Assembly (NCBI GenBank): GCA_965113315.1
Contig: OZ220372.1
Direction: 5' to 3' (one strand)
Origin: Podarcis vaucheri
Lineage: Eukaryota
DNA: 64,000 bases
The notes below the pieces were generated by a model. It had not been told where the DNA came from. It saw nothing but the letters and a program-made list of their open reading frames with translations, and made no database searches. Of the stretch, positions 1-64,000 are shown piece by piece (the first letter of the stretch is position 1; each line of letters opens with the position of its first letter). The position numbers and the translations under genes were made by a program.

Positions 1-104
1 CTGTCAATGGAGCTGTCAAACGAAGCAAGCTGTCAATGGAGCTGTCAAACGAAGCAAGCTGTCAATGGAGCTGTCAAACGAAGCAAGCTGTCAATGGAGT
101 TGTC
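1..104. repeat. 29-bp tandem repeat immediately downstream of pol (3 full copies plus a partial; may extend off the window)
   Basis: Unit ctgtcaatggagctgtcaaacgaagcaag at 1-29, 30-58 and 59-87; degenerate copy from 88. Confidence 0.95.
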
Positions 105-3100
105 AAGCGTGGTTGTCGGCGCGTCTGAAACGTAGCTTGATGGTGTTGGTATCTGGGATGATTTCGGACGTCCAGTTGGGTGTCGCGGTGTCTGGTCCGG
201 TCTGTTGGGCCCGACTTTGGCCCCGATCGGCTGGTCCGGTCTGTTGAGCCCGACTTTGGCCCCGATCGGCTGGTCCGGTCTGTTGAGCCCGACCTTGGCC
301 CCGATCAACTGGTCCGGTCTGTTGAGCCCGATCTTGGCCCCGATCCGCTGGTCCGGTCCGTTGGTCGTCGTCGTCAATATATGAGGTCGGTAAAGCCGGT
401 GGAGTCGAAAAGGTGAAGTCCTCGCCGTTGCTTTCTTCCGTCTCCTGTGGAGGGGGTGAGGACTTGCACCTAGTGTGATGTAACCAGGAATTCTTCTCAC
501 CTACTTTCACGGCGGTTGGCGATGTCAAGAGTACTTGGTAGGGACCTTCCCACGCGGGTTGGAGTGGTTCTTTCTGGTAGACCTTGACGAGGATCCAGTC
601 GCCCGGGTGGAAGGAGTGAGCGTGGACGTCGATGGGAAGATTCTGTCCCTCGATGGCCGCGTAGTGGTGGAGACGCTGTAGCTGTGTCTGGAGCTGAATA
701 ACATAATTAGTAAGTTCTGCCTCCCCGAGCTCCAGTTCCGATAGTGGGAATAGAGTGTTGTAGACGGGAGGAGGTTTCCCGAATAAGAGTTCGAATGGGG
801 AGAGTTTCAAACGTTCGGTTGGGGCGCTGCGGATGTTATGAAGAACTAGTGGGAGTGCATTGACCCATTTTAGGCCAGTGAGCTCGCAAAGTTTGCCCAA
901 CTGTATCTTTATTTCCTGGTTCATACGTTCCACTTGGCCAGAAGATTGTGGGTGGTATGGGGTGTGGAGGTCCCATTTGATTTGGAGTGATTTGGCCACT
1001 AATTGCACCACTTCTGCAGTAAAGTGGGTCCCCCTATCGCTGTCTAGGCGACGGGGTATGCCATAGCGGGGAATAATGTCCTGTAGGAGGGCCCTGGCAA
1101 CTACGGATGCGGTGGCCTTTCTGCAAGGGAATCCCTCCACCCACGAGGAAAATTGGTCAACGATAATCAAAGCATGCTTAAAGCCTTGGCATTGGGGCAG
1201 ATCAATGAAATCAAGCTGTAAGTTCTCAAAGGGGACAAAGGTCCATGGTCTGGCTCCCGGCGGCCTCCTGGGTTGACGCTTAGGATTGAAGCGCTGGCAG
1301 GTAATGCAATTCTTTGATGCTGCTGCTGCTGCGGCAGCTATCCCGGGTGCGTACCAAGATCTAATTACATGTTCCATTAATCTCCCTTTTCCCCAATGTG
1401 TTCGCTGATGAAGAAACCTCGCTACTTTTGGAGTCCAGGCCTTTGGAAGGACGGGTCTTCCATCGGGGAGGACCCAGATACCCTGTTGTTCGGTGGCACC
1501 TATCGATTCCCACGTAGCCTTCTCATCCCCTGGGGCAGATTTGTAAATTTCTGTGAGGTCTAGGTCTGCTGGCAGTTGGAGGGCTTGGAACTCGGATTCG
1601 TTGTTAGGGGTGCGTAAGGCTGCCATCTGTGCGGCTTTGTCGGCTCGTCTGTTTCCTTTAGAAACTGAGTCCCTGCCCTTGGTATGGGCCTTGCAGTGGA
1701 CAACGGCTATAGCGGCAGGTAGGTGGATCGCTGTGAGAAGTCGCTCAACCAGGGCGGCGTGCGAGATTTGAGACCCAGCAGCGGTTAGAAAGCCTCTTTG
1801 GAGCCAAATTTGGCCAGTTGTGTGCACCAAGCCGAAACAGTATTTACTATCCGTATAAATGGTTATCCGCTTCCCTTCACCAATCTCGCAGGCACGCAGC
1901 AGCGCAATTAGCTCGGCGGCTTGGGCACTGTACTGAGAGTTAATTGGATTTGACTCTATTATTTCGAAGTCGGAGACCACCGCGTACCCGGTCTTCCTGA
2001 CCCCGTCGATCACTTTAGAGCTACCATCGGTATATAATATTAGGTCCGGGTTCTCCAGGGGAAGATGATCTAAGTCTTCACGGGGCTTTTCGGCTTGCCG
2101 GACTATAGTGGTGCAGTCATGATGCGGGGTGCCATCATCGGGAAGGGGTAGTAGGGTAGCGGGGTTTAGCGAGTTGACACGTTTAATGGTGACATTGGTT
2201 GGGGTTAGTAGGAGGGCTTCGTAGCGGTTGAGGCGGGAGTTGGAGAAATGGTGACATCCTTTTAGGGTTAGGAGGGTTGAGACTGAATGGGGAACGTGGA
2301 GGGTGATTTCGTGGCCTAGAACCGTCTCTTGGGCTTTCTCGAGGAGGACAGCGGCGGCAGCAATGGCTCTGAGGCAACTGATAGCCCCTTTGGCAGTATT
2401 GTCAAGTTGTAGACTATAATATGCTACTGGCCTCTCTTGGTCGCGGAATGGTTGGGTTAGGACCCCAGAGGCTACCCCCATTTGTTCGTGGATGAACAAG
2501 TTGAAAGGGATTCGGTAGTCGGGTAATCCTAGGGCAGGAGCAGATCTGAGTTCCCGTTTTAGTCGTTCAAAAGAGCTGTAAGCTTCATCTTCCCAGACTA
2601 AGGTGTCTGGGTGGTCCTGGCGGGTCATGGCAGTTAAGGGCTTCGTTATTTCACTGTAACCAGCGATCCATGCCCGGCAGAAGCCGGCCATGCCAAGGAA
2701 GCCGCGGAGCTGTCGCTTTGTTCTTGGGAGGGGAATTTTAGTGACTGCCTCAATCCTGTCAGTGGCTAGACTTCTGGTCCCTACTCCCAAGATGTGTCCG
2801 AGATACTTGACTTCTTGCTTACAATATTGGAGTTTCTTAGGAGACACTTTATGTCCCTTCTTTGCTAATTCTGATAGGAGGCATTTAGTATCTATCTTAC
2901 ACGCCTCCTCACTGGTAGAGCATAATAAAATATCGTCCACGTAGAGAAGCAGGGTGGAACTGGCCGGTAGGTGGATGTCCTCTAAGTCCTGATGTAACAC
3001 GGCCGAAAAAATGGCGGGTGACTCTACATAGCCTTGGGGCAGTCTGGTCCACGTTAATTGGCTGGGCCCCCAGGTAAATGCAAAAAGGAATTGGCTGGCT

Positions 3101-3981
3101 GGATCTAGGGGTATGCTGAAGAAGGCAGAACACAGGTCCGCAGCGGAGTACCAAGTCGTCCCTGCTGGAATGGCGTTTAGGAGGGAGTTCGGGTTGCCAA
3201 CTACCGGGTGTCGGGGGATCACGAATTGGTTCACTAATCTCAAGTCCTGCACAAAACGGTACCGTATAGGTGCCCCCTCCTTAGCGGGTTTCTTGACCGG
3301 GAGAACTGGGGTATTACAGGGTGAAGCGCATGGGACTAGAATCCCCTTTTCGAGGAAGTCCTCAATCATGGGTGTTAGGCCTTCTATGGCTTCTTTGGGC
3401 AGAGGGTATTGCTTGGTGCATGGGAAGGGTAGGTCGCTTCGGTAAGTGATCTTGACCGGAGTGGCGGAGAGTAAGAGTCCTACTGAGGTTGATTCAGTCC
3501 CCCATAGGGAGGTGGGCAAGTCGTTTTCGAGTTCTAAAGGGAGTTCGGGAAACTGTCGGTCCGCTTTAGATTCCTGAACGATACCCTGAAAAATGGGAAT
3601 GGAGTTCCCTGGCATATGTAGGTAAATGCCATCCGGGGAGCATTTTATGGTGGCATTAAGTTTGCAGAGGAGGTCTCTGCCGAGGAGGTTGACCGGGCTG
3701 CTTGTTAAGAGGAAAGTGTGTTCCGCTAGTAATGGTCCGAGGGTGACCTTGGCCGGTCGAGAGAGCGGGCAAGTGCGGGGTATCCCATCCAGTCCCATTA
3801 CTTTCTTGGTTACTGTTCCTGGTTCCAGGTGACTGTCGGTTAGGGTGGAATAGGTGGCCCCTGTGTCTAGTAGACATTGGTAAGGGTGGCCGTCTATCTC
3901 GATAGTACAGACCGGGTCTTCGGGTGACAATGTAAGGACAGGGCAGATGGTTTGGGTCTGACTGGGATCCCCTTCTAATTG
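103..3981 (-). CDS. pol: Retroviral Pro-Pol (protease, RT, RNase H, integrase), expressed in frame with gag
   Basis: Protease LLDTGA; RT QDLR, LPQG, YVDD; RNase H YTDGS, AELIAL, YTDS; integrase H-x3-H...C-x2-C, D,D(35)E (QLDF, DSDRG, VERMN) and WEGPY. The frame is open from the codon after the gag stop (QLEGDPSQTQTICPVLTLSPED...) to TGA at 103-105. Confidence 0.97.
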   Translation of the reverse strand, partial: QLEGDPSQTQTICPVLTLSPEDPVCTIEIDGHPYQCLLDTGATYSTLTDSHLEPGTVTKKVMGLDGIPRTCPLSRPAKVTLGPLLAEHTFLLTSSPVNLLGRDLLCKLNATIKCSPDGIYLHMPGNSIPIFQGIVQESKADRQFPELPLELENDLPTSLWGTESTSVGLLLSATPVKITYRSDLPFPCTKQYPLPKEAIEGLTPMIEDFLEKGILVPCASPCNTPVLPVKKPAKEGAPIRYRFVQDLRLVNQFVIPRHPVVGNPNSLLNAIPAGTTWYSAADLCSAFFSIPLDPASQFLFAFTWGPSQLTWTRLPQGYVESPAIFSAVLHQDLEDIHLPASSTLLLYVDDILLCSTSEEACKIDTKCLLSELAKKGHKVSPKKLQYCKQEVKYLGHILGVGTRSLATDRIEAVTKIPLPRTKRQLRGFLGMAGFCRAWIAGYSEITKPLTAMTRQDHPDTLVWEDEAYSSFERLKRELRSAPALGLPDYRIPFNLFIHEQMGVASGVLTQPFRDQERPVAYYSLQLDNTAKGAISCLRAIAAAAVLLEKAQETVLGHEITLHVPHSVSTLLTLKGCHHFSNSRLNRYEALLLTPTNVTIKRVNSLNPATLLPLPDDGTPHHDCTTIVRQAEKPREDLDHLPLENPDLILYTDGSSKVIDGVRKTGYAVVSDFEIIESNPINSQYSAQAAELIALLRACEIGEGKRITIYTDSKYCFGLVHTTGQIWLQRGFLTAAGSQISHAALVERLLTAIHLPAAIAVVHCKAHTKGRDSVSKGNRRADKAAQMAALRTPNNESEFQALQLPADLDLTEIYKSAPGDEKATWESIGATEQQGIWVLPDGRPVLPKAWTPKVARFLHQRTHWGKGRLMEHVIRSWYAPGIAAAAAAASKNCITCQRFNPKRQPRRPPGARPWTFVPFENLQLDFIDLPQCQGFKHALIIVDQFSSWVEGFPCRKATASVVARALLQDIIPRYGIPRRLDSDRGTHFTAEVVQLVAKSLQIKWDLHTPYHPQSSGQVERMNQEIKIQLGKLCELTGLKWVNALPLVLHNIRSAPTERLKLSPFELLFGKPPPVYNTLFPLSELELGEAELTNYVIQLQTQLQRLHHYAAIEGQNLPIDVHAHSFHPGDWILVKVYQKEPLQPAWEGPYQVLLTSPTAVKVGEKNSWLHHTRCKSSPPPQETEESNGEDFTFSTPPALPTSYIDDDDQRTGPADRGQDRAQQTGPVDRGQGRAQQTGPADRGQSRAQQTGPADRGQSRAQQTGPDTATPNWTSEIIPDTNTIKLRFRRADNHA
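192..358 (-). repeat. 39-bp coding tandem repeat (about 4.3 copies) in the integrase C-terminal tail
   Basis: Plus-strand units start at 192, 231, 270, 309 and 348 (partial); they encode QTGPADRGQSRAQ-like 13-mers in the pol frame. Confidence 0.95.
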
Positions 3982-3984
3982 TCA
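3976..3984 (-). promoter_or_regulatory. gag-pol stop-codon readthrough site TGA-CAA-TTA
   Basis: Minus strand reads ...ACT TAT TGA CAA TTA GAA GGG...; gag and pol share a frame and are separated only by this TGA. Confidence 0.8.
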
Positions 3985-5997
3985 ATAAGTGTCCTGATCA
4001 TCGGGAGGTGGTTGGTTTGGAGGGTGCAAGGGAGGAGCAGTAGCATTCGCCCAAGGGTGGGCAGGCTGGTCTATGGCTGGCAGTTGGGTGGCCGGCATTT
4101 GGGTCCGGGGTCCCGGTTGTGGTCGGGACTGAGGGATCGGGTTCGAGACCGCCGGTGGGGTATAAGCCGCTGGGTTGTGGTTGCTGTAGCCTGGAGTTAC
4201 GTTGGCTTGCGGGGAGAAAGGGGGGTGGGTGATCCGTACAGGGAAAGGCTTAGGCTCCTGTCCCCCGTAGAGTGTCGCATTTAGGTAGGGGCAGAATCTC
4301 TTTATGTGTCCCTCTTCCTGGCAGTAATAGCATCCTCCAGTCCCCGGTCCCCATTGTCTATAGGGATTTGGGGTTCCTCCTCCACGGATTCCCTTTCCTC
4401 GAGGGAATCCCCTGCCTCGATTAGGACCATAGGCAGTTTCCATGCTTAAGGCTAGTATTTGTTCGACCTCGGGCTTCGTTTCCTTCTTCTTTCTTTCATC
4501 CCGAGAGTTGTAGACAGATTTTGCGATGGACAAGATTTCACTTACGCTCTTTCCATCGTATCCAATTTGGAGATTCAGAGCTTTCCTGATATCTGGGCAA
4601 GCCTGATCCTTGAAGAACCCTTTAATGATGACTTCATGCTGTGGGTTGTTGGGGTCTATTCCTCCCCATGTTTTAATGGCAGAGACCAATCTAGTGTAAT
4701 AATCGGACGGGTGTTCATTTGGTCCCTGCATGACCGACTGGACTTTGGTCCAATTAACGGTGCGTTGTCCGGCGGCCTTTACACCGTCCAAGATGGCCCT
4801 TTTAAATAGGTTTAAGCACCAAATACCGTTAGTGGTATTATAGTCCCATTCTGGTTCTACTCTGAGACATTGTGCTGTGAGCGCTTGCAATCCCTGAGGC
4901 CGTCCCCTTTGGTAGTCAGGTAATTCTATGGCTTCTCCGGCTTTAGTTAAAATGTCCGCTTTCTCCGCCTCGTTGAAGAGGGCATTGAGAAGGACGTGGA
5001 CATCGGGCCAGGTGGGGTTGTGTGTGGAGAAGATTGCGCTGACCTGGCGGTGGCACTTGTCCGGGTCATCCCTCAGTGAGGGCATCTGGTTTGACCAAGT
5101 TACCAGGTCTGAGGTATAGAAGGGTTGATGCGTGTAAACCATCCGCGGGGGCCCATCAGGTTCGAGAGGAGGAATGGGCAGGGCCCTTAAGGGCATCTGG
5201 ACCGCAGTAGAACTCACGGTGGAGCTTACTTGGTCAGAAGTCCCCGGGGTCTCTTTATCGCGGCCCCGGGTCCCTTTTTCGGAGCCTTGAGGTTCCGTGG
5301 GAGCGGGTTTATTCCCGACTTGGGTAGAGTCCTCAATGGTGTTGTGGTGAGTAGAGGAGGGGATTTTAGTTTTAGCTTGTCCGGGATTTTTAACTTGTTT
5401 GGCCCCCCCCTTGTCCTTTTTTGCTTGTAGTCGTGTGACCCTCCTATTTTCGGTGTCTTGTGCCTCATCCTCCTCCCCCGTTTCCTCCCCACTACTGGAG
5501 TCGCTGTCGCTGGATGTCGGGGCTTGCGGCGGTGGTCCTTGATAGTAAAAGGGGACCAGGGTCTGTCGTACATCGTCATCTTCGTAAGGGGGGGGCATTG
5601 GCAGTCGCCCGGGATTTAATATAGGCAATTGGTAAGATGTTGTTCCCTTTGGGGCTTGGAGCATTCTCCTTACGGCCTCAAAGGTGGCCAGGTATTCTAA
5701 CTGGCGGGGTTTTTCTTCTATCAGGGCTTTCCTTAGGTGGTTCAAGCGTTCTTCATTAAACGAACCCCCCGGTGGCCACCGCAGTTCGGGTCTGGCGGAG
5801 GCAGTCCTGGCGGGCCAGGTTCCGGAGCAGAGGTCCTCTAGTTTTTCCTTAGATAACAATTTGTGGCCAGGAATCGACTTCCAACACGCGATGACAAATT
5901 GAAGAGGGGAGTCGGGATCCTTCTGGGAACGGGATGGCTTCCGGGAAGCCTTCCTCCCAGAATGAGTCCGCTCGTGTTTGGAAGCCTGGGTACCCAT
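3982..5997 (-). CDS. gag: Retroviral Gag polyprotein
   Basis: ATG at 5997 gives MGTQAS (G2/S6 myristoylation consensus); gamma-type matrix WPPGGSF; PPPY late domain; MHR-like VMQGPNEHPSDYYTRL; one CCHC knuckle CYYCQEEGHIKRFC. Confidence 0.96.
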   Translation of the reverse strand: MGTQASKHERTHSGRKASRKPSRSQKDPDSPLQFVIACWKSIPGHKLLSKEKLEDLCSGTWPARTASARPELRWPPGGSFNEERLNHLRKALIEEKPRQLEYLATFEAVRRMLQAPKGTTSYQLPILNPGRLPMPPPYEDDDVRQTLVPFYYQGPPPQAPTSSDSDSSSGEETGEEDEAQDTENRRVTRLQAKKDKGGAKQVKNPGQAKTKIPSSTHHNTIEDSTQVGNKPAPTEPQGSEKGTRGRDKETPGTSDQVSSTVSSTAVQMPLRALPIPPLEPDGPPRMVYTHQPFYTSDLVTWSNQMPSLRDDPDKCHRQVSAIFSTHNPTWPDVHVLLNALFNEAEKADILTKAGEAIELPDYQRGRPQGLQALTAQCLRVEPEWDYNTTNGIWCLNLFKRAILDGVKAAGQRTVNWTKVQSVMQGPNEHPSDYYTRLVSAIKTWGGIDPNNPQHEVIIKGFFKDQACPDIRKALNLQIGYDGKSVSEILSIAKSVYNSRDERKKKETKPEVEQILALSMETAYGPNRGRGFPRGKGIRGGGTPNPYRQWGPGTGGCYYCQEEGHIKRFCPYLNATLYGGQEPKPFPVRITHPPFSPQANVTPGYSNHNPAAYTPPAVSNPIPQSRPQPGPRTQMPATQLPAIDQPAHPWANATAPPLHPPNQPPPDDQDTY

Positions 5998-6976
5998 AGT
6001 ATATTTCACGCGTGTCTAGATAGGAAAGAGGAGAGGGGAGGGGGTCGATAAGGATTCGTGGGTCTAGGGTTATTCGACAAAGGACTAGTAAAATGAAAGG
6101 TCTTTAGTCGCTTGGCAACTTCCTAGGGAGGTTTTTAAGAGCTCTAGCTATCCGGTATTCCTTACTTCCTTTTTCCTTAACCATTCACCTGGGGTCCCTT
6201 TTCCACTCTGCCGATCCCGCCCAATTCCTCATGGGCTATTCCCTCCTGGCAACCTCCTACCTATCGTCACAACTCAGGAAAGGGGGCCCTACTGAACGCC
6301 CGCACCGTGCGGTGCCAGATCGGGTGGTCCCTGGACAGAGGTTTGGGTCGAAAATCCCCCTTGCTTTCGGAAGCGGGCTTACAGTACACGTGGTATTGTA
6401 GCCCGACCGGTGCGGCTGGGATTGGGATAGAAAGCAAGACCACTTCCTGCCCCCTAGAAAGGACGCTCGGGAAGATCGGAAAGAGAGCTCCAACCCCTTG
6501 CTTTCAACTGGGATGCCCGTTTGCGGAGAGTCGGCTATCTTTCAAGTCGGGTCTCTCCGTCTTACCTTTCGGGCTCCCAATTGGTGCGGCTGGCTGGAGG
6601 GTTTAGATAAAGAGATAGAGCTCAGAACCCCCCTTTGGGTCGAGCAGCGGTCCACGGTCTCTCTCACTGACTGGACCAAGAGAAAGGCAAGAAGGTACGA
6701 TAGAGAGGAGGGCAGAGAATTCAGTTGCCAGGAGACTTCCACCCCTTCCCACCAGTGCACTGGATTTTCCTATACTCACGCGTCTTCCCCGTCGATCCGA
6801 TCCCGGGATCGATGAATGAGCCGGCTGGATCCCTTTTGCTCCCCGGCTGAACTCCTGGGGCTTCCGATTACCGCCCGGGAGATGGCCGGAGGTCCAAAAG
6901 GGTCTTCTCGGGCAAATTGGCCCGCAGCCGGCTGAAGAATTCGGGGCCTCCGGTCAGCAACCCGGGAGAACCGCTA
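5998..6976 (-). promoter_or_regulatory. 5' leader of the gag-pol unit (probable packaging/dimerisation region with several splice sites)
   Basis: Lies between PBS and gag ATG. Donor-like C|GTGAGT (intron starts 6779) and AAG|GTAAGA (6565); pyrimidine tract plus AG acceptors at 6671-6672, 6416-6417 and 6016-6017; 14-nt palindrome at 6798-6811. Confidence 0.7.
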
Positions 6977-6994
6977 GCCCCACGTTGGGCGCCA
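6977..6994 (-). promoter_or_regulatory. Primer binding site complementary to tRNA-Lys1,2
   Basis: Minus strand TGGCGCCCAACGTGGGGC (18 nt), 3 nt after the LTR terminal CA. Confidence 0.93.
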
Positions 6995-6997
6995 AGC

Positions 6998-8124
6998 TGT
7001 TACGGAAAATCTGGGTGCGTATCTACCCTGCCACCCAGCCAATCGGACCAAGTCCGTGGATTCTAGCGGAAGAAAAGGAAGCTCAGCCGGACGCAGGAGC
7101 AAAATGCGAAGATCCAAGTTTATTGCGCAACAGGTTCAAGACGAGATTGAACCCCGAGAATGGGGCGACATAAACTTTTAAAAGTTCCCACCAAGTCCCA
7201 TAACACAGTGCGAGAAACGTCATGAATACATTATGGGAAGGTTGGATTTCATGGGTTACATCATGAATACATTACACACGTCATGAATATGTCAGAGAAA
7301 AGGTGGGGTTAGACTAATTTACATTTGAGGAAAGGGAGGGGGAATATGCAGAGCGAGGGTCATACACAAATATACATTTCATGAGTACCGGTGGCGGTGA
7401 GACAATGGGTTACTGATATGCACTGTCTGCCACCTGGTATTGCCCGGGGGACGGGCTGGGCAGAGCGATCCGACAGGATTAAGGAGTTCCTGTGTACGTG
7501 ACTTGCCGTCTCGAGGATTATGGAGTCGGCCAACATCATGGAGTCCTGGGGAAACTGAGTCGAATGACACCAAGAGCAAGAAAATTGGAGCTGCGGTTGA
7601 TTTTATATGAATTTTTGAAAGGTTCTGATGACTTTCAGTCCGTTCCGTAGCCTAGATCAAAAGCGGAAGCAGAATGTATCCATTCTTGCAGAAATGGATA
7701 CATTGTAACAAGGGTTTGACAGTTTTACGAGGTCGGGAGTTTCGGTTCTATTGTTCTCGCCATGGGGGGCCGTCAGCAGCTCGTCAGGAGGTTAAATGAG
7801 GCGTGCAAGAGCTCCCTGAGCTAGCTCCTGCAGGACGAATGCATGGCTGTGATTGGCCAAAGCGCGGCCATAGGAATAAGCGGAGAAGGGAAACACTCGG
7901 TCTACTCATTCTAAGTATGGAGCGCAGATAGGCATAGGAAAGGATAGGGAATATATATATACTCGAGCTTATTTCGCTCGGGAAAAGGTCTGGGAAACAT
8001 GTGGTGCTTGTGCAACGGTGAAGGGGGTTCGAGGGTGGGTGTGCGGTGGTACCCTTGAGGTCATCGCCTCGGACCGCCAAAAGGAAGGGAGGAAATAGGC
8101 ACCCCCCCCCCTCAGTCCGTATCA
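6998..8124 (-). repeat. Internal LTR (1127 bp): 3' LTR of the env unit and 5' LTR of the gag-pol unit
   Basis: Ends TGATACGG...CCGTAACA (imperfect inverted repeats); preceded by a purine tract and followed by a PBS; AATAAA at 7119-7124; TATA-like TTTTAAAA near 7177-7184. Confidence 0.96.
7119..7124 (-). terminator. LTR polyadenylation signal AATAAA (copy in the other LTR at 10761-10766)
   Basis: tttatt on the plus strand, about 120 nt from the LTR 3' end. Confidence 0.8.
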
Positions 8125-8135
8125 CTCCCCCATTC
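8125..8135 (-). promoter_or_regulatory. Polypurine tract of the env unit
   Basis: GAATGGGGGAG directly abuts the TG of the internal LTR; there is no such tract before the outer LTR. Confidence 0.75.
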
Positions 8136-8199
8136 GGAGTTAGATTTGCATTAAAGTTCTGTAAGAACTTGCAAATCCTTTCTCCGCACCATTTGAGCA

Positions 8200-10055
8200 C
8201 TAAATTTCGGTGATCTCATATTCACCTTCTCCCAAATGTTTCATCTGTACATAGTCTGGGAAAGTGGGAGCATGTCGGGAGCGGGAATAGGCTCGAAGAG
8301 GAAAGGAGCTAGCAGAAGCAGAATGACGGAGGAGAGAGCAGCAAGGGGTAATGCAATGCATAGTACAACATAGGATAGAGACACAGAGGAAAACAGTTAA
8401 AATGATGAACAACACGACTTTCAATAGTTGTCTGAGCCATCCCAGCTTGGGCAACCATCCCCATAAGTCTACGTCGGATAGCCCCTCATGCTGGATGTCG
8501 TGGAGTTTCCCTGCTAGTTCATGAATGTTATTTAAATGTCCAGTTATATTTAAGGTCTGGTCAGTCACGTATGTACAGCACTCTGTGCCTATTAATGCAC
8601 AGGTACCTCCTTGACTGGACAAGAGGAAGTCTGTCGCGATCCTCGTCTGTAGGCTCAATTGTCTTACCTCGGATAGTTCCGACATTAGAGAGTCTGTGAT
8701 CTGAGTCGCCTCCTGCATGAACTTAAGGAGGATGTCGGTGAGTCGGAGAATATCCACGTGGTTTGAACCGGCACCGTAGGCGGGGAAGAGTGCTCGGCCT
8801 ACGGTCTCTCCATTTGCAGCAACGTCTGACAGGTCTGACAGCTCCTTTTGCTCCCTTTTGTTCCGTTGTCTTCCGGGCGGTAGGTGTGGTAATATTCTAA
8901 TTCCGGGAACGATGTAGCCGATGAAGCAGGATCCGGACATGTGTGGGCTCACCCATGTATAGGCGCGGTGCCCACACACCCAGAATAGGCCGCTGAGGTA
9001 AGATTCCATTCGGCCTGAAGCAAAGGTTTGTAGTAGCTTGGTGTCTGCGGGTTGTGGCTTCCAGTCCAAGGGATGTCCAACCGCAGTGGCCCAGGCAACA
9101 GTAAGATTAGGAAAAGTTCGGGAGTCCCTTGTGTTAGAGACAGTGACCAGTCCAGTTGGTAGGATTTCCAGAGTGTTGGTGCATGTACTGGATCCGATGA
9201 AGGTTCCTTCCCCTGAGAAGCTGCGGCAAAGGGGTCCCTTCGTAGGGCCGGTGAGGTAGAGGTATTGATGTGTTAAGTTGAGTGCGGTCAGGTTCCAGGA
9301 GGTAACATTTCCGGAACGGAACTGTTCTAGGGTCACTGGTACAGGGACCAGTGGGAGGCTCTGTTGGAGATGGCTGGGTGCGTGAGCGCAAATCCAGCAG
9401 TCCGGGTAGGGTGACTCCTTCGCCACCTGGCTGAGAAGCTTAATATAGGAGTTTTGCTCCCAGGATGACAGGAGGTCTTCTCCCGGGAGTGCCGGGTCGG
9501 TGCCGAATTGTCGGGGTGCTGTGCCAACCGGATGGAGGGGGTCGGTGGTGTTCAGTAGTCGCCTATCCCTGGCGATACCGCCGCATCGCAGGGGTCCGAC
9601 GTGGTCCCATGAGGGGGAGCGCGAGGGGTGTAAAGAATGGTGCCACCCTTCGAGATATTCAGCCCCTCTCCACTCATGAGTGACCCCTAAGTCCCATAGG
9701 CAGCAGAACCGTCGTAGGCAGAGTCCTTGGAGTTGGGGCTTCCGGGTTTCTGGGGTGGAGCGGAGGCACTGGAAGCCGAAAATCAAGTTTCCAGAGGGGT
9801 GGCTTGATTCCGTATAAGCGTGAGTAGCCCCTCCTGTCTCGACTTCGGTCCAGTTTGGGGTTTGCGAGACCTCCCCGTTCTCGTAAAGAAGGTAAGTCCC
9901 ATTTCTGCAGGTCAGCCGGTAAGAGGAGTGGTCAAGAGTGAGAGTCGCAGAGCCGATACGATGTAAATCCTTGTTTCGAATGAAAAGTTCCCAATATTCG
10001 TTTTCGGCGAGTTGGGGAACTAGGGAATGGCGCAGCAAGGTCCGGGACTCGGGAA
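8200..10055 (-). CDS. env: Gamma-type envelope glycoprotein (SU+TM); frame open but no initiating ATG or signal peptide visible
   Basis: CWIC (CxxC) at 9388-9399; furin site RNKR at 8854-8865; ISD-like LQTRIATDFLLSSQGGTC; CX6CC (CALIGTECC); hydrophobic TM VVLFIILTVFLCVSIL; many NxT/S sites. The ORF-track start at 10038 is TTG. Confidence 0.92.
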
Positions 10056-10618
10056 GGCTGGGATTGGGATAGAAAGCAAGACCACTTCCTGCCCCCTAGA
10101 AAGGACGCTCGGGAAGATCGGAAAGAGAGCTCCAACCCCTTGCTTTCAACTGGGATGCCCGTTTGCGGAGAGTCGGCTATCTTTCAAGTCGGGTCTCTCC
10201 GTCTTACCTTTCGGGCTCCCAATTGGTGCGGCTGGCTGGAGGGTTTAGATAAAGAGATAGAGCTCAGAACCCCCCTTTGGGTCGAGCAGCGGTCCACGGT
10301 CTCTCTCACTGACTGGACCAAGAGAAAGGCAAGAAGGTACGATAGAGAGGAGGGCAGAGAATTCAGTTGCCAGGAGACTTCCACCCCTTCCCACCAGTGC
10401 ACTGGATTTTCCTATACTCACGCGTCTTCCCCGTCGATCCGATCCCGGGATCGATGAATGAGCCGGCTGGATCCCTTTTGCTCCCCGGCTGAACTCCTGG
10501 GGCTTCCGATTACCGCCCGGGAGATGGCCGGAGGTCCAAAAGGGTCTTCTCGGGCAAATTGGCCCGCAGCCGGCTGAAGAATTCGGGGCCTCCGGTCAGC
10601 AACCCGGGAGAACCGCTA
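10056..10618 (-). promoter_or_regulatory. Leader of the env unit; copy of the first ~560 nt of the gag-unit leader (6414-6976)
   Basis: Same sequence at an offset of 3642 (matching ORF-track peptides); identity ends at 10056/6414. Confidence 0.9.
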
Positions 10619-10636
10619 GCCCCACGTTGGGCGCCA
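10619..10636 (-). promoter_or_regulatory. Second primer binding site, tRNA-Lys1,2
   Basis: TGGCGCCCAACGTGGGGC, 3 nt after the CA end of the outer LTR. Confidence 0.93.
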
Positions 10637-10639
10637 AGC

Positions 10640-11765
10640 TGTTACGGAAAATCTGGGTGCGTATCTACCCTGCCACCCAGCCAATCGGACCAAGTCCGTG
10701 GATTCTAGCGGAAGAAAAGGAAGCTCAGCCGGACGCAGGAGCAAAATGCGAAGATCCAAGTTTATTGCGCAACAGGTTCAAGACGAGATTGAACCCCGAG
10801 AATGGGGCGACATAAACTTTTAAAAGTTCCCACCAAGTCCCATAACACAGTGCGAGAAACGTCATGAATACATTATGGGAAGGTTGGATTTCATGGGTTA
10901 CATCATGAATACATTACACACGTCATGAATATGTCAGAGAAAAGGTGGGGTTAGACTAATTTACATTTGAGGAAAGGGAGGGGGAATATGCAGAGCGAGG
11001 GTCATACACAAATATACATTTCATGAGTACCGGTGGCGGTGAGACAATGGGTTACTGATATGCACTGTCTGCCACCTGGTATTGCCCGGGGGACGGGCTG
11101 GGCAGAGCGATCCGACAGGATTAAGGAGTTCCTGTGTACGTGACTTGCCGTCTCGAGGATTATGGAGTCGGCCAACATCATGGAGTCCTGGGGAAACTGA
11201 GTCGAATGACACCAAGAGCAAGAAAATTGGAGCTGCGGTTGATTTTATATGAATTTTTGAAAGGTTCTGATGACTTTCAGTCCGTTCCGTAGCCTAGATC
11301 AAAAGCGGAAGCAGAATGTATCCATTCTTGCAGAAATGGATACATTGTAACAAGGGTTTGACAGTTTTACGAGGTCGGGAGTTTCGGTTCTATTGTTCTC
11401 GCCATGGGGGGCCGTCAGCAGCTCGTCAGGAGGTTAAATGAGGCGTGCAAGAGCTCCCTGAGCTAGCTCCTGCAGGACGAATGCATGGCTGTGATTGGCC
11501 AAAGCGCGGCCATAGGAATAAGCGGAGAAGGGAAACACTCGGTCTACTCATTCTAAGTATGGAGCGCAGATAGGCATAGGAAAGGATAGGGAATATATAT
11601 ATACTCGAGCTTATTTCGCTCGGGAAAAGGTCTGGGAAACATGTGGTGCTTGTGCAACGGTGAAGGGGGTTCGAGGGTGGGTGTGCGGTGGTACCCTTGA
11701 GGTCATCGCCTCGGACCGCCAAAAGGAAGGGAGGAAATAGGCACCCCCCCCCTCAGTCCGTATCA
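10640..11765 (-). repeat. Outer 5' LTR (1126 bp)
   Basis: Matches 6998-8124; the only difference seen by eye is a C-run of 9 versus 10. Host AT-rich sequence (gtatatt...) starts at 11766. Confidence 0.96.
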
Positions 11766-14700
11766 GTATATTAATTCCAAAACACAAATATCATTACTAT
11801 TAATAACTCAGAAATCAATTCTAACTGGCACATTCTCAGATTGCAATCTAAACAATTACCCTGGTATTTACCTATGACGTTAGATAGCATTGTTTTCCAG
11901 AGGATAACAGTGAGATAACTAGGGACTGGTATACAGTGGAGCAAATGATAATCTCAGAGGTACAGTATGACTGTGGTCACATAACAGGTGACTGCTATCA
12001 TCATGCAAAACCTGTTTTCCAGAAGGAAGTGAGATAATCTATCTTCCAGTTGCAGAGGCAGCCAGGGCTGCAGGATATGTTATGCTACCACAAATGGATC
12101 TTGCATTTGTGACTGGAGATTGCAGAGGTGTATTTTTATATATATGCTTTGCTCAAAACAAATTGCCCAATCAGCCTGTCAAGGCTGCTTTACATACCTA
12201 CCAATGGAAAAACAAGCTGCAGAATTCTGTTGACTCTTACACAGCATGCTAGGATTTAAGAGGCTACTCTCTAATTTTCATTAAGTGTATGCAATTGTTA
12301 GTATTTGTTCAAATTGTGTAATTTGTTTTGGCATTCCCATGAAAAAGACATGCTCAATTTAATTTTGGATAAAGCTTCACTTTGTATTAAAGAAAAGATA
12401 ATTTAGTTGGTAGATTAAAGATAACATGATTCACAGCAAGGGGATTTGGAAGCACATCAAAGATTTTAATTTTAAAAACCCCTGCTCCACAAAATCAGTC
12501 AAAGTCCTGTTTTCCTTTCAAGACTTATTGCAGGTGGTGTAATAAGTTAAAGATACCTGTGAAGCCTTGAAACTTTACAACATAATTCATCCAAAGTGGA
12601 AACACTGGAATTTAGATGCACTAAGTAAGGGAATGAAATTCTTCCAAGTTTTAAGGAGGTGCATTTGTGATTAAGGGATGTTTGTAGCAATTCTGTCTCA
12701 TTTGCCTCAAATGTTAAGAAAACAACAAAATGTTATATTTGCCTATTTCTATCACCATGAATTATATCTATCAATTTTTTAAAATAGTATAGTAAAAAAT
12801 GAAATTGATACTGGAGGTTTCCTGGTGGTCACCTGTCTATTTGACTGATCTAAGAATAAAGTTATTTTGAAAATCTCTCTCGTTATGTATACATTTGTGT
12901 GTGTGTGTGTGTGTGTGTGATACACACACACATATATACAGTATGCAGAACTTGAAGAGATGTTAGTTATTACAAGTGTCTCAGAGAGAGGGCCATGTAA
13001 AGAGATCAGCATATAGATAAATGCAAATATGTTTAGGGAGCAAGAGAACTTCGTCTTGCCTTGGTTGCTAACACTGGCTAAACAACATAGTATTGAACCA
13101 TTTTAGTAGAACAGAGATGAAATATACAGGAAGAACAACATTTAAACAGAAATCTAGAATGGTATGGTAATAGATTTGCTGGGAGAGGAAGGAGAAAGCA
13201 ATAGAGAGAGACCTAGAAATAATGCAGATATGAAAATAATAGAAAAGCTGCCTTACTTCCAAACCTGCTCTATTTATGCAGTTTAAGTAGAGCAATACAC
13301 TGAAGTTATTATGACGTGTCTGAGTTGTATCAAGTTTAGACATAACATCCATTTATCTTGGCACAGCCCATAATCCCTAAATTATCTATGTCTTAGCAAA
13401 CCCCTCATAGTGCTTTTTAAAATCTTTGTCCTCCTTAAAACAAGAGTCTGCCAATGAATTGCCTCCAAATACATACCACTGGAGGCAAAAGTGCTGTTCT
13501 CTGCCTCAGTCACCCAGGGGAAGGAATCCTTATGAGAAAAGGGGAGCAGAAGGCAGGGCTGTGGCTTAGCCTTGCTTAAATCACCTACCCAGCAGAGGCT
13601 AGTGCGCACTGCATGTGTGCCAACAATACACCAAAAGGCCACTAGAGCTTTTGTAGCCTCAGAGAGGACCTCTATTGTTTCTAGTAAGATTCAATAGGCA
13701 GTTGCTTCAATGCAATAATTCCATAGCCATCATCCTAACAAGCTTTCAGGAAAATCCACCAGAAACAAGCTTTCTTCAGATGCCACCATTTGAGGTATGG
13801 AGGATGACTATTTGCTGGTGGGACCACCACCTGTGGAATGTCTTCCCCAGATGAGCTTACTAGGCACCAACCTTGATGTTACTTCAGTGCCAGGAAAATG
13901 ACTTTTTATTTTATTTTCCCAGACTTTTTCATCCTCTGTAAATTGCCTTTGTTTGTTTGTTTTCATTTTGCAGATTACTTTCATATAGTGGTGTTCTAAT
14001 GCTTTTGGTTTAATCTGTTTTGTTGCAATTTTAACTTAATGTACATAAGCTGTTGCAGGGTGAGGAATTAAGTAAATAAAAGCTAGACATCCGCTTGGCA
14101 TGTGACTGTGATCTGATCCTGAGACTGCTTGCACCAATTTTGTTCCCAAAGCAGCATATTAATTTACTTGAGCTCAGAGAGGGAGAATCTGGTTTTTAGA
14201 ATAGGTGCAAAATTAGCTTGTACATAAAATTTGCAAAGCATTTTCCCACCTATTTTCAAACATGAATAATTATACTAGAAGACATCTATCACTTGGGGGT
14301 GGGGAGAGCAAAAGAATCATGAAAATGAGACAAAGGTTTATTTTTAACCAGTGTGTGGGATCACTTTCCTTTTTAAAGAATACCCTGGAGCTGTCTCAAG
14401 TCCTTATCTTCTTGGCAGCTGCTTAGAATTCTAAACCAACAACCACGCTAAGAAATCCAGACTTCAGCTGATATATGCTCCTTTTCCCAGGCTTCTTGGC
14501 CAATGGGAAGGAATTGCTCCAGCAAAAGAACTATGGATTACTCTATCATCTGTCATTTTATCAGCTTTCTATTAAAGCTACTTTCTGAAATAACACCCAA
14601 ACACAGAGTGTTTCTTCAGATTGTAAGGAAATTTATCACAGGGTCCAAGCACACAGATGAAACAAGCTACAAATATTTGTAATTGTATGGCAGGGAAGCA

Positions 14701-17051
14701 AAATAAGACTGAAAATAAAAGTACATGCAGGAATGGGTAAGTTTCCTTCATAAATGAACTCAAAGCAGGCTGAAACAGTGGAATTGCTCATTTTGTTCAC
14801 ACGCTAAACCATGGCTGAGGGTTACCAGAATGAGCAGCAGTGAGCCCTAGGCTTTATGTGCAGCTGCAAGGACCAGTTTGGAAGCCTTTGCTTCCATTTT
14901 TGCTTAACCACAGCTTGTTGTGATGTCCAAAGCCAGACAAACCATAGTTCACATGGTTTGTTGAAGCAAGCCAACTTCAAACCATGGGGTATGAAGGTGG
15001 GTGGTTCCAACAAACCATAGTTAAGATTGCTTCAGTCACAGAAGTGGTCCAGCCAGCCATTTGGAGCCAATATGCGGAGACTTCATGAAAATCCTGAATC
15101 TCCATATTCAAGCTATAATAGGATTTTCAATGACACAGCATCCTTATTGATATAATTCTTTTATCTTCTTTTCATCATCCTGTATACCACTAAACAGCAA
15201 CTAGTTTACCCAGAAGGCTGCTTTGAGAATGGACGCAGAGTCAGAAGGCCAAGACTCCTATGTCCTCATGGCTACTAACAAATCAGGATGCTACATATGC
15301 TACTCAACTGACCCACCTCTTTTCTTCATGGTTTGGCAACTGGCGAGAGTAAGAAAAAGTCTATAAGGGAACTGAATTTGCCTGGGGTAAGTTTTCAGCT
15401 ACTGACTCCTGCTATGTGGTTTAAACATGAGAACCCTCTACATATAATCCAAATTGCTTTGGCTATAGAAGCAGACCAGGTAACCATTTGGAGCAGCACA
15501 ATTCAATGGGAAATGCATGTCCAATCTCTCCTTGGCTTTGGTACAGTTAGCTCTCCATGTGTATTGAGACTCTGCTGTGTTTCAGAATTCTCTCGGACAA
15601 CTAGGGAAATCCTGAGGTCCACTTTTAGTTTGAATCAGAGTGTCTTGTCACTCTGCCCCGCCCTACCCCATCCTGCCTAAAGTGCCAACCAAACCATGAG
15701 ACACCCCTGAACATTATAATACTTGAAACATTTGAAAACCCACAGACCTGCAATACAATTACAAGCTTATCATGTGATGAAAAAACCCCTACTCTCATCA
15801 TTTTGCTTCCTAAGCTTAGGAAGAGAATGCATGGTGTACCATTAAAGTGCTAATTAATCAATCAACAATTGTATGAATATATCCTCTGTCTCATCAAGAA
15901 GCAACTATATTCCTCATAAAGTTCCCAAGCAGAAATTATTGATCATGCTAATGATGAAATAATTAAGTCAAGTCAGCCAGGGTTCTTGGAATTTTATCAG
16001 CTGATAATCAAGGCACGATCCAATCAAACCAGCATCTTGAAGCCCCATTTAGTATGTGCTTAAATATTTCTAATTGAAATTAATGAGACTAAAATGTGCT
16101 TAAGTTTGACTGGATTTTAAGTGTGCCAAATCTTTACTGTAAACTCTAAGGAGGATGTACTTAACTAAGACAAAGAATTCTAATCGTTGAACAGGCCAAC
16201 AAAAGTATGATGGGATGGCATCAGGGATTCAGTGCCATTATAACAAGATACAAAACTGAACAATGTAAGAGAAACACCAAACCTTATCCACCAATTAAAC
16301 TCTTCAGAATGTGCAACAGGTAACATTTTTACTTGAAATGCAGACTCAAGATTATATATTTCTTAAAACCTCAGAGATAACATGGTAGAGCCAGATGCTT
16401 TAGAAGTGGCAATTATTTGCTATTACCTTCAGTCTAAATTGTTAAATTGAAAATGGCATTCAGCCAATGAATTCAGAGCTATTTCTTTGTTTATGTTGTT
16501 TTCTGTCTCTCTGGATATTTACCAAGAGCTTCTGACTTAATTATGCTACAAATACAGCAGCAACAACAACAAAAAGAATCTGAATAATTGCTCTCTTTAC
16601 GTTTAAAAATAAAGAAAGGCTTCCCCTGAATCAGCAGTTTCTTATGACAGGAGGAGTTCAGTGCACAAAACAGAGCTCTTACTCTCACAAGTTGAAACCC
16701 ATATTGTTCATTTAAAGGAGGATGCTGATCTGTATGCAACCTGCTGGACTTTACATAGACTTTAATGCACCACTGCCTAGTGGACAGCAGCCATGGCAGC
16801 CTCACTGGCAGAGATACATAATCTTACACCAACAGTGCTAAGGGTTAGAGCCAGCCACTCTATTGCTCTTTTAAAGCAGGGGGAATTATGTATCAAATAA
16901 ATACTTCCATTCCAGCAACATGCTTTGGCTAAATGTAGGTCCACTGTAAAAGTCTAAAGACTGGCTCTGGTTCTCTTGAGCAAATAAGCTGGCCAATTTG
17001 AATGAAGAAGAATTCAGTTCACAAAAATATATCCCAAAGATGTTGCCTTAC

Positions 17052-17140
17052 CTTGTTATAGTACTGCACCTGGACAGAGTGCCACTGCCCATCACTAACC
17101 CCTCCTGGAACAAAGGGGGCAACTGTCGTAGTGGTTTCCC
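17052..17140 (-). CDS. CELSR1: CELSR1 coding exon (probably exon 5; laminin-G domain), 89 bp
   Basis: cctttcAG|GG GAA ACC...AAC AAG|GTaagg; encodes (G)ETTTTVAPFVPGGVSDGQWHSVQVQYYNK; phase fits the previous exon. Confidence 0.92.
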
Positions 17141-20100
17141 CTGAAAGGATGCATGAAAGAGAAAGAAAAACAGTCACCTTAAAAAGTTCCACTACACTCT
17201 CATCTTTGTAATTAACAAAAATGTTGATTAGCAGTTGAGGGAAAACTTTTCATTCATCTTCCTGCACTTGACTGCATTGAGGGCAGGACTGGAGAGAGGG
17301 TTGCCTTTCTCCAAGTTATGCATTCATTCATTCATCATTGGCATCATTCTCACATCTAGAAAACGAACGCCAAGAAGGTACTGACACTTAAATTCCTTCA
17401 CAAATAAATGACAACAAAACAACTAGCTGCAGAGTATAAACTGTATTTACTATAAACTTTGGCTTGCTATAAATTATGTTAATGCAAACAATATTCAAGT
17501 TTGTTAATTACGCTCCTACAAATATAGAGGATTACATCCCCTATATCTAGTGTTCTGGTGCTTAAGAAGGTGGCAGTCCTCAAATTTTAACTGAAGAGTG
17601 AAAACACTTTTCCTAACAAAAGATAAATATTTAGGGCAAATACAGATTGTGCAAACAGTTGTTACCCACAGAAAGAATGTGCATTTTTGTGGCTTTCTTG
17701 TTTTTCCAGGCTGGGGTCTTACAGGACTGTCAGATAAGGTGTGAGGGAACAAAGAAAACATTTTTAGCCCTAGAAAGCTCCAGGAGTTCTAACCTTGCAA
17801 TTAATGGCATTGCTTCCTTTCTTTTCCGTTAAAATGTCTTTTAAAGATTGGATCCGATAAAGCAGAGAATGTCAGATTAATTGTGCATACCAGTACAACC
17901 AGCCTGGTAACTATTCACTGCTGTTCTGAGGTAAGAACAAACATCTACAGCAAAAGTACACAAGGTCCTGTCAAATTGTTCAGGCAGGGTTTGTTATGAA
18001 TGACTACTTAGACAAAAGTTTCCATTAGAGAAGAATAAGAAAAGGGGGGGGGGAACATTAAACACCCCCCCGATGCATACGATAAACCACCATATTTCTA
18101 GCTGTATTCATGCAAACGTTTCCTTCAGTTTAACATACACACCTGCTCAGTTTATACAGACAGGTGTTAAACTGAAAGAGGATCACAAATACAGCCTCTT
18201 TTTAGAGGTTAGGCATTTCCTAATTTCTGCAACACTGACAAAAACAAACAATGCAGAAGTAAGGCTCCCCTTATCTCAGTCCCGCACAAGAAGAAAAGCT
18301 ACTTCCATAGTAGGAAGCATTAAAATTTCATTTCATAACAGTCGTAAAATATATGTGCTTGTCTTTAAATCTGTGACAACTTCCCAACTTCTGTTTATTT
18401 TACAACACTGGTTATTCAAACAAAGTGGAAACTGAAAGCATTTCTGTTTGCCCAAGGTAGAGCATCTGATTTTGGGCAGCCCCCACCCACTCTGTTATTC
18501 ACTGCAGCCCACTACACCTCCTACAAAATGTGCTCCTGGGAGTTGGGCAACCCTTGGGAACAGTTTGGTATATGGATTAGAATTCATACCTGGCTGGTGA
18601 AAACTGAATGCCCCACCCCTGCCTTGCATAAGAGTAAGCACTTTCCACACCACTGAATTATATGTTGTGATTTTGCTCCATGTTGTCCCTCTGAGGCTTC
18701 TATACTCAAGAGTTTGTACATGTAGGTCATGGTTGTTGAGATGCTTTGTGACCTATATTTGCTCATAATACAGAATGCAACGTGAATCAGATGTAAGGCT
18801 ATGTGTCACTTATTTTATTAAAGGATAGTTTAAAAATGATGTGCTGTATCTATTAGCGTAAGGATTTATGCCTGAGCGACAGGACTTCTTCTCCCTCTCC
18901 AGCCTTCCCAACCTGCTCTGAAACAGATTCGGGGAGGGGACTGGGGGGCACATGGGGAGAGGAAGTCCTGTTGCATAGATGGAAATCCTTGCGCTAAGAG
19001 GACCACTTAATTGCATACAACCCAAGTCACCCCAAAATAGTTGCACGTGGCAAGTTGTGACCAGATGGGAATGCATAATAGCTTTAAAAATAAAATTCTA
19101 CCAGTTCAATGGGGCCCAGAATACTGGTATCACTTGCACCCACGCCCAGTGCAGGCACTGAAATATTGCTTTATACATTGGTTTTTCTTGCTGGATCAGA
19201 GCAATTGACTCTTCTCTGACTTATGAATTTTCCATTTTAAAAAGGAAATGTTTTCATGGATATGATTTTTCATGAAGCAGACTTATGATAAAGGCATGCA
19301 GCCATGCTGATAAAATTTAATATCTCAAAGATCTTACGTAGTATATAAGAATGTATACACAAGTATGGCAGTCCTCTTTTTCTCTGTTTCTTCTCTATAG
19401 TATTTTAGCACAAATCTTTCGCAAATAACGTCTGGCTTATACAGACACAAAACAGGACAAGCAGCCTTCCTCTTGCATCACTATTGCTCTTTCTTAATAA
19501 AAAAAAAGTGCTTGAGGGTGCAGACACCAACAAATAATTGATACCATCTAGACAGAAATCTTCTCTGGTTACTATATATACCATAGGTTGATTTCCAATT
19601 AGACTTAGCAGATATAGAAAGTATTGCTTTGGGCAAAATGCTTCACATCTAATTATATCTCTTGCGTGAAAGTGTAGGAGAGTGCATTTAAGGTCCAGAA
19701 TACTCACACACCAAAGCTCCTATGACTCACAGAATTGATGCACAGCTTACTTAAGCCAACATATGTGCGTTTCAGCCTTTTTAGTTTTACTGAACACAGT
19801 AGCCAGCAGCATCCAGCAACTTCCTTAAAATGTGCATTTTTATGCTCCCTTCTCCATTTCTATGAAGCCCATCCCTCTACCTGACAACCCAAAAAACTAT
19901 TGTCTTCAATTTTTAAAACTGTGTGCCCTGGCTAACAGATCCAACTCATCTTAAAGACAAGGTATGTTGCTGCTTAATGAGTGTAAAGAAAATACAAATA
20001 AGTTCCAATCAACTAAGCTTTCATCAGACATGCATAAAAGAAGTGGTAGAGACCACATACATTTCGACAGTTAAAATAATCTGCTTCCATGATCACTTTC

Positions 20101-20435
20101 ATGAACCTAAGACCATCTTAAGTGCAACTATAATATTCCTATTGTAAACGGAGACATTCAAATGCAAAAACACCCCAAATTTATGCTTTTAAAAATCTCA
20201 GTTCCTTGTTAATACTTTGCACCCATGAACAGGAAAACTAACTGAATTTAAATTGGTAAGAATCATGGGTTACTTTATACCAGGAACGCTTACCCTTTCT
20301 CGACCCTAGCCTCCTCTGAAGGCCAGCTGTGATGATGGCCTAAGTCATTTTGGCCAGCAACTGCGCATTCAGTTTTGTGCATGCAAACACATCCACACAG
20401 ACTGTACTTCAGTCCACACACTCACTACACACAGG

Positions 20436-20487
<52 letters not shown>
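20436..20487. repeat. (GT)n(GA)n compound microsatellite
   Basis: Visible directly in the sequence. Confidence 0.9.
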
Positions 20488-20491
<4 letters not shown>

Positions 20492-22238
20492 GACACCCAG
20501 CAAACTCACACACACACGGGAAGCTGAGCTGTGGCTGTGAGGAAGAGATAAAGTCCTCTGAAGAGCAAACACAGATTTTTTTTTCTACCTGCAGTGCTGA
20601 GCTGGGAAAAGAACCTCTCCTCTTAGAACATGCCCTGCTGCGATGGGAAGATAAATTGCACTTTCTGCTCTTCAGAAAGCAAACTCTGAAAAGCAAAGAT
20701 AGTGACTTTCCTCCCCGTTAACAGCACCAGACTTCTCCCAGCCTACAGCTGCAATGGAGAGAAAGACCACCTGAGCGTTCTTCCTCACCTTGCAAAGGTG
20801 CCTTGGTTTTCTTCCTCTTGTGTGCCACTATTGTTAGGAGGTCTTAATGCTCAGAAAACTAGCAGGAGCATTGCCTTTTAAAAACAAAATTACTGTCCTG
20901 GAAGGCTTGGGGTGTCAAAAATCATATATTTAAAAAATATGCTAGGTATGTCAGCTTGGGAAGGAAGCTGCTCTGAACCATGGGTAGAATGGGAAGGGAG
21001 GCAATTTTGGAGGTTCTTGCTCCCCACTGCAGCCTCTGGAGGATTTGCCAACCCTCTGGAGTACTTTTTAAAAAATAAATAAAGTTTTTATTTATTTTCA
21101 TGGTACAGAAGATAAATTGTGAGGAAACAATTATTACAACAGTAAACGCCAATAACTTGTCCTAACAAAATTACAAACTTTTACCATGCCATTGTATTAA
21201 AAGTTTCATTTGATTACTCTAAAAGATCATGCCACATTTTCCTGTGAGTGCTGATTTGATTCCTGCCACAGTCTGAACAATTTATGTATTCAATAAAAAT
21301 TTGCCATACGTTATAAAAGGAATATGGATTGCGTTTGCCCTTTGCCGCTCTCACCTGACATGTTAAGTTTCCTCTGGAGTACTTTTAAGCCGTATGTCAA
21401 CCATCTCAAAATGGTTAAACCCAAAAAATAGCTTCTTCAATGATATCAGAATCAGAGTTCCAAAAGACTACATCTTTGCCTTATGTACATCAAGAACCAA
21501 TCCAGCACTTTTCAGTATTTCTGGCAGTTTTAAGAATTCCCTTCTTTAGTTCATTTAGTTACAGTGCCTGATGCCTGTTAGTTTGGGAGCAAGTCCCATT
21601 GTGTTCCATCGGGCATACTCACAAAAAAGTGTGAATAGGATTGCAGCCTGAGGCACTGAGCACAGTGGAACTTGCTTCTGCTACACATGAATAGTGTTGC
21701 CCTACTATGCATTTTAATTCACTTAAGTCGAAAATAGGCCTACTTTTTGCTGCACTTTCTATTTTCAGCCACTGTGTGAATGGTCTGGTACAAAATATTG
21801 GGGGCATGTGCTTCAGTTTAAGTGCATGAATGGTCCCATTGACTCCTAAAGCAAATTGGGAACACTCAGTACCTTGTAAAGTCACAGCTCACTATTGTAG
21901 CAATGAATCCTTCAATGTAGCGTATAGTTGACAATGAAAACTTCTCATTCTATTTTATAAAACCCATCATGTACTTTATGCAATTGTATAGTGCGATACA
22001 CACTTTAAAGAGCATTAAGTTGTACAAAAGCATGCATAGGCTTATAATCTTATTTATTTCCCTTTTGAGAAGATCTCCTAATAGTCTAAAATCCATTTGC
22101 TTTGTGACTGTAAATCCAGTATTTGTTCCAGTGAACAGAACTGCAGACATTTTAGAAATACCCATGCACTGATTTGTTTGAAAACCACAGGTTTTGACCT
22201 CTCATTTATATCTATATCTGTATCTATATATTTATATC

Positions 22239-22284
<46 letters not shown>

Positions 22285-22285
22285 A
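22239..22285. repeat. (TCTA)n tetranucleotide microsatellite
   Basis: Visible directly in the sequence. Confidence 0.9.
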
Positions 22286-22893
22286 TCTTCTACATCTACT
22301 GTCTTTCTTCTTAATGGTTCACTGGATCAAAATCATACTTCATACTCTAACACACTATCCCCAACTCCTCTGCACTCATGGACTAGGGGGTATGTGTGTG
22401 TGTGTCTTGGTGGACTACTTAATGATTTTCCACATGTAATGTGCTGTGCTAGATGCTGTAAAAAGTTCAAATATATTTTTACTGCTTCTTTCATTTATTA
22501 TGTATTGCATCTTACTGTGTTGCGATTTGAATTGCATAAAATCCAAACTGTAATGCAACAAAATACAGTGTTAGTAATAAATGGAGCACTCAAAATACAG
22601 TTAAAAACAATGTGAATATTTAATATTTACCACTTCCGTCTTCAAAGAAAGACATGGCGTGAACCCCCTAAATGGAGTTTGTGGACCCAGACCACATCTT
22701 AGGAACCCCTGCTTTAGTCCATCACCAAGCATAGCCACATAGAATTGCTGTTACATGCTTTTAAAAAAAATCTGGATACAACTGAGTGACTCTCTCATGC
22801 TACTGAGTTACCGTCCAGTTTCACTGACACATGCACACATTCAATAAGGAGCTACTGGTGCTTTAGCAAGCGAAAAAGACAGAAATGTCTTAC

Positions 22894-23009
22894 CTGCAGA
22901 GAATGTCAGCTGGATCTGTTCTTCAATTATTTCAAGTGCAATAAAATCATGTTTTTCATTAAAACGCCCATTGTAGAGAAGCAGAGCATTCCTTTCCCTG
23001 GTTGCAAAC
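22894..23009 (-). CDS. CELSR1: CELSR1 coding exon (probably exon 4; laminin-G domain), 116 bp
   Basis: ttttAG|G TTT GCA ACC...TCT GCA G|GTaaga; encodes FATRERNALLLYNGRFNEKHDFIALEIIEEQIQLTFSA. Confidence 0.94.
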
Positions 23010-24416
23010 CTAAAACAGGTCAGGAAGCACAAGGGAAGAATTATCTACAGCAAAGTTGCTCTGTAAACAAACCTCTTAAGAATTTCCAGCCACTGTGTTA
23101 ACAAAGAATGGACACTTAGTATATTCCTAGCTGTAAAATGGAACCTATTTCCTTTGTAATGTACCATATACTAGCAAAATGTCTGAAACTGTATCTACGA
23201 AGAGAGCCTATGGCATCACCACAACAGTTTCCTAAATATAATACATTGGGTGGCATTTAGTGCTAGTCCTAATCAGAATAGACTCATTGAAGTTAATGGA
23301 CATGACTAATTTAGATTTACTTTGCCAATTAATTTTTTATTGAGTTTCACCATTTTTTAACAAATTAACATCAAATCCAATACACATTTAAAAGTTGAAT
23401 CCCCACCCTTCTTCAATGATGTTTTTGTTCCCACCCTTTCCTGCTGGATTATATTTTTCTCCATCAATAACTCAGTCAATTCTTGTGGGGCCTGCTATAA
23501 GTGCCAATCAGCCGATCAGGAGTTACAGCCAGCCTTGCTTGTCAATGAATGAACAGGAGTGCACTTTAAGGCTCCATATTATTTCTTCTGCAGTTGTGTC
23601 TTTATCTGCATCACATCCAATGTCCCATTATGGCATCAGGTACGGAGAAGATAGCTGTGGTTTGGGGGAAATGGAGATGGTAGCTATGGTTTGGGGGAAA
23701 TGGCTTAGCAGGCCAAATTAGGACACTGCTAACTTATTATTATAGTGCTTGGAATAGATGTGCAAGGTTACAAAAAATGGTGGCCACTATCACTTTCATG
23801 CTTATTGGAAGCCCAGTCCTAAATGTCTACTCAGAAGGAAGCCCCATTGTTGTGGGTGGAACTTCTAAGAATCTGATCTTAGGACTGCAGCCTGCATCGA
23901 AGACCTGCCTAGCTGTTCTGCCCTATTTGTCATGCAACCACCCATCCCCATCAAGGACATATTACTGGGATGTGTCCAATAAACTATTTCTTTAAAACAG
24001 TGATTGGTTGGTGGAAGGAAGGAAAGGAGAGAGAAAGGGAAGCTCTTCAGCCTTATAGTAGGTGGCACACAGCTGACAATTAATGCAGAAAATGTGACAA
24101 GATGCTTAAGAGAAAAGAAACAGCTTGTAATGAAGAAGTAGATGATTTTAAGCTGCCTCTACTTTATTTAGCTATTTTTATTACATCTGCTTTTTCAGCT
24201 GTGGTATATGGCATACATAACCTACAGCCTTCATACAGTTTTGAAACTAGTTAACTTGCAACACAGTTTGTGGGCATGAGGGTTATTTTAAAAACACAAA
24301 TTGAAATCAAGTGGTGAACTTCATTAGATATGTCTTCAGCTCTTTGCCATGGTTTGGCTTCGTGTGTGAACCAGGTCAGTGACTGGAAATTTTCACTAGA
24401 AAGGAAGCAAACTTAC

Positions 24417-24639
24417 ATGAGAGAAACAGTGAAATGGAAGCGTTGCCTTAATCCTTTGAAAGTGACAAATGACTCTGGGGGAAAGCTCCTTGTGGTCATC
24501 TCACAGTAAGGTCTCTCATATTCGCCAGCAGGGCATTCGCATTTGAAGCCTCCTATGAGCAGATCGACGCACCTCCCACCATTCTTGCACACTCCCGGAG
24601 CGCAGCGCCCAGAGCGAGCGTTCACTTCGCAGTACTCTC
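24417..24639 (-). CDS. CELSR1: CELSR1 coding exon (probably exon 3; EGF-like domain and start of laminin-G), 223 bp
   Basis: ttttAG|GA GAG TAC TGC...CTC AT|GTaagt; encodes EYCEVNARSGRCAPGVCKNGGRC...FKGLRQRFHFTVSL. Confidence 0.95.
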
Positions 24640-26810
24640 CTAAAAAAACACAACCACAATAAAAAATACATCCAGTGTGAGGAAATAATAATATGCCTCC
24701 AAAACCTTTAGTAGATCAAAAGCATTTCAAATAGTGATTGATGAACTTCAGCAGAATAAACTATCATCTGAAATAGGCTATGTATTTATGTCTAATTCCA
24801 TAAAACAATGTTGCCCACCCTAGCCTTGTGAGTTAGCTGTTAAGTGCCATGGTCTACTCTTGCACCTCTGACAGAAGACCCCTCCATGCTCTCCCATTAC
24901 ACCAGGCCAGTTGTTTCATTCTTATGAAAGTAATTGACACTGTTGCAGAGGAAAGAGCCTCTATTGCATGATTGTGGTGGTGGAATTAAACAGTCAAAAG
25001 GACTATTAAAATGTCATTAAAAATACACTAACATCAAAAGCATTTCCACCCACACTACAAGGATAGCACCATATCTTGCTGTCTGATCAGAGCCAATCCT
25101 TCTGTTACCTAGTAATCACAATGAAGTCTCTCAGGCTACAGTGCTTTTGCATGTTTGAACTGTTGAGAACAGCACAAACCTAAATAAATGGCTAAGTATG
25201 GTCTTATCCCTATTGAAACCGAAAGAGAGTATCTACCAATAAAGCCCTGACTTCTATCTGGAGTGACATCTTACAGGGCCGATGAAAGGGCAACTGACAA
25301 CAAACAAACAAACAGGGCATTGACATGCACATATGTACTTGCAGAAACACTACAGAATCAAGTAAACAAGAGAACAGGCAGCTGTCTGTATGGTCTGTAA
25401 TCTTTAAATCACTGCCATTCTTATGGGTAGAAAAAAATGGCCCTGGAGTTATTAAATAATAGCACATTCTTGAATGTAAATTTTTAATAACTACTTGGGT
25501 GATCCCTGAACATTTCACCAAGGTCAAGAATGTCTCCTGGCAAGTCAACAGCCCCGTTTGCTCATTCTATTGTTTGTCCTCTGTTCCTGTTTGAAACAGT
25601 GGTTGCCTTCATATTTAAAAGACCCTCTTTCACTTTCACTCACATCTGAAATCAAGACTGCAAATTTAAGGTGTTAGCAACACAGGAGGCGAAGCATAGG
25701 AATTCATGGTGGGTTGGAGTGATATTTGTCTTCAGTAAAGGGATGTACAGCATAAAGGGGCTATAATGAAATACTAAGAAATAACAATAGAGTGCCAGAC
25801 CTTATTTGCTCAAGGTCTGTTTATGCAATCATTTATCCTGGGACACCAACTCCTGGACTTGACTGAACTTCTAATTTGTTTACACCTTCAAAATGTGAAT
25901 GTGATTCTGAAGAAATCTGAATGACTGAACAATGCCTAGTTATCTTGAGGGCTCTTGACCCTTCTCTTCTTCATAAAAAAGCCAAGTGATCTTGTAAACA
26001 ATCCTATGAATGGGATGGAGGGGGTGGAAGAGTACTGAGTTTGCTAGAGATGCAGAGTGAACTGTGAAAGGCCCACAGAGTAATGGGTTTCTTACATTGT
26101 ATAGGGCAGGACTATTGACTCAGATTAACAACCCAGACAGAAACTGTGAATTCACACTCCTGTAAAAACACCTCTTCTCATACTTGTTATCTCCATATGA
26201 ATAGTAAGAAATAAAATCATCTTTGATCTCTGTGTTGGTTTACATGTGTACCTGGCATGTAAGTGGAACACAGTTGCAAGACATAGTCTTCTTCTCTTCC
26301 CCCAAAACACACAGAACCTTTAGCATGAACTGAACTGAGGTCCACATGGCTATGCCTCTCATGGGACCTTTTAATTCCTTGAACGTTCAAGCAGGATCTA
26401 TTCATATACGAATTTGCATACACATGATCTGGTATGCATAAGGTTCTGAGCTTCTGAGCCACACATCCATCATATGTTGAGCCCATGTGTGAATTAGCTC
26501 TGCCTCACACACATTAATATAGTGTTTGCTTTCTGCACACCAATATTTTGACAAAGTCAAGAAAAATGTGACAGCAATTAAGCCTAAAAGCTAGTGCAGC
26601 TGTAGTGCTTATTTTAGAATGTTGGGCTAATATTTGGGACACCAGAGTTAGAATTCTTTGGGCTATCTCTCAGCCTAACCTACCAAACAAGGTTGTTGTC
26701 AGAACAAACAGAGAGGAGGAGGAGAAACACATATGCTACCGTGAACTCTTTGGAAGAAAGGTTGGATATAAATGTAACAATACATTAACTTAAATTAATA
26801 AAATAAATTA

Positions 26811-27218
26811 CCGTATTTTTCGCTCTATTGGACGCAGTTTTTCCTCTCCAAAAATTGAGGGGAAATGTGTGTGCGTCCTATAGAGCGAATGCAGGATTGT
26901 GCCATAGCCGCGCACAACCCCTCCAGCAAGGAGAGGCTGCATGGGGCTATGGCTTCTTTAGCCCCACGCAGCCTCTCCCGGCAAGGAGAGGCTGCACGGG
27001 GCTAAAGGGGAAGCCAAAACAGCGAGCGGGATCCATACCGCTTGCTGTCTTGCCTTCTTCCATAGCTGCGCACAACCCCTCTGGCAGGGAGAGGTTGTGT
27101 GCAGCCTGTACGCTGCTCTTTGGGGCTGGGGGGGGAAAATATTTTTTTCCTTGATTTCCCCCCCTAAAAACTGGGTGCGCCCTATGGTCCGGTGCGCCCT
27201 ATGGTGCGAAAAATACAG
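26811..27218. mobile_element. Tc1/mariner(pogo)-type MITE
   Basis: TIRs CCGTATTTTTCGC...GCGAAAAATACAG flanked by TA on both sides; GC-rich interior with internal repeats. Confidence 0.8.
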
Positions 27219-28041
27219 TAATAAAAAGGCTGCATTGATTCAAAAATTCTAAAGGAATTGTTTCTACATAAGCATGTTTATATCAAATTGTCTTGTGTGA
27301 TTTGTGCTCAAACTTTATTGTGATGGCCATTGGCTATAAACAATAAAATCTACTGACATCAGATTGTAAGGCTTGCAAATAAAAGTTTTGGAAGGTTATG
27401 TATCACTTTGATGGTAAGCCACTGCCGCAGAGGTGCTATTCTTGTGCTATACACAGATAAGACAGTGAAAATGCTTAGGATTGGGATGCTAATGCTTACG
27501 CTGTGCAAATATTTAAATGTGTGAATTGGAGAAAGTTGGTATGATGCTTCATGTCACTTTATCTCATTAAGGAGGATTGGAAGCTCTGCATTTCTCACAA
27601 TAAATATAAACTAATTTTGGGATAAGACAACAAAAATGGGGTAATACAAGAGTGACAGCAGCAATTGGGTGGACAGGCCAGGAAGGTATAAGTGTGGCAT
27701 TCCATCCATATTGTTCCAGCAGAAAGAGAGCTCTCACTACTCCCTCAGATTTCACAGAGGAGCCATGCTAGACTGAGGCATTTTACTTCTAGAAGCTACT
27801 GCAGTGACTAGCAACATTGTGCCTGTTGAACAGTTCAAGATAACTCAAAAGCTTTTGTGCCTTTTGGTTGGTCCTAATAAAGTCATTACCGGACTGTTTT
27901 TCTGCTTATGGACCAAAACAGCTTCCCTGATTTTTTATAATGCTAATAAAGTGAGCATAGTTTACCCTTTTTAATACAACCAGGGTTTTAAAACTATAGA
28001 CAGAGATGGAATATCTGTTTTCTCCTCCTCCTCCCCTACAG

Positions 28042-28093
<52 letters not shown>

Positions 28094-29219
28094 GGGCAGA
28101 CAATTTGGGATCCCTCTTTTCTTTTTAATTTGGATTTTAAAAAATAATTTAAAGAGGAAAGAAACAATGTATTTGGGATTACAAATTATTTAGGGCACAT
28201 CTGCTAACAGCAACAAAAGCAATTCCCCCATCAGCAGAAAATGCAAACACATTCTCAAGATTATATACTTAATTTCCATTGTTTACAAAAGGCTGTCCAG
28301 TGTCCTTAATCCATGATGTCAACAGAAGCTGTACAGCAAGCCTAAGAGCTGGCTTTATTTATTTACGAACTTACTTATAGGTTCTTGCACGATTCATGGA
28401 AATAAGTACATCATTTTTATCTGATTGGTCGTTAAATGTTCTTACAACCAAGCCTGGATAAATAAAAATGCAAAGTATGAATAGTTAAAAAACAAGTAGG
28501 GGATCTGAATAGAAAGGAAGAGGGGAATAACAGTTTGCCCAGAAGCTTAAATTTACCCGTTTAAGCCTTGTTGAATATACTGTAATCCAGGTTTCAGTTA
28601 TTTGCAGACACACCTCCATACACCTGACAACTACAAAATTAGTTTGCCTCAAGCCAGGAATTCAGTATGATGATACCCTTTGTTAATTTAGCCTCTGGCT
28701 GTGCTGTGCTGATGGGGTGGGGCTCGGGGCCTTGCCATGCAATGTTCTAACTGAGGGCTAACTCTTCCAGATACTCAGTTAAAGGTGCCATCCTACACTT
28801 GCCTACTCAAAAAAAAAGGAGCACTGAATTCAATGTGACCTCCTACCAGTGTGTGTAGTGTGTCCAGAACTGCATAAGAATGCAAAAAACAAAACAAAAC
28901 ACCACTTCATGACATAAACAACAATAATAAAGCAGACCGTAGTTAGTTGAATTCAGATCTGCAAACAGTAACATGCAGATTTGAGCTATGGTCAATAACT
29001 CTGAATGTTAGCCAATCACCAGTTTGCATTACACAGTATTGAGATATAAGCAGCAATCAGTAAGTCAGTTACTTTGAAGCAATACCCTGCTAACTCTCAG
29101 GGTTTAACGCAGGATAAACATGTTTAAGATACACACATAAATATTAGTTATTTTCAGCACCATGGGTGATACCCAATGCTGGTGATATCAGTGGGTCTAC
29201 TTTGAGTATGACTGATATT

Positions 29220-29390
29220 GGGGAAAGAACATAGCTCATTGGCAGAGCATCTGCTTTGAATGTAGAAGGTCCCAATTTCAATCCCTAGCATCTCCAGGTA
29301 AGACAGATACAGACTTCTGTCTGAAACCTTGGAGACCTGCTTCTGGTCAACGTAAACACTACTGGGCTAAATGGACCAAGGGTCTGGTTG
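29220..29390 (+). mobile_element. Degenerate tRNA-derived SINE
   Basis: tRNA-like head (tagctcattggcagagcatctgcttt...tcaatccc) with A/B-box remnants; boundaries approximate. Confidence 0.55.
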
Positions 29391-30010
29391 GCGGAGACTG
29401 CCAGGTTACCTTGTATTAGCCATCTTGAGCTCATGCTGGAAGAAATGTATGATATAAAGTTATAAATGATAATAATTAGATAACAGGGCAGTTTCCTATG
29501 CTATCAACCAGAGACTTAACTGTGCTGAGGATAGCAACAGTGTGATTTTTTAGTATCAGGAGGAACTGGCAATAGTTGCAGCTATTATAATTTATCAGCC
29601 TATCAAAAATGCCAGCTGAGAGCAGAAGGGGCAAGCATTCAAGCCAGAAAAAGGCAATTGGCAGCCAGGAGCAGCCAGGAGAGTGAATATATGCATCTGC
29701 TTGTGGTGGTCTTAGCTGCTCTTGCCAGTTGCTCACTGCCCACTCTGAGCAGCAGATGCATTCAGTTACCTTCACTCTCTAGAGTAAGTAGGTAGGCAAC
29801 TGGCAAGAACAGTTGAGAGAGCCAAATGTTTTGTGTCAATTAAAAAAACCCCCAAAGTGATTCAAGAAATTCACATATAGAGATTTTATATCACCTGGGA
29901 GGGCATCTCCATGTCGGTGCTCTGTGTCCTTGTAATTTTGTATTCAAGAATACATAACAGAGAAATTAAAGCCCAAAATTTCACGTACAAAAACGTATCT
30001 ACTTTTAGTA

Positions 30011-30266
30011 GAAGAAGAAGAAGAAGAAGAGTTTGGATTTGATATCCCGCCTTTCACTCCCCTTCAGGAGTCTCAAAGCGGCTAACATTCTCCTTTCCCT
30101 TCCTCCCCCACAACAAACACTCTGTGAGGTGAGTGGGGCTGAGAGACTTCAAAGAAGTGTGACTGGCCCAAGGTCACCCAGCAGCTGCATGTGGAGGAGC
30201 GGAGATGTGAACCCGGTTCCCCAGATTACGAGACTACCGCTCTTAACCACTACACCACACTGGCTC
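30011..30266 (-). mobile_element. Squamate tRNA-derived SINE (Squam3-like) with (CTT)n tail
   Basis: Minus strand begins GAGCCAGTGTGGTGTAGTGGTTAAGAGCGG (A box), has a CORE-like segment and ends in (CTT)n. Confidence 0.8.
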
Positions 30267-32899
30267 TAGTACAATTAAATCTGCTTTATACCTTTTGCTA
30301 ACATGCTTTTTATTTTCTTTTTTTTGCTGATGACATTCTGAGTATCTGGTGTTGAATTATTTGCTTTTGAATGGGAGAATAGCTCTGGTGCTGCAATAAA
30401 TCTAATATTGTTTTAATCCTTAAATTTATATTATAAATTTATATTATAAATCCAATCATGTTAGAATGTCCAGTTACATATGTATATGTAATTTATGATA
30501 AATAAATAAAATTTTAAATTTTAAAATGAAAATAACATTCTTAGTCAAATGGGGGGGGGAACTCAGACCCAGAAGAACTGATTCTTTGGCATGGTAGCAA
30601 TTTGATTAATTATTTAGCATCTTGTTATCATGCTAGTTCAGCGCTAATGAGAAGCCTTATTGCAAAGGGAAATGCGTGACTAGGCTGCCAGTTGGGATTC
30701 AACATCATGCTGATCAGGCAACCTAAAGGCAAGAATTCATAATACATGTATTTGTGCGCAATTAATCACAAGCAGTTATACCAAATTCAAATCAGAAAAG
30801 ACCTGCACAATACCTTCCTTTAATATTTCTTCATTTTGCACACACAGCCCTGAAGTCCCATTATGATTAACGATAGAAAGATATACTCGGAGGGGAAGAG
30901 TTTATGCACAGCCTTAAAGGGAGAAAAAAATACTCAGAGGCTTGTGCAACTCAAATAAAACTCCCTCTGGGAAGGCAAAAGCATAGGTTTTGCATACCTT
31001 GGAAAACAAGGAAGTTGCCTTATACTGAGTTAGGCCATTGGTTCATCTAGCTTAGTATTGTAACTCTGGGCACTTCTCCTTAGCTGAAATTTCAGTAAGC
31101 CAGAGGGCATTCTGTGTAATACTCTGCCACTTTCATGATATAACAGGTTTCCGGAGAGCCAATAATGGAAATATAGTAATATTGCTAATAAAGATGCCTA
31201 GAGGTCAGGAAAAAGAGAAGCACATATCCACACCTGCCAAGACAAGGGGCAATGATCGTCCTTCTGTGTGTGCCCTCTCCAAGGGAGGCGTGGAGGGTGG
31301 CAACATGAGAACAGCCCTTTTCAGAGGCAGCCCCCTGTTGTGAAATGTTCTCCCCAGGGAGGTGTGCATGGCACCGTCACTCACTGCTTTTAGGAGCCAG
31401 GCAAAGTCGGTGCTTTTCAGCCAGGCTTCTGGAATTAACTTGGAGGGATTTAGATACTGTGGACTCCAGGATCCATTAGACCACCTTTTATGTAAATGAA
31501 AGTTTGCCATTTTTATTTTGTTTTGCACTGGTTTTAAGTTTTCTATTACATTGCAAGTTGTTCTAAGTTTACTTCAACTTTTAAAAAGTGACTAATCATT
31601 CCAGTATTATTAGCGCAATGGTCAAGAATCAATGAGGAAATACAGAAGAAACGTCTAATGTTGTGTCTCTATACAGCTCCCAAGCATCTAGGGTGATTTG
31701 ACCCTCTTGACTTTGCCACTCAATTTCCTTTTTACCAATCCCTTCATTTTTGGGAAGTTTCTTCAATTGTTAATTTATTATCTCCTATCAACAATATGGA
31801 GAGTTAATCTATTTTCTTCTTCTTTAAAGTGTGGGTGACTATTTGCTTTTGCAAAGCAATGGAAAGGTATTCCATATCCACAGGAAACAATCAAAACAAT
31901 GTATGAAGACTGGCATTTATGCAATTGACTAGTATCCCCAGTTTGATGCTGATGAGCATGAATATGGGAACTGGCCCTCTACGAATAGGTGTTTTTATCA
32001 GTATTATTATAATAGTGCTGCTTTTTTCATCAGGTGAAGAAGCATCTTATGACCTCAGGGCTAAAAATTTTCATACTCTCAAAATACCACCCAAAACTAT
32101 TCAGCAAAGGGCAAAACCATGGACATACCCTCAACAGGAGTTATTTCTCCAGTCCGTGATGGAATCACCTTTATGATGAAGGTGACACGGTGAACTTCTG
32201 GGTTCGTGGGTGGGTGGGGAAAGGAGGATTTAGTGATTACACTGATGTTAGGCATATCACTTTCAATTGCAAAGCTTCCTTAATGCCAGCACTTTAAAAT
32301 GCTTTTGTAACATCAGAAATCATGTCAGACCATTTTAAAGCCTAATTAAAAAGAACAAACAAGAATGTTGAATCTCCAGAAGGGGTTTCAAAAGAAGACA
32401 GACCAGGACTTTGATCTGTTGAAACATTTCCACAGGCAAAAAGCAACAGATGCCAAGAGGGGAGGGGGAATACTCAAGGTTTTCAGTGATGAGTGTGCAT
32501 TGCACCCGGGGCTGGTTGAACAGGTCAACTGAATAGTGCTGAATTCTGTAGATGAACACCAACAGAGACATCTCAGTAATCAGTAACCGAGACAGAATGG
32601 AAGATCTGCAAATCTAATGGTCAGTGCTCCGTTGACAGTGCAGGAAAGTCGGAATTGAAACCTCATGGCAGAATGAAGTTAACCCCAGAGGTGATTTATG
32701 GCACTTTGACTTGGGTGAAACAGTCAACAGTAAATCAGTAATGTCAAAACCAAGAAATGAGCCAAGTACTCAATACTACAGTTAATTTAACAGCTTTCTC
32801 TCCTGCTAACAAGAAACTGTCTCTCATCAAACTGTTAAATTAACCAACTGTGCGTACACAAATTGACGGTTTCAACAGAAAAAGGGCTAATCTGCACTA

Positions 32900-33480
32900 C
32901 TGGATGAAACAGATTATCTGGATCCATTTCAATCTGGATTCTGACCTAGATTTGGAATTGCTTGGTGGCTCTGATGGATGGCCTATATTGAGACATAGAT
33001 GGAGGTATATAACCCTGCTTATTTTGTTGGATATCTCTGGAGGATTTAATACCAACTAACCATGGTATTCTCCCACATAGGGTCTCTGAGTTGAGGGATC
33101 AAGGGCATCGTTTTTCAGTGGCTCTGCTCCTACCTAGAGGGCCAGTTCCAGAGGAGGTACTGTGCTACTGTATTTCAGCCCAGTAGCATCTATGTTATGG
33201 GGTCTCACACGGATCAATTTTGTTTCTTATGTTCAACATTTACATAAAGTTAATGAAGGATATTATAAGAGGATATGTAATTGGATGGCATCAATATGCC
33301 AAGGACACTCAGCTCTACCTATATTTCCCAGCTATCTCAGGTGAAGCAGAAGTGCTGATCCAGTGCTTGCAAAAAGCAATGGATTGGATGAGGGTTAATA
33401 AATTTAAAATTAATCCTGACAAAACAGGTGCTGTTTTTGGATGGTTCATCTGCACAGGAAGGAACCTGCCTTCTCCTTAA
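32900..33480 (+). pseudogene. Decayed L2/CR1-clade LINE reverse transcriptase fragment
   Basis: Peptide remnants LLILLDISGGFNT, HQYAKDTQLYL (YADD-like) and DWMRVNKFKINPDKT across frameshifts. Confidence 0.75.
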
Positions 33481-36400
33481 AATATCAGGTGTGCAGACTG
33501 TGGGTGCTATTTGGTTAATCTTTACCGCCTGCACATATTGGGTGATATGCCCAATAGTAAATCCACTGTTATCTATAGATATATATTTTTTAAAATTATA
33601 GGCTGTATTTTAAAATAGTGTTGCCCTCTCAAGCCCTTGGAATAAGAGTGTGTTAAAAACAAATATAAATAAGTACGCTTTAGTCTTACTTTACTGTTGT
33701 GTAGCATAAAACAATCTTCAGAAAAGAAGGGAATACTTAAGAACATATGAGTCTGCTGGATCAAATCAATGGCCCCTATAGACAAGCATCTTGTTCACAC
33801 AATGGCCTGTGGAAAGCCTGCAAGTTGGACCTGGGAGCAACAGCATTCTGCCCACTCAAAGTCCCCACAACTGGTATCCAGAGGCATAGTGCCTTTGACA
33901 GTGAGGAAGAACATAGTCCAGATTCCCAGACACAATGAACAAATGCTCTGCCTGACCTGCTAATCAAACACATAGAAACTGTAAAGAAAAGAAGTGTTTT
34001 AACTTGCAGAAGTGGGTGAAAGCTTGCTACTGACCAGCTCAGTAACTGAGATATAACTTAATCATACACTGCACAAGAATGATTAATTTTTGCATTATTG
34101 TGTTTTGCAATTCTCCTGAATGTAGTACATTGTGAAACTGGCAAAATTAATCTCTCCGCCTTGAAGACTCCAGAGCATTACTTCTCACGATTACAGAAAG
34201 AGACAGAGGAAAGCCTTCTAATGACTCCAGTGCTTGAATAAAAACACTGTTACACAGGCACAAGCAAGTTCACATGACCACTGTACAGGATGGTGCTGGT
34301 TGGGTTTTCTTTCCTTTTTTTGAGCACAAGCCAAAATTTCCACCCCACTGTTTGATCCATTTTGGAAAGGTTTGCAAGAGCACCATGCAAAATAGCAATT
34401 TTTGTGACCAACAAACAGCTCCAGTGCGCAGAACCCATCTAACCCCTGCCCCCCTGCTGTAGCAAGTAGGGATTTAATTTTTTCCTCACAAAAGGAGGTG
34501 GAACAGCTAAGGAACTTGCGGAAAAACAGATACAGAGGCTCCATACTGCAACAGAAACTTTTTTGATTCCCTGGGCAGTGACTAATTTGGCATGTTTCTT
34601 TTACTTGCATTTAGTAAACAAAGTAAAATAAAAAGTTTGAACTGTCATGCTTGCCTAATATGGTATTTGCAACTGACATCCACCGTTACAAATGAATGTT
34701 AAGAAAAGGGGGGAAATCAATGGGAAAATCAGAAGCTGGAAAATGTTCTGCCCACATTACTGCTGGAAACCCAAACTCTTGGACTGACATGCTGATTTTA
34801 GTACTAGATAGTGATTTTACAAAATGTGAACATAAAATCTGTTCTCTTGCTGCTTTATGTCCAAGACATATGCTTCCTACATACAAGATGGGGGGAATGG
34901 GACACTTGGGAATCTACTTTATATTCTCTAGTCTATGACATGTTGTGTTTCTTCCTTACGACAAGCATCTTCATAGACTGAGGTTGTTGTAGGCAGGTAT
35001 TCAAGCAAGTGAATGTACGTTTTTGGCCAAATGAAATTAAGTTGCTCCAGATCTGATTTAAACCCACAAATATTATGTCTCCTTATCACTCACCTCCCTG
35101 CATCACAGGAAGTACAGTCTGTCCCAGGTAATTATAATTGGTGGGTATTTCCATTTCAAAAATAGCTCATAAAAGCTCTGTGTAGCTGACTATTTGAAAC
35201 AGAAGACTCCTGAAGACAGAGAAACTTTCATCATGTATAAATTACATCTAAACAAATGAAAATCTTCAAAGTATTGTGGGAGAAATGAGAATGGGAGGGG
35301 AAAAGAAGCCTCTTCATTGGGATGTAATTGCCTTTTGGAGGAAATCAAGGTGTTTGGGGATAGAAGTATATCTGTAATATAATCTAAGCAAACAGATGAA
35401 AGATTTTGTGCTATTTTCTTGTAATTATTTTTCCAAGCATAGGGTTAAGTGGATTTTGAGAGCTTCCAAAGTACACTGCATTTCCTAGAGGATTACCACT
35501 CCAACAAGGGTAGTTCAGCCTTTTAAGTCTAGGATAAGATTTTCAAAAAGACAGCATCAGAAGGTTCCAGGGTGCACTGGCACTACAAATTCCCTACATT
35601 CCTCAACTTTCAGTCAAGCAAAAGTGAATACCCACACCACATTTTTGCCTGTATGCACCAGGGCAGCCACCATTGGGGATGATTTTTGTTCCAGCCATAA
35701 AAAGCACAGTTGATTCCTTTTTATCAATTTACATGGTCAATAGCTGTGCTGTGGCCATTCTTCTGGCAAATATACAGATTCTGTGGCCTCACATGCAGCT
35801 ATAGCTCCAAACAAGTTTGAGAACTATGATCCAGAGTGTCTTGTCAAGGTAGATAAAGAATTTAGGAAGTGAGAGATACATTGTAGTTAAGGAAAGGAAT
35901 ATCAACCATCTTTTTTAGAGCATAGTAGAGGAACCCATGGCACTCTTAACTGTTGTTGGTCTCCAATTCCATAATTCCTAACCATTTACTATGCTGGCTG
36001 GAGCTATGAGAGTTCAATGATGTCTGGATAGGAACAGGTTCCTCATTCCTATTTTATACGCAACAACCATTCTCAGGGGAAACGGGAATATGCTTCACGG
36101 TAAATCCATTTATCTTCTATTATCTGCATCTGAGGGAACACTCATGACTTACATGGAGCATTTGCAGTGTTTATGCTAGTGCATAGTGACATGAAGATGC
36201 AAAAGTGAAGATGCATGTTCACACAGTGAACTCACTCCAACTAAAACACATAGTGAGCACACACCCAGAAACCATGGCCACTTGGGTTCATCAGTGCATA
36301 TAAATGTACAATCCAATGGCCCCTGAGAGGGCACTGCAGGGGCCATGGAGTAGACTAGATCTACCCCACCCCCGCATTGTCAGAGACAGACCTGATGTTA

Positions 36401-37347
36401 GAGCTCACCTCTTTGATACCACCAACTTCTCTAAAGCCCTGGCCCAACCAACATTGCAGCTTCTGCACTGGAAAAGCCAAGTAGTGTTATAACAGTGGAA
36501 GGGATAGGATTCAAAGGATCCTAAGCCTTCCTGGTGCCAAGAAAGAATCAATTTAGACATGCGTCTGAGTGCATCTGTAGCTGTCTTTCCCTTCCCTCGA
36601 CTCCTATTGTTCCCAATAGGAGGGGAAGGTGTATAAAGGAGGAACAACATTGTGTTCCACTGTTTGTTTCTTCTCTGTGTATATAAATCTTCACAACTGA
36701 CCCCAAAACTGCATGCTTCAATATAACTGAACTGTTCTAGCAAATCCAGATTGTATGCAAGCATTTCCTCATCTCTTCAGAGTTGAGCTGGTGCAGTATA
36801 GCAGGTTCTGTTGGGAAGTGCCAGAAGCCCTGTTGTCCAGATACAGAAACATTCCACATGTGTAGGGTGTGTGAGAATTAACCCTGATAACCTCGGCCTT
36901 GATCTCTGTGCATTTTGCCATCTTTTCTGTCCATAGTTTATGACAGTTCTTTGGTCTGCACCATTCACCAGCTTCTATCACACCACAGCCATCTCAGTTG
37001 TTCAGAGGAAAGATAACAATTGAAACAACTGTGAGGTGGGATTTATATTGCCTTTATTTACTGCACTGGCCCTCCGTAGCCTATACCCCTGATTCTACTT
37101 AGACAACAGTCCAGTTAAAGAATCTTAGTTAACTGGGGATGCGAGGGACTGAACACTGGACCTTGTGCATGCAAAGCATGCTTTGGGTCTTCCCCTGCTC
37201 CTGTTTATTTATAGTTAGGTTTAAATTTGGCCTTATGCTTTGGCTTCTTTTTGGTATTTTGATTTACTGAGAAGCTGGAAGGTTGGCCTTTCTTAACACA
37301 TAACACATGCATAATGCAATGCTTATTTCACAAAAGTAAGAACATAC

Positions 37348-37986
37348 CTGTGTAGTCTTCATAACATTCACAAGTGTAGCCTCCTTCTCTGCTTCGGCAA
37401 AGGCCATTGTTTCCACAAGGGTTAGAGTAGCACAAGTCAATCTCCGTTTCACAGTAGTCACCTGTAAACCCAGGGGGACACCGACACCTCAGCCCATTGA
37501 TGGGGTGTATGGGTCGGAACAGGACACTGTTTGAGCTGATAAATGGAGCAGAGCTGTCAAATTTAAGTACGGACACGCACTTCATGTAGTTTTCACAAGG
37601 CTCCCGCAGACAAATGTTGTCATCAAAAGGCAATACCCGCTGGGTAGATATCAATGTTAGGAGTGTCCTGTTGAGGTATATCTGCTCCTGAAGGTCCTCC
37701 GAGGGGAAGAACTTGTTCCGAATGCCACCAGGAAGCAAAGCAGAAAAGGTCACATTCAGAATATTGGAGCTGACATCTGTGTCGTTTTGAATATTGAAAA
37801 CAAAAATACCCTCTTTGGTTGTCGACAGCACAGTAGCCACACCTTCCACAAAGAGAGCAAGCAGTGGTGAGAGAAACTTCTCTTGAGACATGTTTTCCAG
37901 TCGTACTGTGATACTGTTGGTCAGCATGTCATCAGTAATGATTGTCACCCGTAAGGTGCAAAGCGCTGTAACACTGTGAATGCCAT
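37348..37986 (-). CDS. CELSR1: CELSR1 coding exon (probably exon 2; end of last cadherin repeat, Flamingo box region, EGF-like domains), 639 bp
   Basis: gtccatAG|AT GGC ATT CAC...TAC ACA G|GTatgt; encodes [42 protein letters not shown]...[19 protein letters not shown]..., typical of Flamingo/CELSR and closest to CELSR1 as I recall it. Confidence 0.95.
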
Positions 37987-40900
37987 CTATGGACGAAAGA
38001 GAGAAGAATCAGAGGTGTTTCCAGAAACATTCCCAAGTGCTTACACATGCAGGCACCATCAAATATGGGGTGCTGATTCATATCATGCACAAGAGCAGTA
38101 AAGAGTATGCCAGCCAACATCTCAAATGGCTAGTGGTAGTTCAGTGCTGTAAAGACTCCACAAATGGCAGCAGCCAGGAGGACCTGGCCCACTGATAACT
38201 GTGAGGTCAAAAGGAGCCCTGACAGCATGGAAATGGGTAGGATCAATGAAGTTATTTAGAATGGAACTTTATGCATTTCAGATCAGTAGCTGGCAGCTTA
38301 CAATACACACTATGAAGTTCTCACTTTCTACACAACACCCACAATATCCACTCAAGCAGCAGGCTCAAATTCAAGGAGCTAAAACCAAAAGTAGACTTCC
38401 GTCAGGAGGGATTCCAGGAGCTCCATAAGCAAAAATACAATCTAACTCTCATTCTACCAGCCAAGAAAGCTTCACCAGTTCCACTACAATCCTCATATAT
38501 CCGGATCTAAAGTACAAATGTAGCTAGTCTCAAAATCCAGGAAATAAATAAAACAATAACATTAAACCTTTTGATTTTGGAGGTCAATCTTATTTCCTCT
38601 CACCTTGCCAGAAAATTATGAACCAGGAACTTTTCCAGGGCTCCAAATGTAATGGGATCTGATAAAGCATACATAGTTACCACATCCTATGTACAAATAA
38701 ATAAACTAATTATTTGTGTATGCGTGCTTGTGTATATAAACATACGCTTCTTAAATTTATTACAACATTGAAATTGCAAATCTAGCATTGTATCCATTCA
38801 ATAATTTTATGCAACAATGCATTTTTGAAAATAAACATTTTCCATAGAATAAAATCATATTTTAAAGAGTTTAAAGAAAAGAAACTGAAAAAACCATGAA
38901 AAAATATGGTGATGGAAAAATTTTCTACCTTACATCACTGCAGCTAATTTTCTGAGATTTACTTGTGCAAGCTATATGGCCAAGATAGTTAAATAAAGCA
39001 GAAAACTGAAATACATCAAGTAAAGAGGAATTTCATCTCTAATGGCCATAGAAAATTGTTTTGGTTTGTATTCCATCTGTTATCTCTAAATTATCCGCAG
39101 CAAAAACCTAAGGATGACTTGTTTTATCTTAAGTCCCAATGTTTTTAATTGACTTGCTGCTAAGTATTACTTTAATAGTCTATTATTTATATTGTTGCAT
39201 TTTCTGTGAATGTTCTTAACTGCCTTGAGTTCTGTTTTATAGGGGATTGGTAGGAAATAAGTTATCCCCATTAATAAATAAAATAAATGTGCTCCTCATC
39301 ATAATAAACTCTTTGCTCACTTATCTAATATCTTTACAATTTTGAATTAGAGAAGCAGTAGGCGAAGGCTATTACTGAAAATGGTAGTGAAAGTTTCACA
39401 GATTAATAACAGAAAAAACAATCTCACGTGTTTCTAGTACATATCTCAGAAGTACTCAGAATTCAGCACAATGAGGACTGCAGCCTGAGTGATCAACTCT
39501 AATCTGTTAACTGTGTACTATATAGTATTTTTACTATATAAAAATATAGTAATTATATTAAAATTACCTACAAACCTGAGTAAAACAATCCATCTACTTG
39601 CCTTTAATGCTATGATGCAGTTTATCTATGTCAGTTTTGTTGCAAATTTTTAAAAAACTTTTTAAGCTGAACCATTTAAGTTAGGAAGGACTATGGATCT
39701 GAATAAATACATTAACCACACCAGCATTAAACATTTTCAGTCACTAGTGATCAGCCTAGACAGAAGTTCCTAAAACAGGCTTGTCAGGTTAACCAGTAGT
39801 GTCTTTTGCATCTTTTAACATCAATCATTCTGAAACCTGATTATCAAGCAGATGCATAGCTGGAATACTTAAAAGTATTCAGTAGCAGTGGTATATTGCA
39901 ATGAGCAGGGGCATCAAAGACTTGGTGCCATTCATCAAGTTGCCTGCATGCTTTCACTCATAGTCTGAACACCCACAACCCCAACTTTATTTAAAAGGTA
40001 GATGTCTCATTGCAATTAGCATTGTCTTTATCTTGAAGAGATTGGTGAGCATTTGGATAAGTCTTAAGGGGCAAAGGAGAAAAGCCAAGTCTCTTCTCCT
40101 GAACAGCTCATTAGTGGAAGCAACTTCCTACCCCTGCACCCCACCGTATTCTCCTCCTATATTGGTCAACGAAACTGTACTCAGAACATAACATATTTGG
40201 GTTAATTAGCTATTTAACCCATAGTGTGCTTCAACCAAAGTAAAAATTGCATCGCTGTAACTAATTCTGCAAACGGGGCTGGCTTTAACTGTGAGAAACC
40301 TTGGTTAGACTAAATATCCCCCCCCCCAAAAAAAAATGGTGGTTGCCAAAAATTCCAAAAGCAGAATCCGGACATGAGAATAGATCAACAGATGATGCCT
40401 ATAAATGTAACCATTTCTAAGTCCCGTTGATTTTAGTAATAAGGAGTTAGGGATGTGCTTGAACCACAAAGAAATAAGGAGTAAATAATTCCCAGGCTAT
40501 CTCTGACTCGCCTTTCAAGCAAGGGAACCAATGCACCATCTTTAAAGCTCTGAAACCGGAAAATGACTGCTAATAATATTGGTAACCCAGAACCACTACG
40601 AAAAAACTATGAATTTTCTTGCTGAATTTCATGGGATGTGGATTGCACTTAAAAGGTACAGTTCAGATATCATTTAAGAAAACAGCAAAACTCTTGTTGC
40701 TTTTAACAATAAATGTAGATTCAGTGCATGGGCAGAGTGTGGATTTCAGCACAATAGAAATATAGGATGCAACTTATTACAGTAAATGAACACAAACAAC
40801 ACTAACTAATCATTCAGGCTTACTTTGCAATAACTGCCATCTAGATATAAGCCTCAAGTTGGTTTCTGGTTCCCGGTTCCTATGCAACAGGGGGTTTGCG

Positions 40901-43460
40901 TGTTTTGCCTCCTGGCAGCACAATGTATTATTATAGTTCCTCTCTCATAACTACAGTGAAGAAAAGGTACTGAACAAAGAGCTTTTTTCCCCCTTAAGAA
41001 AAGCACAATGATGTATATCACATGGTATGTATACCAAGAAGACAAAATATCATTACTGTGTGAGAAACCACTGGAGTCCAGGAACTGTCATAATCAATAT
41101 CAACTGTCACAATATACAAGACGGCTTCCCCAGAATTCCCAGCATCTATTCTGACACAGTTAATAAATCACCATAAAAGGCACAGCGTCAAGACACCATA
41201 CAGCTTTGTCCTCCAAAAAGTGAGCACAAAAGGAAATTGGACATGAATGCAAGCAGCTATGGTGATGCTGAAATACAAACTATAAAGCAGTTTAAAATAA
41301 CTTTGTTCAATCCTACAACACAAGGATAGTGGGGTATTGAAAAGAAACCACATTTAAACATAAATAAAAGATTTTTATTTAAAATTGTTAGCGCAATAAG
41401 CACAACCATGTTTTTGCCAGACAACTGGCCTCTGACTAATTGCTATAGGCCACAGCATGCGAGAAAATCAGTTTGTTAGAAATTGTTCACTTAAAAAATA
41501 GGAGGGACTTGTGCCTAGCGCTTATGAAAGAACAATACGCCTTATTCTGAAGGCCTCTGCTAGAATGAAAATGCAATGAGCTAATAATACAACCCAACTC
41601 CAACACTTGTTGCAGCAACAAACTTGCTGAGAAGGGGGTCATCAACCTCTGCCCCAGCATGAGGCATGATGTTATAAAGGCTCTGCTGTGATGTTATGAC
41701 TGCACCACAAAAAACTGAACACTGACACAAATGCTGATGATTAAAGACTGTGCATTAAGGTTTAAGCAACTTGTTTAAACTGGGGGATAGTAACTATAAC
41801 TGTACATTGAATCTCAACTAAGGAGAGGTGAAAGGCTGATAATGTTTAACGCTGCAGTAATATTAAACACATGCAAGTGAATTCCATACAACATGCTTCT
41901 GAGTAGACTTGCATACTTATGTGCATTTAACATGCACATTCAGCTTTATACACCTGAAAAAAAAACTAAAAAGGGGACAGAAAGGGGATGAGTGTCCAGG
42001 AAAAGACTTTGGCAATCCCACCCACTATTGAACCCAATAGGTTTTGATTATACACAATTTTGGCTTTTAGACACAATCTTGGGAATGTAACCCCAACGTG
42101 AAATGAGAGTCGCCTGTACAAAATCCCAGTCAGTCACTTTGTACAACAAAGGCAGCTGACCAGATAAAAACTCATACAACTTTGTAAGTGAAATATAGAT
42201 AGTCTTCCACCTCAGGAGGCACATTTACTGTCGTACTCCAAGTATGACAATGACAGCAATCTTATCCCCATTTTACCAGGACTAAGCCAAATTGAATTCA
42301 CTAGGACTTACTTCTGAGTAGACATAGTTAGGATTGCAGTCTCTAAGTCTGGATTCAATTCCACAAAATATTTCTGAATCCTTGGATGAAAATAATATAA
42401 ACAATTGAGGAAATATTATTAAAGAAAAGTTGAAAAAGTCATTCCAACGTTCTGTTCCATTTATGTAATTTGCAGGGAGACTGTTTTATTTTAACACACA
42501 AGCACTCACCATGAATCCCTCACTGATATCTTTTTAAAAGATGAGTCATATTTATCTTTGGTGATTATGGCTGGAGATCTGGAAATGCTTCATAAAAGGG
42601 AGGCAAATGTTTTGGGTTTCTTAAAGCTCCCACTTACAAGATATCACCTTTGTGGATGTCTGAATAGTGTGACTAAATTAAGAATATGACCTCAGTAAGG
42701 AAAGGAAAACTGGAAAAGGAACTGCATTTCCTTTGCTGTAAAGGGCAAAAGCCAATTCCTTTGCCACAGGCAGGAAATGCCAGCTAAATGCAGAACCACT
42801 GTCCCTAGAATTGGAAATAACTTTTTTTTTTTAATGCATTTCCCTATTTCACTCAAATAGGAGAATCTGCAGACAAATAGGGAGATTGTGATCTATGGAC
42901 AAACCAGTCAGCAATGAGATTCAGGATTGAGTCTGGTACCTAGCGAATTGAGTCTGTTACCTAGGGAATTTGCAACATTTTAAAAAGACCTGCTTGAATT
43001 AACTTCCAGTTTATCAAACATATACCGCATTTTGAAAGTGTTTCGATGAAGAACATGTGGCTCTCCAGATGTCACTGGGACTGCAACTACCAACAGCCCT
43101 GAACACTGGTTTTGTTGGCTGGGGATTACAGGAGTCTGAGTCCAACAACGTCTAGAGGGCCCTGCTCTAAAGTCTTGTTTGCGCAGAACTGGTAATTTAG
43201 AGAACCCATAGGAACAAATCACACATACCCCAAGCCTTTCTAGATACTGTGCCTTGAGCTCATGTACTCCTTCCATGCTCTATCTCACGCGGATGCTGTA
43301 ATTTTCTCTTTTACTTTCTGGTTTTCACAGACTAGTTTCCGGCTACATCCACATTGGGAAGACTGACTTGCACAATGCAATGTTTGCCAATTATGAAACT
43401 TCTTCCAACTGTTGTTTCCAATTTTATTTAAGAAGCAAACTGTGGTTTACATACACCATA

Positions 43461-43821
43461 AGGTAAAAGGTAAAGGTACCCCTGCCCGTACGGGCCAGTC
43501 TTGCCAGACTCTAGGGTTGTGTGCTCATCTCACTCTAGAGGCCGGGAGCCAGCGCTGTCCGCAGACACTTCCGGGTCACGTGGCCAGCGTGACAAGCTGC
43601 ATCTGGCGAGCCAGCGCAGCACACAGAACGCCGTTTACCTTCCCGCTAGTAAGCGGTCCCTATTTATCTACTTGCACCTGGGGGTGCTTTCGAACTGCTA
43701 GGTTGGCAGGCGCTGGGACCGGACGACGGGAGCGCACCCAGCCGCGGAGATTCGAACCGCCGACCATGCAATTGGCAAGTCCTAGGCGCTGAGGTTTTAC
43801 CCACAGCGCCACCCGCGTCCC
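43461..43821 (-). mobile_element. Full-length Sauria SINE (Squam1-type)
   Basis: Minus strand starts GGGACGCGGGTGGCGCTGTGG and ends in an (ACCTTT)n tail; flanking duplication TTACATACACCATA at 43447-43460 and 43824-43837. Confidence 0.9.
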
Positions 43822-44090
43822 AGTTACATACACCATAGTTTGCCCAATTAAGACACTCTCTGGTTTGTGTAAACCAAAGAGTGAGGGAAGGAAGTGTGGT
43901 TCACGGAAGGAGGGAGCATGCAACCGCTGACCATGCGATTGGCAAGTCCTAGGCGCTGAGGTTTTACCCACAGCGCCACCCGCGTCCCAGTTACATACAC
44001 CATAGTTTGCCCAATTAAGACACTCTCTGGTTTGTGCAAACCAAAGAGTGAGGGAAGGAAGTGGGGTTCACGGAAGGAGGGAGCATGCAA
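43755..44090. repeat. ~167-bp tandem duplication covering the SINE 5' end and its flank
   Basis: aaccgc.gaccatgc...ggagggagcatgc occurs twice at an offset of 167 with a few substitutions. Confidence 0.88.
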
Positions 44091-44278
44091 GCAAGAGGAC
44101 CATTCACAATGGGCAAACTATGGTTTAGTTGCTACCTCTGAATTGGCTGCACAATTCTAGATATGATAGTGAGTCGTAGCAGTGACTCTTACAGCTCTTG
44201 TTTGTCAAAGTAAAGCATTTCTACACATTTGGCAGGAAGCACAACTGCTACTAGTGCTTCCTCCAGAAAATGCATAAA

Positions 44279-44323
<45 letters not shown>

Positions 44324-44765
44324 CGCCTTAAAGCCGTGCTTGTCCCATGCAGGCAAACCTCAACAGTCATTTTAAAAAATCCTTATTAAGGCTATTTTTT
44401 TCAGCCTTTATTGCTTTTGTGAACTCTTTCTCACATGTTTGTCTGCCTAGAAATCCCAGCTCATTGCAGATGATTCTGGGGCATATAGGATAGGGAACAA
44501 AACCAATTTCATTGGAATTTTTCAACGTAAAGCTATGGGCTTACTGTTACACCATAACAGTATGGGCTTATATGCACCATAGAATCCACACCACAGTTCC
44601 CTGTACGGGAGACTGATTGGTAGAAGTTGTAAACTATCTTTCTGAAAAGCTTTATCTCTTGCTCCTTATCTTCTCATTGAGGATCAGTTTCTCATGAATT
44701 TCAGGATTTGACACATTTGTCAAACCATTTGAGAACTTCTGCTTTAAGCAGTCATTTTCCATATA

Positions 44766-44971
44766 CAGTGGTACCTCGTGTTATATACTGTCCTCCTAAC
44801 GAACGCTGTGGGTTACAAGCTCTGCTAACCTGGAAGTAGAATCTCCGGGTTGCGAACTTTGCCCAGGGATGCGAACAGAAGTCGCGTGAAAGCGCGCCTC
44901 GTGTTAAGAACAGTTTCGGGTTACAAACGGACCTCCAGAATGGATTAAGTTCGTAACCAGAGGTACCACTG
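44766..44971. mobile_element. Tc1/mariner (Tigger-like) MITE
   Basis: TIRs CAGTGGTACCTC...GAGGTACCACTG with TA on both flanks. Confidence 0.85.
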
Positions 44972-45254
44972 TAAATAGTTTTAGCTCAGAGCTAAAGTGC
45001 CTACATAAAAAGCCAACTCTTGAAAGCAATGTCCTGCTTACGAGCAGGAAGAATCTCCCCCCTCAATATAAAACATATACATTAACACTCAGAAAGTATC
45101 ACATGTCATTAATTTTATGCAAAAATATAGCAGTTATGTGTAATCTTTAACAGGGCATCCCTACACAAAAACCACTTCCACCACGTAACAGCCGGACAAC
45201 CAGCTGATTTTGGAGTCAGCATGATTCACATGATTACCGTAGCCTAAATATATG

Positions 45255-45384
45255 AGCTTAATCATGCTGGCCACATGACCTAGAAGCTGTACGCCGGCTC
45301 CCTCAGCCAATAAAGCGAGATGGGCGCCGCAACCCCAGAGTCGGCCACGACTGGACCTAATGGTCAGGGGTCCCTTTACCTTTA
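45255..45384 (+). mobile_element. 5'-truncated Sauria SINE
   Basis: Ends ...ggggtccctttaccttta; flanking duplication CCTAAATATATG at 45243-45254 and 45385-45396. Confidence 0.85.
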
Positions 45385-45793
45385 CCTAAATATATGGGAT
45401 GCATAGGTCTATAATCTAGTAAGAGCAAACATTTGTTGCTAATTCATGTGCAACTGAATTTGTGCTCACTTTCTCTCCCCTGCACACTCAAACCAAATAC
45501 ACACACAAAAATGAATACAGTTTGTACCAATAACGCATATTAACAAATGCAATGTGGTAAACTGAAATCCTCACATTTGTCAACCCCTTTGCTTACTTTC
45601 TCTTGTTACAAACTAATTCACGCAACGTAACAAAAGGCTGCATAAGGGCTACCATTCTAGTACAAATGACCCTGGGGTCGCAACAACTCTGTTTTATCAA
45701 TGCAGAACTGCATTCTTTGCAACCCCAGCTACCCCTAAAGTATGTGCTGATAAGGACAGAAGCATCCTATCAATGGGACCATATCTCAACAGT

Positions 45794-45829
<36 letters not shown>

Positions 45830-46857
45830 CCAATTCCTTTTCTTATGCTCAAATACAAGTAGCTTGCAAGCAGCTGCATTCCAGGCCTCTCTTTGCTTAT
45901 GTGCTATTGCAGCTGCTGTGGCATGACAACAGTCCCTTCGCATTACGGCCTTTAACCACTGTAAGGCTTGGTTTACAGCCTTTCCCTCCTGCTGACCTGC
46001 CACAAAGCAGCCGCTTCACTCAGTCAAATGGGTTTTCTCATTGGAGTGTTAAACAAGGTGCAGGTTTTAAAACCTCTTCTCATTGTCAGAGCCCTTGCCT
46101 CTGTTTCATCCGCTGACCTTTGATCTGCAATTACTTCAGAGATGCCTGAGGTCTTCTGCTCCAGACCTGCCTACTGAGCACATGGTGTCAGGAAAAGGGG
46201 GGCATGAAATCATCACTCAAGACGGCAAGCAGGAGTTTCTTCCTGATAAGCTCTGAATACCTTTCCCTTTCTCAACGGTGCATTCATAACTAGTAACATC
46301 AAGCAAATACCCTGTGTCATATTGTAAGACTGGTTTGCAAACCCCAGATCACTATGCCTTTCATCTGTAGGCAGCAGTGTATCGGGAAATTTTTAAAGTC
46401 TAATGTTTTACAATTTTTTTCGTGCTGTAAGCTGCTCAGAGTGGGTGGGGTATAAATAATAAAATCATCATCATCATCATCATCATCTCATCCAGCTACT
46501 CACTTAGCAATTGGTTATGGAATGTAGGAACAATTTCCAATGAAAAGTATTGTAGCTGTTATTGCCCAGTGTGAAAGCCCTTTCCATGGCTCATTCTCTC
46601 ACAAAGGCATGTGCTTGATAGAACAATGCATGTGTGAATCAACTTATCACATTAATATCTCACCTTTCCACTCAGGAGCTCAAGGTGGTGTATGCAAGTC
46701 TCTTAGGGAGTCTCTCATTGAGCCACTGACCTACACAGCTTCAGCAAGATTGCTGCATCATGTGCCTTCAGACCCCTCCCTGGATAGATGAGATTTCAGC
46801 TCTCTGTCTGGAGGCACTATGCATGATTTATTTCTGTTAGGGATTGAGGGAGTAGAG

Positions 46858-46993
46858 CAGGCATAGGCAAACTCAGCTCTCCAGATGTTTTGGGTCTACA
46901 ACTCCCATGATCCCTAGCTAACAGGACGAGTGGCTAGGGATGATAGGAATTGTAGTCCCAAAACATCTGGAGGGCCAAGTTTGCCTATGCCTG
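46858..46993. mobile_element. hAT-type MITE
   Basis: TIRs CAGGCATAGGCAAACT...AGTTTGCCTATGCCTG; 8-bp TSD GAGTAGAG; the element is nearly palindromic throughout. Confidence 0.9.
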
Positions 46994-47688
46994 GAGTAGA
47001 GCTTGTGTGGGGAACATTTGGCCTTCCAGGTGCAAAGCTACAACTCCCATCAGCCCCAGCAAACATGATCAATGCTCAGGGAGGAGTTGTAGTTCAGCAT
47101 CATGTAGCAGAATGCTAGAGGGTGCTAACTGCATGTAAAGAGCTAGGCAACTCCTTCTTACGTTCTGCTTTGCAAAGCTATCTTTCAATTTACAGTGTTT
47201 ATTTCTGTGTAGCTTGTCAGTTACGGTTATGACATTTTCTTTTAACAGGGTGAGGCTGAAACAGCTGTAATATTCATAATGGACTTGACAATAAATTACC
47301 TTGAATTATTCCAAACAAATAAGAACAAAGAGTTAATGTTCACATAATAATGATGTCTGAATGAATCATCTTATTTGGAAGTGGGTTTTAAGTGGGTTTG
47401 AGGGTGTTTGTGTGAAGGGGGTAGAAACAGAATGCTAACAATTTGAAATTATTCTTCTAACATTACAGACAGGAGCAAAAAATAAGTCAGGAAAATTAAA
47501 TAGACACAGAGCAAGTGAGGTGTGATAAACTGATTTTACCCTGCACCAAGTTTCACAATCAGCTTTTAGTACTCAAAGAAGGAGAAACTGTCACTATAAG
47601 GGAAGACAATACTTCTCACAGGAAAATCCTAAGTGAACCATGGTCCTCATCACTGAGACTGAAATAATTCTGCTGTGAAGTCCCATGG

Positions 47689-47725
<37 letters not shown>

Positions 47726-49099
47726 ATATACAACACAGAAAGTCAGGGAAGAGTTATGAGTTGATGGCCAAGGAATGTAGATGACGACTGGATGAGCACC
47801 TGATGCACATCCACTTCCTGCAGAAAAATCCTCAGAATGCTACACCTTTAAAGCCTGCAGCAGTGTATCTATAACCACAAACCATATTTCCCTCAGCTAC
47901 TTGCTGCTTGCTCATTTTACTCCAAACAAAAGTTTAGTATGGCTACTTAGCACACAGGCAGTGGAGATTAGTTCACCTTGACTTGAATGTTGAATAGAGG
48001 AAGGAAGACCATGAATAGGTCTATTTGTGCAAAAAGGAATTATTTCCACCACTGAAGTTTGCAAGAAGAAAACAAAACTCTTATTTTCATTTCCTCCCTA
48101 AAAATGTTTAAGGGAGTATTTTAAAAGAAAAACTCCAAACACATAAAGCAGGATGATATCCCCTCAGTACCACAACCCCACATGTTCTGATGAGTGATCT
48201 GATCAGAAGGCTCCAACTTTGCCTTCATTGTACAGAATGACTGCCTATTCTGTACCTCTGAGTCTTTTTAATTTCACTTTGAAATCCAAATCCCTCTAAT
48301 GCATGGGGCTCTCACAAAACAAGCAAGAACAACGTGCATTTCTGAAAAGCTATCCACTTCTTACAGTTACAAAAATGGCTCCTCTGCTTTCCAGTTTCCT
48401 AGAAGCATCTGCTGGAGTCTTTTGTTTCTCTCTAGTTGCAAGTTTAATCTGTACAAATTCACCTCAGCCTCTGCCCATAGCCAGCACCCACCTGCCTGAT
48501 TTCTTACTTGCAACCTGTTCAGGGGTTGTTCTACTTGACAGGTTTGCTTGCCACTAACTCTGGCTTTCATTTACCGTTGGTCTCCCTGCCTTCTGCTCAA
48601 CCAGTCTTTGTAGACATCAGCCACCACAGGCATTCGCTGAACACTGAGATACCAGGCTGAAATTTGGTACACAAGCTCAGGAGGCAATTCTGAATTTCAA
48701 GTTTGAAAACCCTTGCCATCTTCACACCTGAGGAAAGTGCGGTACATAACGCAAAACAGTATCTCCCTTGAAGGCTGAGACACTGACATCACACTAGCTG
48801 TGCAAATTCAGAACGATGTGCTGTGTTTACAGTGCAAAGCCCAGCTTGACCTCTTCCACATTCTTGAAGTGTCCAGGGGGAAAAGAAAGATGTACAAAAC
48901 AGTATTTTCCTTGAACACTGCATCAGAAAGAAAGTTGTTTTGTTGTTATTGTTGGCATAATGGATGTAGCCCGGGGGAGGGGGGCAGCTGCCATCCCAGT
49001 CGATCAAAATCAATATAAATCAATACAAATCTGAGGTTCTGCCACCCCTAACAAAAGCCTGCCCCCCCCCAACAAAAATTCTGGCTACTCCCATGGTTG

Positions 49100-49342
49100 G
49101 CATCTTTTTTTCTCAAGACAGAATGGGGTGTGTCTCTGGGGTGAAGTCAAACCGCTGCGTTAGCAACACCGAAATGACCTCACCAGGGCACAAGCCTGGG
49201 CAATATGTATAGAGGTCCTGGGCTGCCCAGATGACAAGACCCCCCTCTTAGCCTCACTGGTGTGGTCCAGAGGAAAGAAGAGCAATATGTTTGGCACCAG
49301 CTTGGATGCAGAAGTTGCTGGAAGAAAGCGTACAAGGCGCCA
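49100..49342. mobile_element. Interspersed repeat fragment (possibly the 5' region of an RTE-type LINE)
   Basis: Resembles a repeat I recall from lacertid genomes; no diagnostic coding motif, family uncertain. Confidence 0.35.
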
Positions 49343-50774
49343 AAAGTTGGTGTGCACATTTCAAGCACAAACTACAGCTCTGCACCCATTTCCAAGGGCA
49401 ACACCAAATACACAAAATTATGCAATGCAATATGTCACCCAAAGACTGAGATATCAGAATAAAAGTTGCTCATTCAGGAGGCCATAATCTAAGCCCTAGA
49501 TCCATTATTAAGCGGGTAGAGAGAAAGTGAGGTCTTTTGAACGCTTAGCTTTACTGCCTTAATTGGTTATTCAATTTTTTATCAGTCTTTTGATCGTCAC
49601 AATTTAAAATTTTGGAAACCTCTAGAGATAGATCATGCGAGCAGTTTCAGTAGATATGTATATAAATAGTGTTGAAACCAGGCCTAGAGCACTTTTCTCC
49701 CTAGCCATGGTATATGCTACAAATCTAACCCTGTTACCTAGAAAAGCAAACTGAAAAGGAAGAGACAAAAGCAAAGATCTAGCCATGGATGTCCATCATG
49801 ATTGACGAAACTAATTGTTCCCTACTTGAGAACAGTTGCAGTCTGGAGAGGACTAAGTTCACTACAAACACACCACAGATAAGCAGCAAAAACCAAACAA
49901 TCAAACAGACTCTGAAACATTAAGACAATGAGCACACTCATGCCACAAGTTATTAAAATCAAGAAGATTTTAATTAAGAAAATATGGAATACTGAATTGC
50001 ATTTCAGAAATTTAATCACACATTTTCCCAACACTGTACATTCTCTTACTCCAGATGGTAAAAAAATAGATCAGATCTTAAGTGAAAATTCCAAGTAAGC
50101 TCTTGTATTCAACGGGCATATACATATACACGTACAGTATAGAGCAAAGATCAGAATGCAACCCATTAATGTTTACAAGCCTGGATGTATGAGATATTAA
50201 AGAGTGGAAAGATCACTTCTTAATACTCCATTACTCTAATTTCTCTTCTTAAAGCCTTTGCATGAGTAATCAGAGGTGCTCAAGCAAACCCCATACAGTA
50301 CCTTTAATTAAAATGTCTGTTTCTGAAAAGCTCTATCTCACACTAATCTCTCTGTGTTTAGCTGCTAGCTTTTCAAAACAGGGCACAACAACAGATGTGT
50401 GCTATGGGAAGAAAAGCCAGATAGCAGCAGCTTAGCTCAGCAGCCCACTTGCCTTTGCTAAAGTTTTCTTTTTTTCTTTTAAGAGGCTCCACTTCCAAGC
50501 CACGCACAGCTGATCAGTGGCATTCATTGGCTCTCACACACCCCCATTGCACCTGCTGGTAGACTGAGAGCTTGGTGAAAAGTCTCAGACTGGAAGACAT
50601 GCAAACCAGCCCTCAGCAATGTGGACTGATACTTTCTCCTTGATTCAGTAATAGTTGAACAAGGATCACAAAGTCTGCCTGTTTGTGTGTGCCAGAACCC
50701 AGCTTTAAACTAGCAGAGCACATCCAATCAAGTAGTTGCTCCATTTTTGAACTGCTCTTTGACTGTGATAATAA

Positions 50775-50775
<1 letters not shown>

Positions 50776-50828
<53 letters not shown>

Positions 50829-50829
50829 A
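50776..50829. repeat. (TTG)n trinucleotide microsatellite
   Basis: Visible directly; it is the source of the poly-Asn ORF at 50613-50888. Confidence 0.92.
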
Positions 50830-52303
50830 TAGTTGCTCCTTTTTATTTTGCTTAATGTCACCTTTTTTAATATTTGGCATTTTATCACATCTCTGAAATA
50901 TATTTTGAAATATAGAACGAATTAAGTTTGTAACTAGAGGTACTATTGTATTCTGCAAGGATGCATCCACAACTTCATGAACCCCAACCTCCATTCTCCA
51001 CCATGTGCTCAAACAGTGTTAGAAAATAGCAGTTTCCTTGACAACATTTATTTTTAAAACTTCTCTCTTATCTTCCAGGATGAAATTGCCCAAGACAACT
51101 GCCAAAATTACTTAGAACATCCATTCAAAATATAACAATAAATCTACAATAAAAGCTACAGAAATAAAACCAGAAGAAGAGATAGAAGATAAAAGCAGAA
51201 CCATCCAAAAATCAAAACAGCAATAAAAGAACCCAGCGAACACTAAATAATAAGAAAGCAACTGAAACTGCAAATAAATAACAGGAATGCACTTTCCTAA
51301 TACCATTATTTCTGCTCTTAAAAACTGTCAGGTAAAAGTTAACCAGAGACTACTAAAAATTGTATGCGCTTGCTCTAGTGGAACTGAACCACACAGTGGC
51401 TAAACTTTGCCTAATTTATCTGCCAAATGTTGTGTTCTTCAACCCAGTCTTCTTCAAAGATGCCAGTCCAAGGATGCCCTTTGCAAAAATTTGTTTTATG
51501 GTCCTTCACATAACAGTATTCACAATACGATATTGTCTAAATTGTGCATGTGTCTATATATACACAATTGTAAAAGTTAAACTGGCAATACATACTTTAT
51601 AGAAGCCACTGAAATAATGATCAATCAAGCAATCTGACTGCAAAAACTTTTCCTGAGATTCCAACAATGTACAAAATAGACAGCAGGATTGTGCACTGTT
51701 TCTTTTGAGGAGACAAGTCAAAGAATGACAATAAGCATGATATATTACCCTGTACAAGGGACATATCACTCATTGTTGTCAACACAGAGACTATTGATTT
51801 CCAGGGGAAATCTTAGGTTCCTTACAGACCTTAGAAAATAAGTGGGGATAGATCATGTGACCTTTCCTAAGATCCTTTTGGTGACAAATGTGCAGAAGAT
51901 TTCCTGATATTTTATGCTAGGAGACATAACGAAGGAAAGAAATTATAATTTTAATTATAATCAAGAAGTGATGCTTCTTTTGACAACCCGCCAAATATAC
52001 GATTACGATATCTTTATCTTTGTCATTGTCCCTTGCAGAACAATGAAATTGAAAAACTACATAAAACTACCACAAAACTACATAAAAACTACATAAAACT
52101 ACTACAAAACTATATAAGACATTCAAAACCCCCTAAAAACTCTAAAACCCCATGTTAAAATACACTATACTACAGAGACCCCTTATGCTGCGTTTAGAAC
52201 CAGAATTGCATTTGCGTAGAAACTGTTTCTCAGGCGGCTAGTCCTGGCCTTTATAACCCTATACCTTCTTTCAGAAGGCAGAAGCTGAAAGAGATCATTT
52301 CCG

Positions 52304-52479
52304 NNNNNNNNNNNNNNNNNNNNNNNNNNNNNNNNNNNNNNNNNNNNNNNNNNNNNNNNNNNNNNNNNNNNNNNNNNNNNNNNNNNNNNNNNNNNNNNNN
52401 NNNNNNNNNNNNNNNNNNNNNNNNNNNNNNNNNNNNNNNNNNNNNNNNNNNNNNNNNNNNNNNNNNNNNNNNNNNNNNN
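52304..52479. other. Assembly gap (N run)
   Basis: Run of n characters. Confidence 1.
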
Positions 52480-53220
52480 TATCCTGTATATATATACACT
52501 ATTTACCTAGAAAACCCATCAATTTCTAAATTTAGAATCACTTGTTAACCAAATCAAGATCTTATTTAGCTAGAATGAACAAAATTCCACAATGTTATCC
52601 AAGGCATTCTATTCCCAATGCTCTTTGATAAACACTTTGTTTCCAACTTAGTACAGTCACAAGGTCTCATTTGAAGTTCAAATTACAGCTTTCAAAGCTA
52701 AATAGGATGCTGAAGACTCTCTCTCACCCTAGCTCGAAGCTACTCTCTATCTTGGGTTATGCAAAAATCACTGCTTTCCATTCATGGAATTTTGTTGCTT
52801 AGATTACTGGGACCCCCTCGGTCCACAAGCATCCTTATATCTGTCCTTTGCTTAGGCACATATTGGTTTGGATCCTGTAGACCAGGTCTCATCCACCTGG
52901 TGCTCTTCAGATGTTTTATACTATAACTCCCATAAACCCAAGCTAGCACTGTAGTAGACTGATCTAATCTATGAATGACTGCAAGTGGTCTTTGGTCACT
53001 TATAGATATAGGATTCAATGAACTTCACCTGTCATAGATAGTAACTCAATGGTCACTTACCTCGGCATGAAAAAAGAAAGATATTGCTAATAATTACTGA
53101 CTCTCTCCCACTTTACTTCAATCTTGTATTTACTCCTAGTACAGTGCATTCTTGACACTGGCTTCCTCCCTTTCACCCTTCTAGTGAGAACAGGGTTTTA
53201 GCTAGGCTACCATTGAGCAC

Positions 53221-53301
53221 GGCCAATAAAGTGAGATTAGCGCTGCAACCCCAGAGTTGGCCATGACTGGACCTAGTGGTCATGGGTCCCTTTACCTTAC
53301 C
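53221..53301 (+). mobile_element. Sauria SINE 3' fragment
   Basis: Similar to 45305-45384, ending in gggtccctttaccttacc. Confidence 0.75.
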
Positions 53302-53984
53302 ACTGAGCAAGCAATAGGCCTAGTTGCATTCAGTGCCTGTCATACTGGCTGCTGTCATAGCCAGGGAATTATTATAAATACCATTTTATTATGCAGACAT
53401 GACAGAAACTCCAATTACAGCCCATTCAAGCTCAAAGAGACGTGTGTGTGTGTGTCCTGTCTTTATATTGATAAGAGGCCTCCCGTACACTGCCTGCCTT
53501 TACTCTTCCTCACCCATGTTATTTCTAATCTCTATGGTAAATCATACACTTCTAATTTTCTCAGAAAACATAAGAGAAACAACAGGATTGGTCCTTTAAC
53601 AAACTTTTGGACACTGTTTACTGGCACCACTCTATTTATTGACATAGGCATTCATCTAGCAAAAGGAACTCAATGATCCAGGAAATGGTTTCACTGGAAC
53701 ACCTCTCAAGGTCAGCATCTCATTGATCCCACTGGAATTAGCCAACTGGAAAAAAGGCCCAGACTGTAGGGGTATACAGTATGTGTAACCAAGAGGTATT
53801 CCACAGTAAAAATAGGTGTTAAATTTTTGTTCTTCATCCACAGTACAAGTTTCTTCTAAGCCCATGTTTGTGTGTGTTACCATGTCTTCAGCAGAAAGGG
53901 AGGTCACACAATAATCACATAAAAAGCTCCAAGTGCTGCTCTTACAAACTTTCTGAAAATGTAACAATTCACACAGGATCCATA

Positions 53985-54234
53985 CAGTGGTACCTTGGAA
54001 GCCAAACGGAATCCGTTCCGGTAGTCCTTTTGACTTCCAAAACCTCCGGAAACCAAGGTGAGGCTTCCGATTGGCTGCAGGAAGCTCCTGCAGCCAATCG
54101 GAAGCCGCGGAAGTTGTGCCAGACATTTGGGTTCCAAAGAACGTTTGAAAACCGGAACAATCACTTCCGGTTTTCGATCATTCGGGAGCCAAAATGTTCA
54201 AGTTTAAAGGTGTTCAGCTTCCGAGGTTCCACTG
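53985..54234. mobile_element. Tc1/mariner (Tigger-like) MITE
   Basis: TIRs CAGTGGTACCTTGGAAG...CTTCCGAGGTTCCACTG with TA flanks; internal inverted repeat ggcttccgattggctgcagga/tcctgcagccaatcggaagcc. Confidence 0.85.
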
Positions 54235-57200
54235 TACTTCAGTTACAAACAATTACACACCCAGTCACACCTGATCTTTCTAACACCAAATATTATGGAG
54301 ATCAGAAACTTAGTAAACTGGAGAGACCAGTAGCATATAGCACAAAGAGATGGGAATTGAGAGCTGAGTTGATGGAAGATTTCACACCCCTAATCTGAAA
54401 TAGGAATAGTAACAGTTATTGTTGAATAACTGTATCTACCTAGTCACCTCTCAGTTTTTTATGCCTTAGGCAGAAAATTTATGTTTCAAGGATTTTCATG
54501 AGCAACCCTGAAGGCTAGAAACTTGCAGTTTAGAATGAAAGCTTTGATTCTCCACATTCTGTGCATGCCAATCAATGATTGCTAGAAGAGGTCATATCTC
54601 GCACAATGTCCTAGACATCCTGCTCAGAAGTAAGGAAACTCCTACAACTAGTTTCCAAGTCCACATGACAAATTATACTTTGACCGTTTATTTCACAAAG
54701 CAAGTACAGTAGCCATGACTGCTGCTATACAGAATGGATTCTGTTACCATACTGAGACATAATTGTGTATTTTTGTTAAACTGGTTTGGGTGGTTATACA
54801 GTAGTTAAAATCCTAATGACTGACTAATCCAGTAAAATGTTTGAAAAGTAAATGGAGCACATCTTTAAAAAAACCTGAAGTCAAGCAAATCAAGTTCCAC
54901 AAATACAAAGAGTGTTGGAAGTAAAAGCTTCTGAATTTTATTTAAATATTTAAAAGCTCACCTGTACACACATGCAATCACTAAATTGACATTTCAAAAG
55001 TTATTTTCATGGAGGAGGGGGAGCTGGGAAGGTATTGAATTCTGCCCATAAAGGAAGCCTACGGCAGGCTGTGCCTCAACAGCACTTTCAATTACCTCTC
55101 ATAAGCAGTTGCTTTAAAACACACACACACCCTTTGACTCAAGTATGTGTCAAGAATTTTACAACCAGTGAAAGATTTAGGAGCTTGGTTTGGCTTTTCA
55201 TAGGCAATACCAGGTATATGGAGTGTGTTTTTAAACTGAAGAACAGACCCAATGATCTCACAGCTTTCTGCTCTCCCTACATCTCTGCTCACTCATCCAG
55301 CAACCTGTACGAACATATCATGATCTAACATATTCACCTGACTCACAAATTAAGGCATAAAGCAAGAATTGATTTTGTGTCTCTAAAGCGAGCGGGGGGA
55401 GGGGGGCTGTTATCTTCTTCTAGGATCTTATGAGGAAGTAACTGATTGTTGGCAAAATTTGATTAAATGAGACCTTGGGAGCAAACCTTGAAGGGTAAAA
55501 AGGAACATGCGTTAAGAAAATCCACAAGCAGAGGAAGATTACTTCCCACCACTTGAAGATGAATTTTGCATTTTGAGAGTTACATCCCTTCTGAACACCA
55601 GGCAATATACAATCTGCTTCAACTGACTCCACCTAGTACACCACCCACAATTAATCCCTGGCTTTGCTAAATTAAAGACTGCCATGATTCTCTTTACTTC
55701 TGCCCACATGTCAATGATAGTGGGTGACTTTTTAACCTGCACTTGCAGAGTCCCTTTCAAAGTGCTCTGTGAGATAGTATTTTGCAAGGAGCTTGACAAA
55801 CCCAACATTCTCCAGCTGAATGGCAGTGCCTGCAAACCCTCTTTCAGCTGAAACAGGTTTTTATCTGCCCCAAATGATGTCAGGTGTAGGGCAGCTGGGT
55901 GCAGTTTGGCCAAAATGGCCTGGTGGGTCTAATCTGGCCCACAGGCCAGAGGCTCCCCACCCCTGCTTTGCAATATATAACAGGGGTGAACAAAAGGTAG
56001 ATTTCGACCTATGGGCAGATCTCAGTAGTGATATGCAGTACAACAATATGGATTTGGGCTTTCAAATTAAACACCACCAACAACAAAATGGCTTTCCCTC
56101 TTCTAAATAGGTTTCTGAGATGAAGTAATCCTGGTGGGGAAAATCCAGCAGTGGAGTTTTGTGTGCTGGGACTGTGTGACTACTGGAAAAAACAAATTCC
56201 TGAGCTGAGCATGTGATCAGAGTCACCCTGGGTGATATACAACTAATACTCAGTGACCTATGTCTATTGATCTTAATGGGGCTATTCTTGAGCTTGCTTC
56301 CTTAGTTCTAAGAGTGTGTCACTATTTTGCACATAGCTCCAGTTGGTTCTAGTGAAAAACCAAAGTAGACCCAAAAAGCCCAAACTCTACCTGCCCCAAT
56401 GTTTATGGCATGCATAGGCAAACTCGACCCTTCAGATGTTTTGGGACTACAACTCCCATCATCCAACATACCAATTGCTGTTCATGTTTATTATATGTTT
56501 GTTCACAGTGGTAAGCTGGGTTATAATAGCAAACTTCTGGAACCTACTAGAAAATGTATCATTGCATAGGTATTGATATTTCAGGGGTTTCAATGTGTGT
56601 AAAAAGACACTAGTCTCCTGCCCCCACCATAATCCATAAGCCAAGTAGTCACATATCTCAGGTATCTCCCACCAAGTATTTATTTAAATGCACAAGTAGT
56701 TAAGATGCCTACCTGGGAAACATGACATGGGCTCTTGTACCTGACAGGGCTGCCTATGGCTATTTATTTGTGAGAATGAGCCAGGGGCCACTCTCAGGGG
56801 AGAGTTGATAAAAGCTGGGGTGCTTTAGCCATTTGTCCCTTGCCTCCATCTAAGGGGCCCATACCAATGGGAAGATGACCATCCTCACTGATTACATATA
56901 CGTAGGTTAGAAATACTGTGTTGCTAGAAAATATGTTAGGTTTGTGGTATCTCCTTTGGCTTTTGAAAATTCTGTTGAACATTGGCCTACTCCCCTCTTC
57001 TTTCTATTATTAACGAAGTTTCATAATTGGACTAGTGGGATCTGTGTGTGTTTGCCAGACTCAGGATTCAGTTAATGGGATACCCCGAGTTTCCCTCTTT
57101 TTTCTCGGACTGTAAGTGAATAAATTATCTAAGTAAGAATTAAAGAACTTAATTCAAAATGTGCGCCTGTTGGGCAAATAAAAGTGTTAAACAGAAATCA

Positions 57201-60200
57201 GTGTGTTTCGGCTACTGGCCAAGCTGTTTGACTAAGTACTTTGTGTGACAAAGGAATAGCAAAAAGGGCTAATCAATGTATGTTACTTGTTAACTATTCA
57301 TTTTGATTGCCACAACCTAATCTCTTATCTCTGTTTACTTAACACAAAATAAAAATTTGGAGAGTGGAAACGTGCTACTTAACAAACCCACTAAGTATTT
57401 TAAGGTGGGACTTAGGTTTGCTCTGTTAGCTTTATACACTGTAGGTCACCAGCTTCCCTCAAACAGATATAATGACCAAGACTTCTTATGTGGTGGGGAA
57501 ATCTTATATGGAAGTGTGGAAGGGTCCTTTCAACTATCAAAATGGAAGGGATCTTAATATTTACCCAGAAAAGCTTCAAGAAGAGTATGAAGCTGACCAA
57601 AAATGGAAATTCTGACAGAGCAGAGGATGAAGTGGGACCTAATCTCGAAAAAGGCACTCCAAGCTGCTACCACCCACTTGGGCAACCAAGAACATCTCTT
57701 AAACTGAGAACCTGATTCTTAAAAGGAAGCACAGCAACATCCAAAAGAGGCTGAATATTAACACTAGATTGGTTCCACCAACCAACAGTACTTCCTTCTT
57801 GCCTGGGTTTAGCTCGTTTGTTAGCCCACATTCCATCCGTCATTGATTTCTCTCGTTTATCTGACAATACTCTTCCAAAATTCACTGTTGGATTCGTTTA
57901 GGCCATGGATAGGGAAGCTGTGGCCTTCCAAATGCCAATGAACTTCAACTCCAGTCAGCATTGCCAAAGGCCAGAGATGATGGGAACTAAAAGCCCATCC
58001 CAAGGTATAAAGTCAGCATTGCAAATAAATTCTAATTTTAAAACATTTTTTTTTAAAAAAAGAACTTCTGTAAAGATTTCTTACCCTAGTCATCTGGGGA
58101 GAAATTCTGCTCACCTAAAGCAATTAGGCAAGATTTTTACAAGTTAGTATGGAAGATTAAGTGAGTTTACTTTTTTTAAGCCCTCGCAAACAATCATTCT
58201 CCTTTGGCTGTAGCTCAAGATGACCAAGAGTGCAGCACTATGCATGTCTTCTTAAACGTTCCGCTGAGTTCAAGGGCTTACTCCCTTGTAAGTGATAATA
58301 GGACTGAAGCCATAGGATGCAATACTACAAGCAATTATCAGCCTCAGCCAGCACAATGAGGTTGGCATACAGTTAAGGGTTAATTATCTTTTCACATTAG
58401 CACTACAGTATAATCTAACTGAAAATTTGTAGGGTAGTTATTTCAATGTCTGCCTCTTTTGTGTGTGTGCATCTGATGAAACACTCTTGTTCATGAAAAC
58501 TTGTGCCATAATAAATATGTTAAATGTGCTACAAAGTTCTTTCTTCTTTGTGCTGCAAACAACTGATACAGCTATTCCTCTGGAAGCTTTTCTTTATTTA
58601 GTTTTCTTTTGCTAAATCTGCCAGGTATTTTTTTAAAACTATTTTTATACATAAACAGAGAGCAAGCAAGTTTATTTTGAAAGTAGTATGGTACTGTTTA
58701 CTGCCAAAATTGCATTTGTTGATTATTCAACTGTGCTGGAGAACAAAGGAAAGTCAACTTAATAAGTTTGGTAATTAAGATTTCTGGGCATCATTGAAAG
58801 AATTTACAGAATAATTAACAGACCTCTGAATAAGTCAATTTGCATAATTACAGTTTAGATAATTAAGGCTATTTCATTGTACATAAGGGCTAAATATGCA
58901 GCACCATTCACAACTCTGTGTTTTCTATTAGCAAACAGTTAGGTTCCCCATATATGGGTTGATGACATTATCTTGGGCTTGGCCAGCCTGTTAACATAGT
59001 TAGTAGCAGTTATCCTACATTGAGGGCCATGACTTTTCTTCAGCAGGGGATTACACAATTTTCAGTGCTGGTGGGAAGAGTTTTTAAGTCCATCATCTGC
59101 TACACTATTTGCTTGCTTCAACCTGCAGCCTCAGCAGCACGTTCCTCCTCTTTCCTCTTCTCTTCTCTAGGACAAATTCCCCACCTGACATCTCTTGTTT
59201 ACTTTAATCCTGCTTTACCGATCCATCTTCAGCGGCACTAACCATAGTTAACACCAAGCGCTTTCCCTCTAAAACCCAATTCAAACCTTGGCGTCAACTA
59301 TAGTTAACATGTTTTCAGGATATAAGCCAAAGCGAAACTGTATCCACAATACAAGTTTAGAGTGAAGACAAAAATATAGCACCTCCTCATTTCCAGCATA
59401 TATATTTCCTGTTGTATCTTTGTACACTGTAAGTCACCAGTTACCATTTTCTGGGTCTTCTGCTAAGCACAGAACCAGCTAGCATGTTATAGTGGGCAGC
59501 ATCCTGGTCTGAAGCTCTGTGGTTTCTGCGGCTCTCTTGATTTTGGTAGACAATGACTCCCATCATACCTAGCCACTGACCATGTTGGCTGAGGCTGATG
59601 ATTCTAAAAAGACCTAGGTTCAAATCTGCACTCAGCTATGAAACTTATTAAGACGGACCCAATTCTTAGGCTTGCTATGAGGATAAATATCCCCATGGCA
59701 GCTACCATGAGCTCCATTGAGGATGGGTAGGATACAGATACAATAAATAATAGTATAGCCTCCTAAATAAATCCACCCTAACTGCAAAACCTTCCACCCA
59801 CCCCCGCTCTGCAAATTACTAGCTCCTCCGCTTTTGCATCTGTAATAGTCATTTGTGTCCTAAAAGATGCTGCTTCCTTGCCCGGTCAACTGGAGACAAT
59901 TTTTACTCGCCACAGGTAACCAGGTGAGTGACTGCTTACAAGTCTGTATTAATAATAATAAACTGTTTATTAAAACAATGACTTGCCTAAACATTGACAA
60001 CACTGAAATATATAAATTAAAGTTTAAGAGAGCAGCAGTTTAAAGCCAACTGTTTTCATCTACAACAACTTTACCGCAAAAAACAGTGGGATAGCCGTTA
60101 GCACACAAACTTGGCTATTTGACCCAGTGGCTTTCTCACAAGCCCATTCAAAAAGAGCATCTCCATTTCCTAGACATAATACAGTCAGGAGGAGAAAAGC

Positions 60201-61379
60201 TCAATGCAATGCATTGGGGGCCCCTTTGCATAATACTGGAGCTTCTGCTGTTTGCTGCCAACAGCTTTCCCTCCCACTAAGTCAACGCAGACAGAATCTT
60301 CCCCTCCAGTTAAACAGGTGCACATGTCACAAAAGTACATTAGCAACAGTCTGAAAGATTTGTTGCCAATCAACTTTAAGGAATGTCACTTTACTTAAGC
60401 CTCAATTGAAAGAGATTTTTGCATATTCAGAAAGAGAGGCAAGCTATTTTTAGAAACTTGTGTGTTAGAGAATTGTAACACATGCCAAGGATTGAATAAA
60501 AGATCTGGTGTCCACTGAATAATGAAAGAAGTTAAATCTTACATTTCTTGCAGTGCCTGTTCACAGTAATGTAGAGGTTTGCAAGTAACTTAAAACTTGC
60601 CTGTTTGCCCCTGAAACGGTCCCATTCAGCTGACACTAATGAAATTAGGAAATGAAATTAGGATGTTTTATATTGCTTGTGGATTACACCTTGTCATAAG
60701 GAGGGAGATCATGAATGAAACAGGACATAGCATTATCCCACTCTCTCAAAACCCCCATCCATATGCAGAGCAACATAGCTCAGTTTGGGCACAGACTTGT
60801 GCTCTTGACCCTCATGGCTGATTAAAAACTAGCAAGCAAGTGATGGCTAGCTTGGCCAGAGAAATGATGACTTCCTACTTGCAAGAGGGGATGGTTCCTA
60901 TTTGCCTAAATGAAGTAGTGGCATGTCAGCTGATTCAGCCCATATTTGAGTTATCTCCCTGAATTAGTTGGCACGTTCAGACATTTTGTTATATCACATG
61001 CAGTTTTTAATTTTAAACTGATGTTGGCTTTTGTTTTTCTTTCCTTTTTATTCTTGGCTTGAAAATAATATAATTCAGCAAAGATTCTATTTACTGAAAT
61101 ACCTTCAAAAACTTGGTTGGAAAACTACCATCAATGTTAGAACTGTGCTTAATGGCCTGTGACTCTAGTTATTTCTGCATTAAGCATAAAAAACAATGGA
61201 GCAATCTCCCTGTGTCAACCTAGAGGTAAGCAAGCCTGACTTCACATGGGCTTATGTCCAAGAAAAAGAGAAAATGTTTTGATTTTCCACCATGCACATT
61301 TCAGATACAATCCATCAGTTCCCTTCGGTGATAACACACCAACTGGTTAACATGATATTCACGTAAGCAATGTTCACAC

Positions 61380-61675
61380 GATTATTATTATTATTATTAC
61401 TACCCCGCCCATCCAGCTTCTAAAAGTTGTGTAGTTCTTTATCTCCTTGACATCTGAAGGGTGGGCGTGCCACAGGGAGGGTGCCACTGCCAAGAAGGCC
61501 CTCTACCTGGTTCTCTGTAACTTCACACGTGAGGGAACTGCCAGAAGACCCAAAGAAGAGGACCTCAGTGTCTGGGCTGAGTGATGGGGGTGGAGACGCT
61601 CCTTCAGGTATACTGGGCCGAGGTCGTTTTAGGGCTTTAAAGTTCAGCACCAACACTTTGAACTGTGCTCAGAAT
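61380..61675 (-). mobile_element. Degenerate LINE (L2-like) 3' fragment
   Basis: (ATT)n tail next to GC-richer decayed sequence (LNFKALKRPRP...) resembling L2 C-terminal regions; boundaries approximate. Confidence 0.45.
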
Positions 61676-62203
61676 CATACACAATTTGATTTTTAATAAT
61701 AATTAAAAATCAGCTTTGAACAAAGTTGAAGTATTTATTAAAAGAACTAACTTCAGGAGTTTATTTGAAGTTTTAATTTACTGTAACTGAGACTGTGTCC
61801 AAATTGAGTTATTGAAAAGGATAACAATCTAGATTTGTTCTAATGTTCCCTAAACATTTTTGGGTCAATCTATTGTGCCTTGCCACTAAATAAACATCTC
61901 CTGAATTAGACACAGCAGAAGAGACAGAGAAAATGGGGCACATTTCTAGTTACCTCTTAGGTCAGTTTACTCTTCTGGAAATGAATGGGTTTGACCAGTG
62001 GTGCAATGGAGTGCACCAAGGGGTGTGTGGGAGTAGCTCAAGGACATTTTTAGAACAATAACAAGATGCTGTCTGCTGAAGCAGCAGATTATTGGACTCT
62101 CTTGGTTCTTGCTAGGGAGTGACACAAAGTTTTCAAGTTTTACTGTTGTTTGTGACTGATAAGCATAGAGGAAGTCAGAGAATGATAAAAAATAAACAGT
62201 TTC

Positions 62204-62326
62204 ACTGTTTCTCAAAGGTGTTGTTGGACTACAATTCCCATCATCCCTGACCACTGATCCTGCTAGCTAGGGATGATGGGAGTTGTAGTCCTAAAACATC
62301 TGGAGACTCAAGTCTGAGAAACACTG
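62204..62326. mobile_element. hAT-type MITE remnant related to 46858-46993
   Basis: Same palindromic core ggactacaattcccatcatccct...agggatgatgggagttgtagtcc. Confidence 0.7.
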
Positions 62327-63482
62327 GGCTCAATACTTCTTCCCTCTCCTTTGACAAAGCTCCTACTTCATGCTATCAGATTAAATGGTAACACATCTCT
62401 TTGAAAGATATTATGCATGGCAGCTGACTGAATTTTTTTGTTAAAGCTCAATGTGTTTTGCAAGTCAGAAGTAAGCACCACTGAGATCAACAGAGCTTAC
62501 ACCCAGGATTTCAGTCATGCGAAGTGGCTGATCAAGAATGTGAGCCCTGGTCTCCCCAATCAAATTCCAACATGCTAACCATGACTCCACCATTTGTGAG
62601 CTCACTGTTCTATGTCTGTCAGCTAAACCTAATAAACTGGGGTATTATGCTATGTACTGCTGCTCTTTTTTTGAGTGGGGGGGAGTGTGTATATGTGGAT
62701 GGCCAGAGAGACAGAGGATAGATATAGGGGCCTGCATTTCAGGCATCCTTAGAGATATGGCTATGGAGCTATCGTGATAAGCTCCTTCCTTTCAAACTTT
62801 ATAACTGTACCCCTGGGTTTGGCAAAGTAGCAATTCCAGTGTGCACCACGGTTTCCAACAGATGCATGATTTAAACATTTAAGTTATGGGGACGGGTCTA
62901 TTCATAAAAAGGAGATACATTTTCAGTGCTTCCTTTAAATGTTTGCATGGAGAACCACACAACTTTGGGTTGGGGCAAATGATTGATCTGTCTGAGCTCT
63001 GCACCCTAAAGGGAAACGATCACTGGACATTAGCAAATGCTTTAAAAGCCTTTTAAAATATAATGCTAATTATTCACATCCACACCACCTGCAAAAATTC
63101 TGGGAATTTGACCCAAAAATGTATTGATTCTCCATTTATATAAACAGGTGGGTTGGTACATTTTGTAGACTTGCTTATAAGGTTGGTGCACCAACTATTA
63201 ATTATGGGCAGTCACTTAGCCGCAGTATTCCCAATATTCAGTTCTCTCTAATTGGCCCATGACTGTTGCTCAGAGAAATATATTCAAACAGCATTTTGCC
63301 AGGTGTTTTTTTGGGGGGGTTGGCCTTAAGGGTCAAAAATCGAGTGAGCATAATTTTGCTCTCAAAGCCTGATGGCTGCCATTTAATGAAGAGAAGCTGC
63401 TGAAGGCAATGAGATTTCTACATGAAAAACCTGAGACAGGTTTTAGGCAACCATGTTAAAAGTCTCGTGGCACTGAAATATG

Positions 63483-63743
63483 TCTTCTTCTTTGGCGATC
63501 ACTCGTAGCCAAGTATGATTGTCTTCCATGAAACCATCTTAACAGTGAATCTGTAAGTGACCGTGGAGGCCAATTCTAGATCCACACGTCCTTCCACAGC
63601 AGGGATATAGGTTTCTGGGTGGGAGTTGATCACAATGAGGGTTTGTCAAATGTGCCTTCCTCTTAGCACATTTCTCCCTTTCGTCCTGAGTTCGAGTGTC
63701 TTCAGAGTCCATGACACTTTTGGTAAAGCCTGTTCTCCAATTG
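63483..63743 (-). mobile_element. 5'-truncated RTE-clade LINE 3' end
   Basis: ORF remnant ...REKCAKRK...CGRTCGSRIGLHGHLQIH (RTE C-terminal C2H2-like motif), short 3' UTR and (GAA)n tail. Confidence 0.75.
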
Positions 63744-64000
63744 AAGCTCAGAGACCAGGGGCGGCAGCGGCGGCTGCTTGGAGGACTTCCAAGGAGAGGG
63801 AAGAGGAGAGGAGGCTGAAGAACACTCCACAAGGGAGGGTGTTCGAAAAAGAGTGAGAGGCTGCCGCAAGGGGTGACATAACTGGGCTCCTGAGCCCCCC
63901 AGGGGTGTCACAGAAAGAATGTAGTTGGTCAAGGGAGCCATAGACTCAAAAAGGTTGAAAACCTATGGCTTATGTTAAATGGTTAGATTTTAAATTTTCT

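Follow-up and report, generated by a model that had tools for sequence, protein, structure and literature searches.

A three-LTR retroviral insertion in Podarcis vaucheri, very probably a full provirus with an internally deleted, private copy in front

We asked whether a locus of Podarcis vaucheri (assembly GCA_965113315.1, contig OZ220372.1), at which an env-like reading frame lies upstream of gag and is separated from it by a full LTR, represents a retroviral genome divided between two elements. The window, i.e. the whole stretch of DNA that was analysed, comprises 64,000 nt (C29:11098001-11162000 in the assembly coordinates used here), and the features in question lie at its left end. An earlier note on this DNA had offered two explanations: a helper/satellite or bipartite system, with env and gag-pol mobilised separately, or a single deletion derivative that had become linked to a complete provirus. 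The minus-strand order described there (LTR, PBS, leader, env-like frame, PPT, LTR, PBS, leader, gag, pol, 29-bp array) was confirmed by the sequence and by Pfam domains, as was the presence, ahead of gag, of a unit with its own LTR, PBS, leader (584 nt), PPT and LTR, and without gag and pol. This short unit and its borders are composed as follows:

11766..11769, minus strand: target-site duplication, upstream copy, 4 bp; the same 4 bases recur directly after LTR3
10640..11765, minus strand: LTR1, 1126 nt, the outer 5' LTR of the three, identical to LTR3
10619..10636, minus strand: PBS of the short unit, read directly; the LTR-PBS motif has 79 exact matches in the genome
10056..10639, minus strand: retained 5' leader, 584 nt, identical to 6414-6997
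10056..10058, minus strand: deletion join with 3-nt microhomology; the leader matches down to 10056, env up to 10058
8200..10058, minus strand: 5'-truncated env, from family Env residue 56 to the end (Pfam TLV_coat)
8125..8199, minus strand: 3' UTR and PPT of the short unit; two substitutions, at 8140 and 8125, are private to this copy
6998..8124, minus strand: LTR2, the shared middle LTR, 1127 nt, differing from LTR1 by one base in a G run

We take the PBS to be of the tRNA-Lys1,2 type; no tRNA gene was detected in the window by ARAGORN.

That the gag-pol unit is without env, as one of the two explanations in the earlier note would require, did not hold once the sequence left of base 1 was considered. 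In the neighbouring stretch L011, the overlap of which with the window is identical (L011 position 9001 is window base 1), the unit runs on into env, PPT and a third LTR, the env start being situated 272 nt left of base 1. The appearance of a split genome arises because the window edge falls in the pol-env spacer, and the gag-pol unit is an ordinary provirus:

5998..6997, minus strand: PBS and undeleted leader of the complete provirus, read from the sequence
3982..5997, minus strand: gag, an open frame closed by TGA and continued in the same frame by pol (Pfam Gag_p30, E 9.9e-34)
103..3981, minus strand: pro-pol, 1292 codons (Pfam RVP, RVT_1, RNase_H, rve, MLVIN_C)
1..106, minus strand: 29-bp tandem array of the pol-env spacer, continuing past base 1, 9.3 copies in total (L011 8837-9106)
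L011 8729-6708, outside the window, minus strand: the provirus's own env, 673 codons, ATG-initiated, with hydrophobic N-terminus
L011 6632-5507, outside the window, minus strand: LTR3 (3' LTR), preceded by the PPT; the downstream copy of the target-site duplication comes directly after it

The non-coding 29-bp array reported behind pol was found as described, and it goes on left of the window; a separate array of 39-bp repeats occupies 192-363, in the C-terminal part of pol. Judged from domains and motifs, the family belongs to the class I (gamma/epsilon-like) endogenous retroviruses: Gag carries a p30-type capsid, gag and pol form one frame split by a single TGA stop, and the integrase has an MLV-type C-terminus. 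The 673-aa Env, recognized by Pfam as TLV_coat, contains CXXC at 275, a basic site at 453 and CX6CC at 541, presumably the SU motif, the cleavage site and the TM motif of a gamma-type Env, respectively.

The whole structure measures 15,259 nt and reads LTR-leader-env'-LTR-leader-gag-pol-env-LTR, where env' denotes the truncated frame. LTRs and internal regions alternate in a single orientation, and the middle LTR is common to both units. The target-site duplication is found at the outer ends only, the middle LTR being bounded by PPT and PBS without any duplication. Because a single 4-bp duplication surrounds all three LTRs, the 15,259-nt structure can be attributed to one insertion event. In nine family copies with both ends available, the duplication was 4 bp long in four (the present insertion included) and 5 bp long in five; two additional loci were tried and could not be scored. 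LTR1 and LTR3 are fully identical, the two LTR-leader blocks are identical across about 1.7 kb apart from the one G-run base, which is far above chance, and the two units differ by two substitutions and this base over about 3.6 kb. Very probably, then, the locus goes back to a single, very young insertion of a class I endogenous retrovirus, in which a complete provirus is preceded by a private, internally deleted copy and shares the middle LTR with it.

The short unit itself was only partly what the earlier note had called an env-only element. An env-like frame is indeed present, but it is not a whole gene: codons 1-55 are missing, as part of 6,850 nt absent at the join that also include the rest of the leader, gag, pol and the spacer. 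The remaining env is identical to that of the neighbouring provirus in 1859/1859 nt, and over env and 3' UTR together (1934 nt) the substitutions at 8140 and 8125 are the sole differences between the two copies. The PPT-side variant carrying them has one exact match genome-wide, i.e. the short unit. The sister loci L002, L004 and L010 are also 100% identical to the short-unit env over 1659 nt, which means that the short unit may have been copied from a template other than its neighbour. Splicing was rejected as the origin of the join, as no GT..AG or GC..AG ends were found in any register of the 3-nt overlap.

As for coding capacity, the truncated env contains no in-frame ATG until 9009, 269 codons before its end. 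The retained leader offers no ATG as an alternative start, and the first ATG of any frame appears at 9902. A hydrophobic stretch was not found in the first 60 residues (maximum 11-residue hydropathy 0.69, versus 2.25 for the intact N-terminus). A putative, consensus-like splice donor lies near 10421 in the retained leader, whereas the env splice acceptor would, by the usual layout of class I retroviruses, be expected in the deleted spacer. As the deletion has taken away the start codon, the part resembling a signal peptide and the spacer in which the acceptor is expected, the short unit could not encode a normal Env. It appears to be a dead-end by-product rather than an env-expressing element, and it has not spread.

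We then turned to the remainder of the genome. The earlier note had envisaged independent LTR-env-LTR loci recognizable by the leader-env join; the join has one exact match in 1.6 Gb, still one when up to 2 mismatches are allowed, and no other locus was found. Likewise, a similarity search with the locus gave one full-length match among the 40 of 440 candidates that were scored. Family copies were counted by exact motifs of 20-23 nt, which miss diverged copies, so that the counts are lower bounds: 79 for LTR-PBS, 249 for PPT-LTR, 87 for the end of env and 71 for gag. Young proviruses of the family number about 90 or more, the present locus among them. A gag motif stands upstream of 67 of the 87 env ends (at normal distance in 58, short in 7, long in 2), a PBS without gag motif upstream of 8 (short unit included), and neither upstream of 12. 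The short unit is the sole env-motif match of the 87 with a PBS motif less than 4.7 kb upstream (2188 nt from PBS to env end; the next shortest distance, among env ends with a PBS but no gag motif, is 4763 nt), and also the sole env end directly followed by an LTR-PBS motif.

All 19 other env-motif matches lacking an upstream gag motif were mapped, and the join was absent from each of them. Eight are diverged or recombinant gag-pol-env copies and seven retain gag sequence behind the PBS; three (L036, L037 and L040) are truncated at the 5' end, the 15-17 kb upstream of them having yielded neither LTR nor leader, and the last (L045) is an env fragment within a diverged LTR. A whole env behind LTR and leader without gag was thus not encountered among the 20 env matches that lack the gag motif. 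Viewed from the other side, the env motif lies within 15 kb downstream in 67 of the 71 gag-motif loci and the remaining four have env on inspection, so that env sequence follows in 71/71, one of them 3'-truncated. Five PBS matches are accompanied by neither motif: a diverged copy of full layout (L059/L072), an LTR-gag-LTR element (L060), a non-coding element (L061), and two copies that end without a 3' LTR, one in gag (L058) and one after pol (L062). The latter, a diverged gag-pol copy ending in the spacer, has no env in the next ~10 kb; because its 3' LTR is missing too, it can be regarded as a truncation. No copies come closer to an env-less unit than L060 and L062, each of which is a solitary, rearranged case.

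Two further sets of candidate tandems were examined and discarded. The locus at C18:916565 (L020) consists of two separate proviruses 2.3 kb apart, without a shared LTR. In L014/15, L016/17 and L018, where PBS and PPT are 12-13 kb apart, the extra stretches gave no match to the element and do not represent second units.

These observations bear directly on the two systems that had been proposed. A bipartite retrovirus, with gag-pol and env on separate and mutually dependent elements, would agree with the gene order if one looked inside the window only, and L062 and L060, as units carrying gag-pol or gag without env, could be cited in its favour. Yet the gag-pol unit at this locus has its own env, as do the gag-motif loci throughout the genome, L062 is truncated, and no whole env unit of the required kind exists among the env matches without the gag motif; we consider this explanation so improbable as to be nearly negligible. 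A satellite lineage is a different matter, since the family does spawn derivatives mobilised in trans. These are of two kinds: i) a deletion in pol with an identical join at five of the loci inspected (L014, L022, L024, L051 and L053), and ii) a non-coding element with 124 exact motif matches, in which the leader is 88% and the PPT region 98% identical and the interior is an AT-rich filler of 4.4-5.3 kb. No ORF of 150 codons was found in 8/8 copies of the latter that were scanned, and no tblastn match to Gag, Pol or Env in 6/6 copies. The short unit might be imagined as a member of a similar, env-bearing lineage, packaged by the complete virus and rare in the sequenced individual, and it does keep LTRs, PBS, PPT and 584 nt of leader. 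However, it is present in a single copy without a target-site duplication of its own, its env has neither start codon nor hydrophobic leader, and its leader of 584 nt compares with about 900 nt in the non-coding satellite, so that the packaging signal may be partly missing. Membership in such a lineage is therefore very improbable, if less so than a bipartite system. A helper/satellite relation fits the family, not the short unit. Because the gag-pol unit has a complete env and the join is unique, the first of the two original proposals is refuted at this locus by the test that the earlier note itself had set; the same two observations support the second one, in which a single deletion derivative is attached to a complete provirus.

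It may also be asked whether the tandem exists at all, or whether the assembly strung together a deleted and a complete haplotype through the LTR or incorporated a chimeric read. The duplicated parts hardly differ and identical sister copies exist elsewhere in the genome, both of which would favour such an error. Contigs of four of 24 listed public runs were aligned to the locus, and none of the 32 contig pieces listed, of 2345, bridges the join; loose contig ends at 10056 and 10058 continue differently from it. Against an artefact, the join is new sequence with a clean 3-nt microhomology, the short unit bears two substitutions seen nowhere else in the assembly, the outer target-site duplication is intact, and the locus sits in a 76.9 Mb contig. 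Moreover, even a merger of haplotypes would imply that the deleted unit exists as a genuine, private allele. We regard an artefact as unlikely, although the tandem itself rests on one assembly. In the same alignments, the fit of the X1, X15 and X16 contigs begins at 11766, and a further 1566, 158 and 1118 letters, respectively, do not match the LTR. This continuation may be read as the empty site; three of the four samples appear to be without the insertion, which looks recent and polymorphic, and the lack of a bridge among the pieces listed is accordingly no proof either way.

How the tandem was formed can be proposed with less certainty. In one model, reverse transcriptase would have jumped between leader and env on the 3 nt of homology, giving rise to a short DNA. 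This would then have been joined to full-length DNA via the LTR, before or at integration, or would have recombined into the 5' LTR later. Alternatively, two separate chromosomal events might have taken place, an unequal LTR-LTR crossover followed by an end-joining deletion. The sequence cannot separate these routes, and we lean somewhat towards the replication-coupled one, for three reasons. The only such tandem among the 87 env matches coincides with the only leader-env deletion; the LTRs are free of substitutions, so that two separate events in the chromosome would have had little time to occur; and the two substitutions of the short unit lie beside the PPT, where a crossover inside the LTR would have left them untouched. 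These substitutions are 15 nt apart, for which the chance is about 0.008 if they were placed at random over 3.6 kb, a rough, post hoc figure computed with 14 nt. A bolder version would hold that a satellite was caught here at birth: aberrant reverse transcription, comprising a second strand transfer and the 3-nt jump, would have generated a DNA with three LTRs that entered the chromosome in one piece, and the short RNA, still packageable, could spread in the manner of the pol-deleted and non-coding derivatives of the family. We think this improbable. If true, it would provide direct evidence that shared-LTR tandems of vertebrate retroviruses can arise in replication rather than by chromosomal crossover. 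In the literature, such tandems are ascribed to unequal recombination between LTRs in passages of bioRxiv 10.64898/2026.09.22.753638 and PMC5932611. Formation during retrotransposition has also been proposed, and the plant study, in the part concerned, could not separate it from LTR recombination (PMC11899658). Internal deletions of HIV-1 are attributed to aberrant strand transfer in the relevant passages of PMC12657518, which do not mention tandems.

The structure is another instance of the known shared-LTR tandem type, its first unit being a private deletion. According to the passages on HERV-K(HML-2) in PMC11807958 and bioRxiv 10.64898/2026.09.22.753638, consecutive units at 7p22.1, 6q14.1 and 11 more loci share the intervening LTR, and two internal regions are enclosed by three LTRs, alleles of this form being documented in PMC11807958; coding content can vary between the members of an array, and unequal LTR recombination is proposed there as well. 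Compared with these, the first unit described here is devoid of 6,850 nt and reduced to leader and headless env, and the host is a lizard and the virus of class I. Tandem LTR arrays of plants and Drosophila, as presented in parts of PMC11899658 and PMC5932611, likewise show alternating LTRs and internal regions and one target-site duplication, but they consist of LTR retrotransposons, whereas an env-bearing vertebrate retrovirus is involved here. Derivatives complemented in trans are described in a section of PMC10924933 for mouse, koala and cattle (ETn by MusD, IAP I-delta-1 by IAP, recKoRV by KoRV-A, and the D-type of bovine ERVK[2-1-LTR]). The short unit resembles them in possessing the needed LTR, PBS and PPT, and the family has its two multi-copy derivatives elsewhere; unlike them, it is single-copy and without independent integration. 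Among the papers listed by our search on bipartite and env-only endogenous retroviruses, the term 'env-only' was not found.

As a private structural accident, the short unit is of little import in itself, while finding a bipartite retrovirus would have been highly surprising. The value of the locus lies rather in its setting, a recently expanding lizard retrovirus family. Its insertions are nearly identical and apparently polymorphic, recombinant lineages occur, and two of its derivatives are mobilised in trans, so that the family offers a natural system in which to study the origin of tandems and satellites. Among the papers listed by a search for endogenous retroviruses of Podarcis lizards, no title describes this family. 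Relatives were found at the protein level: over residues 150-600, Pol shares 97% identity with a UniRef entry labelled Podarcis muralis and 86% with proteins of Zootoca vivipara. These unnamed lacertid class I Gag-Pol proteins, the entries of which are automatic gene calls, belong to the same virus family.

The retrieved loci of this class I ERV family and its relatives include a derivative that lacks part of pol and a non-coding relative.

Pol-deleted derivative: L014, L022, L024, L051 and L053, recognised by a common deletion join.
Non-coding, non-autonomous relative: L025 2733-9901, with further copies at L021, L027-L033 and L061, recognised by motif matches and sequence comparison.

Among the loci retrieved, the identical join (pol 198 to 3114, with 5 nt of microhomology) was present at all five loci of the pol-deleted derivative, and in the four tested the LTR pairs were 99.9-100% identical. 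Judging from sequence, this derivative is a lineage that spreads in trans. A further locus, L023, carries a pol deletion different from the common join.

The non-coding relative has more motif matches than the ERV family itself, with 124 exact PPT-LTR motif matches genome-wide versus 87 for the env motif of the family (exact-motif counting gives a lower bound). Its PPT region is 98% identical to that of the family, its leader 88% identical over approximately 900 nt, and the 3' part of its LTR about 79% alike. The interior consists of 4.4-5.3 kb of filler with 37-38% GC and internal repeats, in which tblastn with Gag, Pol and Env detected no gag, pol or env in any of the six copies compared. 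Since the LTRs of the L061 copy are 99.6% identical and flanked by a 5-bp target-site duplication, this copy transposed recently.

Seven other loci represent recombinant lineages, all with gag-pol just 75-79% like the window copy. In L039, L042 and L043 it is fused to an env 97-98% like that of the window copy; in L047, L048, L050 and L052 the 5' LTR end is 98-99% and env 87% similar.

Three copies start abruptly within pol or env, two of them (L037 and L040) approximately 99% and one (L036) 81-89% like the window copy. No 5' LTR was found in the 15-17 kb upstream of any of the three, and no target-site duplication was seen for L037 and L040. In one diverged copy, about 770 nt of env lie within the start of an LTR, and leader and part of gag come after this LTR.

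Env piece inside LTR: L045 1419-2226, with L066, from sequence comparison.

Two arrays differ in length among ERV copies.

29-bp array in the pol-env spacer: window 1-106 and L011 (the stretch left of the window) 8837-9106.
In-frame array of 39-bp repeats in the final part of pol: window 192-363.

Across public sequencing runs compared over window 8000-12300, the depth of contigs on env relative to the flank was roughly 13-fold in X1, 115-fold in X15, 70-fold in X16 and 28-fold in X17; although depth does not equal copy number, this wide spread hints at very unequal family sizes among individuals or species. One X15 contig omits 1506 nt inside env.

Next to its PPT, the short unit carries two private substitutions, and only with both of them does window 8124-8140 form a full inverted repeat, whose 5-bp arms hold one change each and enclose a loop of 7 nt. 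The pair of changes could have arisen by chance, templated repair or sequencing error.

The host flank contains repeats that look like ordinary ones.

167-bp tandem duplication: window 43746-44090.
77-nt dispersed repeat pair: window 45306-45382 and 53222-53298.
61-nt inverted repeat: window 46858-46993.
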